From the NCBI RefSeq assembly GCF_009914755.1, contig NC_060948.1: a stretch of DNA of 64,000 bases; one strand, given 5' to 3'. This document shows, piece after piece, positions 1 through 64,000 of the stretch. The position numbers were made by a program, and so were the translations under genes. Source of the DNA: the human T2T-CHM13v2.0 reference genome, Homo sapiens. The notes beneath the pieces are model-generated. The model worked only from the letters and a program-made list of their open reading frames with translations, did no database searches and had not been told where the DNA came from. Each line of letters opens with the position of its first letter. Position 1 is the stretch's first letter.

Positions 1-50
1 GGTCAAAAGGCCTCTCAGTTCCCAGCCCTTCCCAGCCCTAGGCTGCTCGC

Positions 51-2627
51 CTGGCCTCCTCTCTGTTCCGCCTCTAGGGCTGACCCTCTCTCCATGGGAT
101 AGAACTGCAATGGATTGAGCCATAGGCCCTGGCTGATGATCTAGGTGACTGCAGAAGTGGGTCCAGGACAGTTCAGGTGACAGTTCAAAGCCAATTCCCC
201 AGAGACCAAGGAATGGCCAGCTAGGTCCTTTCCCATGATGCCCCACGGCGAACCCCACCTCAGCAATCCTGCCAAAACCCGGGCAGTCATGTTCAGCCAA
301 ACAGCTGAATGAGCTCAGGTAGGAGGTGTACTGCCTGCAGCTGGAGGCTTGACCTTCGTGATCCCAGAACCGCTGGACTGCAGTGGAATGAGACACCCTG
401 TAGCCTGCAGGGAGAGGAGTCAGGAAGGTTCATGCCAGTCCCACCCTCCCACACACCAGCTCCCCTACCATGCTGGGAGGCATTCCTTACCGAGGATGCC
501 AACACAGTGCTCCTTCATGATGATTTCACTGTGGAAATAAAGGTTGGGATGAAAGGAAATCATCCTGCCACCGGTAACCGGGATGGCTGAGTTCCTCCAC
601 CTGCCGGATCAAGGAGAAAGAGGATGGATTCAATGGGACCATCTCAACTAGCCGGGCTGAGGTGGCCTACTAGCTGTAGTGAACCATGAGTTTCCCCTTC
701 CCAGCTCTCCCACTGAGACAACCCTGGTCCCCAGGGGGACCTCAAACTGACTCAGACACTGGACTCCTCCCACAGACCCAGGCTCCCCAGCCTGACCTGC
801 AAATCCATCACGTAGCAAAGCAGGACTTCCGCATGCTTTCCGACCCACGCCGACATCTCGTGTGCCAAACAATCTACCTCTGCGCAAGAACTCTCCAGAG
901 GATTGGGTGGGCAAGCCTCGTGACGCCTTGCAATTTCGCAAGAACACAGACAATGTGGAACAGGGCCATCTCCCAGACATTTGGCCAGTCACCCTTCATT
1001 GTTGGCCCTCTATCTCTGTCTGGCGAGGAGGCAACGCCACAACTGTGGTGGTTTTTGGAGTGGGTGGACCCCGGCCAAGACGGCCTGGGCTGACCAGAGA
1101 CGGGAGGCAGAAAAAGTGGGCAGGTGGTTGCAGCTGAGGGACGGGAGGGACCGGGGGTGGTGTGAGGCGGCTGCTTCTCTGGGTTTCTGAGATGCAGGAG
1201 GCCTTTGTGTGCTGGGTGCTGGACATGCTCCGCTGATGTCCGGGTGTGTGGTGTCCTCTTATCCTAGTCTCCCTGAGGGGTGGGCCTGTCCACCTGAGGG
1301 AAGCCTTGTAGTTAGAAGCCACAGCAGGGTCGTGCCTGGCGCTCTCCAAGGGAATTGCGTGGGTCCAGAGGAAGTTATACAGGCTCAGGGCCTACACGCC
1401 TTTGAGTGCAGCGCCTGCAGTTGGATGAATGCGCATCTGCGGAGCTGGTGCCCGCCGTCAGGTGGTCGGCAGCCCCATGCGCCGCGAACCCGTCTTAAGC
1501 ACCTTGTGTTTCTGGGGTGAGCCTGCTGGAAACAGGCACCGAGAGCAGGGGTGGTTCAATGGCTGGTAATGGCATACAGATTCCCCGTCCTCCAGGGACG
1601 TTCCCAGGGAAACGCGTCCTTCGAATTTGGGCTGTGCGCAAAGGGACCTTGGCGCCGCGATTCTCCCTTGTCAGTGCTGGCCCTGGCTCCCCTTCCCTAC
1701 CACGTGCTCCCAGGGCTGCTACAAGCGAGCTGCCCTCACAGCTGCGGGAACGTGGCCTCGGCTCCCACGCTGTCCCCCATCCCCTGCCTCCTGGCTGACC
1801 CCACGTGCCTCCCACCTGGCTCCTCCCCCCAAACAGCCCCTATACCCCCCGAGGCCCGATGACTATCCCCTGCTGCCCGCCATCCCAAATCGGCAGCCGC
1901 AAGGATATGGCTCTGGCTCACAAGGCGGAGATGCTCTGTGGCCTGGGGCATTCACGGAGCCCAGCTCCAAGTGAAGGACCTCCAGCGAGTCCATTGACGG
2001 CCCCGGTGTGCTCGGTCCAGGGCCAGGCTGTGCCCGCTGGCCCTCCTTCTGCCACCCCACGTCGGGCTCCACCTCAACCACCACCTCCACCTCAGCCATG
2101 ATGTCTTCCACCTTCAGCACCGCCTCCTCTTCCAAGGCCGCCTCCTTGCTCTGTACCCCGGCCGTCCTCTCCAGCATTGCCTCCAGCCTGAACACGGTTT
2201 TCTCCTGGGTGCTCCCACAGACCCTGGGCCTGCGCAGCCCAGCCCAGCCCAGCCCATGCCCCGCACCCGTAGGCTCTGGGGGCCCGCTCCCCAGCAGACC
2301 CGCTCCCTGCAAGACCCACGGGCGTCGCCCTGCTGAGAACCTGGTCCCACACCTACGTGGACCCAGGTTTCCTGAGGAGCTCCGCTGGACCCGCAGATCC
2401 CGCACTGGCCAAAGGGCTCCGGTCCCCAGCAGGCTCAACTGCGCACAGGAGCTCGGGAGCCAGAGGCCCCGGCCCTGGGCTTGCAGAGCCCCACCAACAG
2501 GCACCGCAACCGCTGCTGCGGGTGCGGGAGCCTCTGGGTCGTCAAGGCAGCGCACAACAGCGTGCGCGCAGGCCGACAATGGCCAACCCTGGCGGCTGGC
2601 CTCTGGTGTGCCCAGGGCATAGGACAA
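51..2627 (-). pseudogene. FAM197Y: FAM197Y (CYorf16)-type locus: inverted, degenerate TSPY paralog head-to-head with TSPY
   Basis: Minus-strand segments homologous to TSPY: exon 1 (~2290-1922, [40 protein letters not shown]; 1631-1578, NVPG), exon 2 (873-797), exon 3 (600-491), exon 4 (404-259) and exon 5 (140-51). The symbol comes from knowledge that FAM197Y lies on the opposite strand in each unit. Transcript ends are not determined. Confidence 0.85.
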
Positions 2628-3800
2628 GAGGCCCTTTGGAATGCTCCTTGGAGTACAGCATCCTCAGGGAGGAAGCATGGTACTCGGAGCCTCTATTTGC
2701 CTCGACCTGTGAGAGTGTGTGCCGGGGCTCTGGCCTCTACAGCAGATCAATTCCACCTCAGCACCGGCAGGCGACTTTCCTCCCACGTGCCCGCCCCGAT
2801 CACTTCCCCCAGGACACCCCTGCCGCCCTAGCCCCAGCAACCAGAGAGAGTTCTCTGCATCTGCTGTATTACCTCCGTACCATCTACCTGGCCTGCCTAA
2901 CGAAGAGAGATGTTTCCTGTGTTCATGACACATAGAGATGTTCATGGCTTGCCACACTGAGGATGTCAGGGCACAGGGCTGCCATGCCCACAATTCCAAA
3001 GGCCACGCAGCCCGCGTGTGCCCGGATGCCTAGCTACCCGGCACAAGCTCCAAGGGCTTCTCGGAGGAGGCTTGGGCAGGGAAGGCGGGGGGTGGGGGGG
3101 CTGGAGATGCAGGCCCGCCAGTGGCTGTGCCGCCCAGGGAGACGCCCACCGCCCTCCCATTGACTGGCCACGACGGGAGGAAGTCGGCCTGGGTGCGGCC
3201 CCCCGGCCCTTCGCGCGCAGTCCCTTAGGGGGCGCCTGGAAGCCCGGCGCATGCGCCCTGAGGGCTCGCTGACCTACCGGGTGCCAGAGAGGCTGCGGCA
3301 GGGTTTCTGTGGCGTGGGTCGGGCAGCACAGGCCTTGGTGTGTGCGAGTGCCAAGGAGGGCACCGCCTTCAGGATGGAGGCTGTACAGGAGGGGGCGGCC
3401 GGGGTGGAGAGTGAGCAGGCGGCTTTGGGGGAGGAGGCGGTGCTGCTGTTGGATGACATAATGGCGGAGGTGGAGGTGGTGGCGGAGGAGGAGGGCCTCG
3501 TGGAGCGGCGGGAGGAGGCCCAGCGGGCACAGCAGGCTGTGCCTGGCCCTGGGCCCATGACCCCAGAGTCTGCACTGGAGGAGCTGCTGGCCGTTCAGGT
3601 GGAGCTGGAGCCGGTTAATGCCCAAGCCAGGAAGGCCTTTTCTCGGCAGCGGGAAAAGATGGAGCGGAGGCGCAAGCCCCACCTAGACCGCAGAGGCGCC
3701 GTCATCCAGAGCGTCCCTGGCTTCTGGGCCAATGTTGTATCCTTCTCAGTGTTTCTTCGGCCTTTCTAGTGGAGAGGTGCTCTCGGGGAAGTGTAAGTGA
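1400..3800. promoter_or_regulatory. CpG island / divergent promoter region shared by TSPY and FAM197Y
   Basis: GC- and CpG-dense stretch within otherwise CpG-depleted DNA. GC-box-like motifs (e.g. CCCGCCCC ~2790, GGCGGG ~3084) and no obvious TATA box upstream of ATG 3251. Boundaries estimated by eye. Confidence 0.75.
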
Positions 3801-5813
3801 CCGATGGGCAGCTCGGCGTCGATGTGACTCTTTGGGGAACAAAGGGGAGTTGCCACGGACCAGTGTGGCTGTGGAAAGCCGGAGCAGGCGTGGGTACTAT
3901 TGTCCTGCATGCGGCAGAGAAACCCTTGGTGATGCCGAGCAGCAGACGTTTGGGGCATCTTTTTGAAGAGCAGAAGCGAGTTCAGAGCGGAAGAGGTTTT
4001 TCAGTGAATGAAGCTATTTTTAAGGGAGTGTGATTGCTGCCCCTTGCTAGTCCGATCTGGGACTGGGCGTCTTCGGCTATAAGCAGATTCTGCCACTCCT
4101 CAGACACCAGCAAGTCTCTGCAAATCGCGCCTCCCCATGTCAGTGCAGTCAGCCTCAGAATCATACACCCTCTGTGAACACAGGAGGCCTTAGTTTACGG
4201 GGAGGGGGAGGCGAAAGGAGATCATACGTGGAAGCAGATCTGAGAAATCCCCTACCCCAGCCTCTGGGTGCTCTTAGGCCTTCTTCCCTGTTGCTCCTCG
4301 CTTTCCCTTCCATCGTGTGTAAAGTCTCTTTGACCTAAATCAGATTGCAAACCACCCCCAGATGTCAGCCCTGATCACTGACGAAGATGAAGACATGCTG
4401 AGCTACATGGTCAGCCTGGAGGTGAGGCCAGGAAGACTGGGGCTAGAGGGTTTAGCGGGGGAGGGTAAGGGAAATAATTCATTCCTGTAAGCAAGAGTGA
4501 GCACCTCACCCGAAAACCTATCTAAGCTTTCTCCACCTTGTCCTGACAGGTGGAAGAAGAGAAGCATCCTGTTCATCTCTGCAAGATCATGTTGTTCTTT
4601 CGGAGTAACCCCTACTTCCAGAATAAAGTGATTACCAAGGAATATCTGGTGAACATCACAGGTGACAGGTGGCTCCCAGGATGGGTAGTGGAAGGAAGAT
4701 GGTGGGTGGATCATTGCCAACGGGATCCAGCCCCCTTCCCACAAAAACTCCTGTCTCTGTAGAATACAGGGCTTCTCATTCCACTCCAATTGAGTGGTAT
4801 CCGGATTATGAAGTGGAGGCCTATCGCCGCAGACACCACAACAGCAGCCTTAACTTCTTCAACTGGTTCTCTGACCACAACTTCGCAGGATCTAACAAGA
4901 TTGCTGAGGTGAGTCCTCACTGGGAAACATGAGGAATGACCCCGTGTGTTCCCAGCTGCTTGGGTCACCTTTCTGAGCCCTGATGAGGCCTTTCCCGATT
5001 GAGTCCCCTGACAGATCCTATGTAAGGACCTGTGGCGCAATCCCCTGCAATACTACAAGAGGATGAAGCCACCTGAAGAGGGAACAGAGACGTCAGGTGA
5101 GCCGTTAGTTGGCACTGGAGCTGTTTGATGCCCAGTATAAGGGGGTTGACACACCTGCCTATTCAGGGAGCCTGGGTGCTCATTTCAGAAATGTAGAAAT
5201 TGAGGCTCCTTTCGTACATGTAGAAATTCCTTGAGAGGAAGACAGAGAGTGACAGAATCCAGGACGTTCATGGCATTGGGCTGAAAAGGCACGTTAGAGA
5301 CTGCACTGCAAAGCGGGTGATAGCTGTGGAGTCTTAAGCCCAGTGAAGAATCGTCCATTTCCAGAATCAATGAGAAGTAAAGCTGAAAATCATTCAGTTC
5401 AGTCTGTGGCACTTGATTCCACGGCTGTCAACCCCACCGGCAGTCATCCCACCAACCCCATGAGATTGGGCTCCCTGAATGTGCGTCCTGGTCATCCTTG
5501 CCCCAAACCACAAAGGACTGTTTAGATTGATGGATTTCCTTAAGCTGTTGCCCCATCAGACTTGTGTGTGCTTTTAGGGCCCAGTGCATCTTGTTAGCTG
5601 ACTCCCCTCACAGACAATACTGGGAATGGGGCAGGGATTGCGCAGAACAGTTTGTAACACGTGGTAGGAGGAAGTTTAAGGGATCACAAATGGGGAAGGG
5701 ATATCCTTTTCTCAGCGGGCCCCACAATTGAAACATTTCAAAGTATGGCTCAGAGAAAATGCGTTTTAACATGAGTTTGTGTTTCTCTAGGGGACTCCCA
5801 GTTGTTGAGTTGA
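3251..5813 (+). CDS. TSPY: Testis-specific Y-encoded protein (SET/NAP family), 308 aa, 6 exons
   Basis: Exons 3251-3736, 4344-4421, 4550-4661, 4763-4908, 5015-5096, 5791-5813, all with GT-AG introns. Total 927 nt = 308 aa + TGA: [18 protein letters not shown]...FWANV|[10 protein letters not shown]...|[12 protein letters not shown]...|[12 protein letters not shown]...|[14 protein letters not shown]...|GDSQLLS*. Carries L109 and E190. The paralog number cannot be assigned from the window. Confidence 0.97.
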
Positions 5814-5984
5814 ATATGATGGAGCATCAGATTTTACCTAATACAGCAGAACTCCTAAAAAGTTACAGCCATATGCAGGACGGCAGTACTCAGCATGGTC
5901 TTTATGCACAGGAACTAAAGGAAAAAGAGATCGAGTCACAAAAATTCAGGAAGAGGGGGTAAATGTGGATTGTATGGAATGAAA

Positions 5985-5990
5985 AATAAA
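5985..5990 (+). terminator. TSPY polyadenylation signal AATAAA
   Basis: Lies ~170 nt after the stop codon and is followed by a GT-rich downstream element. Confidence 0.85.
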
Positions 5991-6002
5991 CATTCTCAAG
6001 GA

Positions 6003-6038
6003 TGTGTGACTCTGTGTCTGTGTGTGTGTGTGTGTCTT

Positions 6039-6070
<32 letters not shown>
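6003..6070 (+). repeat. Interrupted (TG)n microsatellite just 3' of the TSPY poly(A) signal (copies ~26320-26387, ~46637-46704)
   Basis: Directly visible TG runs with TC/TT interruptions. Confidence 0.95.
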
Positions 6071-6073
<3 letters not shown>

Positions 6074-8729
6074 TTATCCACTTTATTCGGGTGTCATAAT
6101 GAATTGATCAATCCACGTGCTTTATTCTCTTCATGGAAATAACCAGTCTGCGTTGGAGCTGGGCCTCTAAAGTTGTAGAGTGAATGGGTGTGGGATGTGT
6201 TGGGATTCTTCCTACAGGACAGACTGGGAGAGGTAAAAGCAAAAGACAGCTTAGTTGGAGGCTGACTTCGTCCTATGGAAGCAGAGATAGTTCAAGGAAA
6301 GGGGTTACTGGGTTTCCAGGGCCCAGTTTGCTGGGACCTCCAAAATCCTTCATTTTGGGTATCATCATACACAGTAGCTAAGCACAGGATGATGGAAATC
6401 TTAAAGTTCGCTTTCGTGTTGAATCCACATGTTCTTTTAAAGGTGAATGCATGATCCTTTTCTGGGACAATCAGCCTCTCAGGACTTCTGAAACATCAAC
6501 GTGAGAAGAAATGGGCATGTAAGGTGTATGGAGGGACTGTGGGAAAGGTGACAGAGGCATGTGGGAAGGCATTCAGGATACGCTTTTGGCATAGATGACT
6601 AAGGGAAAACAGAAACTTACAGAAGTGAGGGGAAAGGGGGTGGATTAGTGGAATATAAGATTGTTGGAGAATCCATCCATGGACTCTCTTGTCACTTGAT
6701 GACCCAGGATATGGACACTCTTGTTGATGTTTACATCTTTAGTTGTTTTAAGCTTTTCTCCAAGATTCTGTGTTAGGTGAGGAGCCAATAACGTATGTAG
6801 CTAACAACAGTACGAGTGCATTTTGTGCTCTTGCAAAGTCTAGTGAGGCTCTATTCTCCCTCGTGATTGGCACTGCAGATTGTATCTGGTGCCCAGGGCC
6901 CCTAAATTTTCTGTGGCCTCTTCAGCATAGTTTGCCTAAGGTTTAGAACGTAAAGCGAATATAGTTGCGGAATATGTTTTGCAAGCCTCACACAGGAGGA
7001 CAAAACATACAGCTTTCATTCGCGAGTGGGAGGCTGCTTCCCAGGAACACGTGTGTCTGCACAAGACAAGGGGTTGCCTCTGTCAAGGATGGGGCAGGAG
7101 GATTTCAGTGTCGGAGGCAGAACTTTCTTTCCTGTTCCCAGATGAAACAGTTCCAACACGAGCATCCATGTTGACCACACGCTACTAGAGTGCTAACATT
7201 GCTGTCCCGTATAGACTCTGGTCAGCACAGCTTCTGTGAGAAGAGCTATGTTGTTTCAGGGAAGAGGGTTTGACAGTCAAAGTTCCTGAATCTGTTGTGG
7301 TGCCTGCAATATGCATTCTACACCTCCTGCTCGGTGTCAAAGCAGTTGAGCTTTGAAAATCTATCGCCTGGTTTTGTCCCTGCTCCTATGCAGACCTCTG
7401 AAGCTCTGGAGCGGGAGTCTTGTCCTCCTCTGACTACCGTCCCCCTGACCCACAAACACAGGAGAAACAGGTGTTCTAAGCAAATTATTCTGAAAACAGT
7501 CGGAACACTTTGGCCCCCTCAAGCTGCCCTCTATCCTACTGTGTGCATGTCAAAGACACTGTGGTCCAGTACGGTATCCCTATAGCGGCAATGGGGCAAC
7601 AGATTGGTGTGTGCACTCTGGGCAACTCAGATTAGGAAACGTCTGGGGACTTGCCTATAACGAGGTCGTCTTAAAACGTGTTGCCCCAAATTTAAGGCAT
7701 AGGAAAATGTTGAGGAAAGGGTCTTGCAATGATTTTTCTAGGAGGTAAATAGATAAGAAAATGACCGTAAATAGATGCCAGGGCTAGTTTTGGAGCTAGC
7801 CTGTTTTAAAGTGGTGGTAGGGGAGGAGCTTTTTCCAAGGCAGGTAGCAAACCAGGAACTGTCTACGATGGATGGGTGTGCCACGGGTTGGTGGCTCAGC
7901 CATATTGCCACCCCACCGAGTGAATGCAGCAGACTGGGCTTCTTCCTTGAATCCTACGTGCAATTCAGTCTAGTGATTTCACATGAGATCCCTTCTTCTG
8001 GTATTATCACAGATCGTGCTGAATTATACAGGCTGTGTAATGCTTCTTCCACTGAATATCCGTGCACGTGGGCCACAGATGCTAAGGGCACTGACAAATT
8101 TGCACCGTGCCTCAGTAACTCGGAAGCACATCTGTGATTTGTACCGACAGGGACTTGGTGTCTTTTCGTGTTTAAAGTAGCACGTGTGTGTTTGTGGTTG
8201 CATATGTTTATTTCTCTGTGCGGGTTTGTATATTTTCTCTGACTCCACCTGTGTCTCCGTGGTTCCGATATTTTTCCACACTCCCTGCGACAATTTGCAC
8301 ATGCCTATCTCTACAACCATTGTAGACTTTGTATCTGTGTCTTTGAACATCTGTCACTCTCTCTCCCTTCCTTTTTTCTTTTCCTTCCTTTACACCCCTT
8401 TCATCCTTCCCTTGCTTCCCCACCACACTCTCTCCATCTGTATCGTCTATCTTTCTATTCTCTATCTGGGTTTACTTTCTAATTCTGAATTCAAGGGCAT
8501 TGAATTGAAAAGAAGCACTCTTCGTACTTTTATGTGTTTTAACTCATTTGGGGAATTTGGCGTGGTATTATTTACAGGGTTCTCTCTGCCCTTTCTCATT
8601 GTTCTCCCCAGCCGGGGCTGTTATTATGTGAAAGCTGGTTTCCTTCATCACATCGCGTAGGCTCTAATGATGTTTCGTTTATTTTGATTCTCCTCACACT
8701 ACATAGTTTTAATTTACCTAATGTGACTG

Positions 8730-9032
8730 TTTTTTTGTTTGTTTTCCGAGAATGGGTCTTACTCTGTCTTCTAGGTTGGACAGCAGCCCCACGATCTCAG
8801 CCCACTGCAGCCCAGGCACCACACACCCATGTGATCCTGTCAACTCAGACTCTCACACACCTGGCAGTACAGGTGCATGCCACCCCTCCAAGCTATGTAT
8901 TAATTAACTAAATACTTACTTTTTGAATGTGGGTCCATGTTGCCCCAGGCTCATCTGGAACTCCTGAGTGCAGGCAATCCTCCCACCTCAGCTTATCAAA
9001 GTGCTGGGATGACAGGTGTGACCCATGGCCCT
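8730..9032 (-). mobile_element. Old, diverged Alu (AluJ-like), antisense
   Basis: T-rich tail, GGGTCTTACTCTGTC, CAATCCTCCCACCTCAGC and CAAAGTGCTGGGATGACAGGTGTGA match the Alu reverse complement. Confidence 0.85.
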
Positions 9033-9175
9033 GCCATGGCTTTGTGTTTTTTGCTTTTTTCTTCCTCCTCCTCACGTCTTGTTTTGAAACATGCACTGAA
9101 GGTTTCAATTCATGGACTGTAGTCTCTGTGCCTGGAATTTCTATCTTTCAACTCATCATCAGCATTCATTGGGAT

Positions 9176-9180
<5 letters not shown>

Positions 9181-9228
<48 letters not shown>

Positions 9229-9340
9229 AGAATACCTATGTACACACATATATATGTATATACATGTATATACGTATATATGCACATTTATATACGTATA
9301 TACATGTATATACGTATATATATACATGTACACATATGTA
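9181..9340. repeat. (TA)n microsatellite plus degenerate TA/CG/CATG palindromic tract (copies ~29500-29659, ~49817-49970)
   Basis: (TA)20 at 9181-9220, followed by TATATACATGTATATACGTATATA motifs. Confidence 0.95.
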
Positions 9341-9479
9341 TTTATTTCTCAAGTTACGAAACGGCTTGCATTCTTTCCTGTGTCATGAAAAAGACTTTGC
9401 TAGAAAAGAAAAGCACTGCTTTATAATAAAATATTTTATTTGCATTTATTTTGTTAAGGCATTTTAAAAATTGTATGTT

Positions 9480-11210
9480 TGTTTAAAAAATGTCATATGA
9501 AATGATACATATTTACAACTTAAGGCGTGATGTTCAACAGGTCATATACATTATGCATTGGATACATCCAGCCAATCAACATATGTGTGACCTCACATAG
9601 TTGTCATTTTTGTTGTGAAAAAACTTGACTTGCACTGTATTCGAATATTTTTAGAGAAAGAATATGTTACCACTAGTTATAGTGAGCATGCTGAAGAAAA
9701 TATTTTTAACCTATTCCTCCTTTATAACTAGAAGTATGAGTTCTTCATCCAGCATCTCGTCAGTGCACCCTCTTCACCGCAGTCATTGGAGTCACTACTT
9801 CTGTGAAGTCCGCTTTTTTGATTTCATATAAGAATGAGATCATGTGCTATTTTCATTTCTGATACCTGGCTTATGTCACTTAACAGAATGGCATGCACAC
9901 ATTCAGCAGATTCCCACACATTCTCACAACTGGCAGGATTTCCTGATTTCTTATTGCAGCGCATATTTCCGTTGCGCATATGCGTTTTTGCCCCATTTTT
10001 TAATCCACTTATCAATGGAGGGACACTCAGGTTGCTTCCGCATTTTGGCTACAGCAAAAATGTAATGAGTGCAGCAATAATTGCATGGGTGCGCGCACCG
10101 CTTCAACATACTGATCTGTGTACTGGCGGGCGTGCCCGGGTATTCTGATTTGCTGGATCATATAGTGGGTGGTTCTAATTGTAGATTTCTGAAGGCTGTT
10201 TATACTTAAATAAGAGCCATAAAGCTTCTTTAATGCCAGCACTAATTTACATTCTCCCCAAAAGTGAGCAGGGAATTCGTTTTCTCTGCCTCCTCACCAG
10301 AGATTAGGGTTTTCTTTTCTTTCTTTTTTTTTTTTTGTTTGTTTGTCTTTCGGATAATATGCATTCTGACTGAAGTGAGAAGAAATCTCATTGTGTTTTT
10401 GATTTGCATTTTCGTGATGGATTGGGGATAATGAGGAATTTTTAGTGTGTCTTCTGGGCAACTGTATGTCTCAGTTTCACAAATGAGTCTTCGCAGCCTT
10501 CGCCCATTTGTTTTCATGCTATTGAGTTGTTGGGAGTTCCTTATGTACTGTGACTATTCCCCCATGAACAGATGTATGGTGATCCAATCATTGCTCCCAT
10601 CCTGTAGGATGCCCCTTCTGTATGTTGAGTTTTCTATGGTGTGGTGAAGCACTTTAGTTTGATATGATTCCATTCTCTATTTTTGATGGTGTTTACTGTG
10701 TTCTTGCAGTCACTTTGAGACCATCATTGCACACACGGACGCCATGGAGCTTCTTCCTTGTGATCTCTTCTGCTATTTTTATCGTTTCACATCTGACACT
10801 GGAGTTTGGTGATAAATAATCCACTTGTAAAATCCTTTGTGTGGCTATTCAGATTTCCCCAACCTAGTTTATAGAAGATACTTGATTTTGCATTGGGCGT
10901 TCTTGCTTCTTTGGGAAAAGGCTGTGAGCTGCAAATGCAGTGACTTAGTTCTGGGCTCCTGTTGTTTTTCCTAAGCTCTAGTCTCTGCTTTTCTGCCAGT
11001 GCTATTGTATTTTGGTACAAAAAGTTTTGTAGTAGTATATCATGAAGTTAGGTAGTGTGGTGGCTCCAGCTTTGTGCTTTTTACTGGATTGCTCTGGGTT
11101 TTCAGGATCTTCTGCCATTTCATAGCAAATTTGGGATTCCCAGATTGTTTTTCTAAGAAGAATGTGTCATTGATATTTTTACAGGGGTTGTATAGAATCT
11201 GAGGATGACT
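9480..11210 (-). mobile_element. Old LINE-1 fragment (3' ORF2/3' UTR), antisense
   Basis: Minus-strand peptides resemble the L1 ORF2p C-terminus: KMQIKNTMRFLLTSVRM (cf. EMQIKTTMRYHLTPVRM) and SSIFYKLGWGN (cf. SLFNKWCWEN). Heavily disrupted; boundaries approximate. Confidence 0.85.
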
Positions 11211-11276
11211 CAGGTAGTAGTGATGTCAATGCCGTTTAGACAATGTGCGTGTTTGTGTGCACAAGCTCAGGGCCAA

Positions 11277-12725
11277 GAGACACTGGGTGTCCTCACCAAT
11301 ACTGAGGTGGGCCTTAATATCCAGCCAGATTGCCTTCTGGAAACACACGGAATGTCCTGTTCTGTTTTGCCATCTCTTCACATTTCCTCCCCTGTGAGCC
11401 CTGTGTGGTCCTCCAGATTCCCTGTGCGGTGGCCTGCCTTTTTTGGGGTGGGGAGTTGCTGGGTGAATGAGGATGGCGGAGGGAACCAAGCATGTCAGTG
11501 GAGCGTGGTGTCATCCAAACGGTACTTAGCAGGCCTGGGAGAGTCATTCTGGGAGGACGCAGACCTAGAGAGGCCTCAGGTGGGCATCTGTGTGGAGGGT
11601 GAGAGATCCCTGGTTGAGCCCAAACTGAACCCCAGGTAGAAGCAAGCCTCAGGACAGGGAAGTAGCTAGCAAGGGATGATGAGGCAGCTATCTCTTGACC
11701 CTGGCTTCCCACCCATTGACCTTAGCTACTTATGCCTATTAAGCAGATTACGGTTCCCCCATCGTGAAATGTGGGTACCACAGTTCCCTGATGGGCATTT
11801 CTCCACCAGCCCATGATGGCCTGAGTTTCCTTACTGCAGTCTCCTCCCTGAGCCTTGGCTTCTCTATGTGTGTCCTAACTCCAGGACCCACAGGCCTGTC
11901 AACCCCCAGCCCTGGGCTGCTTCCCTGGCCTCTTCTCTGTTCCCTCTCTGAGGGCCTAACTCCCTTGGGTAGTGCTGCAGAATATAGAGCCACAGGCCCT
12001 GGCTGATGATCTGGTGGACTGGGCAAATTGGTCGTGACAGGTCAGGTTCTGGTTCAAAGCCAATTCCTCCGATGCCAAGGAATGTCGAAGAAGGTCCTTT
12101 GCCATGATGCCCCATAGCTGCCCCACCTCAGCAATCGTGCCGTAACCTGGGCCCTCACAGTCAGACAACCAGCTGAAGAAGCTCAGGCAGTGACCTGCGG
12201 GAAACTCGGGCTTTCACCTGCATGACCCTAGAACCACTGGACTGCAGTGGAGCCAGTCGCCCTGTATCCTGGAGGGAGACGAGTCAGGAAGGCGCACGCC
12301 AGGCCCAGCTCCCGAGGTACTACCCCCTCTACTCCTCAGGGAGGATGCCAACGCAATACTCCTTAGTCATCACTTTGTTTCCGAAGTAAATGTTGTGATG
12401 AAAGGCAAACTTCTTCCTACCCCTTGTATTCAGGGTGGCCGAGTTCCTCCACCTGCCTGTCCAAGAAGGAGAAACAGGGCTGTGAAGGGGCAATTTCATC
12501 TAGGTGGGCTGAGGTGGCATTCTAGCCGGGGTGAAGCATGCGTTTCCCCTTCCCAGCTTTCCCGCTGAGACACACCTGAGCCCCAGAAGGACCTCAACCT
12601 GACCAGGACCTTAGCACCCTCCCCCAGACCCAGGCTTTCCATCCTGACCTGCAAATCCAACATGCAGCTTTGAAGGACTTTCTCATGGTTTCTGAGCTCC
12701 TTGCTCTCACCAGAAAGAATCAGAA
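11277..12725 (-). pseudogene. Second degenerate TSPY-like relic (exons 2-5 plus 3' flank), unit 1
   Basis: Minus strand: ...KVLQSCMLDLQ (ends 12649); VEELGHPEYK/FHHNIYFGNKVMTKEYCVGIL (12452-~12340); GYRATGSTAVQWF*.../SFFSWLSDCEGPGYGTIAE (12268-12127); IISQGLWLYILQHYP (from 12010). Contains a stop codon, frameshifts and lost donors. Colinear with 19660-21130. Confidence 0.85.
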
Positions 12726-14743
12726 CTTTTAAAGTGTTCTTTATGCCAACTTAAATTTTTCATTTTTACTACCTCATGTTTTGGATGAGGCATGTATTTT
12801 TAAATTTATTTTCACCCTTATTGTACCTCTATGATAAACTGCTTGCTTACATTCATACCGTAATTATCTCTCAGGTTACTTGTCTGTTCCTAAAGATTCA
12901 CTGAAACGAAGAATTCTATATATGCTTGTATCTTTCAGCAACCGTATGTCAGATAGCACTGCACATTACTGCAGACATCGCATATACAGGTCCAAAGGTA
13001 GAGGAAGAAGAAGAAAGCAAGCGTTAAACTCTATTCATTCCTAAAAGCATATCAGAAACTCACAAATAACAGTGAAATCAAAGAATGATCACAGCCAATT
13101 CCATTACATACCTAGACTGAAATACGAAACTTCAAAGAAAAGAAACATTAGAACTTTGGGTTTGTAAAAATTTTCCTATATAGATAAAATTATTGGTAAC
13201 TGTGTCTCACTAGAAAACGTAAACAAAAATCCATGTTTTTCATATTTGTAAATATACATAGTTTTATTTCCATCAGTTATGACATGCAAGCAAGTAATAA
13301 AGTGAAAGTACAATCAAATGATATATGGAACTTCCTCAGTCTTAAAATATTCCATGGAGACTATCAATTTTATGAAAACTATAAAGAATGCTTCATGAAA
13401 CTACATTGTACAGTGCCATTTACTATTTTACTGACATTTTAAATAATCAACAATTAAAGGGAATACGTCAACATTATTTAATACCAATAACGTTATTTTT
13501 CTTGAGTAATCCTGTTGAAATTAAGGATTTTAAATAAAACATTAAAAACAAATTATATTGACTGATTTCAGCTTTGGATGAAATCATACTTGTGTATTTG
13601 TAGTAATGCGAAGCATAACTTTCTCCTCACAATTAATCTTTTATAACATCGGTGTTATAGTTTTCTCTGACACCAACATTGTGATATCGCACAGGTTTAC
13701 TGCATGCATGCATTACATGCCTCCAGAGAGTAGGCTTCAAATATATGGAAAAATTATATTTATGAAAAAATTCTAGGAAAGGGAATGGTGAAATGGAAGA
13801 GAATTTCTCACTTGCTAACTGTTGGACATGGATTTGTATATATTTGGATATAGACACATACTGGCACACTGTGAGTTTGCCCATGTATATATACACTTAT
13901 ATGAGAAACCCATAATATATGGGTTGTGTAATCTTTTAATTAATCCATAATTGTATGTGTGTGAAATTAGATAAGCGGTTACCTTTTCTTTACTCAATTT
14001 GATGGAAAGCCAAAAAACTCTGTCCACCTTCATTTCAATTAATCCAATACTGTTAACTGCTGGTAGCTTCATTCTCCTTGTTCTCTTACGGCAACCGGAA
14101 AGTTAATTCTCGCTCTAATTTGGCTTTCAAGGTGCGATCAACAAGAGTGTCACCTTGCTGTGGATTGTGACCTCTGACTCCACCTCTGTCTTCCTTTTGC
14201 AGTCCTACCTTTGCATAGGTAACAAACTTTGTACATGGTTAAAAGGATAAAAGTTCAGTGAAATGTCAAGCCATGCTGTGAAATGTTCCATAGTTTCTAT
14301 ATCTCTAATTGTCCTTTGATGTTATAGAGGCAAGAAAAATAATTCAATGTTTTTCTTAGTATCTAGTCCAATGCACTCTTTCTTCATAATACTGCAAACA
14401 AGGCACTGACATGGAAACGTGGCTGGACGTCTCAAAATCTCTTCTCATTAATTACCATTATGTTAATCACTGTTGCCCACAACTGGAATTGGACTTTGAA
14501 ATCCCCTGGTGGAAATTGCTATAATGGCTCAAACTACTGGAAAGACTATCTTTTTTTTACCTGAAAATATCTGATGAGCATAGACGTATGCTATATACAG
14601 GAACATATTGTACATTAACAACATACCATCACTGCCACTCAATAATAGGTATCCCAAACCTTTGAGCCAAACTGAGCTCGGGTGCTCCCACAAACCAAGC
14701 TTTTCCCTCCACAGATTTCTTATGTCAAAAAGCCACAACTCCA

Positions 14744-15050
14744 GGCCAGGCTTCGTGGCTCTTGTTGTAATTTCTACATTTTGGGAGGCCGAGGTTGGTG
14801 GGTCACTTGAGGTCAGGAGTTGGAGACCAGCATGGGCAACATGGCAAAAAGCTGTCTCTACCAAAAATACAAAAATTAGCCAGACCTAGTGGCACTTTCC
14901 TGTGGTCCCAGCTACTTGGGAGGCTGAGGCAGGAGAACCACCTGAACATGGGTGGCAGAGATTGTATAGTAAGCCAAGATCAGACTACTGCACTCCAGCC
15001 TGGATGACACAGCGAGACCATGACTGAAAAAAGAAAAAAAAAAAAATAAA
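14744..15050 (+). mobile_element. Full-length Alu with poly(A) tail
   Basis: GGCCAGG...TTTGGGAGGCCGAGG...GAGGTCAGGAGTT...TACCAAAAATACAAAAATTAGCC...GCACTCCAGCCTGG, then an A tail. CAACTCCA on both flanks looks like a target-site duplication. Confidence 0.95.
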
Positions 15051-15095
15051 GGCAACTCCACTCGTCCACTGGCTTAGGTAAAAAGTACTGGAGTT

Positions 15096-15402
15096 GGCTG
15101 GGCTCGGTGGCTCACACCTGTATTCCCAGCACTTTGGATTTTGGGAAGCTGAGTCGGGCGGGTCACCTGAGATCTGTAGTAGGAGAGCAGCCTGGCCAAC
15201 ATGGTGAAGCCTGGCTTCTACTAAAAATACAAAACATTAGCTGAGCGTGGTGATGCATGCTTGTAATCCCAGCTACTGCAGAGGCTGAACCTGGGAGGCG
15301 GAGGATGTGTTGAGCTGAGATCCTGCCACTGCGCTCCAGCCTGGTCTACAGAGCGAGAGTACCCTGTGAGAAACAAAGGTGAAGAGAACAAGAAAAAAAA
15401 AA
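15096..15402 (+). mobile_element. Second full-length Alu, in tandem
   Basis: GGCTGGGCTCGGTGGCTCACACCTGTATTCCCAGCACTTTGG...CCTGGCCAACATGGTGAA...GAGCTGAGATC...CTCCAGCCTGG, then an A-rich tail. Confidence 0.95.
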
Positions 15403-15509
15403 ATGAGAAAAATAAGACCCACTGCAAAAGGTTGCCACAGAAAAGATTAAACATTTCAGCAACTTCTATCTTCTGTCATGGAAGCCAAGGTTATTTGGAC
15501 CAAACCTCC

Positions 15510-15862
15510 TGTCTTAGTTCATTTTCACGCTGCTGAAGAAGACATACCTGAAACTGGGAATAAAAGGAGGTTTAATTGGACTGACAGTTCCACATGGCTG
15601 TGGAGGCCTCAGAATCATGGTATACGAATAAAGGCACTTCTTACATGGCAATGCCAAGAGAGAATGAGGAAGAACCTGAGGCAGAAACCCCTGAAAAACC
15701 CATCAGATCCCGTGAGACTTCTTCACTGTCACAAGAATAGCATGAGAAAGACCGACCCCCATGATTCAATTACCTCCCCCTGGGTCCCACCCGCAACACG
15801 AGGGAATTCTGGGAGATACAATTGAAGCTGAGATTTGAATGGAGACACACCAAACCATGTCA
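15510..15862 (-). mobile_element. Solo THE1-type MaLR LTR
   Basis: 353 bp with TG...CA termini. The minus strand begins TGACATGGTTTGGTGTGTCTCCATTCAAATCTCA (THE1 consensus TGATATGGTTTGGCTGTGTCCCCACCCAAATCTCA). The 5-bp flanks CCTCC/CTTCC resemble a target-site duplication. Confidence 0.9.
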
Positions 15863-16349
15863 CTTCCCAAACAATTAAAAATTCCCAATAGAAGAAGCAT
15901 TAATTATATCAAAAAGTGGTGGACCAAGAAGGAACTATTAGCCTCATATCTCAAGAAAGACTCCAGTCAAGGCCTAGGGACTACTCATGAAAAGAGTTTA
16001 ATAGCCGACTCTCTCCCAGTGGATCTGGATTCCACCGGACTGTATCTTCACAGTAAGGGTGAAACAGAAGCAAACCCATTCCTATTTCCAAGCTCAAGGA
16101 ACTTTGGTCAAAGTTCTCTTGGAGCTGAGCAGAACAAGGAGGCAAACAGAAAAGATTTGTGTCCCTGAGAAGTCATGGCCACAGGCTGGCTATCACACAG
16201 ATTGTCAAGCCAGTTCCATATTGCATGGGTATTACAGAAAATCTCAAAACATAAATTTGTGTGTGGGTTGTCCCAGAGTAGCAGGATCTGGCAGAAGGAA
16301 ATTTCCTTCTAACCCTCAAAGAATCCACATAAATCTTGTTACATTTGGG

Positions 16350-17300
16350 ATTTTACGATTTGCTTCAGGAATGAGAATGGCCTTAATTTTCATATCTTTT
16401 TCTACACTCAGTTTATGTCTTGTTGGCGTCAAAGTTCTGCTTGCTTCACACAATGAGTTTAGGATTTTCCCTTTTTTATTCTATAGAATTCTTCATATAT
16501 ATTGAAATGCTCTGCCTGGGGAAAAAAATCTGAGCCTAGCGTTTTATCTCTAGGAAGAATCCTTTATTTCCTTGAACATTTATGAGACTATACAGATTAT
16601 ATATGTCTTCTTGTATCAATTTTACTAAGCTATATACATAGCTTATGTTTATATATTATATATATAAATGTAAGATACAAATATAAAAATTATGTATAAA
16701 TATGAAAATATATATAGAAAGCGATATATATGTCTATATATATAGACAGATTATAAATATCTGTCTATTTGATCTAAGTTTTCAAATTTGTAGGTTAAGG
16801 TGTTAACGATATTTCCTTATTAGCTTCTTAATCTATGCTGTATCTATGGTTGTGTACCTTTTAAATTCTTAGTTTTATCTATGTTTTCTCCCTTTTTTTC
16901 TAAACTTGACTGACGGTTGCATCATTTATTATATTTCTCCAACAAGCAGAGGTTAGCTTTGTATGTTTTACTAATTTTGTCTACATCATTATTCCCACAC
17001 TTTAGTTTTTCAGAATTGATTCTGTTGTTTCTTTTCTAATTCTTTATTGAAATATCTAGTACATTAATTTTCAAGTTATTAGAGAAATATTTGTCTGTAA
17101 ACTCCTATTGTAATATCACTTTTCTTGCTACTCACAGATTTAATCTTTAATATTGGCGGTATCATTGAGTTCTAAGTACATTTCAATTCCTAGTATGATA
17201 ATCTATGAATTGCTGAGAAATAGTGTTTACAATTTTGTTGTTCTATTTCCACTTAAGTTTATTTTTACTTCTGCTAACTCAATTGAAAATTCTTTACTAA
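16350..17300 (-). mobile_element. Probable ancient L1 fragment with internal AT-rich tract (copies ~36650-37600, ~56960-57910)
   Basis: T-rich plus strand. TTGGCGTCAAAGTTCTGCTTGCTTCACACAATGAGTTT resembles the antisense L1 ORF2 motif TTTGGTATCAGGGTAATGCTGGCCTCATAGAATGAGTT. Judged by eye only. Confidence 0.55.
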
Positions 17301-17311
17301 TTTTTAAAATC

Positions 17312-17425
17312 CTTGAACCCAAGAGATGGAGGTTGCAGTGAGCTGAGATCAGGCCACTGCATTCCAGACTGAGTGACAGAGTGGAACGAGATTTCAAAAC
17401 AAAACAAAACAAAACAAAACAAAAC
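17312..17425 (+). mobile_element. 5'-truncated Alu right-arm fragment with (CAAAA)6 tail (copies 37614-37727; 57925-58043 with 7 units)
   Basis: CTTGAACCCAAGAGATGGAGGTTGCAGTGAGCTGAGATC...CCACTGCATTCCAGACTGAGTGACAGAG followed by (CAAAA)n. Confidence 0.9.
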
Positions 17426-18984
17426 AGTCACTGGAAAGATAATAAAATACATAAATGTGGGATGTAATATGTAATCGTGATAAAATAAACTGGATTTTTT
17501 GTATAAGTTATACATATAAATGTAATGCCAAGACACTGATAAGACAACTCATGGTCTTATCTCAATACTTAGTGTCTTCATGTAACATATGTCCTTTAGG
17601 ATAGTTATAGTCCGTTTTCTTTCCAGGAGAGACAGATGAGAATGCAGAAATGTTAAAGTGCAAGGGACGGAAGCTTCCAGCTGTGCCCACCTGTAACCTG
17701 ACGTAGACAGTTCCACCGTTTGCTTCATTAATCATGCCAAAGGCTCTAATGCAAATGTGGTACAGAGTCACATGTTTTTGTATCTACATGATAGAAACTA
17801 TAACTTCATCCCTATATAGAAGGGTATATAGCATATGCCTCAGTGATAAATATAAGTGAATCATTGATCAGTAGGAAACCATTTTAAAAGTCTTTCATAA
17901 CAGAACAAAATCCCTGAAAACATTTTCTTCTCAATCTCTGAGTTTTCTTACACGGCTTATGAATCTCTAGCCATACTAAAGAGATAGTATGCTGCTCTTC
18001 CCACAAATTATTCATTGTATATAATTCCTGTAATCTAATAACAGTACCTTTACACCTCAGGGTTTAAAATGACTCCAACCTTTTTCTGTTTCTCCAATTA
18101 AAATAACTTTTTTAAGGTTTAATCTTCAGTAATTTTTTGTAGTAATATTTTTGAAGGTATTTGACCAGGATGATTTGCTTATATACCTACCTGACGTCTC
18201 CCTTTCTTCTGAATACATATTTTATTACCCACCTATTAGATCTAAGTTTAAGAAGTTGGAATAGGGATTTAAATCTAAATTCTACATTTGAATTTACAGG
18301 AGTCAGCGAGTCCGGGAAGTGCCTTTATGCACAGACCAATATCTGGCAATGGCACTAGGAGACAAATAAGCTTTACCAGTCTCAAAGCCCTGGCTACTAC
18401 AGTGAATCCACCCTTCTCCTGGATCTTATCTACTTCAGCAAAAGAAGGCCACCCACTAAACCAGGCCCTTGTACTTTGGGTGGAAACTCCTAAGTCCTCT
18501 AGTCTCCTCAAACAGACAGCCAGGCTGCCAATTTCCACAATAATAATTTCTATAGCACTGAGTCTTTGGTAGCCTTGTAACTATAGCTACTGATGCTACA
18601 GTCTGGTCCCTGTATGATAAAACACCAGAGCAACAGAAACAAAAATATTGACTGAAGCCTTCTAAAATCTCTCTAAATATACCTTCAATAAATATGGTTT
18701 TTTTTACAGAACGACTGCTTTCAGCTTCCTGAACTAACGCTTGGCCTTCGCTAGTTGTCACTGTTGAAATTGATTCAAAAGTGTACATTTAACATGAAAG
18801 TCAACACAGAATTTCATGTGTCAGCAACTAAAATTTTCAAAATGTTGCAAAATACAAATGTGAAACTGTATTTGTGAAATTTACCATTCATTGAAATTAT
18901 ATTTTCATACCTACCCAGGCACAGAATTTTTTATAACTGTCTGCATGTTCTCCTCATGTGGGGGAAAAGCAGCATCAGCAGGCA

Positions 18985-19084
18985 GAGGAATCCTTTGAAG
19001 CTGGAGGGAGAGGTTGCAGTGATCTGAGAGTTTGCCACTTGACTGCAGCCTGGATGACACAGTGAGACTCCAACTGAAAAGAAA

Positions 19085-19121
<37 letters not shown>

Positions 19122-19186
19122 CCAAAATTGATAAGTAAAAAAAAAATCCATATTCGAAAACATGCTCACAGGCTAACTCCCATATC

Positions 19187-19235
<49 letters not shown>
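18985..19235 (+). repeat. Alu 3' fragment followed by two (CA)n microsatellites (~19087-19119, ~19189-19235; copies ~39287-39535, ~59603-59849)
   Basis: GAGGTTGCAGTGATCTGAGA...GCAGCCTGGATGACACAGTGAGACTCC, then CA runs whose lengths differ among units. Confidence 0.88.
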
Positions 19236-19237
<2 letters not shown>

Positions 19238-20367
19238 TCCTTGAAAACGAAAGTTCCACAAGGGCAAAACAAGAAAACAAATTTAACACCCCCCAAAGAA
19301 AGTACAAAGAGTAACCTCAAAAGAACTGCAGGGGAAAACAATTCAAAATTTACAAGTATCTACCCTAAAAGAAGCTGAAAGTCCCTCAAAAACTTTCCAG
19401 AGGCCATGTCCTTGTATTACAAAAATGATCATAAAAACTGGCAGGAGTAGACGAATAGAAATGCATCTTAAAACTTGCTAAACCCTTCAAGTCTCCCATA
19501 AGAATTGTAATGGAAAATGGATCGGTCGGCAGCTTTTTCCATACAATTATGAACAAATTATATTTCTTCATACATAGATTTGTTTTTTCAATATTCTAAG
19601 GAATTAACTTTTATATTAATAGTAGGTGATGTAAGAAAGCAGGCCTTTATCAAGATAACTGACACTGGATGTCCATACCATTACTCAGGTGGGCCTTAAT
19701 TCCCAGCCGGGTTCCCTCCCTGGACACACACTGAAGGTCCCCAGCCATTTGGCAATCTCTTCACATTCCCAGCCCTGGAGGTAGCCCTAAAATACATGTA
19801 CCTGAAGAAAATAAAACATTGCCTCACACTGGAGCCCAGTGTGGTCCTCCAGATTCCGTGTGAGGTGGACTAACTTATATGGGAAGGCAGGGCAGCGGGA
19901 GTGAGGATGGCAGAGAGGATTACACATGTCAAGGCAGCCGGGGTCATGGAAACAAAACATGACTGGCCTGGGAGAAACACTGTGAAAGGACATACACCTA
20001 GGTGGGCCTCAGGTGGACATCCTCGTGGAGAAAAAGGGGGCCCTGGTTGATCTCAAAATGAGCCCCAGGTGGTAGCAGGTCTTACCGCAGGGCAGGGAGC
20101 TGGCGAGTAATGATGAGACAGCTATCCCTTAAGCCCTGCTTGTCACCCACTGACTTTAGCCACATATGCATCATAGTGGCTTAAGGTGCCCCGATCCTGA
20201 AATGTGGGTGTTACATGTCCCTGATGGGCCTCTCTCCCCCAACCCACGGATTGCCTGGGATTGCTCACTGCAGTCTCCTCCCGGATCCTTGGGTTCTCCA
20301 TGTGGGGCCCAGATCCAGGTCAAAAGGCCTCTCAGTTCCCAGCCCTTCCCAGCCCTAGGCTGCTCGC

Positions 20368-22944
20368 CTGGCCTCCTCTCTGTTCCGCCTCTAGGGCTGA
20401 CCCTCTCTCCATGGGATAGAACTGCAATGGATTGAGCCATAGGCCCTGGCTGATGATCTAGGGGACTGCAGAAGTGGGTCCAGGACAGTTCAGGTGACAG
20501 TTCAAAGCCAATTCCCCAGAGACCAAGGAATGACCAGCTAGGTCCTTTCCCATGATGCCCCACGGCGAACCCCACCTCAGCAATCCTGCCAAAACCCGGG
20601 CAGTCATGTTCAGCCAAACAGCTGAATGAGCTCAGGTAGGAGGTGTACTGCCTGCAGCTGGAGGCTTGACCTTCGTGATCCCAGAACCGCTGGACTGCAG
20701 TGGAATGAGACACCCTGTAGCCTGCAGGGAGAGGAGTCAGGAAGGTTCATGCCAGTCCCACCCTCCCACACACCAGCTCCCCTACCATGCTGGGAGGCAT
20801 TCCTTACCGAGGATGCCAACACAGTGCTCCTTCATGATGATTTCACTGTGGAAATAAAGGTTGGGATGAAAGGAAATCATCCTGCCACCGGTAACCGGGA
20901 TGGCTGAGTTCCTCCACCTGCCGGATCAAGGAGAAAGAGGATGGATTCAATGGGACCATCTCAACTAGCCGGGCTGAGGTGGCCTACTAGCTGTAGTGAA
21001 CCATGAGTTTCCCCTTCCCAGCTCTCCCACTGAGACAACCCTGGTCCCCAGGGGGACCTCAAACTGACTCAGACACTGGACTCCTCCCACAGACCCAGGC
21101 TCCCCAGCCTGACCTGCAAATCCATCACGTAGCAAAGCAGGACTTCCGCATGCTTTCCGACCCACGCCGACATCTCGTGTGCCAAACAATCTACCTCTGC
21201 GCAAGAACTCTCCAGAGGATTGGGTGGGCAAGCCTCGTGACGCCTTGCAATTTCGCAAGAACACAGACAATGTGGAACAGGGCCATCTCCCAGACATTTG
21301 GCCAGTCACCCTTCATTGTTGGCCCTCTATCTCTGTCTGGCGAGGAGGCAACGCCACAACTGTGGTGGTTTTTGGAGTGGGTGGACCCCGGCCAAGACGG
21401 CCTGGGCTGACCAGAGACGGGAGGCAGAAAAAGTGGGCAGGTGGTTGCAGCTGAGGGACGGGAGGGGCCGGGGGTGGTGTGAGGCGGCTGCTTCTCTGAG
21501 TTTCTGAGATGCAGGAGGCCTTTGTGTGCTGGGTGCTGGACATGCTCCGCTGATGTCCGGGTGTGTGGTGTCCTCTTATCCTAGTCTCCCTGAGGGGTGG
21601 GCCTGTCCACCTGAGGGAAGCCTTGTAGTTAGAAGCCACAGCAGGGTCGTGCCTGGCGCTCTCCAAGGGAATTGCGCGGGTCCAGAGGAAGTTATACAGG
21701 CTCAGGGCCTACACGCCTTTGAGTGCAGCGCCTGCAGTTGGATGAATGCGCATCTGCGGAGCTGGTGCCCGCCGTCAGGTGGTCGGCAGCCCCATGCGCC
21801 GCGAACCCGTCTTAAGCACCTTGTGTTTCTGGGGTGAGCCTGCTGGAAACAGGCACCGAGAGCAGGGGTGGTTCAATGGCTGGTAATGGCATACAGATTC
21901 CCCGTCCTCCAGGGACGTTCCCAGGAAAACGCGTCCTTCGAATTTGGGCTGTGCGCAAAGGGACCTTGGCGCCGCGATTCTCCCTTGTCAGTGCTGGCCC
22001 TGGCTCCCCTTCCCTACCACGTGCTCCCAGGGCTGCTACAAGCGAGCTGCCCTCACAGCTGCGGGAACGTGGCCTCGGCTCCCACGCTGTCCCCCATCCC
22101 CTGCCTCCTGGCTGACCCCACGCGCCTCCCACCTGGCTCCTCCCCCCAAACAGCCCCCATACCCCCCGAGGCCCGATGACTATCCCCTGCTGCCCGCCGT
22201 CCCAAATCGGCAGCCGCAAGGATATGGCTCTGGCTCACAAGGCGGAGATGCTCTGTGGCCTAGGGCATTCACGGAGCCCAGCTCCAAGTGAAGGACCTCC
22301 AGCGAGTCCATTGACGGCCCCGGTGTGCTCGGTCCAGGGCCAGGCTGTGCCCGCTGGCCCTCCTTCTGCCACCCCACGTCGGGCTCCACCTCAACCACCA
22401 CCTCCACCTCAGCCATGATGTCTTCCACCTTCAGCACCGCCTCCTCTTCCAAGGCCGCCTCCTTGCTCTGTACCCCGGCCGTCCTCTCCAGCATTGCCTC
22501 CAGCCTGAACACGGTTTTCTCCTGGGTGCTCCCACAGACCCTGGGCCTGCGCAGCCCAGCCCAGCCCAGCCCATGCCCCGCACCCGTAGGCTCTGGGGGC
22601 CCGCTCCCCAGCAGACCCGCTCCCTGCAAGACCCACGGGCGTCGCCCTGCTGTGAACCTGGTCCCACACCTACGTGGACCCAGGTTTCCTGAGGAGCTCC
22701 GCTGGACCCGCAGATCCCGCACTGGCCAAAGGGCTCCGGTCCCCAGCAGGCTCAACTGCGCACAGGAGCTCGGGAGCCAGAGGCCCCGGCCCTGGGCTTG
22801 CAGAGCCCCACCAACAGGCACCGCAACCGCTGCTGCGGGTGCGGGAGCCTCTGGGTCGTCAAGGCAGCGCACAACAGCGTGCGCGCAGGCCGACAATGGC
22901 CAACCCTGGCGGCTGGCCTCTGGTGTGCCCAGGGCATAGGACAA
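20368..22944 (-). pseudogene. FAM197Y: FAM197Y-type inverted TSPY paralog, unit 2
   Basis: Copy of 51-2627 at offset +20317. Exon homologs at 22239-~22607, 21895-21948, 21114-21190, 20808-20917, 20576-20721, 20368-20457. Confidence 0.85.
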
Positions 22945-24118
22945 GAGGCCCTTTGGAATGCTCCTTGGAGTACAGCATCCTCAGGGAGGAAGCATGGTAC
23001 TCGGAGCCTCTATTTGCCTCGACCTGTGAGAGTGTGTGCCGGGGCTCTGGCCTCTACAGCAGATCAATTCCACCTCAGCACCGGCAGGCGACTTTCCTCC
23101 CACGTGCCCGCCCCGATCACTTCCCCCAGGACACCCCTGCCGCCCTAGCCCCAGCAACCAGAGAGAGTTCTCTGCATCTGCTGTATTACCTCCGTACCAT
23201 CTACCTGGCCTGCCTAACGAAGAGAGATGTTTCCTGTGTTCATGACACATAGAGATGTTCATGGCTTGCCACACTGAGGATGTCAGGGCACAGGGCTGCC
23301 ATGCCCACAATTCCAAAGGCCACGCAGCCCGCGTGTGCCCGGATGCCTAGCTACCCGGCACAAGCTCCAAGGGCTTCTCGGAGGAGGCTTGGGCAGGGAA
23401 GGCAGGGGGGTGGGGGGGCTGGAGATGCAGGCCCGCCAGTGGCTGTGCCGCCCAGGGAGACGCCCACCGCCCTCCCATTGATTGGCCACGACGGGAGGAA
23501 GTCGGCCTGGGTGCGGCCCCCCGGCCCTTCGCGCGCAGTCCCTTAGGGGGCGCCTGGAAGCCCGGCGCATGCGCCCTGAGGGCTCGCTGACCTACCGGGT
23601 GCCAGAGAGGCTGCGGCAGGGTTTCTGTGGCGTGGGTCGGGCAGCACAGGCCTTGGTGTGTGCGAGTGCCAAGGAGGGCACCGCCTTCAGGATGGAGGCT
23701 GTGCAGGAGGGGGCGGCCGGGGTGGAGAGTGAGCAGGCGGCTTTGGGGGAGGAGGCGGTGCTGCTGTTGGATGACATAATGGCGGAGGTGGAGGTGGTGG
23801 CGGAGGAGGAGGGCCTCGTGGAGCGGCGGGAGGAGGCCCAGCGGGCACAGCAGGCTGTGCCTGGCCCTGGGCCCATGACCCCAGAGTCTGCACCGGAGGA
23901 GCTGCTGGCCGTTCAGGTGGAGCTGGAGCCGGTTAATGCCCAAGCCAGGAAGGCCTTTTCTCGGCAGCGGGAAAAGATGGAGCGGAGGCGCAAGCCCCAC
24001 CTAGACCGCAGAGGCGCCGTCATCCAGAGCGTCCCTGGCTTCTGGGCCAATGTTGTATCCTTCTCAGTGTTTCTTCGGCCTTTCTAGTGGAGAGGTGCTC
24101 TCGGGGAAGTGTAAGTGA
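21717..24118. promoter_or_regulatory. CpG island / divergent promoter, unit 2
   Basis: Paralogous copy. Carries an inverted CCAAT box (ATTGG 23481-23485) absent from units 1 and 3. Confidence 0.75.
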
Positions 24119-26131
24119 CCGATGGGCAGCTCGGCGTCGATGTGACTCTTTGGGGAACAAAGGGGAGTTGCCACGGACCAGTGTGGCTGTGGAAAGCCGG
24201 AGCAGGCGTGGGTACTATTGTCCTGCATGCGGCAGAGAAACCCTTGGTGATGCCGAGCAGCAGACGTTTGGGGCATCTTTTTGAAGAGCAGAAGCGAGTT
24301 CAGAGCGGAAGAGGTTTTTCAGTGAATGAAGCTATTTTTAAGGGAGTGTGATTGCTGCCCCTTGCTAGTCCGATCTGGGACTGGGCGTCTTCGGCTATAA
24401 GCAGATTCTGCCACTCCTCAGACACCAGCAAGTCTCTGCAAATCGCGCCTCCCCATGTCAGTGCAGTCAGCCTCAGAATCATACACCCTCTGTGAACACA
24501 GGAGGCCTTAGTTTAAGGGGAGGGGGAGGCGAAAGGAGATCATACATGGAAGCAGATCTGAGAAATCCCCTACCCCAGCCTCTGGGTGCTCTTAGGCCTT
24601 CTTCCCTGTTGCTCCTCGCTTTCCCTTCCATCGTGTGTAAAGTCTCTTTGACCTAAATCAGATTGCAAACCACCCCCAGATGTCAGCCCTGATCACTGAC
24701 GAAGATGAAGACATGCTGAGCTACATGGTCAGCCTGGAGGTGAGGCCAGGAAGACTGGGGCTAGAGGGTTTAGCGGGGGAGGGTAAGGGAAATAATTCAT
24801 TCCTGTAAGCAAGAGTGAGCACCTCACCCGAAAACCTATCTAAGCTTTCTCCACCTTGTCCTGACAGGTGGAAGAAGAGAAGCATCCTGTTCATCTCTGC
24901 AAGATCATGTTGTTCTTTCGGAGTAACCCCTACTTCCAGAATAAAGTGATTACCAAGGAATATCTGGTGAACATCACAGGTGACAGGTGGCTCCCAGGAT
25001 GGGTAGTGGAAGGAAGATGGTGGGTGGATCATTGCCAACGGGATCCAGCCCCCTTCCCACAAAAACTCCTGTCTCTGTAGAATACAGGGCTTCTCATTCC
25101 ACTCCAATTGAGTGGTATCCGGATTATGAAGTGGAGGCCTATCGCCGCAGACACCACAACAGCAGCCTTAACTTCTTCAACTGGTTCTCTGACCACAACT
25201 TCGCAGGATCTAACAAGATTGCTGAGGTGAGTCCTCACTGGGAAACATGAGGAATGACCCCATGTGTTCCCAGCTGCTTGGGTCACCTTTCTGAGCCCTG
25301 ATGAGGCCTTTCCCGATTGAGTCCCCTGACAGATCCTATGTAAGGACCTGTGGCGCAATCCCCTGCAATACTACAAGAGGATGAAGCCACCTGAAGAGGG
25401 AACAGAGACGTCAGGTGAGCCGTTAGTTGGCACTGGAGCTGTTTGATGCCCAGTATAAGGGGGTTGACACACCTGCCTATTCAGGGAGCCTGGGTGCTCA
25501 TTTCAGAAATGTAGAAATTGAGGCTCCTTTCGTACATGTAGAAATTCCTTGAGAGGAAGACAGAGAGTGACAGAATCCAGGACGTTCATGGCATTGGGCT
25601 GAAAAGGCACGTTAGAGACTGCACTGCAAAGCGGGTGATAGCTGTGGAGTCTTAAGCCCAGTGAAGAATCGTCCATTTCCAGAATCAATGAGAAGTAAAG
25701 CTGAAAATCATTCAGTTCAGTCTGTGGCACTTGATTCCACGGCTGTCAACCCCACCGGCAGTCATCCCACCAACCCCATGAGATTGGGCTCCCTGAATGT
25801 GCGTCCTGGTCATCCTTGCCCCAAACCACAAAGGACTGTTTAGATTGATGGATTTCCTTAAGCTGTTGCCCCATCAGACTTGTGTGTGCTTTTAGGGCCC
25901 AGTGCATCTTGTTAGCTGACTCCCCTCACAGACAATACTGGGAATGGGGCAGGGATTGCGCAGAACAGTTTGTAACACGTGGTAGGAGGAAGTTTAAGGG
26001 ATCACAAATGGGGAAGGGATATCCTTTTCTCAGCGGGCCCCACAATTGAAACATTTCAAAGTATGGCTCAGAGAAAATGCGTTTTAACATGAGTTTGTGT
26101 TTCTCTAGGGGACTCCCAGTTGTTGAGTTGA
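23569..26131 (+). CDS. TSPY: TSPY copy 2, 308 aa (P109 variant)
   Basis: Exons 23569-24054, 24662-24739, 24868-24979, 25081-25226, 25333-25414, 26109-26131 with intact splice sites. Codon 109 is CCG (23893-23895). Confidence 0.97.
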
Positions 26132-26301
26132 ATATGATGGAGCATCAGATTTTACCTAATACAGCAGAACTCCTAAAAAGTTACAGCCATATGCAGGACG
26201 GCAGTACTCAGCATGGTCTTATGCACAGGAACTAAAGGAAAAAGAGATCGAGTCACAAAAATTCAGGAAGAGGGGGTAAATGTGGATTGTATGGAATGAA
26301 A

Positions 26302-26307
26302 AATAAA
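26302..26307 (+). terminator. TSPY poly(A) signal, unit 2
   Basis: AATAAA at the paralogous position. Confidence 0.85.
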
Positions 26308-29048
26308 CATTCTCAAGGATGTGTGACTCTGTGTCTGTGTGTGTGTGTGTGTCTTTGTGTTTGTGTGTGTGTGTGTCTGTGTGTGTATGTTTATCCACTT
26401 TATTCGGGTGTCATAATGAATTGATCAATCCACGTGCTTTATTCTCTTCATGGAAATAACCAGTCTGCGTTGGAGCTGGGCCTCTAAAGTTGTAGAGTGA
26501 ATGGGTGTGGGATGTGTTGGGATTCTTCCTACAGGACAGAGTGGGAGAGGTAAAAGCAAAAGACAGCTTAGTTGGAGGCTGACTTCGTCCTATGGAAGCA
26601 GAGATAGTTCAAGGAAAGGGGTTACTGGGTTTCCAGGGCCCAGTTTGCTGGGACCTCCAAAATCCTTCATTTTGGGTATCATCATACACAGTAGCTAAGC
26701 ACAGGATGATGGAAATCTTAAAGTTCGCTTTCGTGTTGAATCCACATGTTCTTTTAAAGGTGAATGCATGATCCTTTTCTGGGACAATCAGCCTCTCAGG
26801 ACTTCTGAAACATCAACGTGAGAAGAAATGGGCATGTAAGGTGTATGGAGGGACTGTGGGAAAGGTGACAGAGGCATGTGGGAAGGCATTCAGGATACGC
26901 TTTTGGCAGAGATGACTAAGGGAAAACAGAAACTTACAGAAGTGAGGGGAAAGGGGGTGGATTAGTGGAATATAAGATTGTTGGAGAATCCATCCATGGA
27001 CTCTCTTGTCACTTGATGACCCAGGATATGGACACTCTTGTTGATGTTTACATCTTTAGTTGTTTTAAGCTTTTCTCCAAGATTCTGTGTTAGGTGAGGA
27101 GCCAATAACGTATGTAGCTAACAACAGTACGAGTGCATTTTGTGCTCTTGCAAAGTCTAGTGAGGCTCTATTCTCCCTCGTGATTGGCACTGCAGATTGT
27201 ATCTGGACCCAGGGCCCCTAAATTTTCTGTGGCCTCTTCAGCATAGTTTGCCTAAGGTTTAGAACGTAAAGCGAATATAGTTGCGGAATATGTTTTGCAA
27301 GCCTCACACAGGAGGACAAAACATACAGCTTTCATTCGCGAGTGGGAGGCTGCTTCCCAGGAACACGTGTGTCTGCACAAGACAAGGGGTTGCCTCTGTC
27401 AAGGATGGGGCAGGAGGATTTCAGTGTCGGAGGCAGAACTTTCTTTCCTGTTCCCAGATGAAACAGTTCCAACACGAGCATCCATGTTGACCACACGCTA
27501 CTAGAGTGCTAACATTGCTGTCCTGTATAGACTCCAGTCAGCACAGCTTCTGTGAGAAGAGCTATGTTGTTTCAGGGAAGAGGGTTTGACAGTCAAAGTT
27601 CCTGAATCTGTTGTGGTGCCTGCAATATGCATTCTACCCCTCCTGCTCGGTGTCAAAGCAGTTGAGCTTTGAAAATCTATCGCCCGGTTTTGTCCCTGCT
27701 CCTATGCAGACCTCTGAAGCTCTGGAGCGGGAGTCTTGTCCTCCTCTGACTACCGTCCCCCTGACCCACAAACACAGGAGAAACAGGTGTTCTAAGCAAA
27801 TTATTCTGAAAACAGTCGGAACACTTTGGCCCCCTCAAGCTGCCCTCTATCCTACTGTGTGCATGTCAAAGACACTGTGGTCCAGTACGGTATCCCTATA
27901 GCGGCAATGGGGCAACAGATTGGTGTGTGCACTCTGGGCAACTCAGATTAGGAAACATCTGGGGAGTTGCCTATAACGAGGTCGTCTTAAAACGTGTTGC
28001 CCCAAATTTAAGGCATAGGAAAATGTTGAGGAAAGGGTCTTGCAATGATTTTTCTAGGAGGTAAATAGATAAGAAAATGACCGTAAATAGATGCCAGGGC
28101 TAGTTTTGGAGCTAGCCTTTTTTAAAGTGGTGGTAGGGGAGGAGGTTTTTCCAAGGCAGGTAGCAAACCAGGAACTGTCTACGATGGATGGGCGTGCCAT
28201 GGGTTGGTGGCTCAGCCATATTGCCACCCCACGGAGTCGATGCAGCAGACTGGGCTTCTTGCTTGAATCCTACGTGCAATTCAGTCTAGTGATTTCACAT
28301 GAGATCCCTTCTTCTGGTATTATCACAGATCGTGCTGAATTATACAGGCTGTGTAATGCTTCTTCCACTGAATATCCGTGCACGTGGGCCACAGATGCTA
28401 AGGGCACTGACAAATTTGCACCGTGCCTCAGTAACTCGGAAGCACATCTGTGATTTGTACCGACAGGGACTTGGTGTCTTTTCGTGTTTAAAGTAGCACG
28501 TGTGTGTTTGTGGTTGCGTATGTTTATTTCTCTGTGCGGGTTTGTATATTTTCTCTGACTCCACCTATGTCTCCGTGGTTCCGATATTTTTCCACACTCC
28601 CTGCGACAATTTGCACATGCCTATCTCTACAACCATTGTAGACTTTGTATCTGTGTCTTTGAACATCTGTCACTCTCTCTCCCTTCCTTTTTTCTTTTCC
28701 TTCCTTTACACCCCTCCTTTCATCCTTCCCTTGCTTCCCCACCACACTCTCTCCATCTGTATCGTCTATCTTTCTATTCTCTATCTGGGTTTACTTTCTA
28801 ATTCTGAATTCAAGGGCATTGAATTGAAAAGAAGCACTCTTCGTACTTTTATGTGTTTTAACTCATTTGGGGAATTTGGCGTGGTATTATTTACAGGGTT
28901 CTCTCTGCCCTTTCTCATTGTTCTCCCCAGCCGGGGCTGTTATTATGTGAAAGCTGGTTTCCTTCATCACATCGCGTAGGCTCTAATGATGTTTCGTTTA
29001 TTTTGATTCTCCTCACACTACATAGTTTTAATTTACCTAATGTGACTG

Positions 29049-29351
29049 TTTTTTTGTTTGTTTTCCGAGAATGGGTCTTACTCTGTCTTCTAGGTTGGAC
29101 AGCAGCCCCACGATCTCAGCCCACTGCAGCCCAGGCACCACACACCCATGTGATCCTGTCAACTCAGACTCTCACACACCTGGCAGTACAGGTGCATGCC
29201 ACCCCTCCAAGCTATGTATTAATTAACTAAATACTTACTTTTTGAATGTGGGTCCATGTTGCCCCAGGCTCATCTGGAACTCCTGAGTGCAGGCAATCCT
29301 CCCACCTCAGCTTATCAAAGTGCTGGGATGACAGGTGTGACCCATGGCCCT
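29049..29351 (-). mobile_element. Old Alu, antisense, unit 2
   Basis: Paralog of 8730-9032. Confidence 0.85.
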
Positions 29352-29494
29352 GCCATGGCTTTGTGTTTTTTGCTTTTTTCTTCCTCCTCCTCACGTCTTG
29401 TTTTGAAACATGCACTGAAGGTTTCAATTCATGGACTATAGCCTCTGTGCCTGGAATTTCTATCTTTCAACTCATCATCAGCATTCATTGGGAT

Positions 29495-29542
<48 letters not shown>

Positions 29543-29798
29543 ATATAAGAATACCTATGTACACACATATATACGTATATACATGTATATACGTATATAT
29601 GCACATTTATATACGTATATACATGTATATACGTATATATATACATGTACACATATGTATTTATTTCTCAAGTTACGAAACGGCTTGCATTCTTTCCTGT
29701 GTCATGAAAAAGACTTTGCTAGAAAAGAAAAGCACTGCTTTATAATAAAATATTTTATTTGCATTTATTTTGTTAAGGCATTTTAAAAATTGTATGTT

Positions 29799-31529
29799 TG
29801 TTTAAAAAATGTCATATGAAATGATACATATTTACAACTTAAGGCGTGATGTTCAACAGGTCATATACATTATGCATTGGATACATCCAGCCAATCAACA
29901 TATGTGTGACCTCACATAGTTGTCATTTTTGTTGTGAAAAAACTTGACCTGCACTGTATTCGAATATTTTTAGAGAAAGAATATGTTACCACTAGTTATA
30001 GTGAGCATGCTGAAGAAAATATTTTTAACCTATTCCTCCTTTATAACTAGAAGTATGAGTTCTTCATCCAGCATCTCGTCAGTGCACCCTCTTCACCGCA
30101 GTCATTGGAGTCACTACTTCTGTGAAGTCCGCTTTTTTGATTTCATATAAGAATGAGATCATGTGCTACTTTCCTTTCTGATACCTGGCTTATGTCACTT
30201 AACAGAATGGCATGCACACATTCAGCAGATTCCCACACATTCTCACAACTGGCAGGATTTCCTGATTTCTTATTGCAGCGCATATTTACGTTGCGCATAT
30301 GCGTTTTTGCCCCATTTTTTAATCCACTTATCAATGGAGGGACTCTCAGGTTGCTTCCGCATTTTGGCTACAGCAAAAATGTAATGAGTGCAGCAATAAT
30401 TGCATGGGTGCGCGCACCGCTTCAACATACTGATCTGTGTACTGGCGGGCGTGCCCGGGTATTCTGATTTGCTGGATCATATAGTGGGTGGTTCTACTTG
30501 TAGATTTCTGAAGGCTGTTTATACTTAAATAAGAGCCATAAAGCTTCTTTAATGCCAGCACTAATTTACATTCTCCCCAAAAGTGAGCAGGGAATTCGTT
30601 TTCTCTGCCTCCTCACCAGAGATTAGGGTTTTCTTTTCTTTCTTTTTTTTTTTTTGTTTGTTTGTCTTTCGGATAATATGCATTCTGACTGAAGTGAGAA
30701 GAAATCTCATTGTGTTTTTGATTTGCATTTTCGTGATGGATTGGGGATAATGAGGAATTTTTAGTGTGTCTTCTGGGCAACTGTATGTCTCAGTTTCACA
30801 AATGAGTCTTCGAAGCCTTCGCCCATTTGTTTTCATGCTATTGAGTTGTTGGGAGTTCCTTATGTACTGTGACTATTCCCCCATGAACAGATGTATGGTG
30901 ATCCAATCATTGCTCCCATCCTGTAGGATGCCCCTTCTGTATGTTGAGTTTTCTATGGTGTGGTGAAGCACTTTAGTTTGATATGATTCCATTCTCTATT
31001 TTTGATGGTGTTTACTGTGTTCTTGCAGTCACTTTGAGACCATCATTGCACACACGGACGCCATGGAGCTTCTTCCTTGTGATCTCTTCTGCTATTTTTA
31101 TCGTTTCACATCTGACACTGGAGTTTGGTGATAAATAATCCACTTGTAAAATCCTTTGTGTGGCTATTCAGATTTCCCCAACCTAGTTTATAGAAGATAC
31201 TTGATTTTGCATTGGGCGTTCTTGCTTCTTTGGGAAAAGGCTGTGAGCTGCAAATGCAGTGACTTAGTTCTGGGCTCCTGTTGTTTTTCCTAAGCTCTAG
31301 TCTCTGCTTTTCTGCCAGTGCTATTGTATTTTGGTACAAAAAGTTTTGTAGTAGTATATCATGAAGTTAGGTAGTGTGGTGGCTCCAGCTTTGTGCTTTT
31401 TACTGGATTGCTCTGGGTTTTCAGGATCTTCTGCCATTTCATAGCAAATTTGGGATTCCCAGATTGTTTTTCTAAGAAGAATGTGTCATTGATATTTTTA
31501 CAGGGGTTGTATAGAATCTGAGGATGACT
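29799..31529 (-). mobile_element. Old LINE-1 fragment, unit 2
   Basis: Paralog of 9480-11210. Confidence 0.85.
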
Positions 31530-31595
31530 CAGGTAGTAGTGATGTCAATGCCGTTTAGACAATGTGCGTGTTTGTGTGCACAAGCTCAGGGCCAA

Positions 31596-33044
31596 GAGAC
31601 ACTGGGTGTCCTCACCAATACTGAGGTGGGCCTTAATATCCAGCCAGATTGCCTTCTGGAAACACACGGAATGTCCTGTTCTGTTTTGCCATCTCTTCAC
31701 ATTTCCTCCCCTGTGAGCCCTGTGTGGTCCTCCAGATTCCCTGTGCGGTGGCCTGCCTTTTTTGGGGTGGGGAGTTGCTGGGTGAATGAGGATGGCGGAG
31801 GGAACCAAGTATGTCAGTGGAGCGTGGTGTCATCCAAACGGTACTTAGCAGGCCTGGGAGAGTCATTCTGGGAGGACGCAGACCTAGAGAGGCCTCAGGT
31901 GGGCATCTGTGTGGAGGGTGAGAGATCCCTGGTTGAGCCCAAACTGAACCCCAGGTAGAAGCAAGCCTCAGGACAGGGAAGTAGCTAGCAAGGGATGATG
32001 AGGGAGCTATCTCTTGACCCTGGCTTCCCACCCATTGACCTTAGCTACTTGTGCCTATTAAGCAGATTACGGTTCCCCCATCGTGAAATGTGGGTACCAC
32101 AGTTCCCTGATGGGCATTTCTCCACCAGCCCATGATGGCCTGAGTTTCCTTACTGCAGTCTCCTCCCTGAGCCTTGGCTTCTCTATGTGTGTCCTAACTC
32201 CAGGACCCACAGGCCTGTCAACCCCCAGCCCTGGGCTGCTTCCCTGGCCTCTTCTCTGTTCCCTCTCTGAGGGCCTAACTCCCTTGGGTAGTGCTGCAGA
32301 ATATAGAGCCACAGGCCCTGGCTGATGATCTGGTGGACTGGGCAAATTGGTCGTGACAGGTCAGGTTCTGGTTCAAAGCCAATTCCTCCGATGCCAAGGA
32401 ATGTCGAAGAAGGTCCTTTGCCATGATGCCCCATAGCTGCCCCACCTCAGCAATCGTGCCGTAACCTGGGCCCTCACAGTCAGACAACCAGCTGAAGAAG
32501 CTCAGGCAGTGACCTGCGGGAAACTCGGGCTTTCACCTGCATGACCCTAGAACCACTGGACTGCAGTGGAGCCAGTCGCCCTGTATCCTGGAGGGAGACG
32601 AGTCAGGAAGGCGCACGCCAGGCCCAGCTTCCGAGGTACTACCCCCTCTACTCCTCAGGGAGGATGCCAACGCAATACTCCTTAGTCGTCACTTTGTTTC
32701 CGAAGTAAATGTTGTGATGAAAGGCAAACTTCTTCCTACCCCTTGTATTCAGGGTGGCCGAGTTCCTCCACCTGCCTGTCCAAGAAGGAGAAACAGGGCT
32801 GTGAAGGGGCAATTTCATCTAGGTGGGCTGAGGTGGCATTCTAGCCGGGGTGAAGCATGCGTTTCCCCTTCCCAGCTTTCCCGCTGAGACACACCTGAGC
32901 CCCAGAAGGACCTCAACCTGACCAGGACCTTAGCACCCTCCCCCAGACCCAGGCTTTCCATCCTGACCTGCAAATCCAACATGCAGCTTTGAAGGACTTT
33001 CTCATGGTTTCTGAGCTCCTTGCTCTCACCAGAAAGAATCAGAA
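31596..33044 (-). pseudogene. Second TSPY-like relic, unit 2
   Basis: Copy of 11277-12725 at offset +20319. Confidence 0.85.
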
Positions 33045-35061
33045 CTTTTAAAGTGTTCTTTATGCCAACTTAAATTTTTCATTTTTACTACCTCATGTTT
33101 TGGATGAGGCATGTATTTTTAAATTTATTTTCACCCTTATTGTACCTCTATGATAAACTGCTTGCTTACATTCATACCGTAATTATCTCTCAGGTTACTT
33201 GTCTGTTCCTAAAGATTCACTGAAACGAAGAATTCTATATATGCTTGTATCTTTCAGCAACCGTATGTCAGATAGCACTGCACATTACTGCAGACATCGC
33301 ATATACAGGTCCAAAGGTAGAGGAAGAAGAAGAAAGCAAGCGTTAAGCTCTATACATTCCTAAAAGCATATCAGAAACTCACAAATAACAGTGAAATCAA
33401 AGAATGATCACAGCCAATTCCATTACATACCTAGACTGAAATACGAAACTTCAAAGAAAAGAAACATTAGAACTTTGGGTTTGTAAAAATTTTCCTATAT
33501 AGATAAAATTATTGGTAACTGTGTCTCACTAGAAAACGTAAACAAAAGTCCATGTTTTTCATATTTGTAAATATACATAGTTTTATTTCCATCAGTTATG
33601 ACATGCAAGCAAGTAATAAAGTGAAAGTACAATCAAATGATATATGGAACTTCCTCAGTCTTAAAATATTCCATGGAGACTATCAATTTTATGAAAACTA
33701 TAAAGAATGCTTCATGAAACTACATTGTACAGTGCCATTTACTATTTTACTGACATTTTAAATAATCAACAATTAAAGGGAATACGTCAACATTATTTAA
33801 TACCAATAACGTTATTTTTCTTGAGTAATCCTGTTGAAATTAAGGATTTTAAATAAAACATTAAAAACAAATTATATTGACTGATTTCAGCTTTGGATGA
33901 AATCATACTTGTGTATTTGTAGTAATGCGAAGCATAACTTTCTCCTCACAATTAATCTTTTATAACATCGGTGTTATAGTTTTCTCTGACACCAACATTG
34001 TGATATCGCACAGGTTTACTGCATGCATGCATTACATGCCTCCAGAGAGTAGGCTTCAAATATATGGAAAAATTATATTTATGAAAAAATTCTAGGAAAG
34101 GGAATGGTGAAATGGAAGAGAATTTCTCACTTGCTAACTGTTGGACATGGATTTGTATATATTTGGATATAGACACATACTGGCACACTGTGAGTTTGCC
34201 CATGTATATATACACTTATATGAGAAACCCATAATATATGGGTTGTGTAATCTTTTAATTAATCCATAATTGTATGTGTGTGAAATTAGATAAGCGGTTA
34301 CCTTTTCTTTACTCAACTTGATGGAAAGCCAAAAAACTCTGTCCACCTTCATTTCAATTAATCCAATACTGTTAACTGCTGGTAGCTTCATTCTCCTTGT
34401 TCTCTTACGGCAACCGGAAAGTTAATTCTCGCTCTAATTTGGCTTTCAAGGTGCGATCAACAAGAGTGTCACCTTGCTGTGGATTGTGACCTCTGACTCC
34501 ACCTCTGTCTTCCTTTTGCAGTCCTACCTTTGCATAGGTAACAAACTTTGTACATGGTTAAAAGGATAAAAGTTCAGTGAAATGTCAAGCCATGCTGTGA
34601 AATGTTCCATAGTTTCTATATCTCTAATTGTCCTTTGATGTTATAGAGGCAAGAAAAATAATTCAATGTTTTTCTTAGTATCTAGTCCAATGCACTCTTT
34701 CTTCATAATACTGCAAACAAGGCACTGACATGGAAACGTGGCTGGACGTCTCAAAATCTCTTCTCATTAATTACCATTATGTTAATCACTGTTGCCCACA
34801 ACTGGAATTGGACTTTGAAATCCCCTGGTGGAAATTGCTATAATGGCTCAAACTACTGGAAAGACTATCTTTTTTTACCTGAAAATATCTGATGAGCATA
34901 GACGTATGCTATATACAGGAAGATATTGTACATTAACAACATACCATCACTGCCACTCAATAATAGGTATCCCAAACCTTTGAGCCAAACTGAGCTCAGG
35001 TGCTCCCACAAACCAAGCTTTTCCCTCCACAGATTTCTTATGTCAAAAAGCCACAACTCCA

Positions 35062-35705
35062 GGACAGGCTTCGTGGCTCTTGTTGTAATTTCTACATTTT
35101 GGGAGGCCGAGGTTGGTGGGTCACTTGAGGTCAGGAGTTGGAGACCAGCATGGGCAACATGGCAAAAAGCTGTCTCTACCAAAAATACAAAAATTAGCCA
35201 GAACTAGTGGCACTTTCCTGTGGTCCCAGCTACTTGGGAGGCTGAGGTAGGAGAACCACCTGAACATGGGTGGCAGAGATTGTATAGTAAGCCAAGATCA
35301 GACTACTGCCTTCCAGCCTGGATGACACAGCGAGACCATGAAAAAAAAAATAAAGGCAACTCCACTCGTCCACTGGCTTAGGTAAAAAATACTGGAGTTG
35401 GCTGGGCTCGGTGGCTCACACCTGTATTCCCAGCACTTTGGATTTTGGGAAGCTGAGTCGGGCGGGTCACCTGAGATCTGTAGTAGGAGAGCAGCCTGGC
35501 CAACATGGTGAAGCCTGGCTTCTACTAAAAATACAAAACATTAGCTGAGCGTGGTGATGCATGCTTGTAATCCCAGCTACTGCAGAGGCTGAACCTGGGA
35601 GGCGGAGGATGTGTTGAGCTGAGATCCTGCCACTGCGCTCCAGCCTGGTCTACAGAGCGAGAGTACCCTGTGAGAAACAAAGGTGAAGAGAACAAGAAAA
35701 AAAAA
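35062..35705 (+). mobile_element. Tandem Alu pair, unit 2 (35062-35354, 35400-35705)
   Basis: Paralogs of the unit 1 pair; the first tail is shorter than in unit 1. Confidence 0.93.
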
Positions 35706-35811
35706 TGAGAAAAATAAGACCCACTGCAAAAGGTTGCCACAGAAAAGATTAAACATTTCAGCGACTTCTATCTTCTATCATGGAAGCCAAGGTTATTTGG
35801 ACCAAACCTCC

Positions 35812-36164
35812 TGTCTTAGTTCATTTTCACGCTGCTGAAGAAGAGATACCTGAAACTGGGAATAAAAGGAGGTTTAATTGGACTGACAGTTCCACATGGC
35901 TGTGGAGGCCTCAGAATCATGGTATACGAATAAAGGCACTTCTTACATGGCAATGCCAAGAGAGAATGAGGAAGAACCTGAGGCAGAAACCCCTGAAAAA
36001 CCCATCAGATCCCGTGAGACTTCTTCACTGTCACAAGAATAGCATGAGAAAGACCGACCCCCATGATTCAATTACCTCCCCCTGGGTCCCACCCGCAACA
36101 CGAGGGAATTCTGGGAGATACAATTGAAGCTGAGATTTGAATGGAGACACACCAAACCATGTCA
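35812..36164 (-). mobile_element. Solo THE1 LTR, unit 2
   Basis: Paralog of 15510-15862. Confidence 0.9.
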
Positions 36165-39100
36165 CTTCCCAAACAATTAAAAATTCCCAATAGAAGAAGC
36201 ATTAATTATATCAAAAAGTGGTGGACCAAGAAGGAACTATTAGCCTCATATCTCAAGAAAGACTCCAGTCAAGGCCTAGGGACTACTCATGAAAAGAGTT
36301 TAATAGCCGACTCTCTCCCAGTGGATCTGGATTCCACCGGACTGTATCTTCACAGTAAGGGTGAAACAGAAGCAAACCCATTCCTATTTCCAAGCTCAAG
36401 GAACTTTGGTCAAAGTTCTCTTGGAGCTGAGCAGAACAAGGAGGCAAACAGAAAAGATTTGTGTCCCTGAGAAGTCATGGCCACAGGCTGGCTATCACAC
36501 AGATTGTCAAGCCAGTTCCATATTGCATGGGTATTACAGAAAACCTCAAAACATAAATTTGTGTGTGGGTTGTCCCAGAGTAGCAGGATCTGGCAGAAGG
36601 AAATTTCCTTCTAACCCTCAAAGAATCCACATAAATCTTGTTACATTTGGGATTTTACGATTTGCTTCAGGAATGAGAATGGCCTTAATTTTCATATCTT
36701 TTTCTACACTCAGTTTATGGCTTGTTGGCGTCAAAGTTCTGCTTGCTTCACACAATGAGTTTAGGATTTTCCCTTTTTTATTCTATAGAATTCTTCATAT
36801 ATATTGAAATGCTCTGCCTGGGGAAAAAAATCTGAGCCTAGCGTTTTATCTCTAGGAAGAATCCTTTATTTCCTTGAACATTTATGAGACTATACAGATT
36901 ATATATGTCTTCTTGTATCAATTTTACTAAGCTATATACATAGCTTATGTTTATATATTATATATATAAATGTAAGATACAAATATAAAAATTATGTATA
37001 AATATGAAAATATATATAGAAAGCGATATATATGTCTATATATATAGACAGATTATAAATATCTGTCTATTTGATCTAAGTTTTCAAATTTGTAGGTTAA
37101 GGTGTTAACGATATTTCCTTATTAGCTTCTTAATCTATGCTGTATCTATGGTTGTGTACCTTTTAAATTCTTAGTTTTATCTATGTTTTCTCCCTTTTTT
37201 TCTAAACTTGACTGACGGTTGCATCATTTATTATATTTCTCCAACAAGCAAAGGTTAGCTTTGTATGTTTTACTAATTTTGTCTACATCATTATTCCCAC
37301 ACTTTAGTTTTTCAGAATTGATTCTGTTGTTTCTTTTCTAATTCTTTATTGAAATATCTAGTACATTAATTTTCAAGTTATTAGAGAAATATTTGTCTGT
37401 AAACTCCTATTGTAATATCACTTTTCTTGCTACTCACAGATTTAATCTTTAATATTGGCGGTATCATTGAGTTCTAAGTACATTTCAATTCCTAGTATGA
37501 TAATCTATGAATTGCTGAGAAATAGTGTTTACAATTTTGTTGTTCTATTTCCACTTAAGTTTATTTTTACTTCTGCTAACTCAATTGAAAATTCTTTACT
37601 AATTTTTAAAATCCTTGAACCCAAGAGATGGAGGTTGCAGTGAGCTGAGATCAGGCCACTGCATTCCAGACTGAGTGACAGAGTGGAACGAGATTTCAAA
37701 ACAAAACAAAACAAAACAAAACAAAACAGTCACTGGAAAGATAATAAAATACATAAATGTGGGATGTAATATGTAATCGTGATAAAATAAACTGGATTTT
37801 TTGTATAAGTTATACATATAAATGTAATGCCAAGACACTGATAAGACAACTCATGGTCTTATCTCAATACTTAGTGTCTTCATGTAACATATGTCCTTTA
37901 GGATAGTTATAGTCCGTTTTCTTTCCAGGAGAGACAGATGAGAATGCAGAAATGTTAAAGTGCAAGGGACGGAAGCTTCCAGCTGTGCCCACCTGTAACC
38001 TGACGTAGACAGTTCCACCGTTTGCTTCATTAATCATGCCAAAGGCTCTAATGCAAATGTGGTACAGAGTCACATGTTTTTGTATCTACATGATAGAAAC
38101 TATAACTTCATCCCTATATAGAAGGGTATATAGCATATGCCTCAGTGATAAATATAAGTGAATCATTGATCAGTAGGAAACCATTTTAAAAGTCTTTCAT
38201 AACAGAACAAAATCCCTGAAAACATTTTCTTCTCAATCTCTGAGTTTTCTTACACGGCTTATGAATCTCTAGCCATACTAAAGAGATAGTATGCTGCTCT
38301 TCCCACAAATTATTCATTGTATATAATTCCTGTAATCTAATAACAGTACCTTTACACCTCAGGGTTTAAAATGACTCCAACCTTTTTCTGTTTCTCCAAT
38401 TAAAATAACTTTTTTAAGGTTTAATCTTCAGTAATTTTTTGTAGTAATATTTTTGAAGGTATTTGACCAGGATGATTTGCTTATATACCTACCTGACGTC
38501 TCCCTTTCTTCTGAATACATATTTTATTACCCACCTATTAGATCTAAGTTTAAGAAGTTGGAATAGGGATTTAAATCTAAATTCTACATTTGAATTTACA
38601 GGAGTCAGCGAGTCCGGGAAGTGCCTTTATGCACAGACCAATATCTGGCAATGGCACTAGGAGACAAATAAGCTTTACCAGTCTCAAAGCCCTGGCTACT
38701 ACAGTGAATCCACCCTTCTCCTGGATCTTATCTACTTCAGCAAAAGAAGGCCACCCACTAAACCAGGCCCTTGTACTTTGGGTGGAAACTCCTAAGTCCT
38801 CTAGTCTCCTCAAACAGACAGCCAGGCTGCCAATTTCCACAATAATAATTTCTATAGCACTGAGTCTTTGGTAGCCTTGTAACTATAGCTACTGATGCTA
38901 CAGTCTGGTCCCTGTATGATAAAACACCAGAGCAACAGAAACAAAAATATTGACTGAAGCCTTCTAAAATCTCTCTAAATATACCTTCAATAAATATGGT
39001 TTTTTTTACAGAACGACTGCTTTCAGCTTCCTGAACTAACGCTTGGCCTTCGCTAGTTGTCACTGTTGAAATTGATTCAAAAGTGTACCTTTAACATGAA

Positions 39101-39386
39101 AGTCAACACAGAATTTCATGTGTCAGCAACTAAAATTTTCAAAATGTTGCAAAATACAAATGTGAAACTGTATTTGTGAAATTTACCATTCATTGAAATT
39201 ATATTTTCATACCTACCCAGGCACAGAATTTTTTATAACTGTCTGCATGTTCTCCTCATGTGGGGGAAAAGCAGCATCAGCAGGCAGAGGAATCCTTTGA
39301 AGCTGGAGGGAGAGGTTGCAGTGATCTGAGAGTTTGCCACTTGACTGCAGCCTGGATGACACAGTGAGACTCCAACTGAAAAGAAA

Positions 39387-39423
<37 letters not shown>

Positions 39424-39488
39424 CCAAAATTGATAAGTAAAAAAAAAATCCATATTCGAAAACATGCTCACAGGCTAACTCCCATATC

Positions 39489-39537
<49 letters not shown>

Positions 39538-40667
39538 TCCTTGAAAACGAAAGTTCCACAAGGGCAAAACAAGAAAACAAATTTAACACCCCCCAAAGAA
39601 AGTACAAAGAGTAACCTCAAAAGAACCGCAGGGGAAAACAATTCAAAATTTACAAGTATCTACCCTAAAAGAAGCTGAAAGTCCCTCAAAAACTTTCCAG
39701 AGGCCATGTCCTTGTATTACAAAAATGATCATAAAAACTGGCAGGAGTAGACGAATAGAAATGCATCTTAAAACTTGCTAAACCCTTCAAGTCTCCCATA
39801 AGAATTGTAATGGAAAATGGATCGGTCGGCAGCTTTTTCCATACAATTATGAACAAATTATATTTCTTCATACATAGATTTGTTTTTTCAATATTCTAAG
39901 GAATTAACTTTTATATTAATAGTAGGTGATGTAAGAAAGCAGGCCTTTATCAAGATAACTGACACTGGATGTCCATACCATTACTCAGGTGGGCCTTAAT
40001 TCCCAGCCGGGTTCCCTCCCTGGACACACACTGAAGGTCCCCAGCCATTTGGCAATCTCTTCACATTCCCAGCCCTGGAGGTAGCCCTAAAATACATGTA
40101 CCTGAAGAAAATAAAACATTGCCTCACACTGGAGCCCAGTGTGGTCCTCCAGATTCCGTGTGAGGTGGACTAACTTATATGGGAAGGCAGGGCAGCGGGA
40201 GTGAGGATGGCAGAGAGGATTACACATGTCAAGGCAGCCGGGGTCATGGAAACAAAACATGACTGGCCTGGGAGAAACACTGTGAAAGGACACAGACCTA
40301 GGTGGGCCTCAGGTGGACATCCTCGTGGAGAAAAAGGGGGCCCTGGTTGATCTCAAAATGAGCCCCAGGTGGTAGCAGGTCTTACCGCAGGGCAGGGAGC
40401 TGGCGAGTAATGATGAGACAGCTATCCCTTAAGCCCTGCTTGTCACCCACTGACTTTAGCCACATATGCATCATAGTGGCTTAAGGTGCCCCGATCCTGA
40501 AATGTGGGTGTTACATGTCCCTGATGGGCCTCTCTCCCCCAACCCACGGATTGCCTGGGATTGCTCACTGCAGTCTCCTCCCGGATCCTTGGGTTCTCCA
40601 TGTGGGGCCCAGATCCAGGTCAAAAGGCCTCTCAGTTCCCAGCCCTTCCCAGCCCTAGGCTGCTCGC

Positions 40668-43244
40668 CTGGCCTCCTCTCTGTTCCGCCTCTAGGGCTGA
40701 CCCTCTCTCCATGGGATAGAACTGCAATGGATTGAGCCATAGGCCCTGGCTGATGATCTAGGTGACTGCAGAAGTGGGTCCAGGACAGTTCAGGTGACAG
40801 TTCAAAGCCAATTCCCCAGAGACCAAGGAATGACCAGCTAGGTCCTTTCCCATGATGCCCCACGGCGAACCCCACCTCAGCAATCCTGCCAAAACCCGGG
40901 CAGTCATGTTCAGCCAAACAGCTGAATGAGCTCAGGTAGGAGGTGTACTGCCTGCAGCTGGAGGCTTGACCTTCGTGATCCCAGAACCGCTGGACTGCAG
41001 TGGAATGAGACACCCTGTAGCCTGCAGGGAGAGGAGTCAGGAAGGTTCATGCCAGTCCCACCCTCCCACACACCAGCTCCCCTACCATGCTGGGAGGCAT
41101 TCCTTACCGAGGATGCCAACACAGTGCTCCTTCATGATGATTTCACTGTGGAAATAAAGGTTGGGATGAAAGGAAATCATCCTGCCACCGGTAACCGGGA
41201 TGGCTGAGTTCCTCCACCTGCCGGATCAAGGAGAAAGAGGATGGATTCAATGGGACCATCTCAACTAGCCGGGCTGAGGTGGCCTACTAGCTGTAGTGAA
41301 CCATGAGTTTCCCCTTCCCAGCTCTCCCACTGAGACAACCCTGGTCCCCAGGGGGACCTCAAACTGACTCAGACACTGGACTCCTCCCACAGACCCAGGC
41401 TCCCCAGCCTGACCTGCAAATCCATCACGTAGCAAAGCAGGACTTCCGCATGCTTTCCGACCCACGCCGACATCTCGTGTGCCAAACAATCTACCTCTGC
41501 GCAAGAACTCTCCAGAGGATTGGGTGGGCAAGCCTCGTGACGCCTTGCAATTTCGCAAGAACACAGACAATGTGGAACAGGGCCATCTCCCAGACATTTG
41601 GCCAGTCACCCTTCATTGTTGGCCCTCTATCTCTGTCTGGCGAGGAGGCAACGCCACAACTGTGGTGGTTTTTGGAGTGGGTGGACCCCGGCCAAGACGG
41701 CCTGGGCTGACCAGAGACGGGAGGCAGAAAAAGTGGGCAGGTGGTTGCAGCTGAGGGACGGGAGGGACCGGGGGTGGTGTGAGGCGGCTGCTTCTCTGGG
41801 TTTCTGAGATGCAGGAGGCCTTTGTGTGCTGGGTGCTGGACATGCTCCGCTGATGTCCGGGTGTGTGGTGTCCTCTTATCCTAGTCTCCCTGAGGGGTGG
41901 GCCTGTCCACCTGAGGGAAGCCTTGTAGTTAGAAGCCACAGCAGGGTCGTGCCTGGCGCTCTCCAAGGGAATTGCGTGGGTCCAGAGGAAGTTATACAGG
42001 CTCAGGGCCTACACGCCTTTGAGTGCAGCGCCTGCAGTTGGATGAATGCGCATCTGCGGAGCTGGTGCCCGCCGTCAGGTGGTCGGCAGCCCCATGCGCC
42101 GCGAACCCGTCTTAAGCACCTTGCGTTTCTGGGGTGAGCCTGCTGGAAACAGGCACCGAGAGCAGGGGTGGTTCAATGGCTGGTAATGGCATACAGATTC
42201 CCCGTCCTCCAGGGACGTTCCCAGGGAAACGCGTCCTTCGAATTTGGGCTGTGCGCAAAGGGACCTTGGCGCCGCGATTCTCCCTTGTCAGTGCTGGCCC
42301 TGGCTCCCCTTCCCTACCACGTGCTCCCAGGGCTGCTACAAGCGAGCTGCCCTCACAGCTGCGGGAACGTGGCCTCGGCTCCCACGCTGTCCCCCATCCC
42401 CTGCCTCCTGGCTGACCCCACGTGCCTCCCACCTGGCTCCTCCCCGCAAACAGCCCCCATACCCCCCGAGGCCCGATGACTATCCCCTGCTGCCCGCCAT
42501 CCCAAATCGGCAGCCGCAAGGATATGGCTCTGGCTCACAAGGCGGAGATGCTCTGTGGCCTGGGGCATTCACGGAGCCCAGCTCCAAGTGAAGGACCTCC
42601 AGCGAGTCCATTGACGGCCCCGGTGTGCTCGGTCCAGGGCCAGGCTGTGCCCGCTGGCCCTCCTTCTGCCACCCCACGTCGGGCTCCACCTCAACCACCA
42701 CCTCCACCTCAGCCATGATGTCTTCCACCTTCAGCACCGCCTCCTCTTCCAAGGCCGCCTCCTTGCTCTGTACCCCGGCCGTCCTCTCCAGCATTGCCTC
42801 CAGCCTGAACACGGTTTTCTCCTGGGTGCTCCCACAGACCCTGGGCCTGCGCAGCCCAGCCCAGCCCAGCCCATGCCCCGCACCCGTAGGCTCTGGGGGC
42901 CCGCTCCCCAGCAGACCCGCTCCCTGCAAGACCCACGGGCGTCGCCCTGCTGTGAACCTGGTCCCACACCTACGTGGACCCAGGTTTCCTGAGGAGCTCC
43001 GCTGGACCCGCAGATCCCGCACTGGCCAAAGGGCTCCGGTCCCCAGCAGGCTCAACTGCGCACAGGAGCTCGGGAGCCAGAGGCCCCGGCCCTGGGCTTG
43101 CAGAGCCCCACCAACAGGCACCGCAACCGCTGCTGCGGGTGCGGGAGCCTCTGGGTCGTCAAGGCAGCGCACAACAGCGTGCGTGCAGGCCGACAATGGC
43201 CAACCCTGGCGGCTGGCCTCTGGTGTGCCCAGGGCATAGGACAA
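40668..43244 (-). pseudogene. FAM197Y: FAM197Y-type inverted TSPY paralog, unit 3
   Basis: Copy of 51-2627 at offset +40617. Confidence 0.85.
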
Positions 43245-44435
43245 GAGGCCCTTTGGAATGCTCCTTGGAGTACAGCATCCTCAGGGAGGAAGCATGGTAC
43301 TCGGAGCCTCTATTTGCCTCGACCTGTGAGAGTGTGTGCCGGGGCTCTGGCCTCTACAGCAGATCAATTCCACCTCAGCACCGGCAGGCGACTTTCCTCC
43401 CACGTGCCCGCCCCGATCACTTCCCCCAGGACACCCCTGCCGCCCTAGCCCCAGCAACCAGAGAGAGTTCTCTGCATCTGCTGTATTACCTCCGTACCAT
43501 CTACCTGGCCTGCCTAACGAAGAGAGATGTTTCCTGTGTTCATGACACATAGAGATGTTCATGGCTTGCCACACTGAGGATGTCAGGGCACAGGGCTGCC
43601 ATGCCCACAATTCCAAAGGCCACGCAGCCCGCGTGTGCCCGGATGCCTAGCTACCCGGCACAAGCTCCAAGGGCTTCTCGGAGGAGGCTTGGGCAGGGAA
43701 GGCGGGGGGTGGGGGGGCTGGAGATGCAGGCCCGCCAGTGGCTGTGCCGCCCAGGGAGACGCCCACCGCCCTCCCATTGACTGGCCACGACGGGAGGAAG
43801 TCGGCCTGGGTGCGGCCCCCCGGCCCTTCGCGCGCAGTCCCTTAGGGGGCGCCTGGAAGCCCGGCGCATGCGCCCTGAGGGCTCGCTGACCTACCGGGTG
43901 CCAGAGAGGCTGCGGCAGGGTTTCTGTGGCGTGGGTCGGGCAGCACAGGCCTTGGTGTGTGCGAGTGCCAAGGAGGGCACCGCCTTCAGGATGGAGGCTG
44001 TACAGGAGGGGGCGGCCGGGGTGGAGAGTGAGCAGGCGGCTTTGGGGGAGGAGGCGGTGCTGCTGTTGGATGACATAATGGCGGAGGTGGAGGTGGTGGC
44101 GGAGGTGGAGGTGGTGGCGGAGGAGGAGGGCCTCGTGGAGCGGCGGGAGGAGGCCCAGCGGGCACAGCAGGCTGTGCCTGGCCCTGGGCCCATGACCCCA
44201 GAGTCTGCACTGGAGGAGCTGCTGGCCGTTCAGGTGGAGCTGGAGCCGGTTAATGCCCAAGCCAGGAAGGCCTTTTCTCGGCAGCGGGAAAAGATGGAAC
44301 GGAGGCGCAAGCCCCACCTAGACCGCAGAGGCGCCGTCATCCAGAGCGTCCCTGGCTTCTGGGCCAATGTTGTATCCTTCTCAGTGTTTCTTCGGCCTTT
44401 CTAGTGGAGAGGTGCTCTCGGGGAAGTGTAAGTGA
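42017..44435. promoter_or_regulatory. CpG island / divergent promoter, unit 3
   Basis: Paralogous copy of 1400-3800. Confidence 0.75.
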
Positions 44436-46448
44436 CCGATGGGCAGCTCGGCGTCGATGTGACTCTTTGGGGAACAAAGGGGAGTTGCCACGGACCAGTG
44501 TGGCTGTGGAAAGCCGGAGCAGGCGTGGGTACTATTGTCCTGCATGCGGCAGAGAAACCCTTGGTGATGCCGAGCAGCAGACGTTTGGGGCATCTTTTTG
44601 AAGAGCAGAAGCGAGTTCAGAGCGGAAGAGGTTTTTCAGTGAATGAAGCTATTTTTAAGGGAGTGTGATTGCTGCCCCTTGCTAGTCCGATCTGGGACTG
44701 GGCGTCTTCGGCTATAAGCAGATTCTGCCACTCCTCAGACACCAGCAAGTCTCTGCAAATCGCGCCTCCCCATGTCAGTGCAGTCAGCCTCAGAATCATA
44801 CACCCTCTGTGAACACAGGAGGCCTTAGTTTACGGGGACGGGGAGGCGAAAGGAGATCATACATGGAAGCAGATCTGAGAAATCCCCTACCCCAGCCTCT
44901 GGGTGCTCTTAGGCCTTCTTCCCTGTTGCTCCTCGCTTTCCCTTCCATCGTGTGTAAAGTCTCTTTGACCTAAATCAGATTGCAAACCACCCCCAGATGT
45001 CAGCCCTGATCACTGACGAAGATGAAGACATGCTGAGCTACATGGTCAGCCTGGAGGTGAGGCCAGGAAGACTGGGGCTAGAGGGTTTAGCGGGGGAGGG
45101 TAAGGGAAATAATTCATTCCTGTAAGCAAGAGTGAGCACCTCACCCGAAAACCTATCTAAGCTTTCTCCACCTTGTCCTGACAGGTGGGAGAAGAGAAGC
45201 ATCCTGTTCATCTCTGCAAGATCATGTTGTTCTTTCGGAGTAACCCCTACTTCCAGAATAAAGTGATTACCAAGGAATATCTGGTGAACATCACAGGTGA
45301 CAGGTGGCTCCCAGGATGGGTAGTGGAAGGAAGATGGTGGGTGGATCATTGCCAACGGGATCCAGCCCCCTTCCCACAAAAACTCCTGTCTCTGTAGAAT
45401 ACAGGGCTTCTCATTCCACTCCAATTGAGTGGTATCCGGATTATGAAGTGGAGGCCTATCGCCGCAGACACCACAACAGCAGCCTTAACTTCTTCAACTG
45501 GTTCTCTGACCACAACTTCGCAGGATCTAACAAGATTGCTGAGGTGAGTCCTCACTGGGAAACATGAGGAATGACCCCGTGTGTTCCCAGCTGCTTGGGT
45601 CACCTTTCTGAGCCCTGATGAGGCCTTTCCCGATTGAGTCCCCTGACAGATCCTATGTAAGGACCTGTGGCGCAATCCCCTGCAATACTACAAGAGGATG
45701 AAGCCACCTGAAGAGGGAACAGAGACGTCAGGTGAGCCGTTAGTTGGCACTGGAGCTGTTTGATGCCCAGTATAAGGGGGTTGACACACCTGCCTATTCA
45801 GGGAGCCTGGGTGCTCATTTCAGAAATGTAGAAATTGAGGCTCCTTTCGTACATGTAGAAATTCCTTGAGAGGAAGACAGAGAGTGACAGAATCCAGGAC
45901 GTTCATGGCATTGGGCTGAAAAGGCACGTTAGAGACTGCACTGCAAAGCGGGTGATAGCTGTGGAGTCTTAAGCCCAGTGAAGAATCGTCCATTTCCAGA
46001 ATCAATGAGAAGTAAAGCTGAAAATCATTCAGTTCAGTCTGTGGCACTTGATTCCACGGCTGTCAACCCCACCGGCAGTCATCCCACCAACCCCATGAGA
46101 TTGGGCTCCCTGAATGTGCGTCCTGGTCATCCTTGCCCCAAACCACAAAGGACTGTTTAGATTGATGGATTTCCTTAAGCTGTTGCCCCATCAGACTTGT
46201 GTGTGCTTTTAGGGCCCAGTGCATCTTGTTAGCTGACTCCCCTCACAGACAATACTGGGAATGGGGCAGGGATTGCGCAGAACAGTTTGTAACACGTGGT
46301 AGGAGGAAGTTTAAGGGATCACAAATGGGGAAGGGATATCCTTTTCTCAGCGGGCCCCACAATTGAAACATTGCAAAGTATGGCTCAGAGAAAATGCGTT
46401 TTAACATGAGTTTGTGTTTCTCTAGGGGACTCCCAGTTGTTGAGTTGA
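43868..46448 (+). CDS. TSPY: TSPY copy 3, 314 aa (18-nt in-frame duplication in exon 1; Gly at second codon of exon 3)
   Basis: Exons 43868-44371, 44979-45056, 45185-45296, 45398-45543, 45650-45731, 46426-46448. GCGGAGGTGGAGGTGGTG is duplicated at 44081-44116 (AEVEVV x2). GGA at 45188-45190. Confidence 0.97.
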
Positions 46449-46618
46449 ATATGATGGAGCATCAGATTTTACCTAATACAGCAGAACTCCTAAAAAGTTA
46501 CAGCCATATGCAGGACGGCAGTACTCAGCATGGTCTTATGCACAGGAACTAAAGGAAAAAGAGATCGAGTCACAAAAATTCAGGAAGAGGGGGTAAATGT
46601 GGATTGTATGGAATGAAA

Positions 46619-46624
46619 AATAAA
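46619..46624 (+). terminator. TSPY poly(A) signal, unit 3
   Basis: AATAAA at the paralogous position. Confidence 0.85.
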
Positions 46625-49365
46625 CATTCTCAAGGATGTGTGACTCTGTGTCTGTGTGTGTGTGTGTGTCTTTGTGTTTGTGTGTGTGTGTGTCTGTGTG
46701 TGTATGTTTATCCACTTTATTCGGGTGTCATAATGAATTGATCAATCCACGTGCTTTATTCTCTTCATGGAAATAACCAGTCTGCGTTGGAGCTGGGCCT
46801 CTAAAGTTGTAGAGTGAATGGGTGTGGGATGTGTTGGGATTCTTCCTACAGGACAGAGTGGGAGAGGTAAAAGCAAAAGACAGCTTAGTTGGAGGCTGAC
46901 TTCGTCCTATGGAAGCAGAGATAGTTCAAGGAAAGGGGTTACTGGGTTTCCAGGGCCCAGTTTGCTGGGACCTCCAAAATCCTTCATTTTGGGTATCATC
47001 ATACACAGTAGCTAAGCACAGGATGATGGAAATCTTAAAGTTCGCTTTCGTGTTGAATCCACATGTTCTTTTAAAGGTGAATGCATGATCCTTTTCTGGG
47101 ACAATCAGCCTCTCAGGACTTCTGAAACATCAACGTGAGAAGAAATGGGCATGTAAGGTGTATGGAGGGACTGTGGGAAAGGTGACAGAGGCATGTGGGA
47201 AGGCATTCAGGATACGCTTTTGGCAGAGATGACTAAGGGAAAACAGAAACTTACAGAAGTGAGGGGAAAGGGGGTGGATTAGTGGAATATAAGATTGTTG
47301 GAGAATCCATCCATGGACTCTCTTGTCACTTGATGACCCAGGATATGGACACTCTTGTTGATGTTTACATCTTTAGTTGTTTTAAGCTTTTCTCCAAGAT
47401 TCTGTGTTAGGTGAGGAGCCAATAACGTATGTAGCTAACAACAGTACGAGTGCATTTTGTGCTCTTGCAAAGTCTAGTGAGGCTCTATTCTCCCTCGTGA
47501 TTGGCACTGCAGATTGTATCTGGACCCAGGGCCCCTAAATTTTCTGTGGCCTCTTCAGCATAGTTTGCCTAAGGTTTAGAACGTAAAGCGAATATAGTTG
47601 CGGAATATGTTTTGCAAGCCTCACACAGGAGGACAAAACATACAGCTTTCATTCGCGAGTGGGAGGCTGCTTCCCAGGAACACGTGTGTCTGCACAAGAC
47701 AAGGGGTTGCCTCTGTCAAGGATGGGGCAGGAGGATTTCAGTGTCGGAGGCAGAACTTTCTTTCCTGTTCCCAGATGAAACAGTTCCAACACGAGCATCC
47801 ATGTTGACCACACGCTACTAGAGTGCTAACATTGCTGTCCCGTATAGACTCCGGTCAGCACAGCTTCTGTGAGAAGAGCTATGTTGTTTCAGGGAAGAGG
47901 GTTTGACAGTCAAAGTTCCTGAATCTGTTGTGGTGCCTGCAATATGCATTCTACCCCTCCTGCTCGGTGTCAAAGCAGTTGAGCTTTGAAAATCTATCGC
48001 CCGGTTTTGTCCCTGCTCCTATGCAGACCTCTGAAGCTCTGGAGCGGGAGTCTTGTCCTCCTCTGACTACCGTCCCCCTGACCCACAAACACAGGAGAAA
48101 CAGGTGTTCTAAGCAAATTATTCTGAAAACAGTCGGAACCCTTTGGCCCCCTCAAGCTGCCCTGTATCCTACTGTGTGCATGTCAAAGACACTGTGGTCC
48201 AGTACGGTATCCCTATAGCGGCAATGGGGCAACAGATTGGTGTGTGCACTCTGGGCAACTCAGATTAGGAAACGTCTGGGGACTTGCCTATAACGAGGTC
48301 GTCTTAAAACGTGTTGCCCCAAATTTAAGGCATAGGAAAATGTTGAGGAAAGGGTCTTGCAATGATTTTTCTAGGAGGTAAATAGATAAGAAAATGACCG
48401 TAAATAGATGCCAGGGCTAGTTTTGGAGCTAGCCTTTTTTAAAGTGGTGGTAGGGGAGGAGGTTTTTCCAAGGCAGGTAGCAAACCAGGAACTGTCTACG
48501 ATGGATGGGCGTGCCATGGGTTGGTGGCTCAGCCATATTGCCACCCCACGGAGTCGATGCAGCAGACTGGGCTTCTTGCTTGAATCCTACGTGCAATTCA
48601 GTCTAGTGATTTCACATGAGATCCCTTCTTCTGGTATTATCACAGATCGTGCTGAATTATACAGGCTGTGTAATGCTTCTTCCACTGAATATCCGTGCAC
48701 GTGGGCCACAGATGCTAAGGGCACTGACAAATTTGCACCGTGCCTCAGTAACTCGGAAGCACATCTGTGATTTGTACCGACAGGGACTTGGTGTCTTTTC
48801 GTGTTTACAGTAGCACGTGTGTGTTTGTGGTTGCGTATGTTTATTTCTCTGTGCGGGTTTGTATATTTTCTCTGACTCCACCTATGTCTCCGTGGTTCCG
48901 ATATTTTTCCACACTCCCTGCGACAATTTGCACATGCCTATCTCTACAACCATTGTAGACTTTGTATCTGTGTCTTTGAACATCTGTCACTCTCTCTCCC
49001 TTCCTTTTTTCTTTTCCTTCCTTTACACCCCTCCTTTCATCCTTCCCTTGCTTCCCCACCACACTCTCTCCATCTGTATCGTCTATGTTTCTATTCTCTA
49101 TCTGGGTTTACTTTCTAATTCTGAATTCAAGGGCATTGAATTGAAAAGAAGCACTCTTCGTACTTTTATGTGTTTTAACTCATTTGGGGAATTTGGCGTG
49201 GTATTATTTACAGGGTTCTCTCTGCCCTTTCTCATTGTTCTCCCCAGCCGGGGCTGTTATTATGTGAAAGCTGGTTTCCTTCATCACATCGCGTAGGCTC
49301 TAATGATGTTTCGTTTATTTTGATTCTCCTCACACTACATAGTTTTAATTTACCTAATGTGACTG

Positions 49366-49668
49366 TTTTTTTGTTTGTTTTCCGAGAATGGGTCTTACTC
49401 TGTCTTCTAGGTTGGACAGCAGCCCCACGATCTCAGCCCACTGCAGCCCAGGCACCACACACCCATGTGATCCTGTCAACTCAGACTCTCACACACCTGG
49501 CAGTACAGGTGCATGCCACCCCTCCAAGCTATGTATTAATTAACTAAATACTTACTTTTTGAATGTGGGTCCATGTTGCCCCAGGCTCATCTGGAACTCC
49601 TGAGTGCAGGCAATCCTCCCACCTCAGCTTATCAAAGTGCTGGGATGACAGGTGTGACCCATGGCCCT
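49366..49668 (-). mobile_element. Old Alu, antisense, unit 3
   Basis: Paralog of 8730-9032. Confidence 0.85.
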
Positions 49669-49811
49669 GCCATGGCTTTGTGTTTTTTGCTTTTTTCTTC
49701 CTCCTCCTCACGTCTTGTTTTGAAACATGCACTGAAGGTTTCAATTCATGGACTATAGCCTCTGTGCCTGGAATTTCTATCTTTCAACTCATCATCAGCA
49801 TTCATTGGGAT

Positions 49812-49850
<39 letters not shown>

Positions 49851-50109
49851 CCTATATAAGAATACCTATGTACACACATATATACGTATATACATGTATA
49901 TACGTATATATGCACATTTATATACGTATATACATGTATATACGTATATATATACATGTACACATATGTATTTATTTCTCAAGTTACGAAACGGCTTGCA
50001 TTCTTTCCTGTGTCATGAAAAAGACTTTGCTAGAAAAGAAAAGCACTGCTTTATAATAAAATATTTTATTTGCATTTATTTTGTTAAGGCATTTTAAAAA
50101 TTGTATGTT

Positions 50110-51840
50110 TGTTTAAAAAATGTCATATGAAATGATACATATTTACAACTTAAGGCGTGATGTTCAACAGGTCATATACATTATGCATTGGATACATCCA
50201 GCCAATCAACATATGTGTGACCTCACATAGTTGTCATTTTTGTTGTGAAAAAACTTGACCTGCACTGTATTCGAATATTTTTAGAGAAAGAATATGTTAC
50301 CACTAGTTATAGTGAGCATGCTGAAGAAAATATTTTTAACCTATTCCTCCTTTATAACTAGAAGTATGAGTTCTTCATCCAGCATCTCGTCAGTGCACCC
50401 TCTTCACCGCAGTCATTGGAGTCACTACTTCTGTGAAGTCCGCTTTTTTGATTTCATATAAGAATGAGATCATGTGCTACTTTCCTTTCTGATACCTGGC
50501 TTATGTCACTTAACAGAATGGCATGCACACATTCAGCAGATTCCCACACATTCTCACAACTGGCAGGATTTCCTGATTTCTTATTGCAGCGCATATTTCC
50601 GTTGCGCATATGCGTTTTTGCCCCATTTTTTAATCCACTTATCAATGGAGGGACTCTCAGGTTGCTTCCGCATTTTGGCTACAGCAAAAATGTAATGAGT
50701 GCAGCAATAATTGCATGGGTGCGCGCACCGCTTCAACATACTGATCTGTGTACTGGCGGGCGTGCCCGGGTATTCTGATTTGCTGGATCATATAGTGGGT
50801 GGTTCTACTTGTAGATTTCTGAAGGCTGTTTATACTTAAATAAGAGCCATAAAGCTTCTTTAATGCCAGCACTAATTTACATTCTCCCCAAAAGTGAGCA
50901 GGGAATTCGTTTTCTCTGCCTCCTCACCAGAGATTAGGGTTTTCTTTTCTTTCTTTTTTTTTTTTTGTTTGTTTGTCTTTCGGATAATATGCATTCTGAC
51001 TGAAGTGAGAAGAAATCTCATTGTGTTTTTGATTTGCATTTTCGTGATGGATTGGGGATAATGAGGAATTTTTAGTGTGTCTTCTGGGCAACTGTATGTC
51101 TCAGTTTCACAAATGAGTCTTCGCAGCCTTCGCCCATTTGTTTTCATGCTATTGAGTTGTTGGGAGTTCCTTATGTACTGTGACTATTCCCCCATGAACA
51201 GATGTATGGTGATCCAATCATTGCTCCCATCCTGTAGGATGCCCCTTCTGTATGTTGAGTTTTCTATGGTGTGGTGAAGCACTTTAGTTTGATATGATTC
51301 CATTCTCTATTTTTGATGGTGTTTACTGTGTTCTTGCAGTCACTTTGAGACCATCATTGCACACACGGACGCCATGGAGCTGCTTCCTTGTGATCTCTTC
51401 TGCTATTTTTATCGTTTCACATCTGACACTGGAGTTTGGTGATAAATAATCCACTTGTAAAATCCTTTGTGTGGCTATTCAGATTTCCCCAACCTAGTTT
51501 ATAGAAGATACTTGATTTTGCATTGGGCGTTCTTGCTTCTTTGGGAAAAGGCTGTGAGCTGCAAATGCAGTGACTTAGTTCTGGGCTCCTGTTGTTTTTC
51601 CTAAGCTCTAGTCTCTGCTTTTCTGCCAGTGCTATTGTATTTTGGTACAAAAAGTTTTGTAGTAGTATATCATGAAGTTAGGTAGTGTGGTGGCTCCAGC
51701 TTTGTGCTTTTTACTGGATTGCTCTGGGTTTTCAGGATCTTCTGCCATTTCATAGCAAATTTGGGATTCCCAGATTGTTTTTCTAAGAAGAATGTGTCAT
51801 TGATATTTTTACAGGGGTTGTATAGAATCTGAGGATGACT
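50110..51840 (-). mobile_element. Old LINE-1 fragment, unit 3
   Basis: Paralog of 9480-11210. Confidence 0.85.
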
Positions 51841-51906
51841 CAGGTAGTAGTGATGTCAATGCCGTTTAGACAATGTGCGTGTTTGTGTGCACAAGCTCAG
51901 GGCCAA

Positions 51907-53355
51907 GAGACACTGGGTGTCCTCACCAATACTGAGGTGGGCCTTAATATCCAGCCAGATTGCCTTCTGGAAACACACGGAATGTCCTGTTCTGTTTTGC
52001 CATCTCTTCACATTTCCTCCCCTGTGAGCCCTGTGTGGTCCTCCAGATTCCCTGTGCGGTGGCCTGCCTTTTTTGGGGTGGGGAGTTGCTGGGTGAATGA
52101 GGATGGCGGAGGGAACCAAGTATGTCAGTGGAGCGTGGTGTCATCCAAACGGTACTTAGCAGGCCTGGGAGAGTCATTCTGGGAGGACGCAGACCTAGAG
52201 AGGCCTCAGGTGGGCATCTGTGTGGAGGGTGAGAGATCCCTGGTTGAGCCCAAACTGAACCCCAGGTAGAAGCAAGCCTCAGGACAGGGAAGTAGCTAGC
52301 AAGGGATGATGAGGGAGCTATCTCTTGACCCTGGCTTCCCACCCATTGACCTTAGCTACTTATGCCTATTAAGCAGATTACGGTTCCCCCATCGTGAAAT
52401 GTGGGTACCACAGTTCCCTGATGGGCATTTCTCCACCAGCCCATGATGGCCTGAGTTTCCTTACTGCAGTCTCCTCCCTGAGCCTTGGCTTCTCTATGTG
52501 TGTCCTAACTCCAGGACCCACAGGCCTGTCAACCCCCAGCCCTGGGCTGCTTCCCTGGCCTCTTCTCTGTTCCCTCTCTGAGGGCCTAACTCCCTTGGGT
52601 AGTGCTGCAGAATATAGAGCCACAGGCCCTGGCTGATGATCTGGTGGACTGGGCAAATTGGTCGTGACAGGTCAGGTTCTGGTTCAAAGCCAATTCCTCC
52701 GATGCCAAGGAATGTCGAAGAAGGTCCTTTGCCATGATGCCCCATAGCTGCCCCACCTCAGCAATCGTGCCGTAACCTGGGCCCTCACAGTCAGACAACC
52801 AGCTGAAGAAGCTCAGGCAGTGACCTGCGGGAAACTCGGGCTTTCACCTGCATGACCCTAGAACCACTGGACTGCAGTGGAGCCAGTCGCCCTGTATCCT
52901 GGAGGGAGACGAGTCAGGAAGGCGCACGCCAGGCCCAGCTCCCGAGGTACTACCCCCTCTACTCCTCAGGGAGGATGCCAACGCAATACTCCTTAGTCGT
53001 CACTTTGTTTCCGAAGTAAATGTTGTGATGAAAGGCAAACTTCTTCCTACCCCTTGTATTCAGGGTGGCCGAGTTCCTCCACCTGCCTGTCCAAGAAGGA
53101 GAAACAGGGCTGTGAAGGGGCAATTTCATCTAGGTGGGCTGAGGTGGCATTCTAGCCGGGGTGAAGCATGCGTTTCCCCTTCCCAGCTTTCCCGCTGAGA
53201 CACACCTGAGCCCCAGAAGGACCTCAACCTGACCAGGACCTTAGCACCCTCCCCCAGACCCAGGCTTTCCATCCTGACCTGCAAATCCAACATGCAGCTT
53301 TGAAGGACTTTCTCATGGTTTCTGAGCTCCTTGCTCTCACCAGAAAGAATCAGAA
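51907..53355 (-). pseudogene. Second TSPY-like relic, unit 3
   Basis: Copy of 11277-12725 at offset +40630. Confidence 0.85.
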
Positions 53356-55372
53356 CTTTTAAAGTGTTCTTTATGCCAACTTAAATTTTTCATTTTTACT
53401 ACCTCATGTTTTGGATGAGGCATGTATTTTTAAATTTATTTTCACCCTTATTGTACCTCTATGATAAACTGCTTGCTTACATTCATACCGTAATTATCTC
53501 TCAGGTTACTTGTCTGTTCCTAAAGATTCACTGAAACGAAGAATTCTATATATGCTTGTATCTTTCAGCAACCGTATGTCAGATAGCACTGCACATTACT
53601 GCAGACATCGCATATACAGGTCCAAAGGTAGAGGAAGAAGAAGAAAGCAAGCGTTAAGCTCTATACATTCCTAAAAGCATATCAGAAACTCACAAATAAC
53701 AGTGAAATCAAAGAATGATCACAGCCAATTCCATTACATACCTAGACTGAAATACGAAACTTCAAAGAAAAGAAACATTAGAACTTTGGGTTTGTAAAAA
53801 TTTTCCTATATAGATAAAATTATTGGTAACTGTGTCTCACTAGAAAACGTAAACAAAAGTCCATGTTTTTCATATTTGTAAATATACATAGTTTTATTTC
53901 CATCAGTTATGACATGCAAGCAAGTAATAAAGTGAAAGTACAATCAAATGATATATGGAACTTCCTCAGTCTTAAAATATTCCATGGAGACTATCAATTT
54001 TATGAAAACTATAAAGAATGCTTCATGAAACTACATTGTACAGTGCCATTTACTATTTTACTGACATTTTAAATAATCAACAATTAAAGGGAATACATCA
54101 ACATTATTTAATACCAATAACGTTATTTTTCTTGAGTAATCCTGTTGAAATTAAGGATTTTAAATAAAACATTAAAAACAAATTATATTGACTGATTTCA
54201 GCTTTGGATGAAATCATACTTGTGTATTTGTAGTAATGCGAAGCATAACTTTCTCCTCACAATTAATCTTTTATAACATCGGTGTTATAGTTTTCTCTGA
54301 CACCAACATTGTGATATCGCACAGGTTTACTGCATGCATGCATTACATGCCTCCAGAGAGTAGGCTTCAAATATATGGAAAAATTATATTTATGAAAAAA
54401 TTCTAGGAAAGGGAATGGTGAAATGGAAGAGAATTTCTCACTTGCTAACTGTTGGACATGGATTTGTATATATTTGGATATAGACACATACTGGCACACT
54501 GTGAGTTTGCCCATGTATATATACACTTAAATGAGAAACCCATAATATATGGGTTGTGTAATCTTTTAATTAATCCATAATTGTATGTGTGTGAAATTAG
54601 ATAAGCGGTTACCTTTTCTTTACTCAATTTGATGGAAAGCCAAAAAACTCTGTCCACCTTCATTTCAATTAATCCAATACTGTTAACTGCTGGTAGCTTC
54701 ATTCTCCTTGTTCTCTTACGGCAACCGGAAAGTTAATTCTCGCTCTAATTTGGCTTTCAAGGTGCGATCAACAAGAGTGTCACCTTGCTGTGGATTGTGA
54801 CCTCTGACTCCACCTCTGTCTTCCTTTTGCAGTCCTACCTTTGCATAGGTAACAAACTTTGTACATGGTTAAAAGGATAAAAGTTCAGTGAAATGTCAAG
54901 CCATGCTGTGAAATGTTCCATAGTTTCTATATCTCTAATTGTCCTTTGATGTTATAGAGGCAAGAAAAATAATTCAATGTTTTTCTTAGTATCTAGTCCA
55001 ATGCACTCTTTCTTCATAATACTGCAAACAAGGCACTGACATGGAAACGTGGCTGGACGTCTCAAAATCTCTTCTCATTAATTACCATTATGTTAATCAC
55101 TGTTGCCCACAACTGGAATTGGACTTTGAAATCCCCTGGTGGAAATTGCTATAATGGCTCAAACTACTGGAAAGACTATCTTTTTTTACCTGAAAATATC
55201 TGATGAGCATAGACGTATGCTATATACAGGAAGATATTGTACATTAACAACATACCATCACTGCCACTCAATAATAGGTATCCCAAACCTTTGAGCCAAA
55301 CTGAGCTCAGGTGCTCCCACAAACCAAGCTTTTCCCTCCACAGATTTCTTATGTCAAAAAGCCACAACTCCA

Positions 55373-56016
55373 GGCCAGGCTTCGTGGCTCTTGTTGTAAT
55401 TTCTACATTTTGGGAGGCCGAGGTTGGTGGGTCACTTGAGGTCAGGAGTTGGAGACCAGCATGGGCAACATGGCAAAAAGCTGTCTCTACCAAAAATACA
55501 AAAATTAGCCAGACCTAGTGGCACTTTCCTGTGGTCCCAGCTACTTGGGAGGCTGAGGTAGGAGAACCACCTGAACATGGGTGGCAGAGATTGTATAGTA
55601 AGCCAAGATCAGACTACTGCACTCCAGCCTGGATGACACAGCGAGACCATGAAAAAAAAAATAAAGGCAACTCCACTCATCCACTGGCTTAGGTAAAAAA
55701 TACTGGAGTTGGCTGGGCTCGGTGGCTCACACCTGTATTCCCAGCACTTTGGATTTTGGGAAGCTGAGTCGGGCGGGTCACCTGAGATCTGTAGTAGGAG
55801 AGCAGCCTGGCCAACATGGTGAAGCCTGGCTTCTACTAAAAATACAAAACATTAGCTGAGCGTGGTGATGCATGCTTGTAATCCCAGCTACTGCAGAGGC
55901 TGAACCTGGGAGGCGGAGGATGTGTTGAGCTGAGATCCTGCCACTGCGCTCCAGCCTGGTCTACAGAGCGAGAGTACCCTGTGAGAAACAAAGGTGAAGA
56001 GAACAAGAAAAAAAAA
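55373..56016 (+). mobile_element. Tandem Alu pair, unit 3 (55373-55665, 55711-56016)
   Basis: Paralogs of 14744-15402. Confidence 0.93.
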
Positions 56017-56122
56017 TGAGAAAAATAAGACCCACTGCAAAAGGTTGCCACAGAAAAGATTAAACATTTCAGCAACTTCTATCTTCTATCATGGAAGCCA
56101 AGGTTATTTGGACCAAACCTCC

Positions 56123-56475
56123 TGTCTTAGTTCATTTTCACGCTGCTGAAGAAGAGATACCTGAAACTGGGAATAAAAGGAGGTTTAATTGGACTGACAG
56201 TTCCACATGGCTGTGGAGGCCTCAGAATCATGGTATACGAATAAAGGCACTTCTTACATGGCAATGCCAAGAGAGAATGAGGAAGAACCTGAGGCAGAAA
56301 CCCCTGAAAAACCCATCAGATCCCGTGAGACTTCTTCACTGTCACAAGAATAGCATGAGAAAGACCGACCCCCATGATTCAATTACCTCCCCCTGGGTCC
56401 CACCCGCAACACGAGGGAATTCTGGGAGATACAATTGAAGCTGAGATTTGAATGGAGACACACCAAACCATGTCA
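56123..56475 (-). mobile_element. Solo THE1 LTR, unit 3
   Basis: Paralog of 15510-15862. Confidence 0.9.
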
Positions 56476-59400
56476 CTTCCCAAACAATTAAAAATTCCCA
56501 ATAGAAGAAGCATTAATTATATCAAAAAGTGGTGGACCAAGAAGGAACTATTAGCCTCATATCTCAAGAAAGACTCCAGTCAAGGCCTAGGGACTACTCA
56601 TGAAAAGAGTTTAATAGCCGACTCTCTCCCAGTGGATCTGGATTCCACCGGACTGTATCTTCACAGTAAGGGTGAAACAGAAGCAAACCCATTCCTATTT
56701 CCAAGCTCAAGGAACTTTGGTCAAAGTTCTCTTGGAGCTGAGCAGAACAAGGAGGCAAACAGAAAAGATTTGTGTCCCTGAGAAGTCATGGCCACAGGCT
56801 GGCTATCACACAGATTGTCAAGCCAGTTCCATATTGCATGGGTATTACAGAAAATCTCAAAACATAAATTTGTGTGTGGGTTGTCCCAGAGTAGCAGGAT
56901 CTGGCAGAAGGAAATTTCCTTCTAACCCTCAAAGAATCCACATAAATCTTGTTACATTTGGGATTTTACGATTTGCTTCAAGAATGAGAATGGCCTTAAT
57001 TTTCATATCTTTTTCTACACTCAGTTTATGGCTTGTTGGCGTCAAAGTTCTGCTTGCTTCACACAATGAGTTTAGGATTTTCCCTTTTTTATTCTATAGA
57101 ATTCTTCATATATATTGAAATGCTCTGCCTGGGGAAAAAAATCTGAGCCTAGCGTTTTATCTCTAGGAAGAATCCTTTATTTCCTTGAACATTTATGAGA
57201 CTATACAGATTATATATGTCTTCTTGTATCAATTTTACTAAGCTATATACATAGCTTATGTTTATATATTATATATATAAATGTAAGATACAAATATAAA
57301 AATTATGTATAAATATGAAAATATAAATAGAAAGCGATATATATGTCTATATATATAGACAGATTATAAATATCTGTCTATTTGATCTAAGTTTTCAAAT
57401 TTGTAGGTTAAGGTGTTAACGATATTTCCTTATTAGCTTCTTAATCTATGCTGTATCTATGGTTGTGTACCTTTTAAATTCTTAGTTTTATCTATGTTTT
57501 CTCCCTTTTTTTCTAAACTTGACTGACGGTTGCATCATTTATTATATTTCTCCAACAAGCAAAGGTTAGCTTTGTATGTTTTACTAATTTTGTCTACATC
57601 ATTATTCCCACACTTTAGTTTTTCAGAATTGATTCTGTTGTTTCTTTTCTAATTCTTTATTGAAATATCTAGTACATTAATTTTCAAGTTATTAGAGAAA
57701 TATTTGTCTGTAAACTCCTATTGTAATATCACTTTTCTTGCTACTCACAGATTTAATCTTTAATATTGGCGGTATCATTGAGTTCTAAGTACATTTCAAT
57801 TCCTAGTATGATAATCTATGAATTGCTGAGAAATAGTGTTTACAATTTTGTTGTTCTATTTCCACTTAAGTTTATTTTTACTTCTGCTAACTCAATTGAA
57901 AATTCTTTACTAATTTTTAAAATCCTTGAACCCAAGAGATGGAGGTTGCAGTGAGCTGAGATCAGGCCACTGCATTCCAGACTGAGTGACAGAGTGGAAC
58001 GAGATTTCAAAACAAAACAAAACAAAACAAAACAAAACAAAACAGTCACTGGAAAGATAATAAAATACATAAATGTGGGATGTAATATGTAATCGTGATA
58101 AAATAAACTGGATTTTTTGTATAAGTTATACATATAAATGTAATGCCAAGACACTGATAAGACAACTCATGGTCTTATCTCAATACTTAGTGTCTTCATG
58201 TAACATATGTCCTTTAGGATAGTTATAGTCCGTTTTCTTTCCAGGAGAGACAGATGAGAATGCAGAAATGTTAAAGTGCAAGGGACGGAAGCTTCCAGCT
58301 GTGCCCACCTGTAACCTGACGTAGACAGTTCCACCGTTTGCTTCATTAATCATGCCAAAGGCTCTAATGCAAATGTGGTACAGAGTCACATGTTTTTGTA
58401 TCTACATGATAGAAACTATAACTTCATCCCTATATAGAAGGGTATATAGCATATGCCTCAGTGATAAATATAAGTGAATCCTTGATCAGTAGGAAACCAT
58501 TTTAAAAGTCTTTCATAACAGAACAAAATCCCTGAAAACATTTTCTTCTCAATCTCTGAGTTTTCTTACACGGCTTATGAATCTCTAGCCATACTAAAGA
58601 GATAGTATGCTGCTCTTCCCACAAATTATTCATTGTATATAATTCCTGTAATCTAATAACAGTACCTTTACACCTCAGGGTTTAAAATGACTCCAACCTT
58701 TTTCTGTTTCTCCAATTAAAATAACTTTTTTAAGGTTTAATCTTCAGTAATTTTTTGTAGTAATATTTTTGAAGGTATTTGACCAGGATGATTTGCTTAT
58801 ATACCTACCTGACGTCTCCCTTTCTTCTGAATACATATTTTATTACCCACCTATTAGATCTAAGTTTAAGAAGTTGGAATAGGGATTTAAATCTAAATTC
58901 TACATTTGAATTTACAGGAGTCAGCGAGTCCGGGAAGTGCCTTTATGCACAGACCAATATCTGGCAATGGCACTAGGAGACAAATAAGCTTTACCAGTCT
59001 CAAAGCCCTGGCTACTACAGTGAATCCACCCTTCTCCTGGATCTTATCTACTTCAGCAAAAGAAGGCCACCCACTAAACCAGGCCCTTGTACTTTGGGTG
59101 GAAACTCCTAAGTCCTCTAGTCTCCTCAAACAGACAGCCAGGCTGCCAATTTCCACAATAATAATTTCTATAGCACTGAGTCTTTGGTAGCCTTGTAACT
59201 ATAGCTACTGATGCTACAGTCTGGTCCCTGTATGATAAAACACCAGAGCAACAGAAACAAAAATATTGACTGAAGCCTTCTAAAATCTCTCTAAATATAC
59301 CTTCAATAAATATCGTTTTTTTTACAGAACGACTGCTTTCAGCTTCCTGAACTAACGCTTGGCCTTCGCTAGTTGTCACTGTTGAAATTGATTCAAAAGT

Positions 59401-59702
59401 GTACATTTAACATGAAAGTCAACACAGAATTTCATGTGTCAGCAACTAAAATTTTCAAAATGTTGCAAAATACAAATGTGAAACTGTATTTGTGAAATTT
59501 ACCATTCATTGAAATTATATTTTCATACCTACCCAGGCACAGAATTTTTTATAACTGTCTGCATGTTCTCCTCATGTGGGGGAAAAGCAGCATCAGCAGG
59601 CAGAGGAATCCTTTGAAGCTGGAGGGAGAGGTTGCAGTGATCTGAGAGTTTGCCACTTGACTGCAGCCTGGATGACACAGTGAGACTCCAACTGAAAAGA
59701 AA

Positions 59703-59741
<39 letters not shown>

Positions 59742-59806
59742 CCAAAATTGATAAGTAAAAAAAAAATCCATATTCGAAAACATGCTCACAGGCTAACTCC
59801 CATATC

Positions 59807-59851
<45 letters not shown>

Positions 59852-60981
59852 TCCTTGAAAACGAAAGTTCCACAAGGGCAAAACAAGAAAACAAATTTAA
59901 CACCCCCCAAAGAAAGTACAAAGAGTAACCTCAAAAGAACTGCAGGGGAAAACAATTCAAAATTTACAAGTATCTACCCTAAAAGAAGCTGAAAGTCCCT
60001 CAAAAACTTTCCAGAGGCCATGTCCTTGTATTACAAAAATGATCATAAAAACTGGCAGGAGTAGACGAATAGAAATGCATCTTAAAACTTGCTAAACCCT
60101 TCAAGTCTCCCATAAGAATTGTAATGGAAAATGGATCGGTCGGCAGCTTTTTCCATACAATTATGAACAAATTATATTTCTTCATACATAGATTTGTTTT
60201 TTCAATATTCTAAGGAATTAACTTTTATATTAATAGTAGGTGATGTAAGAAAGCAGGCCTTTATCAAGATAACTGACACTGGATGTCCATACCATTACTC
60301 AGGTGGGCCTTAATTCCCAGCCGGGTTCCCTCCCTGGACACACACTGAAGGTCCCCAGCCATTTGGCAATCTCTTCACATTCCCAGCCCTGGAGGTAGCC
60401 CTAAAATACATGTACCTGAAGAAAATAAAACATTGCCTCACACTGGAGCCCAGTGTGGTCCTCCAGATTCCGTGTGAGGTGGACTAACTTATATGGGAAG
60501 GCAGGGCAGCGGGAGTGAGGATGGCAGAGAGGATTACACATGTCAAGGCAGCCGGGGTCATGGAAACAAAACATGACTGGCCTGGGAGAAACACTGTGAA
60601 AGGACATACACCTAGGTGGGCCTCAGGTGGACATCCTCGTGGAGAAAAAGGGGGCCCTGGTTGATCTCAAAATGAGCCCCAGGTGGTAGCAGGTCTTACC
60701 GCAGGGCAGGGAGCTGGCGAGTAATGATGAGACAGCTATCCCTTAAGCCCTGCTTGTCACCCACTGACTTTAGCCACATATGCATCATAGTGGCTTAAGG
60801 TGCCCCGATCCTGAAATGTGGGTGTTACATGTCCCTGATGGGCCTCTCTCCCCCAACCCACGGATTGCCTGGGATTGCTCACTGCAGTCTCCTCCCGGAT
60901 CCTTGGGTTCTCCATGTGGGGCCCAGATCCAGGTCAAAAGGCCTCTCAGTTCCCAGCCCTTCCCAGCCCTAGGCTGCTCGC

Positions 60982-63558
60982 CTGGCCTCCTCTCTGTTCC
61001 GCCTCTAGGGCTGACCCTCTCTCCATGGGATAGAACTGCAATGGATTGAGCCATAGGCCCTGGGTGATGATCTAGGTGACTGCAGAAGTGGGTCCAGGAC
61101 AGTTCAGGTGACAGTTCAAAGCCAATTCCCCAGAGACCAAGGAATGACCAGCTAGGTCCTTTCCCATGATGCCCCACGGCGAACCCCACCTCAGCAATCC
61201 TGCCAAAACCCGGGCAGTCATGTTCAGCCAAACAGCTGAATGAGCTCAGGTAGGAGGTGTACTGCCTGCAGCTGGAGGCTTGACCTTCGTGATCCCAGAA
61301 CCGCTGGACTGCAGTGGAATGAGACACCCTGTAGCCTGCAGGGAGAGGAGTCAGGAAGGTTCATGCCAGTCCCACCCTCCCACACACCAGCTCCCCTACC
61401 ATGCTGGGAGGCATTCCTTACCGAGGATGCCAACACAGTGCTCCTTCATGATGATTTCACTGTGGAAATAAAGGTTGGGATGAAAGGAAATCATCCTGCC
61501 ACCGGTAACCGGGATGGCTGAGTTCCTCCACCTGCCGGATCAAGGAGAAAGAGGATGGATTCAATGGGACCATCTCAACTAGCCGGGCTGAGGTGGCCTA
61601 CTAGCTGTAGTGAACCATGAGTTTCCCCTTCCCAGCTCTCCCACTGAGACAACCCTGGTCCCCAGGGGGACCTCAAACTGACTCAGACACTGGACTCCTC
61701 CCACAGACCCAGGCTCCCCAGCCTGACCTGCAAATCCATCACGTAGCAAAGCAGGACTTCCGCATGCTTTCCGACCCACGCCGACATCTCGTGTGCCAAA
61801 CAATCTACCTCTGCGCAAGAACTCTCCAGAGGATTGGGTGGGCAAGCCTCGTGACGCCTTGCAATTTCGCAAGAACACAGACAATGTGGAACAGGGCCAT
61901 CTCCCAGACATTTGGCCAGTCACCCTTCATTGTTGGCCCTCTATCTCTGTCTGGCGAGGAGGCAACGCCACAACTGTGGTGGTTTTTGGAGTGGGTGGAC
62001 CCCGGCCAAGACGGCCTGGGCTGACCAGAGACGGGAGGCAGAAAAAGTGGGCAGGTGGTTGCAGCTGAGGGACGGGAGGGGCCGGGGGTGGTGTGAGGCG
62101 GCTGCTTCTCTGAGTTTCTGAGATGCAGGAGGCCTTTGTGTGCTGGGTGCTGGACATGCTCCGCTGATGTCCGGGTGTGTGGTGTCCTCTTATCCTAGTA
62201 TCCCTGAGGGGTGGGCCTGTCCACCTGAGGGAAGCCTTGTAGTTAGAAGCCACAGCAGGGTCGTGCCTGGCGCTCTCCAAGGGAATTGCGTGGGTCCAGA
62301 GGAAGTTATACAGGCTCAGGGCCTACACGCCTTTGAGTGCAGCGCCTGCAGTTGGATGAATGCGCATCTGCGGAGCTGGTGCCCGCCGTCAGGTGGTCGG
62401 CAGCCCCATGCGCCGCGAACCCGTCTTAAGCACCTTGCGTTTCTGGGGTGAGCCTGCTGGAAACAGGCACCGAGAGCAGGGGTGGTTCAATGGCTGGTAA
62501 TGGCATACAGATTCCCCGTCCTCCAGGGACGTTCCCAGGGAAACGCGTCCTTCGAATTTGGGCTGTGCGCAAAGGGACCTTGGCGCCGCGATTCTCCCTT
62601 GTCAGTGCTGGCCCTGGCTCCCCTTCCCTACCACGTGCTCCCAGGGCTGCTACAAGCGAGCTGCCCTCACAGCTGCGGGAACGTGGCCTCGGCTCCCACG
62701 CTGTCCCCCATCCCCTGCCTCCTGGCTGACCCCACGTGCCTCCCACCTGGCTCCTCCCCGCAAACAGCCCCCATACCCCCCGAGGCCCGATGACTATCCC
62801 CTGCTGCCCGCCATCCCAAATCGGCAGCCGCAAGGATATGGCTCTGGCTCACAAGGCGGAGATGCTCTGTGGCCTGGGGCATTCACGGAGCCCAGCTCCA
62901 AGTGAAGGACCTCCAGCGAGTCCATTGACGGCCCCGGTGTGCTCGGTCCAGGGCCAGGCTGTGCCCGCTGGCCCTCCTTCTGCCACCCCACGTCGGGCTC
63001 CACCTCAACCACCACCTCCACCTCAGCCATGATGTCTTCCACCTTCAGCACCGCCTCCTCTTCCAAGGCCGCCTCCTTGCTCTGTACCCCGGCCGTCCTC
63101 TCCAGCATTGCCTCCAGCCTGAACACGGTTTTCTCCTGGGTGCTCCCACAGACCCTGGGCCTGCGCAGCCCAGCCCAGCCCAGCCCATGCCCCGCACCCG
63201 TAGGCTCTGGGGGCCCGCTCCCCAGCAGACCCGCTCCCTGCAAGACCCACGGGCGTCGCCCTGCTGTGAACCTGGTCCCACACCTACGTGGACCCAGGTT
63301 TCCTGAGGAGCTCCGCTGGACCCGCAGATCCCGCACTGGCCAAAGGGCTCCGGTCCCCAGCAGGCTCAACTGCGCACAGGAGCTCGGGAGCCAGAGGCCC
63401 CGGCCCTGGGCTTGCAGAGCCCCACCAACAGGCACCGCAACCGCTGCTGCGGGTGCGGGAGCCTCTGGGTCGTCAAGGCAGCGCACAACAGCGTGCGCGC
63501 AGGCCGACAATGGCCAACCCTGGCGGCTGGCCTCTGGTGTGCCCAGGGCATAGGGCAA
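60982..63558 (-). pseudogene. FAM197Y: FAM197Y-type inverted TSPY paralog, unit 4
   Basis: Copy of 51-2627 at offset +60931. The partner TSPY ATG would fall at ~64180, outside the window. Confidence 0.85.
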
Positions 63559-64000
63559 GAGGCCCTTTGGAATGCTCCTTGGAGTACAGCATCCTCAGGG
63601 AGGAAGCATGGTACTCGGAGCCTCTATTTGCCTCGACCTGTGAGAGTGTGTGCCGGGGCTCTGGCCTCTACAGCAGATCAATTCCACCTCAGCACCGGCA
63701 GGCGACTTTCCTCCCACGTGCCCGCCCCGATCACTTCCCCCAGGACACCCCTGCCGCCCTAGCCCCAGCAACCAGAGAGAGTTCTCTGCATCTGCTGTAT
63801 TACCTCCGTACCATCTACCTGGCCTGCCTAACGAAGAGAGATGTTTCCTGTGTTCATGACACATAGAGATGTTCATGGCTTGCCACACTGAGGATTTCAG
63901 GGCACAGGGCTGCCATGCCCACAATTCCAAAGGCCACGCAGCCCGCGTGTGCCCGGATGCCTAGCTACCCGGCACAAGCTCCAAGGGCTTCTCGGAGGAG
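62331..64000. promoter_or_regulatory. CpG island / divergent promoter, unit 4 (truncated by window end)
   Basis: Paralogous copy of 1400-3069. Confidence 0.7.

What the first reader, a model, noticed from the sequence alone, without database searches (positions are those of the whole stretch)
51..2290. FAM197Y locus is an exon-by-exon inverted TSPY paralog with splice sites retained
On the minus strand the TSPY exon series reappears at matching boundaries. Exon 2-like, 873-797 (77 vs 78 nt): EMSAWVGKHAEVLLCYVMDLQ|gtcagg vs [21 protein letters not shown]|gtgagg. Exon 3-like, 600-491 (110 vs 112 nt): cag|VEELSHP...FHPNLYFHSEIIMKEHCVGIL|gtaagg vs VEEEKHP...[21 protein letters not shown]. Exon 4-like, 404-259 (146 vs 146 nt, fully open): YRVSHSTAVQRFWD...FGRIAE|gtgggg vs [14 protein letters not shown]...SNKIAE. 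Exon 5-like, 140-51: IISQGLWLNPLQFY vs [14 protein letters not shown], with donor GCGAGC vs GTGAGC. The repeat unit is therefore an ancient head-to-head gene pair from a genomic (intron-retaining) inverted duplication. As far as I recall, FAM197Y is usually treated as a lncRNA or pseudogene. Some TSPY similarity may already be annotated, but the full exon correspondence is read here directly from sequence. Retained splice signals despite strong protein divergence suggest long-lasting constraint (inference).
Basis: partly seen in the sequence, partly recalled or inferred. Interest (0 to 1): 0.8.

Follow-up and report, generated by a model that had tools for sequence, protein, structure and literature searches.

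The report
Inverted dead TSPY copy beside TSPY
Each unit of the human Y-chromosome TSPY array carries, back to back with the working TSPY gene, an old broken TSPY copy that still has its introns, and the FAM197Y non-coding RNAs reuse its old splice sites; this is a useful annotation point but an ordinary kind of object.

Summary
On the minus strand of window 51-2249 lies a collinear copy of TSPY exons 1-5 and introns 2-4. Every segment beats shuffles, and each matches only its own partner. Intron positions and phases coincide. All four minus-strand lncRNA models in the hub table use these junctions.

It is a pseudogene. It has a 76-nt deletion in exon 1, an exon-1 donor changed from GT to AT, a frameshifted exon 3, a 1-nt loss in exon 2 and a GC donor after exon 5.

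In the whole genome the same head-to-head pair recurs at 6 diverged Y loci that I fetched. Seven solo copies form its sister group. A tree places this inverted-plus-solo lineage inside the Y-linked TSPY clade, after the split from X-linked TSPX. The two groups share the exon-3 frameshift and the lost exon-1 donor, so the lineage was already dead at their split.

Splice dinucleotides in these dead copies changed at the exonic rate. I found no printed statement that FAM197Y derives from TSPY, but key older papers are not held. Interest is modest.

The parts
1909..2249 (-). Exon-1-like piece of the inverted TSPY pseudogene. It has a 76-nt internal deletion with its junction at 1939|1938.
   Evidence: tblastn gave 50% identity over 112 aa, E 3e-26. 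blastn gave 72.8% over 313 nt. The deletion and the exon end come from the alignment with TSPY, TSPX and the solo copies.
1863..2177 (-). A 104-aa ATG ORF inside the exon-1-like piece. The frame is open from 2249.
   Evidence: the ORF listing. Its downstream end reads past the 76-nt deletion into former intron sequence.
874..1908 (-). Intron-1-like stretch. Its donor has changed from GT to AT at 1908-1907, and its acceptor AG lies at 875-874. It is about 1035 nt against 607 nt in TSPY.
   Evidence: The first bases after the exon align with the conserved start of TSPY and TSPX intron 1. The body shows no significant similarity to TSPY intron 1. It is 72-73% identical to the solo copies throughout.
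797..873 (-). Exon-2-like piece, 77 nt against 78. One base is missing near the 5' end.
   Evidence: The 1-nt loss is present only in 3 of the 6 inverted-type copies examined.
601..796 (-). Intron-2-like stretch, 196 nt against 128.
   Evidence: z 4.8, with 0 of 300 shuffles reaching the score. Diagonal cell 4.7.
491..600 (-). Exon-3-like piece, 110 nt against 112. It combines a +1 insertion shared with all inverted and solo copies and a later 3-nt loss.
405..490 (-). Intron-3-like stretch, 86 nt against 101.
   Evidence: 58% identity, z 6.7. Diagonal cell 6.9.
259..404 (-). Exon-4-like piece, 146 nt against 146, ungapped and open. It is identical in extent to exon 2 of FAM197Y4 and FAM197Y3 in the neighbouring units.
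   Evidence: 66% identity, z 13.3. blastn gave 67.9% over 165 nt. The hub table exons 20576-20721 and 40876-41021 minus offsets 20317 and 40617 give the match.
141..258 (-). Intron-4-like stretch, 118 nt against 106.
   Evidence: z 4.5. Diagonal cell 4.3.
51..140 (-). Exon-5-like piece with a GC donor in place of GT.
   Evidence: Its peptide aligns with TSPX exon 5 over 27 aa (E 9e-6), which is longer than TSPY's own exon 5 does (16 aa).
2250..3314 (.). Spacer between the two arms. It holds the TSPY promoter, the 5' UTR and the first 64 nt of the CDS, and has no counterpart in the inverted copy.
   Evidence: No significant similarity was found. It is GC-rich, with CpG o/e 0.45-0.64 outside 2801-3000 (0.21).
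3237..6002 (+). Functional TSPY copy (LOC124909294), the comparison partner.
   Evidence: Hub table. CDS translated.
19887..22566 (-). The same pseudogene module in the next unit, shown at its full detectable length. Homology with the solo copies continues about 480 nt past the exon-5-like piece.
   Evidence: Offsets. Extent, which gives -430 to 2241 in unit-1 numbering.
40668..42866 (-). Third copy in the window (exon-5-like to exon-1-like, offset 40617).
   Evidence: window place 42540-42812. It differs from copy 1 at 4 of 2199 positions.
60982..63180 (-). Fourth copy in the window (offset 60931).
   Evidence: window place 62854-63126.

Best explanation
Window 51-2249 (minus strand) is an unprocessed TSPY pseudogene. 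It lies head to head with the working TSPY gene in every unit of the array.

It belongs to an old, Y-specific side branch of the TSPY family. That branch split from the coding TSPY line after the split from X-linked TSPX. The branch also left solo dead copies elsewhere on the Y.

The branch was already disabled before the inverted and solo forms parted. Both forms share a lost exon-1 donor and a +1 frameshift in exon 3. The inverted form then lost 76 nt of exon 1. The array copies later lost one base in exon 2 and three in exon 3, and their exon-5 donor changed to GC.

The broken gene is still transcribed in part. The FAM197Y and LOC lncRNA models start inside it and splice at its inherited exon 2/3/4 junctions. 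FAM197Y then runs on into repeat-derived exons.

Shown here: the homology, the collinearity, the lesions, the tree and the coincidence of annotated junctions. Inferred: the lncRNA splice use is inheritance (exaptation) rather than something selection has kept, and the RNA has no demonstrated function.
For: Homology and collinearity, introns included.

Same intron positions and phases in TSPY, TSPX and the inverted copy (exons of 78/112/146 nt in TSPY and TSPX).

Lesions.
- The +1 in exon 3 appears in the alignment in all 6 inverted-type copies and in the 6 solo copies with a usable exon 3. Later indels mask it in 6 of the 12 lengths.
- The exon-1 donor is not GT in 4 of 4 inverted-type and 4 of 4 solo copies aligned.

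Genome-wide picture:
- 45 array places match the inverted exon 1 at 89-91%, each about 1.4 kb from a TSPY exon 1 on the other strand.
- Head-to-head pairs occur at 6 further loci and solo copies at 7. These were 13 Y loci that I chose by hand from the 145 matches.
- The pairs are collinear with the array unit from about 1.3 kb beyond the pseudogene to the TSPY start, at 82-94% identity.

Tree of exons 2-5 (25 rows, 386 columns):
- Y clade 100/99
- coding-type group 100/99
- inverted plus solo 100/100
- inverted 98/95
- solo 100/99

AU tests reject three alternatives: TSPY with TSPX (p 6.6e-4), the side branch with TSPX (p 6.6e-4), and TSPY with the inverted group to the exclusion of the solos (p 5.4e-4).

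The path from the split to the tip is about twice as long on the side branch (about 0.39) as on the TSPY line (about 0.19).

Splice dinucleotides change at the exonic rate.

Junction use by the 4 of 4 annotated minus-strand lncRNA models: hub table.

FAM197Y2P was detected by RT-qPCR in normal testis (PMC4815804, passages read).
Against: Some signals hint that the side branch was not simply neutral.
- The ratio of branch length at codon positions 1+2 to position 3 is 0.53 on the shared stem. It is also 0.51 within the inverted group, whose members are all broken. The coding-type and solo groups give 1.03 and 1.09.
- Minimum changes by codon position in the inverted group are 33/30/56 (p 0.0066). 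Outside CpG sites they are 22/23/39 (p 0.03). I cannot explain this.
- All 8 internal splice sites appear to have survived the shared stem of 0.245 substitutions per site. My own calculation gives a chance of about 0.02 for no change at 16 positions. This suggests a functional period after the duplication.

Other limits:
- Expression and junction use rest on the hub's RefSeq table and one paper, not on reads that I saw.
- Pfam could not confirm a NAP domain on single exons. True TSPY exon 4 also fails, and only true TSPY exon 3 hits, at E 1.3e-4.
Confidence: 0.87

Rival explanations
1. The inverted copy, or at least its splice signals, has been kept by selection for a long time because the spliced FAM197Y RNA has a function.
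For: - 15 of 16 splice-site bases of exons 2-5 match TSPY despite 34-44% exon divergence.
- The copy is present in all 45 array units and in all 6 dispersed pairs examined.
- There is a third-position excess within the inverted group.
- It is transcribed in testis (PMC4815804 passages).
Against: - Splice positions changed as often as exonic sites in the dead copies. The counts are 4 against 5.0 and 6 against 6.3.
- Dispersed dead copies keep 6-8 of 8 canonical sites, the same as the array copy's 7 of 8.
- FAM197Y skips the exon-5-like piece, and none of the 4 models uses the exon-1 donor (hub table).
- Presence in every unit follows from array homogenisation and needs no selection on this part.
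Confidence: 0.1
2. The exon-1-like ORF (104 aa from ATG, frame open for 128 codons) encodes a real small protein, the old 'putative protein' reading of CYorf16/FAM197Y.
For: - The ORF is open.
- 26 ORFs of this type, at 49-99% identity, sit in the public protein collection.
Against: - None of the four annotated transcripts in the window includes 1863-2177. Their starts are at 1771 or inside the exon-3-like piece (hub table).
- The ORF's C-terminus is frameshifted former exon and intron sequence.
- The collection holds only open ORFs, so finding them open carries no weight.
- RefSeq calls the genes lncRNA.
Confidence: 0.04
3. The similarity comes from recent gene conversion or palindrome-like arm exchange between TSPY and its neighbour, not from an old duplication.
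For: - Exon 1 is more similar (73%) than exons 2-5 (56-66%), with a 30-column peak of 90%.
- Chimeric ORFs that are part inverted-type and part TSPY-type exist in the public collection: P0012, P0013 and P0019.
Against: - Arm identity is far below that of Y palindromes, as I recall them.
- The inverted and coding types are cleanly separated at all 6 pair loci and in the tree.
- P0019 has no exact copy in this genome; the best match is 91%. Such chimeras can be assembly artefacts.
Confidence: 0.03

Closest known systems
TSPY (coding copies of the DYZ5 array) and its X homologue TSPX/TSPYL2
   Same: - Same exon order, intron positions and phases for exons 2-5.
- Same conserved start of intron 1.
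- Clusters inside the Y-linked TSPY clade.
   Different: - No promoter or first 17 or so codons.
- A 76-nt exon-1 deletion, a lost exon-1 donor, frameshifts in exons 2 and 3, and no detectable exon 6.
- 34-44% nucleotide divergence in exons 2-5.
Dispersed high-divergence TSPY pseudogenes on the human Y. The T2T-Y preprint describes these as a branch apart from the coding copies (10.1101/2022.12.01.518724, passages read).
   Same: - The seven solo copies I fetched are the sister group of the inverted copy.
- They are 72-73% identical to it over about 2400 nt, introns included.
- They share its exon-3 frameshift and lost exon-1 donor.
   Different: - The solo copies keep the exon-1 tail and have no TSPY partner next to them.
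- I could not check whether these loci are the ones annotated as TSPYnP.
Transcribed unprocessed pseudogenes that give rise to lncRNAs
   Same: A dead gene copy whose inherited splice sites are used by non-coding transcripts that start internally and add new downstream exons (hub table).
   Different: Nothing essential differs. The unusual feature is the roughly 45-fold copy number that comes from sitting inside a tandem array.
Y-chromosome palindromes and inverted repeats kept alike by arm-to-arm gene conversion
   Same: Two related gene copies in inverted orientation, about 1 kb apart.
   Different: Arm identity is only 56-73%, and one arm is dead. There is no sign of homogenisation between the arms.

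Membership tests
TSPY gene family (Y-linked NAP-domain genes), as an unprocessed paralog | Significant similarity to TSPY coding exons, in order | tested here: met
   Five of five exon counterparts were found. Exon 6 was not found.
TSPY gene family (Y-linked NAP-domain genes), as an unprocessed paralog | Introns at the same positions and phases as TSPY and TSPX | tested here: met
   The acceptor of intron 1 and both ends of introns 2-4 coincide. So do the donor after exon 5 (now GC) and the exon-1 donor position (now AT).
TSPY gene family (Y-linked NAP-domain genes), as an unprocessed paralog | Placement within the TSPY clade relative to TSPX and the TSPYL retrogenes | tested here: met
   Y clade supported 100/99. 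AU tests reject the alternatives at p below 0.001.
TSPY gene family (Y-linked NAP-domain genes), as an unprocessed paralog | Recognisable NAP domain (Pfam PF00956) | tested here: inconclusive
   No single-exon translation of the copy hits. The true TSPY exons 1 and 4 also fail, and only true exon 3 hits, below the cut-off. I did not submit a joined conceptual translation.
Pseudogene | Reading frame or splice signals disrupted | tested here: met
   Found here: a 76-nt deletion, a GT to AT exon-1 donor, a +1 then -3 in exon 3, a -1 in exon 2 and a GC donor. The promoter and start codon region is missing.
Pseudogene-derived lncRNA | Annotated or observed transcripts built on the pseudogene's exons | tested here: met
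   Coordinates of 4 of 4 minus-strand lncRNA models coincide with the exon-like boundaries (hub table, offsets). I saw no RNA reads. RT-qPCR in testis is reported in PMC4815804 (passages).
Pseudogene-derived lncRNA | Evidence of function or selection on the RNA | tested here: not met
   Splice-site positions change at the exonic rate. The codon-position oddity is unexplained and is not evidence for RNA function.
Y palindrome / gene-converting inverted repeat | Near-identical arms | tested here: not met
   56-73% identity. The near-identity of true palindrome arms is recalled, not checked here.

The most novel reading that the evidence does not exclude
The inverted-plus-solo lineage may be the human remnant of a second TSPY subfamily that already existed in early placental mammals. 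This would be the one reported as still expressed in cat (TSPY1a/c, about 64% identical to TSPY1b) and said to be closer to the cattle gene (PMC6280758, passages read). FAM197Y would then be the dead ortholog of a gene that still works in other orders.

The depth of the split fits loosely. On the TSPY line, the branch from the X-Y split to the duplication (0.16) is about as long as the branch from the duplication to the present (0.19).
Probability: 0.2. Interest if true: 0.55.

Novelty: new member of a known kind. Interest (0 to 1): 0.3.

Why it matters
- It gives FAM197Y/CYorf16 an origin. Two of its four exons are TSPY exons 3 and 4 of a dead paralog, so "FAM197" is not an independent family.
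- Every array unit holds two TSPY-family members, not one. This matters for read mapping, copy-number assays and primer design in the TSPY array, and for annotating TSPY pseudogenes on complete Y assemblies.
- The shared lesions give markers for ordering the events: side branch dies, then the solo/inverted split, then the 76-nt deletion, then dispersal of pairs, then array-specific indels.
- It does not change what is known about TSPY function.

Tried and rejected
- Harsh local DNA scoring found only exons 1, 4 and 5. Softer global alignment with shuffles was needed for exons 2 and 3 and the introns.
- No exon-6, intron-5, intron-1 or promoter counterpart was found.
- Two candidate remnants of the exon-1 tail, at 1442-1422 and 1002-976, were not significant. 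I dropped them once the alignment showed a clean 76-nt deletion.
- Pfam on single exons was uninformative.
- The first pairwise dN/dS run (0.53 over 211 codons) had one segment, exon 3, misregistered by a codon. It also cannot separate the two lineages, so I do not lean on it.
I used codon-position branch lengths and site counts instead.
- The (GT)n match between the TSPY 3' end and 19189-19247 is a microsatellite and not evidence of homology.
- Skaletsky 2003 is not held, and I did not look up Manz 1993.
- Literature searches for FAM197Y (18 papers), CYorf16 (5), DYZ5+TSPY+pseudogene (8), TSPY+inverted+pseudogene+repeat unit (25, 20 listed), TSPY+bidirectional promoter (12) and TSPY+head-to-head (26, 12 listed) gave no statement that the unit holds an inverted TSPY-derived copy. 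I read only passages of 11 papers, not whole texts. bioRxiv supplements, such as the T2T-Y repeat tables with the five "fam-*" models, were not seen and may cover this stretch.
Full report
**What is there**

The window is part of the human Y TSPY (DYZ5) array. Its units are 20,300-20,317 bases long.

I translated the window's own TSPY CDS (3251..5813, joined in a script) and searched it against window 1-3236. The minus strand gave four hits:
- exon 1 at 2249-1932 (50% of 112 residues, E 3e-26)
- exon 4 at 402-256
- exon 3 at 563-495
- exon 5 at 140-60 (the last three share a sum E of 1e-10)

At the DNA level, blastn sees exon 1 (72.8% over 313 nt) and exon 4 with 16 nt of the preceding intron (67.9% over 165 nt).

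All seven segments (exons 2-5, introns 2-4) score above 300 of 300 shuffles, with z between 4.5 and 13.3.

Next I aligned every TSPY segment against every inverted segment. Each matches only its own partner. The 7 diagonal cells give z 4.3-14.4, and the 42 off-diagonal cells reach at most 3.0.

Exon 2 is the weakest piece. Its peptide's best match anywhere in three frames of 601-1945 is exactly the claimed 859-797, above 200 of 200 shuffles.

**Boundaries**

TSPY, X-linked TSPX (fetched as L009) and the inverted copy have exons 2, 3 and 4 of 78/112/146, 78/112/146 and 77/110/146 nt. They have the same phases and AG...GT borders.

The donor after the exon-5-like piece is GC.

An alignment of exon 1 and the start of intron 1 shows a clean 76-nt deletion in the exon-1 tail, with its junction at window 1939|1938. 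The aligned copies were TSPX, two coding-type copies, four solo copies and four inverted copies. The last 30 nt of the exon are retained up to 1909. The first intron bases are conserved between TSPY and TSPX and recognisable here, but the donor reads AT.

Homology with TSPY starts only at TSPY 3302-3315. The promoter, the 5' UTR and the first 17 or so codons have no counterpart. Intron 1, intron 5 and exon 6 also have none.

**It is a pseudogene, and an old one**

The window's genome is searchable as a whole. A public ORF of the inverted exon-1 type (P0006) finds 145 places, all on the Y. Of these, 45 lie in the array (89-91% identity), each about 1.4 kb from a TSPY exon 1 on the other strand. 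The rest are dispersed.

I fetched 13 dispersed Y loci, chosen by hand, plus TSPX. I scored them with the exon peptides of both types.

Six loci hold the same head-to-head pair:
- L011, L013, L014 and L017 have exons 1-5 on both sides.
- L015 has only exon 1 of the inverted copy.
- L016 has a truncated TSPY side.

In every pair the inverted member matches the inverted exons (52-100%) far better than the TSPY exons. In exon 4, for example, the figures are 79-94% against 35-40%.

Seven loci (L010, L012, L018-L022) hold solo copies that are closer to the inverted type. These are 72-73% identical to the inverted copy over about 2400 nt, introns included. The similarity stops at the same 5' point as the similarity with TSPY.

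I built an ML tree of exons 2-5 with five TSPYL retrogenes as outgroup (25 rows, 386 columns). Two rows were left out: I_L015 and T_L016. S_L012 was only 33% filled. The tree gives the following support:

| Group | Support |
|---|---|
| All Y copies together | 100/99 |
| Coding type | 100/99 |
| Inverted plus solo | 100/100 |
| Inverted | 98/95 |
| Solo | 100/99 |

AU tests reject three alternatives. The last grouping was named after I had seen the tree.
- TSPY with TSPX: p 6.6e-4
- The side branch with TSPX: p 6.6e-4
- TSPY with the inverted group, excluding the solos: p 5.4e-4

Two lesions are shared by the inverted and solo groups:
- Exon 3 carries a +1 insertion relative to TSPY, TSPX and all five TSPYLs. 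It appears in the alignment in all 12 copies with a usable exon 3. Exon 3 is 113 nt in 6 of them; in the other 6, later indels change the length, giving 110 nt in the two array-type copies.
- The exon-1 donor is AT or AC in 8 of 8 copies aligned.

The 76-nt deletion is in 4 of 4 inverted copies aligned and in 0 of 4 solo copies. The 1-nt loss in exon 2 is in only 3 of 6 inverted copies.

The order of events is therefore: duplication, death of the side branch, solo/inverted split, 76-nt deletion, dispersal of pairs, array-specific indels.

**Constraint**

I tested this in three ways.

- Within each group I counted the minimum changes at the 16 splice-site bases and compared them with the per-site rate in the exons. 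The counts are inverted 4 against 5.0 expected, solo 6 against 6.3, and coding-type group 4 against 4.8.
- The array copy keeps 7 of 8 canonical sites. Other inverted copies keep 6-8, and solo copies with all four exons keep 6-7. Retention in the array copy needs no selection.
- The earlier past is less clear. All eight internal sites seem to have survived the shared stem of 0.245 substitutions per site; by my arithmetic, no change at 16 bases has a chance of about 0.02. The stem's ratio of codon positions 1+2 to position 3 is 0.53. Both hint that the side branch worked for a while.

The same low ratio (0.51) appears within the inverted group, whose members are all broken. The third-position excess there (33/30/56, p 0.0066; outside CpG 22/23/39, p 0.03) is unexplained. 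The copy also lacks a promoter and start from its earliest visible state. I leave open whether it was ever functional.

**Transcription**

I subtracted the unit offsets 20317, 40617 and 60931 from the hub table.
- FAM197Y4 and FAM197Y3 have exon 1 ending at the exon-3-like donor (491) and exon 2 equal to the exon-4-like piece (404-259). They then skip the exon-5-like piece and splice to two exons 1.3 and 5 kb on, which overlap masked repeats.
- The two LOC models use 797, 600, 491 and 404.

All 4 of 4 minus-strand models use TSPY-homologous junctions. None includes the exon-1-like ORF.

FAM197Y2P was detectable in normal testis by RT-qPCR and reduced in embryonal carcinoma (PMC4815804, passages). 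I saw no reads myself.

**Known or new**

Reviews call the neighbour of TSPY the "CYorf16 pseudogene transcription unit" (PMC3954084, passage). One paper describes it as an "antisense ORF" reported by Skaletsky 2003 (PMC6280758, passage).

The T2T-Y preprint describes each unit as one gene plus five new repeat models and retroelements. It notes that most TSPY pseudogenes form a branch apart from the coding copies (10.1101/2022.12.01.518724, passages).

None of the passages I read says that the neighbour is itself a TSPY copy. None of six searches found such a statement. Skaletsky 2003 is not held, I did not look up Manz 1993, and the bioRxiv supplements were not seen. The 50% protein match of the exon-1 ORF to TSPY would show up in any BLAST, so database curators may well know it.

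I rate this as a new member of a known kind, a transcribed unprocessed pseudogene, and of modest interest.

Noticed in passing
Public proteins P0012, P0013, P0019; the window's genome: The public protein collection holds exon-1 ORFs that are chimeras, part inverted type and part TSPY type, with different switch points. P0019 has no exact copy in this genome; the best match is 91%. They may be exchange products in other Y chromosomes or species, or short-read assembly artefacts at shared words.
   Followed up: partly
Tree branches: The stem of the coding TSPY group has more change at codon positions 1+2 than at position 3 (ratio 1.44). TSPX gives 0.36. This looks like fast protein change on the TSPY line after the duplication. 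A preprint likewise reports no detectable purifying selection on TSPY in apes (10.1101/2024.04.02.587783, passage).
   Followed up: no
Inverted-type copies at window 51-873 and loci L011, L013, L014, L016, L017: There is an excess of change at former third codon positions among copies that are all frameshifted (33/30/56, p 0.0066). It is weaker but still present outside CpG sites. It is unexplained.
   Followed up: partly
window 3520-3528 (TSPY exon 1): The array TSPY copy has a 9-nt insertion in exon 1 relative to the one dispersed coding-type copy aligned (L014), the inverted copies and the solo copies.
   Followed up: no
window 43985-44386 and other array units: Array TSPY exon-1 frames come in two lengths, 201 and 207 residues open. 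This is an 18-nt length difference between units. The longer form includes the unit annotated TSPY1 in this window.
   Followed up: no
window 5993-6051 / 26310-26368 and 19189-19247: (GT)n microsatellites lie at the TSPY 3' end and, inverted, about 1.1 kb beyond the exon-5-like piece. These were the only other inverted self-match of the unit. It is probably coincidence.
   Followed up: no
L009 (X chromosome, TSPX) against window 51-140: In several places the dead copy keeps states shared with TSPX that the working TSPY has lost. Examples are the exon-5 peptide (27 aa alignable against 16), the bases after the exon-4 donor, and the exon-2 end and donor.
   Followed up: partly

What the first reader, a model, noticed from the sequence alone, without database searches (positions are those of the whole stretch)
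11277..12725. A third TSPY-family relic per unit: promoterless exon 2-5 duplicate ~8.4 kb downstream of FAM197Y
11277-12665 is a colinear, clearly diverged direct repeat of 19660-21130. For example, ACTGAGGTGGGCCTTAATATCCAGCC matches ACTCAGGTGGGCCTTAATTCCCAGCC, and both ends contain CCTGACCTGCAAATCCA. It shares diagnostic residues with FAM197Y (VEEL.HP, CVGIL, STAVQ, IISQGLWL) but is locally closer to TSPY (YFGNKVMTKEY vs [19 protein letters not shown] vs NFFNWFSD). It has a TAG in exon 4, frameshifts, and dead donors after exons 3 and 5. So the 20.3 kb unit is itself a fossil three-gene cluster (one TSPY plus two inverted paralogs) that predates array amplification. Its intact acceptors (12452, 12268, 12010) lie downstream of the next unit's FAM197Y on the same strand and could be spliced into long isoforms.
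Basis: partly seen in the sequence, partly recalled or inferred. Interest (0 to 1): 0.7.

Follow-up and report, generated by a model that had tools for sequence, protein, structure and literature searches.

The report
Dead TSPY paralog in every repeat
Every 20.3 kb repeat of the human Y-chromosome TSPY array carries an unannotated, broken fragment of a TSPY-family gene that lost its promoter and first exon by a deletion; it and the neighbouring FAM197Y RNA gene are likely dead human copies of a second ancient TSPY gene type for which intact proteins are predicted in cats, horses, bats and whales.

Summary
Observation confirmed. Window 11279-12695 (minus) is a colinear TSPY-family relic, 72.5% identical to FAM197Y, present in all 46 array units and in at least 6 other Y loci. 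It is not a partial copy of FAM197Y (AU p=9e-6) and not closer to TSPY. It is sister to dispersed exon-1-bearing Y pseudogenes and lost promoter, exon 1, intron 1 and the first ~31 nt of exon 2 in one ~2.9 kb deletion. It diverged from FAM197Y neutrally (exons 74.8%, introns 74.7%), and both share an exon-3 frameshift, so the unit held one gene and two pseudogenes, not three genes. The FAM197Y-TSPY-relic cassette predates the array: a single copy lies on Yq at 83-85%, and the tandem junction maps to 17311|17312 inside an Alu. Protein trees put FAM197Y and the relic with a second eutherian TSPY subfamily (99/99; AU tests borderline, p=0.017-0.050); exon 1 disagrees. No evidence for splicing into FAM197Y isoforms. 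Evolutionarily informative, functionally most likely inert.

The parts
11279..12695 (-). TSPY-family relic (R): 3' part of exon 2 through intron 5, colinear with FAM197Y 19661-21160
12649..12695 (-). Remnant of exon 2 (last 47 of 78 nt), no acceptor, GT donor kept
12695..12696 (-). Junction of the ~2.9 kb deletion that removed promoter, exon 1, intron 1 and the start of exon 2; shared by 52 Y loci
12340..12452 (-). Exon 3 homolog, 113 nt (TSPY 112), AG acceptor intact, donor CT, in-frame stops
12127..12268 (-). Exon 4 homolog, 142 nt (TSPY 146), AG and GT intact, in-frame TAG shared with the C clade
11925..12010 (-). Exon 5 homolog, 86 nt, AG intact, donor GG
12696..14550 (-). AT-rich Y-specific upstream flank shared at ~80% with exon-1-bearing C-type pseudogenes; AATAAA at 13268 and 12810 on the minus strand
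10200..11270 (-). Old interspersed repeat that ends the homology on the 3' side; shared by R-type copies; LINE-1-like by recalled resemblance, no Pfam hit
17311..17312 (.). Ancestral tandem-unit junction: relic-side flank joined to the right part of an Alu that is whole in the single Yq cassette
19661..22600 (-). FAM197Y body (F): TSPY-family pseudogene with exon 1-5 homologs, head to head with TSPY
23555..26319 (+). Intact TSPY gene (T) of the same F-T-R cassette
   Evidence: supplied annotation

Best explanation
The 1.4 kb block is a broken, intron-containing copy of a TSPY-family gene that lost its promoter and first exon in a 2.9 kb deletion and likely rides along as an inert passenger in every array unit. 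Inferred history: (1) an ancestral eutherian duplication gave two TSPY subfamilies; human TSPY is type A, and FAM197Y, the relic and about 20 further dispersed Y pseudogene loci are type B (inferred, about 0.7). (2) The primate type-B gene acquired a +1 frameshift in exon 3 and then multiplied as a pseudogene (shown: shared indel, neutral divergence). (3) One branch gained two exon-4 stops, then the deletion and a 3' repeat insertion, giving the R type (shown by shared characters). (4) F, T and R stood together in one cassette that was copied to Yq (shown). (5) A non-homologous tandem duplication with one end inside an Alu made the 20.3 kb unit (junction shown, mechanism inferred), and unequal exchange and conversion amplified and homogenised it (established for this array).
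For: Colinear exon-intron homology. DNA tree of 23 Y copies: R clade 100/100, R+C 96/96, F and D separate; R+F rejected p=9.3e-6. Base-level deletion junction matching C-type flank on one side and C-type exon 2 on the other; 2.7-2.9 kb extra in 4 of 5 C copies, 3.5 kb in the fifth. TAG in 13 of 13 R+C and 0 of 7 F+D; TAA in 11 of 13 and 0 of 7; exon 3 is 113 nt in 14 of 20 and 110 nt in 2 of 20, against 112 in 3 of 3 TSPY-type copies. R vs F exon 288/385, intron 596/798, p=1; codon positions 0.73/0.77/0.74. Yq cassette chrY:22,336,897-22,354,761 at 83-85% in F-T-R order; the array starts with F at 8,939,361 and ends after R at 9,871,278. Protein tree: pseudogenes inside a clade with bat, carnivore, horse, camel and whale TSPY at 99/99, human TSPY in a separate 96/96 clade that also holds horse, camel, whale and bat paralogs; closer to the B than to the A paralog of the same taxon in 39 of 40 comparisons, human TSPY closer to A in 4 of 4 (rows are kin, not independent). 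PMC6280758 reports two TSPY subgroups in cat and infers multicopy TSPY in the eutherian ancestor (passages).
Against: AU tests of the subfamily placement are borderline: pseudogenes + primate TSPY p=0.017, + whole A clade p=0.047, + simian TSPY p=0.050; only 128 columns and a long stem (0.50). Of 13 A/B diagnostic columns the relic has 5 B, 1 A and 7 other states, and the catfish outgroup also has 5 B states, so some are ancestral. Exon 1 of FAM197Y is closer to human TSPY (50% aa, 72.8% nt over 313 bp) than to laurasiatherian proteins (about 30-37%), which needs gene conversion to fit. The alternative DNA tree with C outside R+F+D is not rejected (p=0.061). The relic-side flank beyond 14550 differs between R copies in a way that does not follow the gene-body tree. 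No expression data were available, so inertness is inferred.
Confidence: 0.78

Rival explanations
1. The relic and FAM197Y are primate-specific duplicates of TSPY itself that decayed quickly; their grouping with laurasiatherian type-B proteins is a long-branch or retained-ancestral-state artefact.
For: Exon 1 of F is 72.8% identical to TSPY, about the same as the R-F distance; long stem; two of three AU tests at p about 0.05; outgroup shares B states.
Against: Introns 2-5 are only 48-52% identical to TSPY and K2P is 0.72-0.79, against 0.22-0.31 within the family; B clade 99/99 under a site-mixture model; exon 1 is more alike than the NAP exons between A and B paralogs in horse (0.90 vs 0.61), camel (0.75 vs 0.52) and whales (0.93 vs 0.79) though not bats (0.45 vs 0.46), so exon-1 conversion seems to recur.
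Confidence: 0.2
2. The relic is a direct partial (exon 2-5) duplicate of FAM197Y made inside the unit.
For: It is the best match within the unit, same strand, 72.5%.
Against: R+F clade rejected p=9.3e-6; R shares flank and stops with C copies, not F; the junction is a deletion junction.
Confidence: 0.03
3. The relic supplies alternative 3' exons to long FAM197Y RNAs, giving antisense read-through toward the 3' end of the preceding TSPY and a possible regulatory role.
For: Three AG acceptors with pyrimidine tracts, kept in 24 of 24 R-copy sites; the annotated FAM197Y4 end at 15304 lies inside an Alu without a poly(A) signal or donor, so the model looks 3'-incomplete; FAM197Y is transcribed in testis (PMC6545630 passage).
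Against: 0 of 10 listed RefSeq models reach it; two AATAAA lie between FAM197Y and the first acceptor; acceptors survive in 55 of 60 sites family-wide; no exon-intron difference between R_array and R_22.35 (0.859 vs 0.868); two of four donors are dead.
Confidence: 0.15
4. The block is a transposon or generic repeat present twice.
For: The T2T-Y preprint lists five new 'fam-*' repeat subunits in the unit (passage); the relic may have been filed as one (not checked).
Against: TSPY exon order, phases and splice sites are preserved; all scored relatives are on the Y.
Confidence: 0.01

Closest known systems
FAM197Y / CYorf16, the antisense transcription unit in each TSPY repeat
   Same: Same strand, 72.5% identical, same pseudogene family, same exon-3 frameshift. 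PMC3954084 describes each unit as one TSPY1 plus one CYorf16 pseudogene transcription unit (passage). That CYorf16 equals FAM197Y is recalled, and fits position and strand.
   Different: FAM197Y keeps exon 1, a CpG-rich promoter shared head to head with TSPY, and RefSeq transcripts; the relic has none of these and belongs to the other main branch.
Dispersed unprocessed TSPY pseudogenes of the human Y
   Same: Intron-containing, broken, Y-specific; the T2T-Y preprint says most TSPY pseudogenes form a branch apart from the coding copies (passage).
   Different: This one sits inside the repeat unit and was amplified to 46 copies; it has no row in the supplied RefSeq table. Which named pseudogenes match my C, D and R copies was not determined.
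Second eutherian TSPY subfamily (cat TSPY1a/c, cow-like; PMC6280758)
   Same: Tree and paired-paralog tests place the relic with cat Q1WF20 and bat, horse, camel and whale proteins of one type.
   Different: Those are predicted intact proteins; the human lineage is broken. That Q1WF20 is TSPY1a/c is inferred from its being the cat protein outside the human clade; no cow protein was in my set. The paper found no cat ortholog of CYorf16 when treating it as an antisense ORF.
TSPY (TSPY1/3/4/8/10), NAP/SET family PF00956
   Same: Homologous exons 2-5 with the same intron positions.
   Different: About 60% exon and 48% intron identity, opposite strand, no open frame.

Membership tests
Unprocessed TSPY-family pseudogene | Homology to TSPY coding exons in order | tested here: met
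Unprocessed TSPY-family pseudogene | Introns kept at TSPY positions | tested here: met
Unprocessed TSPY-family pseudogene | Disabling lesions (stops, frameshifts, lost start and promoter, dead donors) | tested here: met
Unprocessed TSPY-family pseudogene | Neutral divergence | tested here: met
   exon = intron identity, no codon-position bias
Unprocessed TSPY-family pseudogene | No translated product or functional RNA | not testable with these tools
   no expression data
FAM197Y family (direct duplicate) | Forms one clade with FAM197Y copies | tested here: not met
   p-AU 9.3e-6
FAM197Y family (direct duplicate) | Exon 1 and promoter head to head with TSPY | tested here: not met
   deleted
Eutherian TSPY subfamily B | Groups with laurasiatherian type-B proteins in the NAP domain | tested here: met
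   99/99, 90.7/89, 39 of 40 paired comparisons
Eutherian TSPY subfamily B | Alternative placement with type A rejected | tested here: inconclusive
   p-AU 0.017, 0.047, 0.050
Eutherian TSPY subfamily B | Exon 1 agrees with the NAP-domain placement | tested here: not met
   exon 1 of F and C copies is closer to human TSPY; the relic has no exon 1; conversion is the proposed cause
Eutherian TSPY subfamily B | Conserved genomic context across orders | not testable with these tools
   no other mammalian genomes held
Transposable element | Dispersed copies on many chromosomes | tested here: not met
   (scored candidates only)

The most novel reading that the evidence does not exclude
FAM197Y/CYorf16 and this relic are the human remains of the second ancestral eutherian TSPY gene; the head-to-head TSPY/FAM197Y pair could be a 100-million-year-old arrangement whose exon 1 is repeatedly homogenised by gene conversion, and the TSPY array began with one tandem duplication whose breakpoint is still readable at 17311|17312.
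Probability: 0.45. Interest if true: 0.65.

Novelty: new member of a known kind. Interest (0 to 1): 0.45.

Why it matters
It changes the description of the TSPY array from one gene plus an orphan lncRNA per unit to one live gene plus two dead paralogs. It gives FAM197Y/CYorf16 an origin, links it to a TSPY subfamily thought lost from primates, and supplies dated landmarks (deletion junction, Yq cassette, Alu-internal unit junction) for reconstructing the array in ape and monkey T2T Y chromosomes. Practically, it adds at least 52 homologous loci that matter for TSPY-family probe design and pseudogene counts. It is unlikely to reveal a new function.

Tried and rejected
A whole-genome DNA search with the relic was saturated by array copies (40 of 139 candidates scored); dispersed relatives came from a pattern search and from queries with a diverged copy. 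Protein search with FAM197Y exon 1 found only two unnamed near-copies. Pfam gave no retroelement family for 7 short frames of the 3' repeat. A first mixture-model tree held two wrongly cut rows and was rebuilt without them and eight redundant rows. The exon-1 tblastn did not separate A from B paralogs. Acceptor retention as a sign of selection was rejected (55 of 60 family-wide). 'Closer to TSPY' was rejected. Nine literature searches and term searches in the papers read found no description of this relic or of FAM197Y as a type-B TSPY paralog; subscription papers, GENCODE/CAT tracks and several supplements were not visible. Earlier scan findings were not available.

Full report
1. Observation. 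A self-comparison of one unit shows a same-strand diagonal between 11380-12695 and 19816-21160 at 72.5% over 1358 columns, continued by 11279-11394 vs 19661-19777; a pairwise alignment shows one colinear block with a 53-nt gap. The local score is 882 against 27-32 for 10 shuffles. The block recurs in the other two units. tblastn with the annotated TSPY protein finds exon 3, 4 and 5 homologs in order on the minus strand.

2. Anatomy. On a 23-copy alignment the relic R has: the last 47 of 78 nt of exon 2 (12695-12649, GT donor), exon 3 (12452-12340, 113 nt, AG, donor CT), exon 4 (12268-12127, 142 nt, AG/GT, in-frame TAG), exon 5 (12010-11925, 86 nt, AG, donor GG), and intron 5 up to 11279, where an old interspersed repeat begins (autosomal matches; LINE-1-like by recall; no Pfam hit). 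R is no closer to TSPY than FAM197Y (F) is: exon 3 63/112 vs 65/109, exon 4 85/142 vs 96/146, exon 5 55/82 vs 53/82.

3. A Y-wide family. A 16-mer shared by R and F has 194 matches with at most one mismatch against 12 for the control; the 98 exact ones are all on chrY, 94 further matches were not listed. Queries with a diverged copy found about 12 exon-1-bearing loci that share R's upstream flank (type C), about 9 other exon-1-bearing loci (type D) and several R-like loci, all on chrY (40 candidates scored each). I analysed 5 of the 12 C and 3 of the 9 D loci, 8 R, 4 F and 3 TSPY-type copies; the rest are typed by BLAST pattern only. The tree gives R 100/100, C 100/100, R+C 96/96, F 100/100, D 99/100, all far from TSPY. 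R+F is rejected (p=9.3e-6); R+F+D without C is not (p=0.061). R+C is backed by the shared flank and by stops: TAG in 13 of 13 R+C and 0 of 7 F+D, TAA in 11 of 13 and 0 of 7.

4. How R lost its promoter. Left of 12696|12695 R matches the C-type upstream flank, right of it the middle of C-type exon 2. C copies hold 2914, 2884, 2856, 2725 and 3543 bp between these points, including exon 1 and intron 1. The junction pattern occurs 52 times, control 0: 46 in the array, 1 in the TSPY2 unit, 5 dispersed. So R is a whole-gene copy cut by one deletion, not a partial duplicate.

5. Dead before it was copied. Exon 3 is 113 nt in 14 of 20 pseudogene copies and 110 nt in 2 more, against 112 in TSPY; four copies have other lengths. 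R vs F identity is 0.748 in exons and 0.747 in introns with no codon-position bias, whereas each differs from TSPY less in exons than introns (p about 1e-4, intron alignment uncertain). The unit is thus one gene and two pseudogenes.

6. Older than the array. A single F-T-R cassette lies at chrY:22,336,897-22,354,761, 83-85% identical to the unit. The array starts with F at 8,939,361 and ends after R at 9,871,278. Relic-side homology in three other loci stops at window 17311; Yq homology starts at 17312, inside an Alu that is whole on Yq. That is the unit's founding junction; the last two units carry it at 95% and are 88-92% identical to the array, so the tandem state is old. K2P: R-F 0.31 (0.27 without CpG columns), array-Yq 0.15, 0.17, 0.12 for R, F, T. 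With 1.7% human-chimpanzee Y divergence (PMC3924835) and rates of 1.3-2e-9 per year (my assumption) this gives roughly 30-65 My for the cassette copy and 55-120 My for the R/F split; these dates are rough inferences.

7. Which gene died. Protein searches returned mammalian TSPY proteins. Pseudogene exons 2-5, read with X at breaks, fall in a clade with bat, carnivore, horse, camel and whale proteins (90.7/89 with 54 of 69 rows; 99/99 with 34 rows under LG+C20), while human TSPY lies in a 96/96 clade with primate, tree-shrew, squirrel and second horse, camel, whale and bat paralogs. In taxa with both types the pseudogenes are closer to B in 39 of 40 comparisons by identity (38 of 40 by score), TSPY closer to A in 4 of 4. 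PMC6280758 (passages) reports two cat subgroups, one with human and dog, one with cow, and infers a multicopy ancestor with lineage losses. Against: AU tests are borderline (0.017, 0.047, 0.050), the stem is long, some B states are ancestral, and exon 1 of F and C is closer to human TSPY. Exon 1 is also more alike than the NAP exons between A and B paralogs in horse, camel and whales but not bats, and partial 5' conversion among TSPY copies is reported in macaques (PMC4772468 passages), so conversion is a plausible but untested fix. I put this step at about 0.7.

8. Splicing claim. Acceptors are intact in 24 of 24 R sites but also 55 of 60 family-wide. None of the 10 lncRNA models at FAM197Y positions in the supplied table reaches R. 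FAM197Y4 ends inside an Alu without a poly(A) signal, so its true end is open; AATAAA occurs at 13268 and 12810, before the first acceptor. Untested; about 0.15.

9. What is known. The T2T-Y preprint (passages) describes one composite unit per gene with five new 'fam-*' subunits; PMC3954084 (passage) one TSPY1 and one CYorf16 per unit. Passages of 10.1101/2022.12.01.518658, 10.1101/2023.11.30.569198, 10.1101/2024.04.02.587783 and PMC13252187 have no mention of FAM197Y; the supplementary table file of PMC11168930 has 0 occurrences, and I saw 30 of its 151 TSPY places. PMC3924835 (parts 1-2 of 4) counts five human TSPY pseudogenes. PMC6545630, PMC13447663, PMC12679747 and PMC11436988 (passages) add nothing on the relic. 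Nine searches (listings only for papers not named above) found no description. Supplements of the T2T-Y and 43-Y papers, the large PDFs of PMC11168930 and PMC13252187, and GENCODE tracks were not visible and may already annotate R or its dispersed relatives.

10. Verdict. Real, unannotated in the supplied RefSeq table, most likely inert. A new member of a known kind with an informative history: interest 0.45.

Noticed in passing
window 17311|17312; L022 (chrY:22,336,700-22,337,000): The founding junction of the 20.3 kb TSPY repeat falls inside an Alu that is complete in the single Yq cassette; a few bases of possible microhomology. The Alu looks AluS-like by recall.
   Followed up: partly
chrY:22,336,897-22,354,761 (L022-L023): A complete single FAM197Y-TSPY-relic cassette on Yq, 83-85% identical to the array unit; its TSPY copy is broken in exon 5.
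   Followed up: yes
chrY:10,228,198-10,231,696 (L028): In the TSPY2 unit the FAM197Y body is only 86-87% identical to the array while TSPY and the relic are over 99%: a sharp edge of homogenisation.
   Followed up: no
chrY:9,847,000-9,871,278 (L016-L018): The last units of the array decay stepwise (95%, 92%, 88%), preserving older states of the unit.
   Followed up: partly
window 15304-15363 and 18915-19073: The last two annotated FAM197Y4 exons start in antisense Alu sequence; the last ends mid-Alu with no poly(A) signal, so the model looks 3'-incomplete.
   Followed up: partly
window 22180-22980 (-): A 266-codon stop-free frame covers FAM197Y exon 1 (49% to TSPY residues 30-129); no ATG-based reading or expression was tested.
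   Followed up: no
P0010/P0028, P0017/P0053, P0011/P0023: Horse, camel and whale type-A and type-B TSPY proteins are far more alike in exon 1 than in the NAP exons, suggesting repeated conversion of exon 1.
   Followed up: partly
window 14550-17311: Relic-side flank beyond 14550 is shared by the array and the 8.85, 9.87 and 22.49 Mb copies but not by the 22.30 and 22.35 Mb copies, at odds with the gene-body tree.
   Followed up: no
chrY 8.43, 9.99, 10.11, 6.02, 23.00, 23.09, 23.26 Mb: Copies of the upstream flank with no gene-body match among the scored candidates.
   Followed up: no
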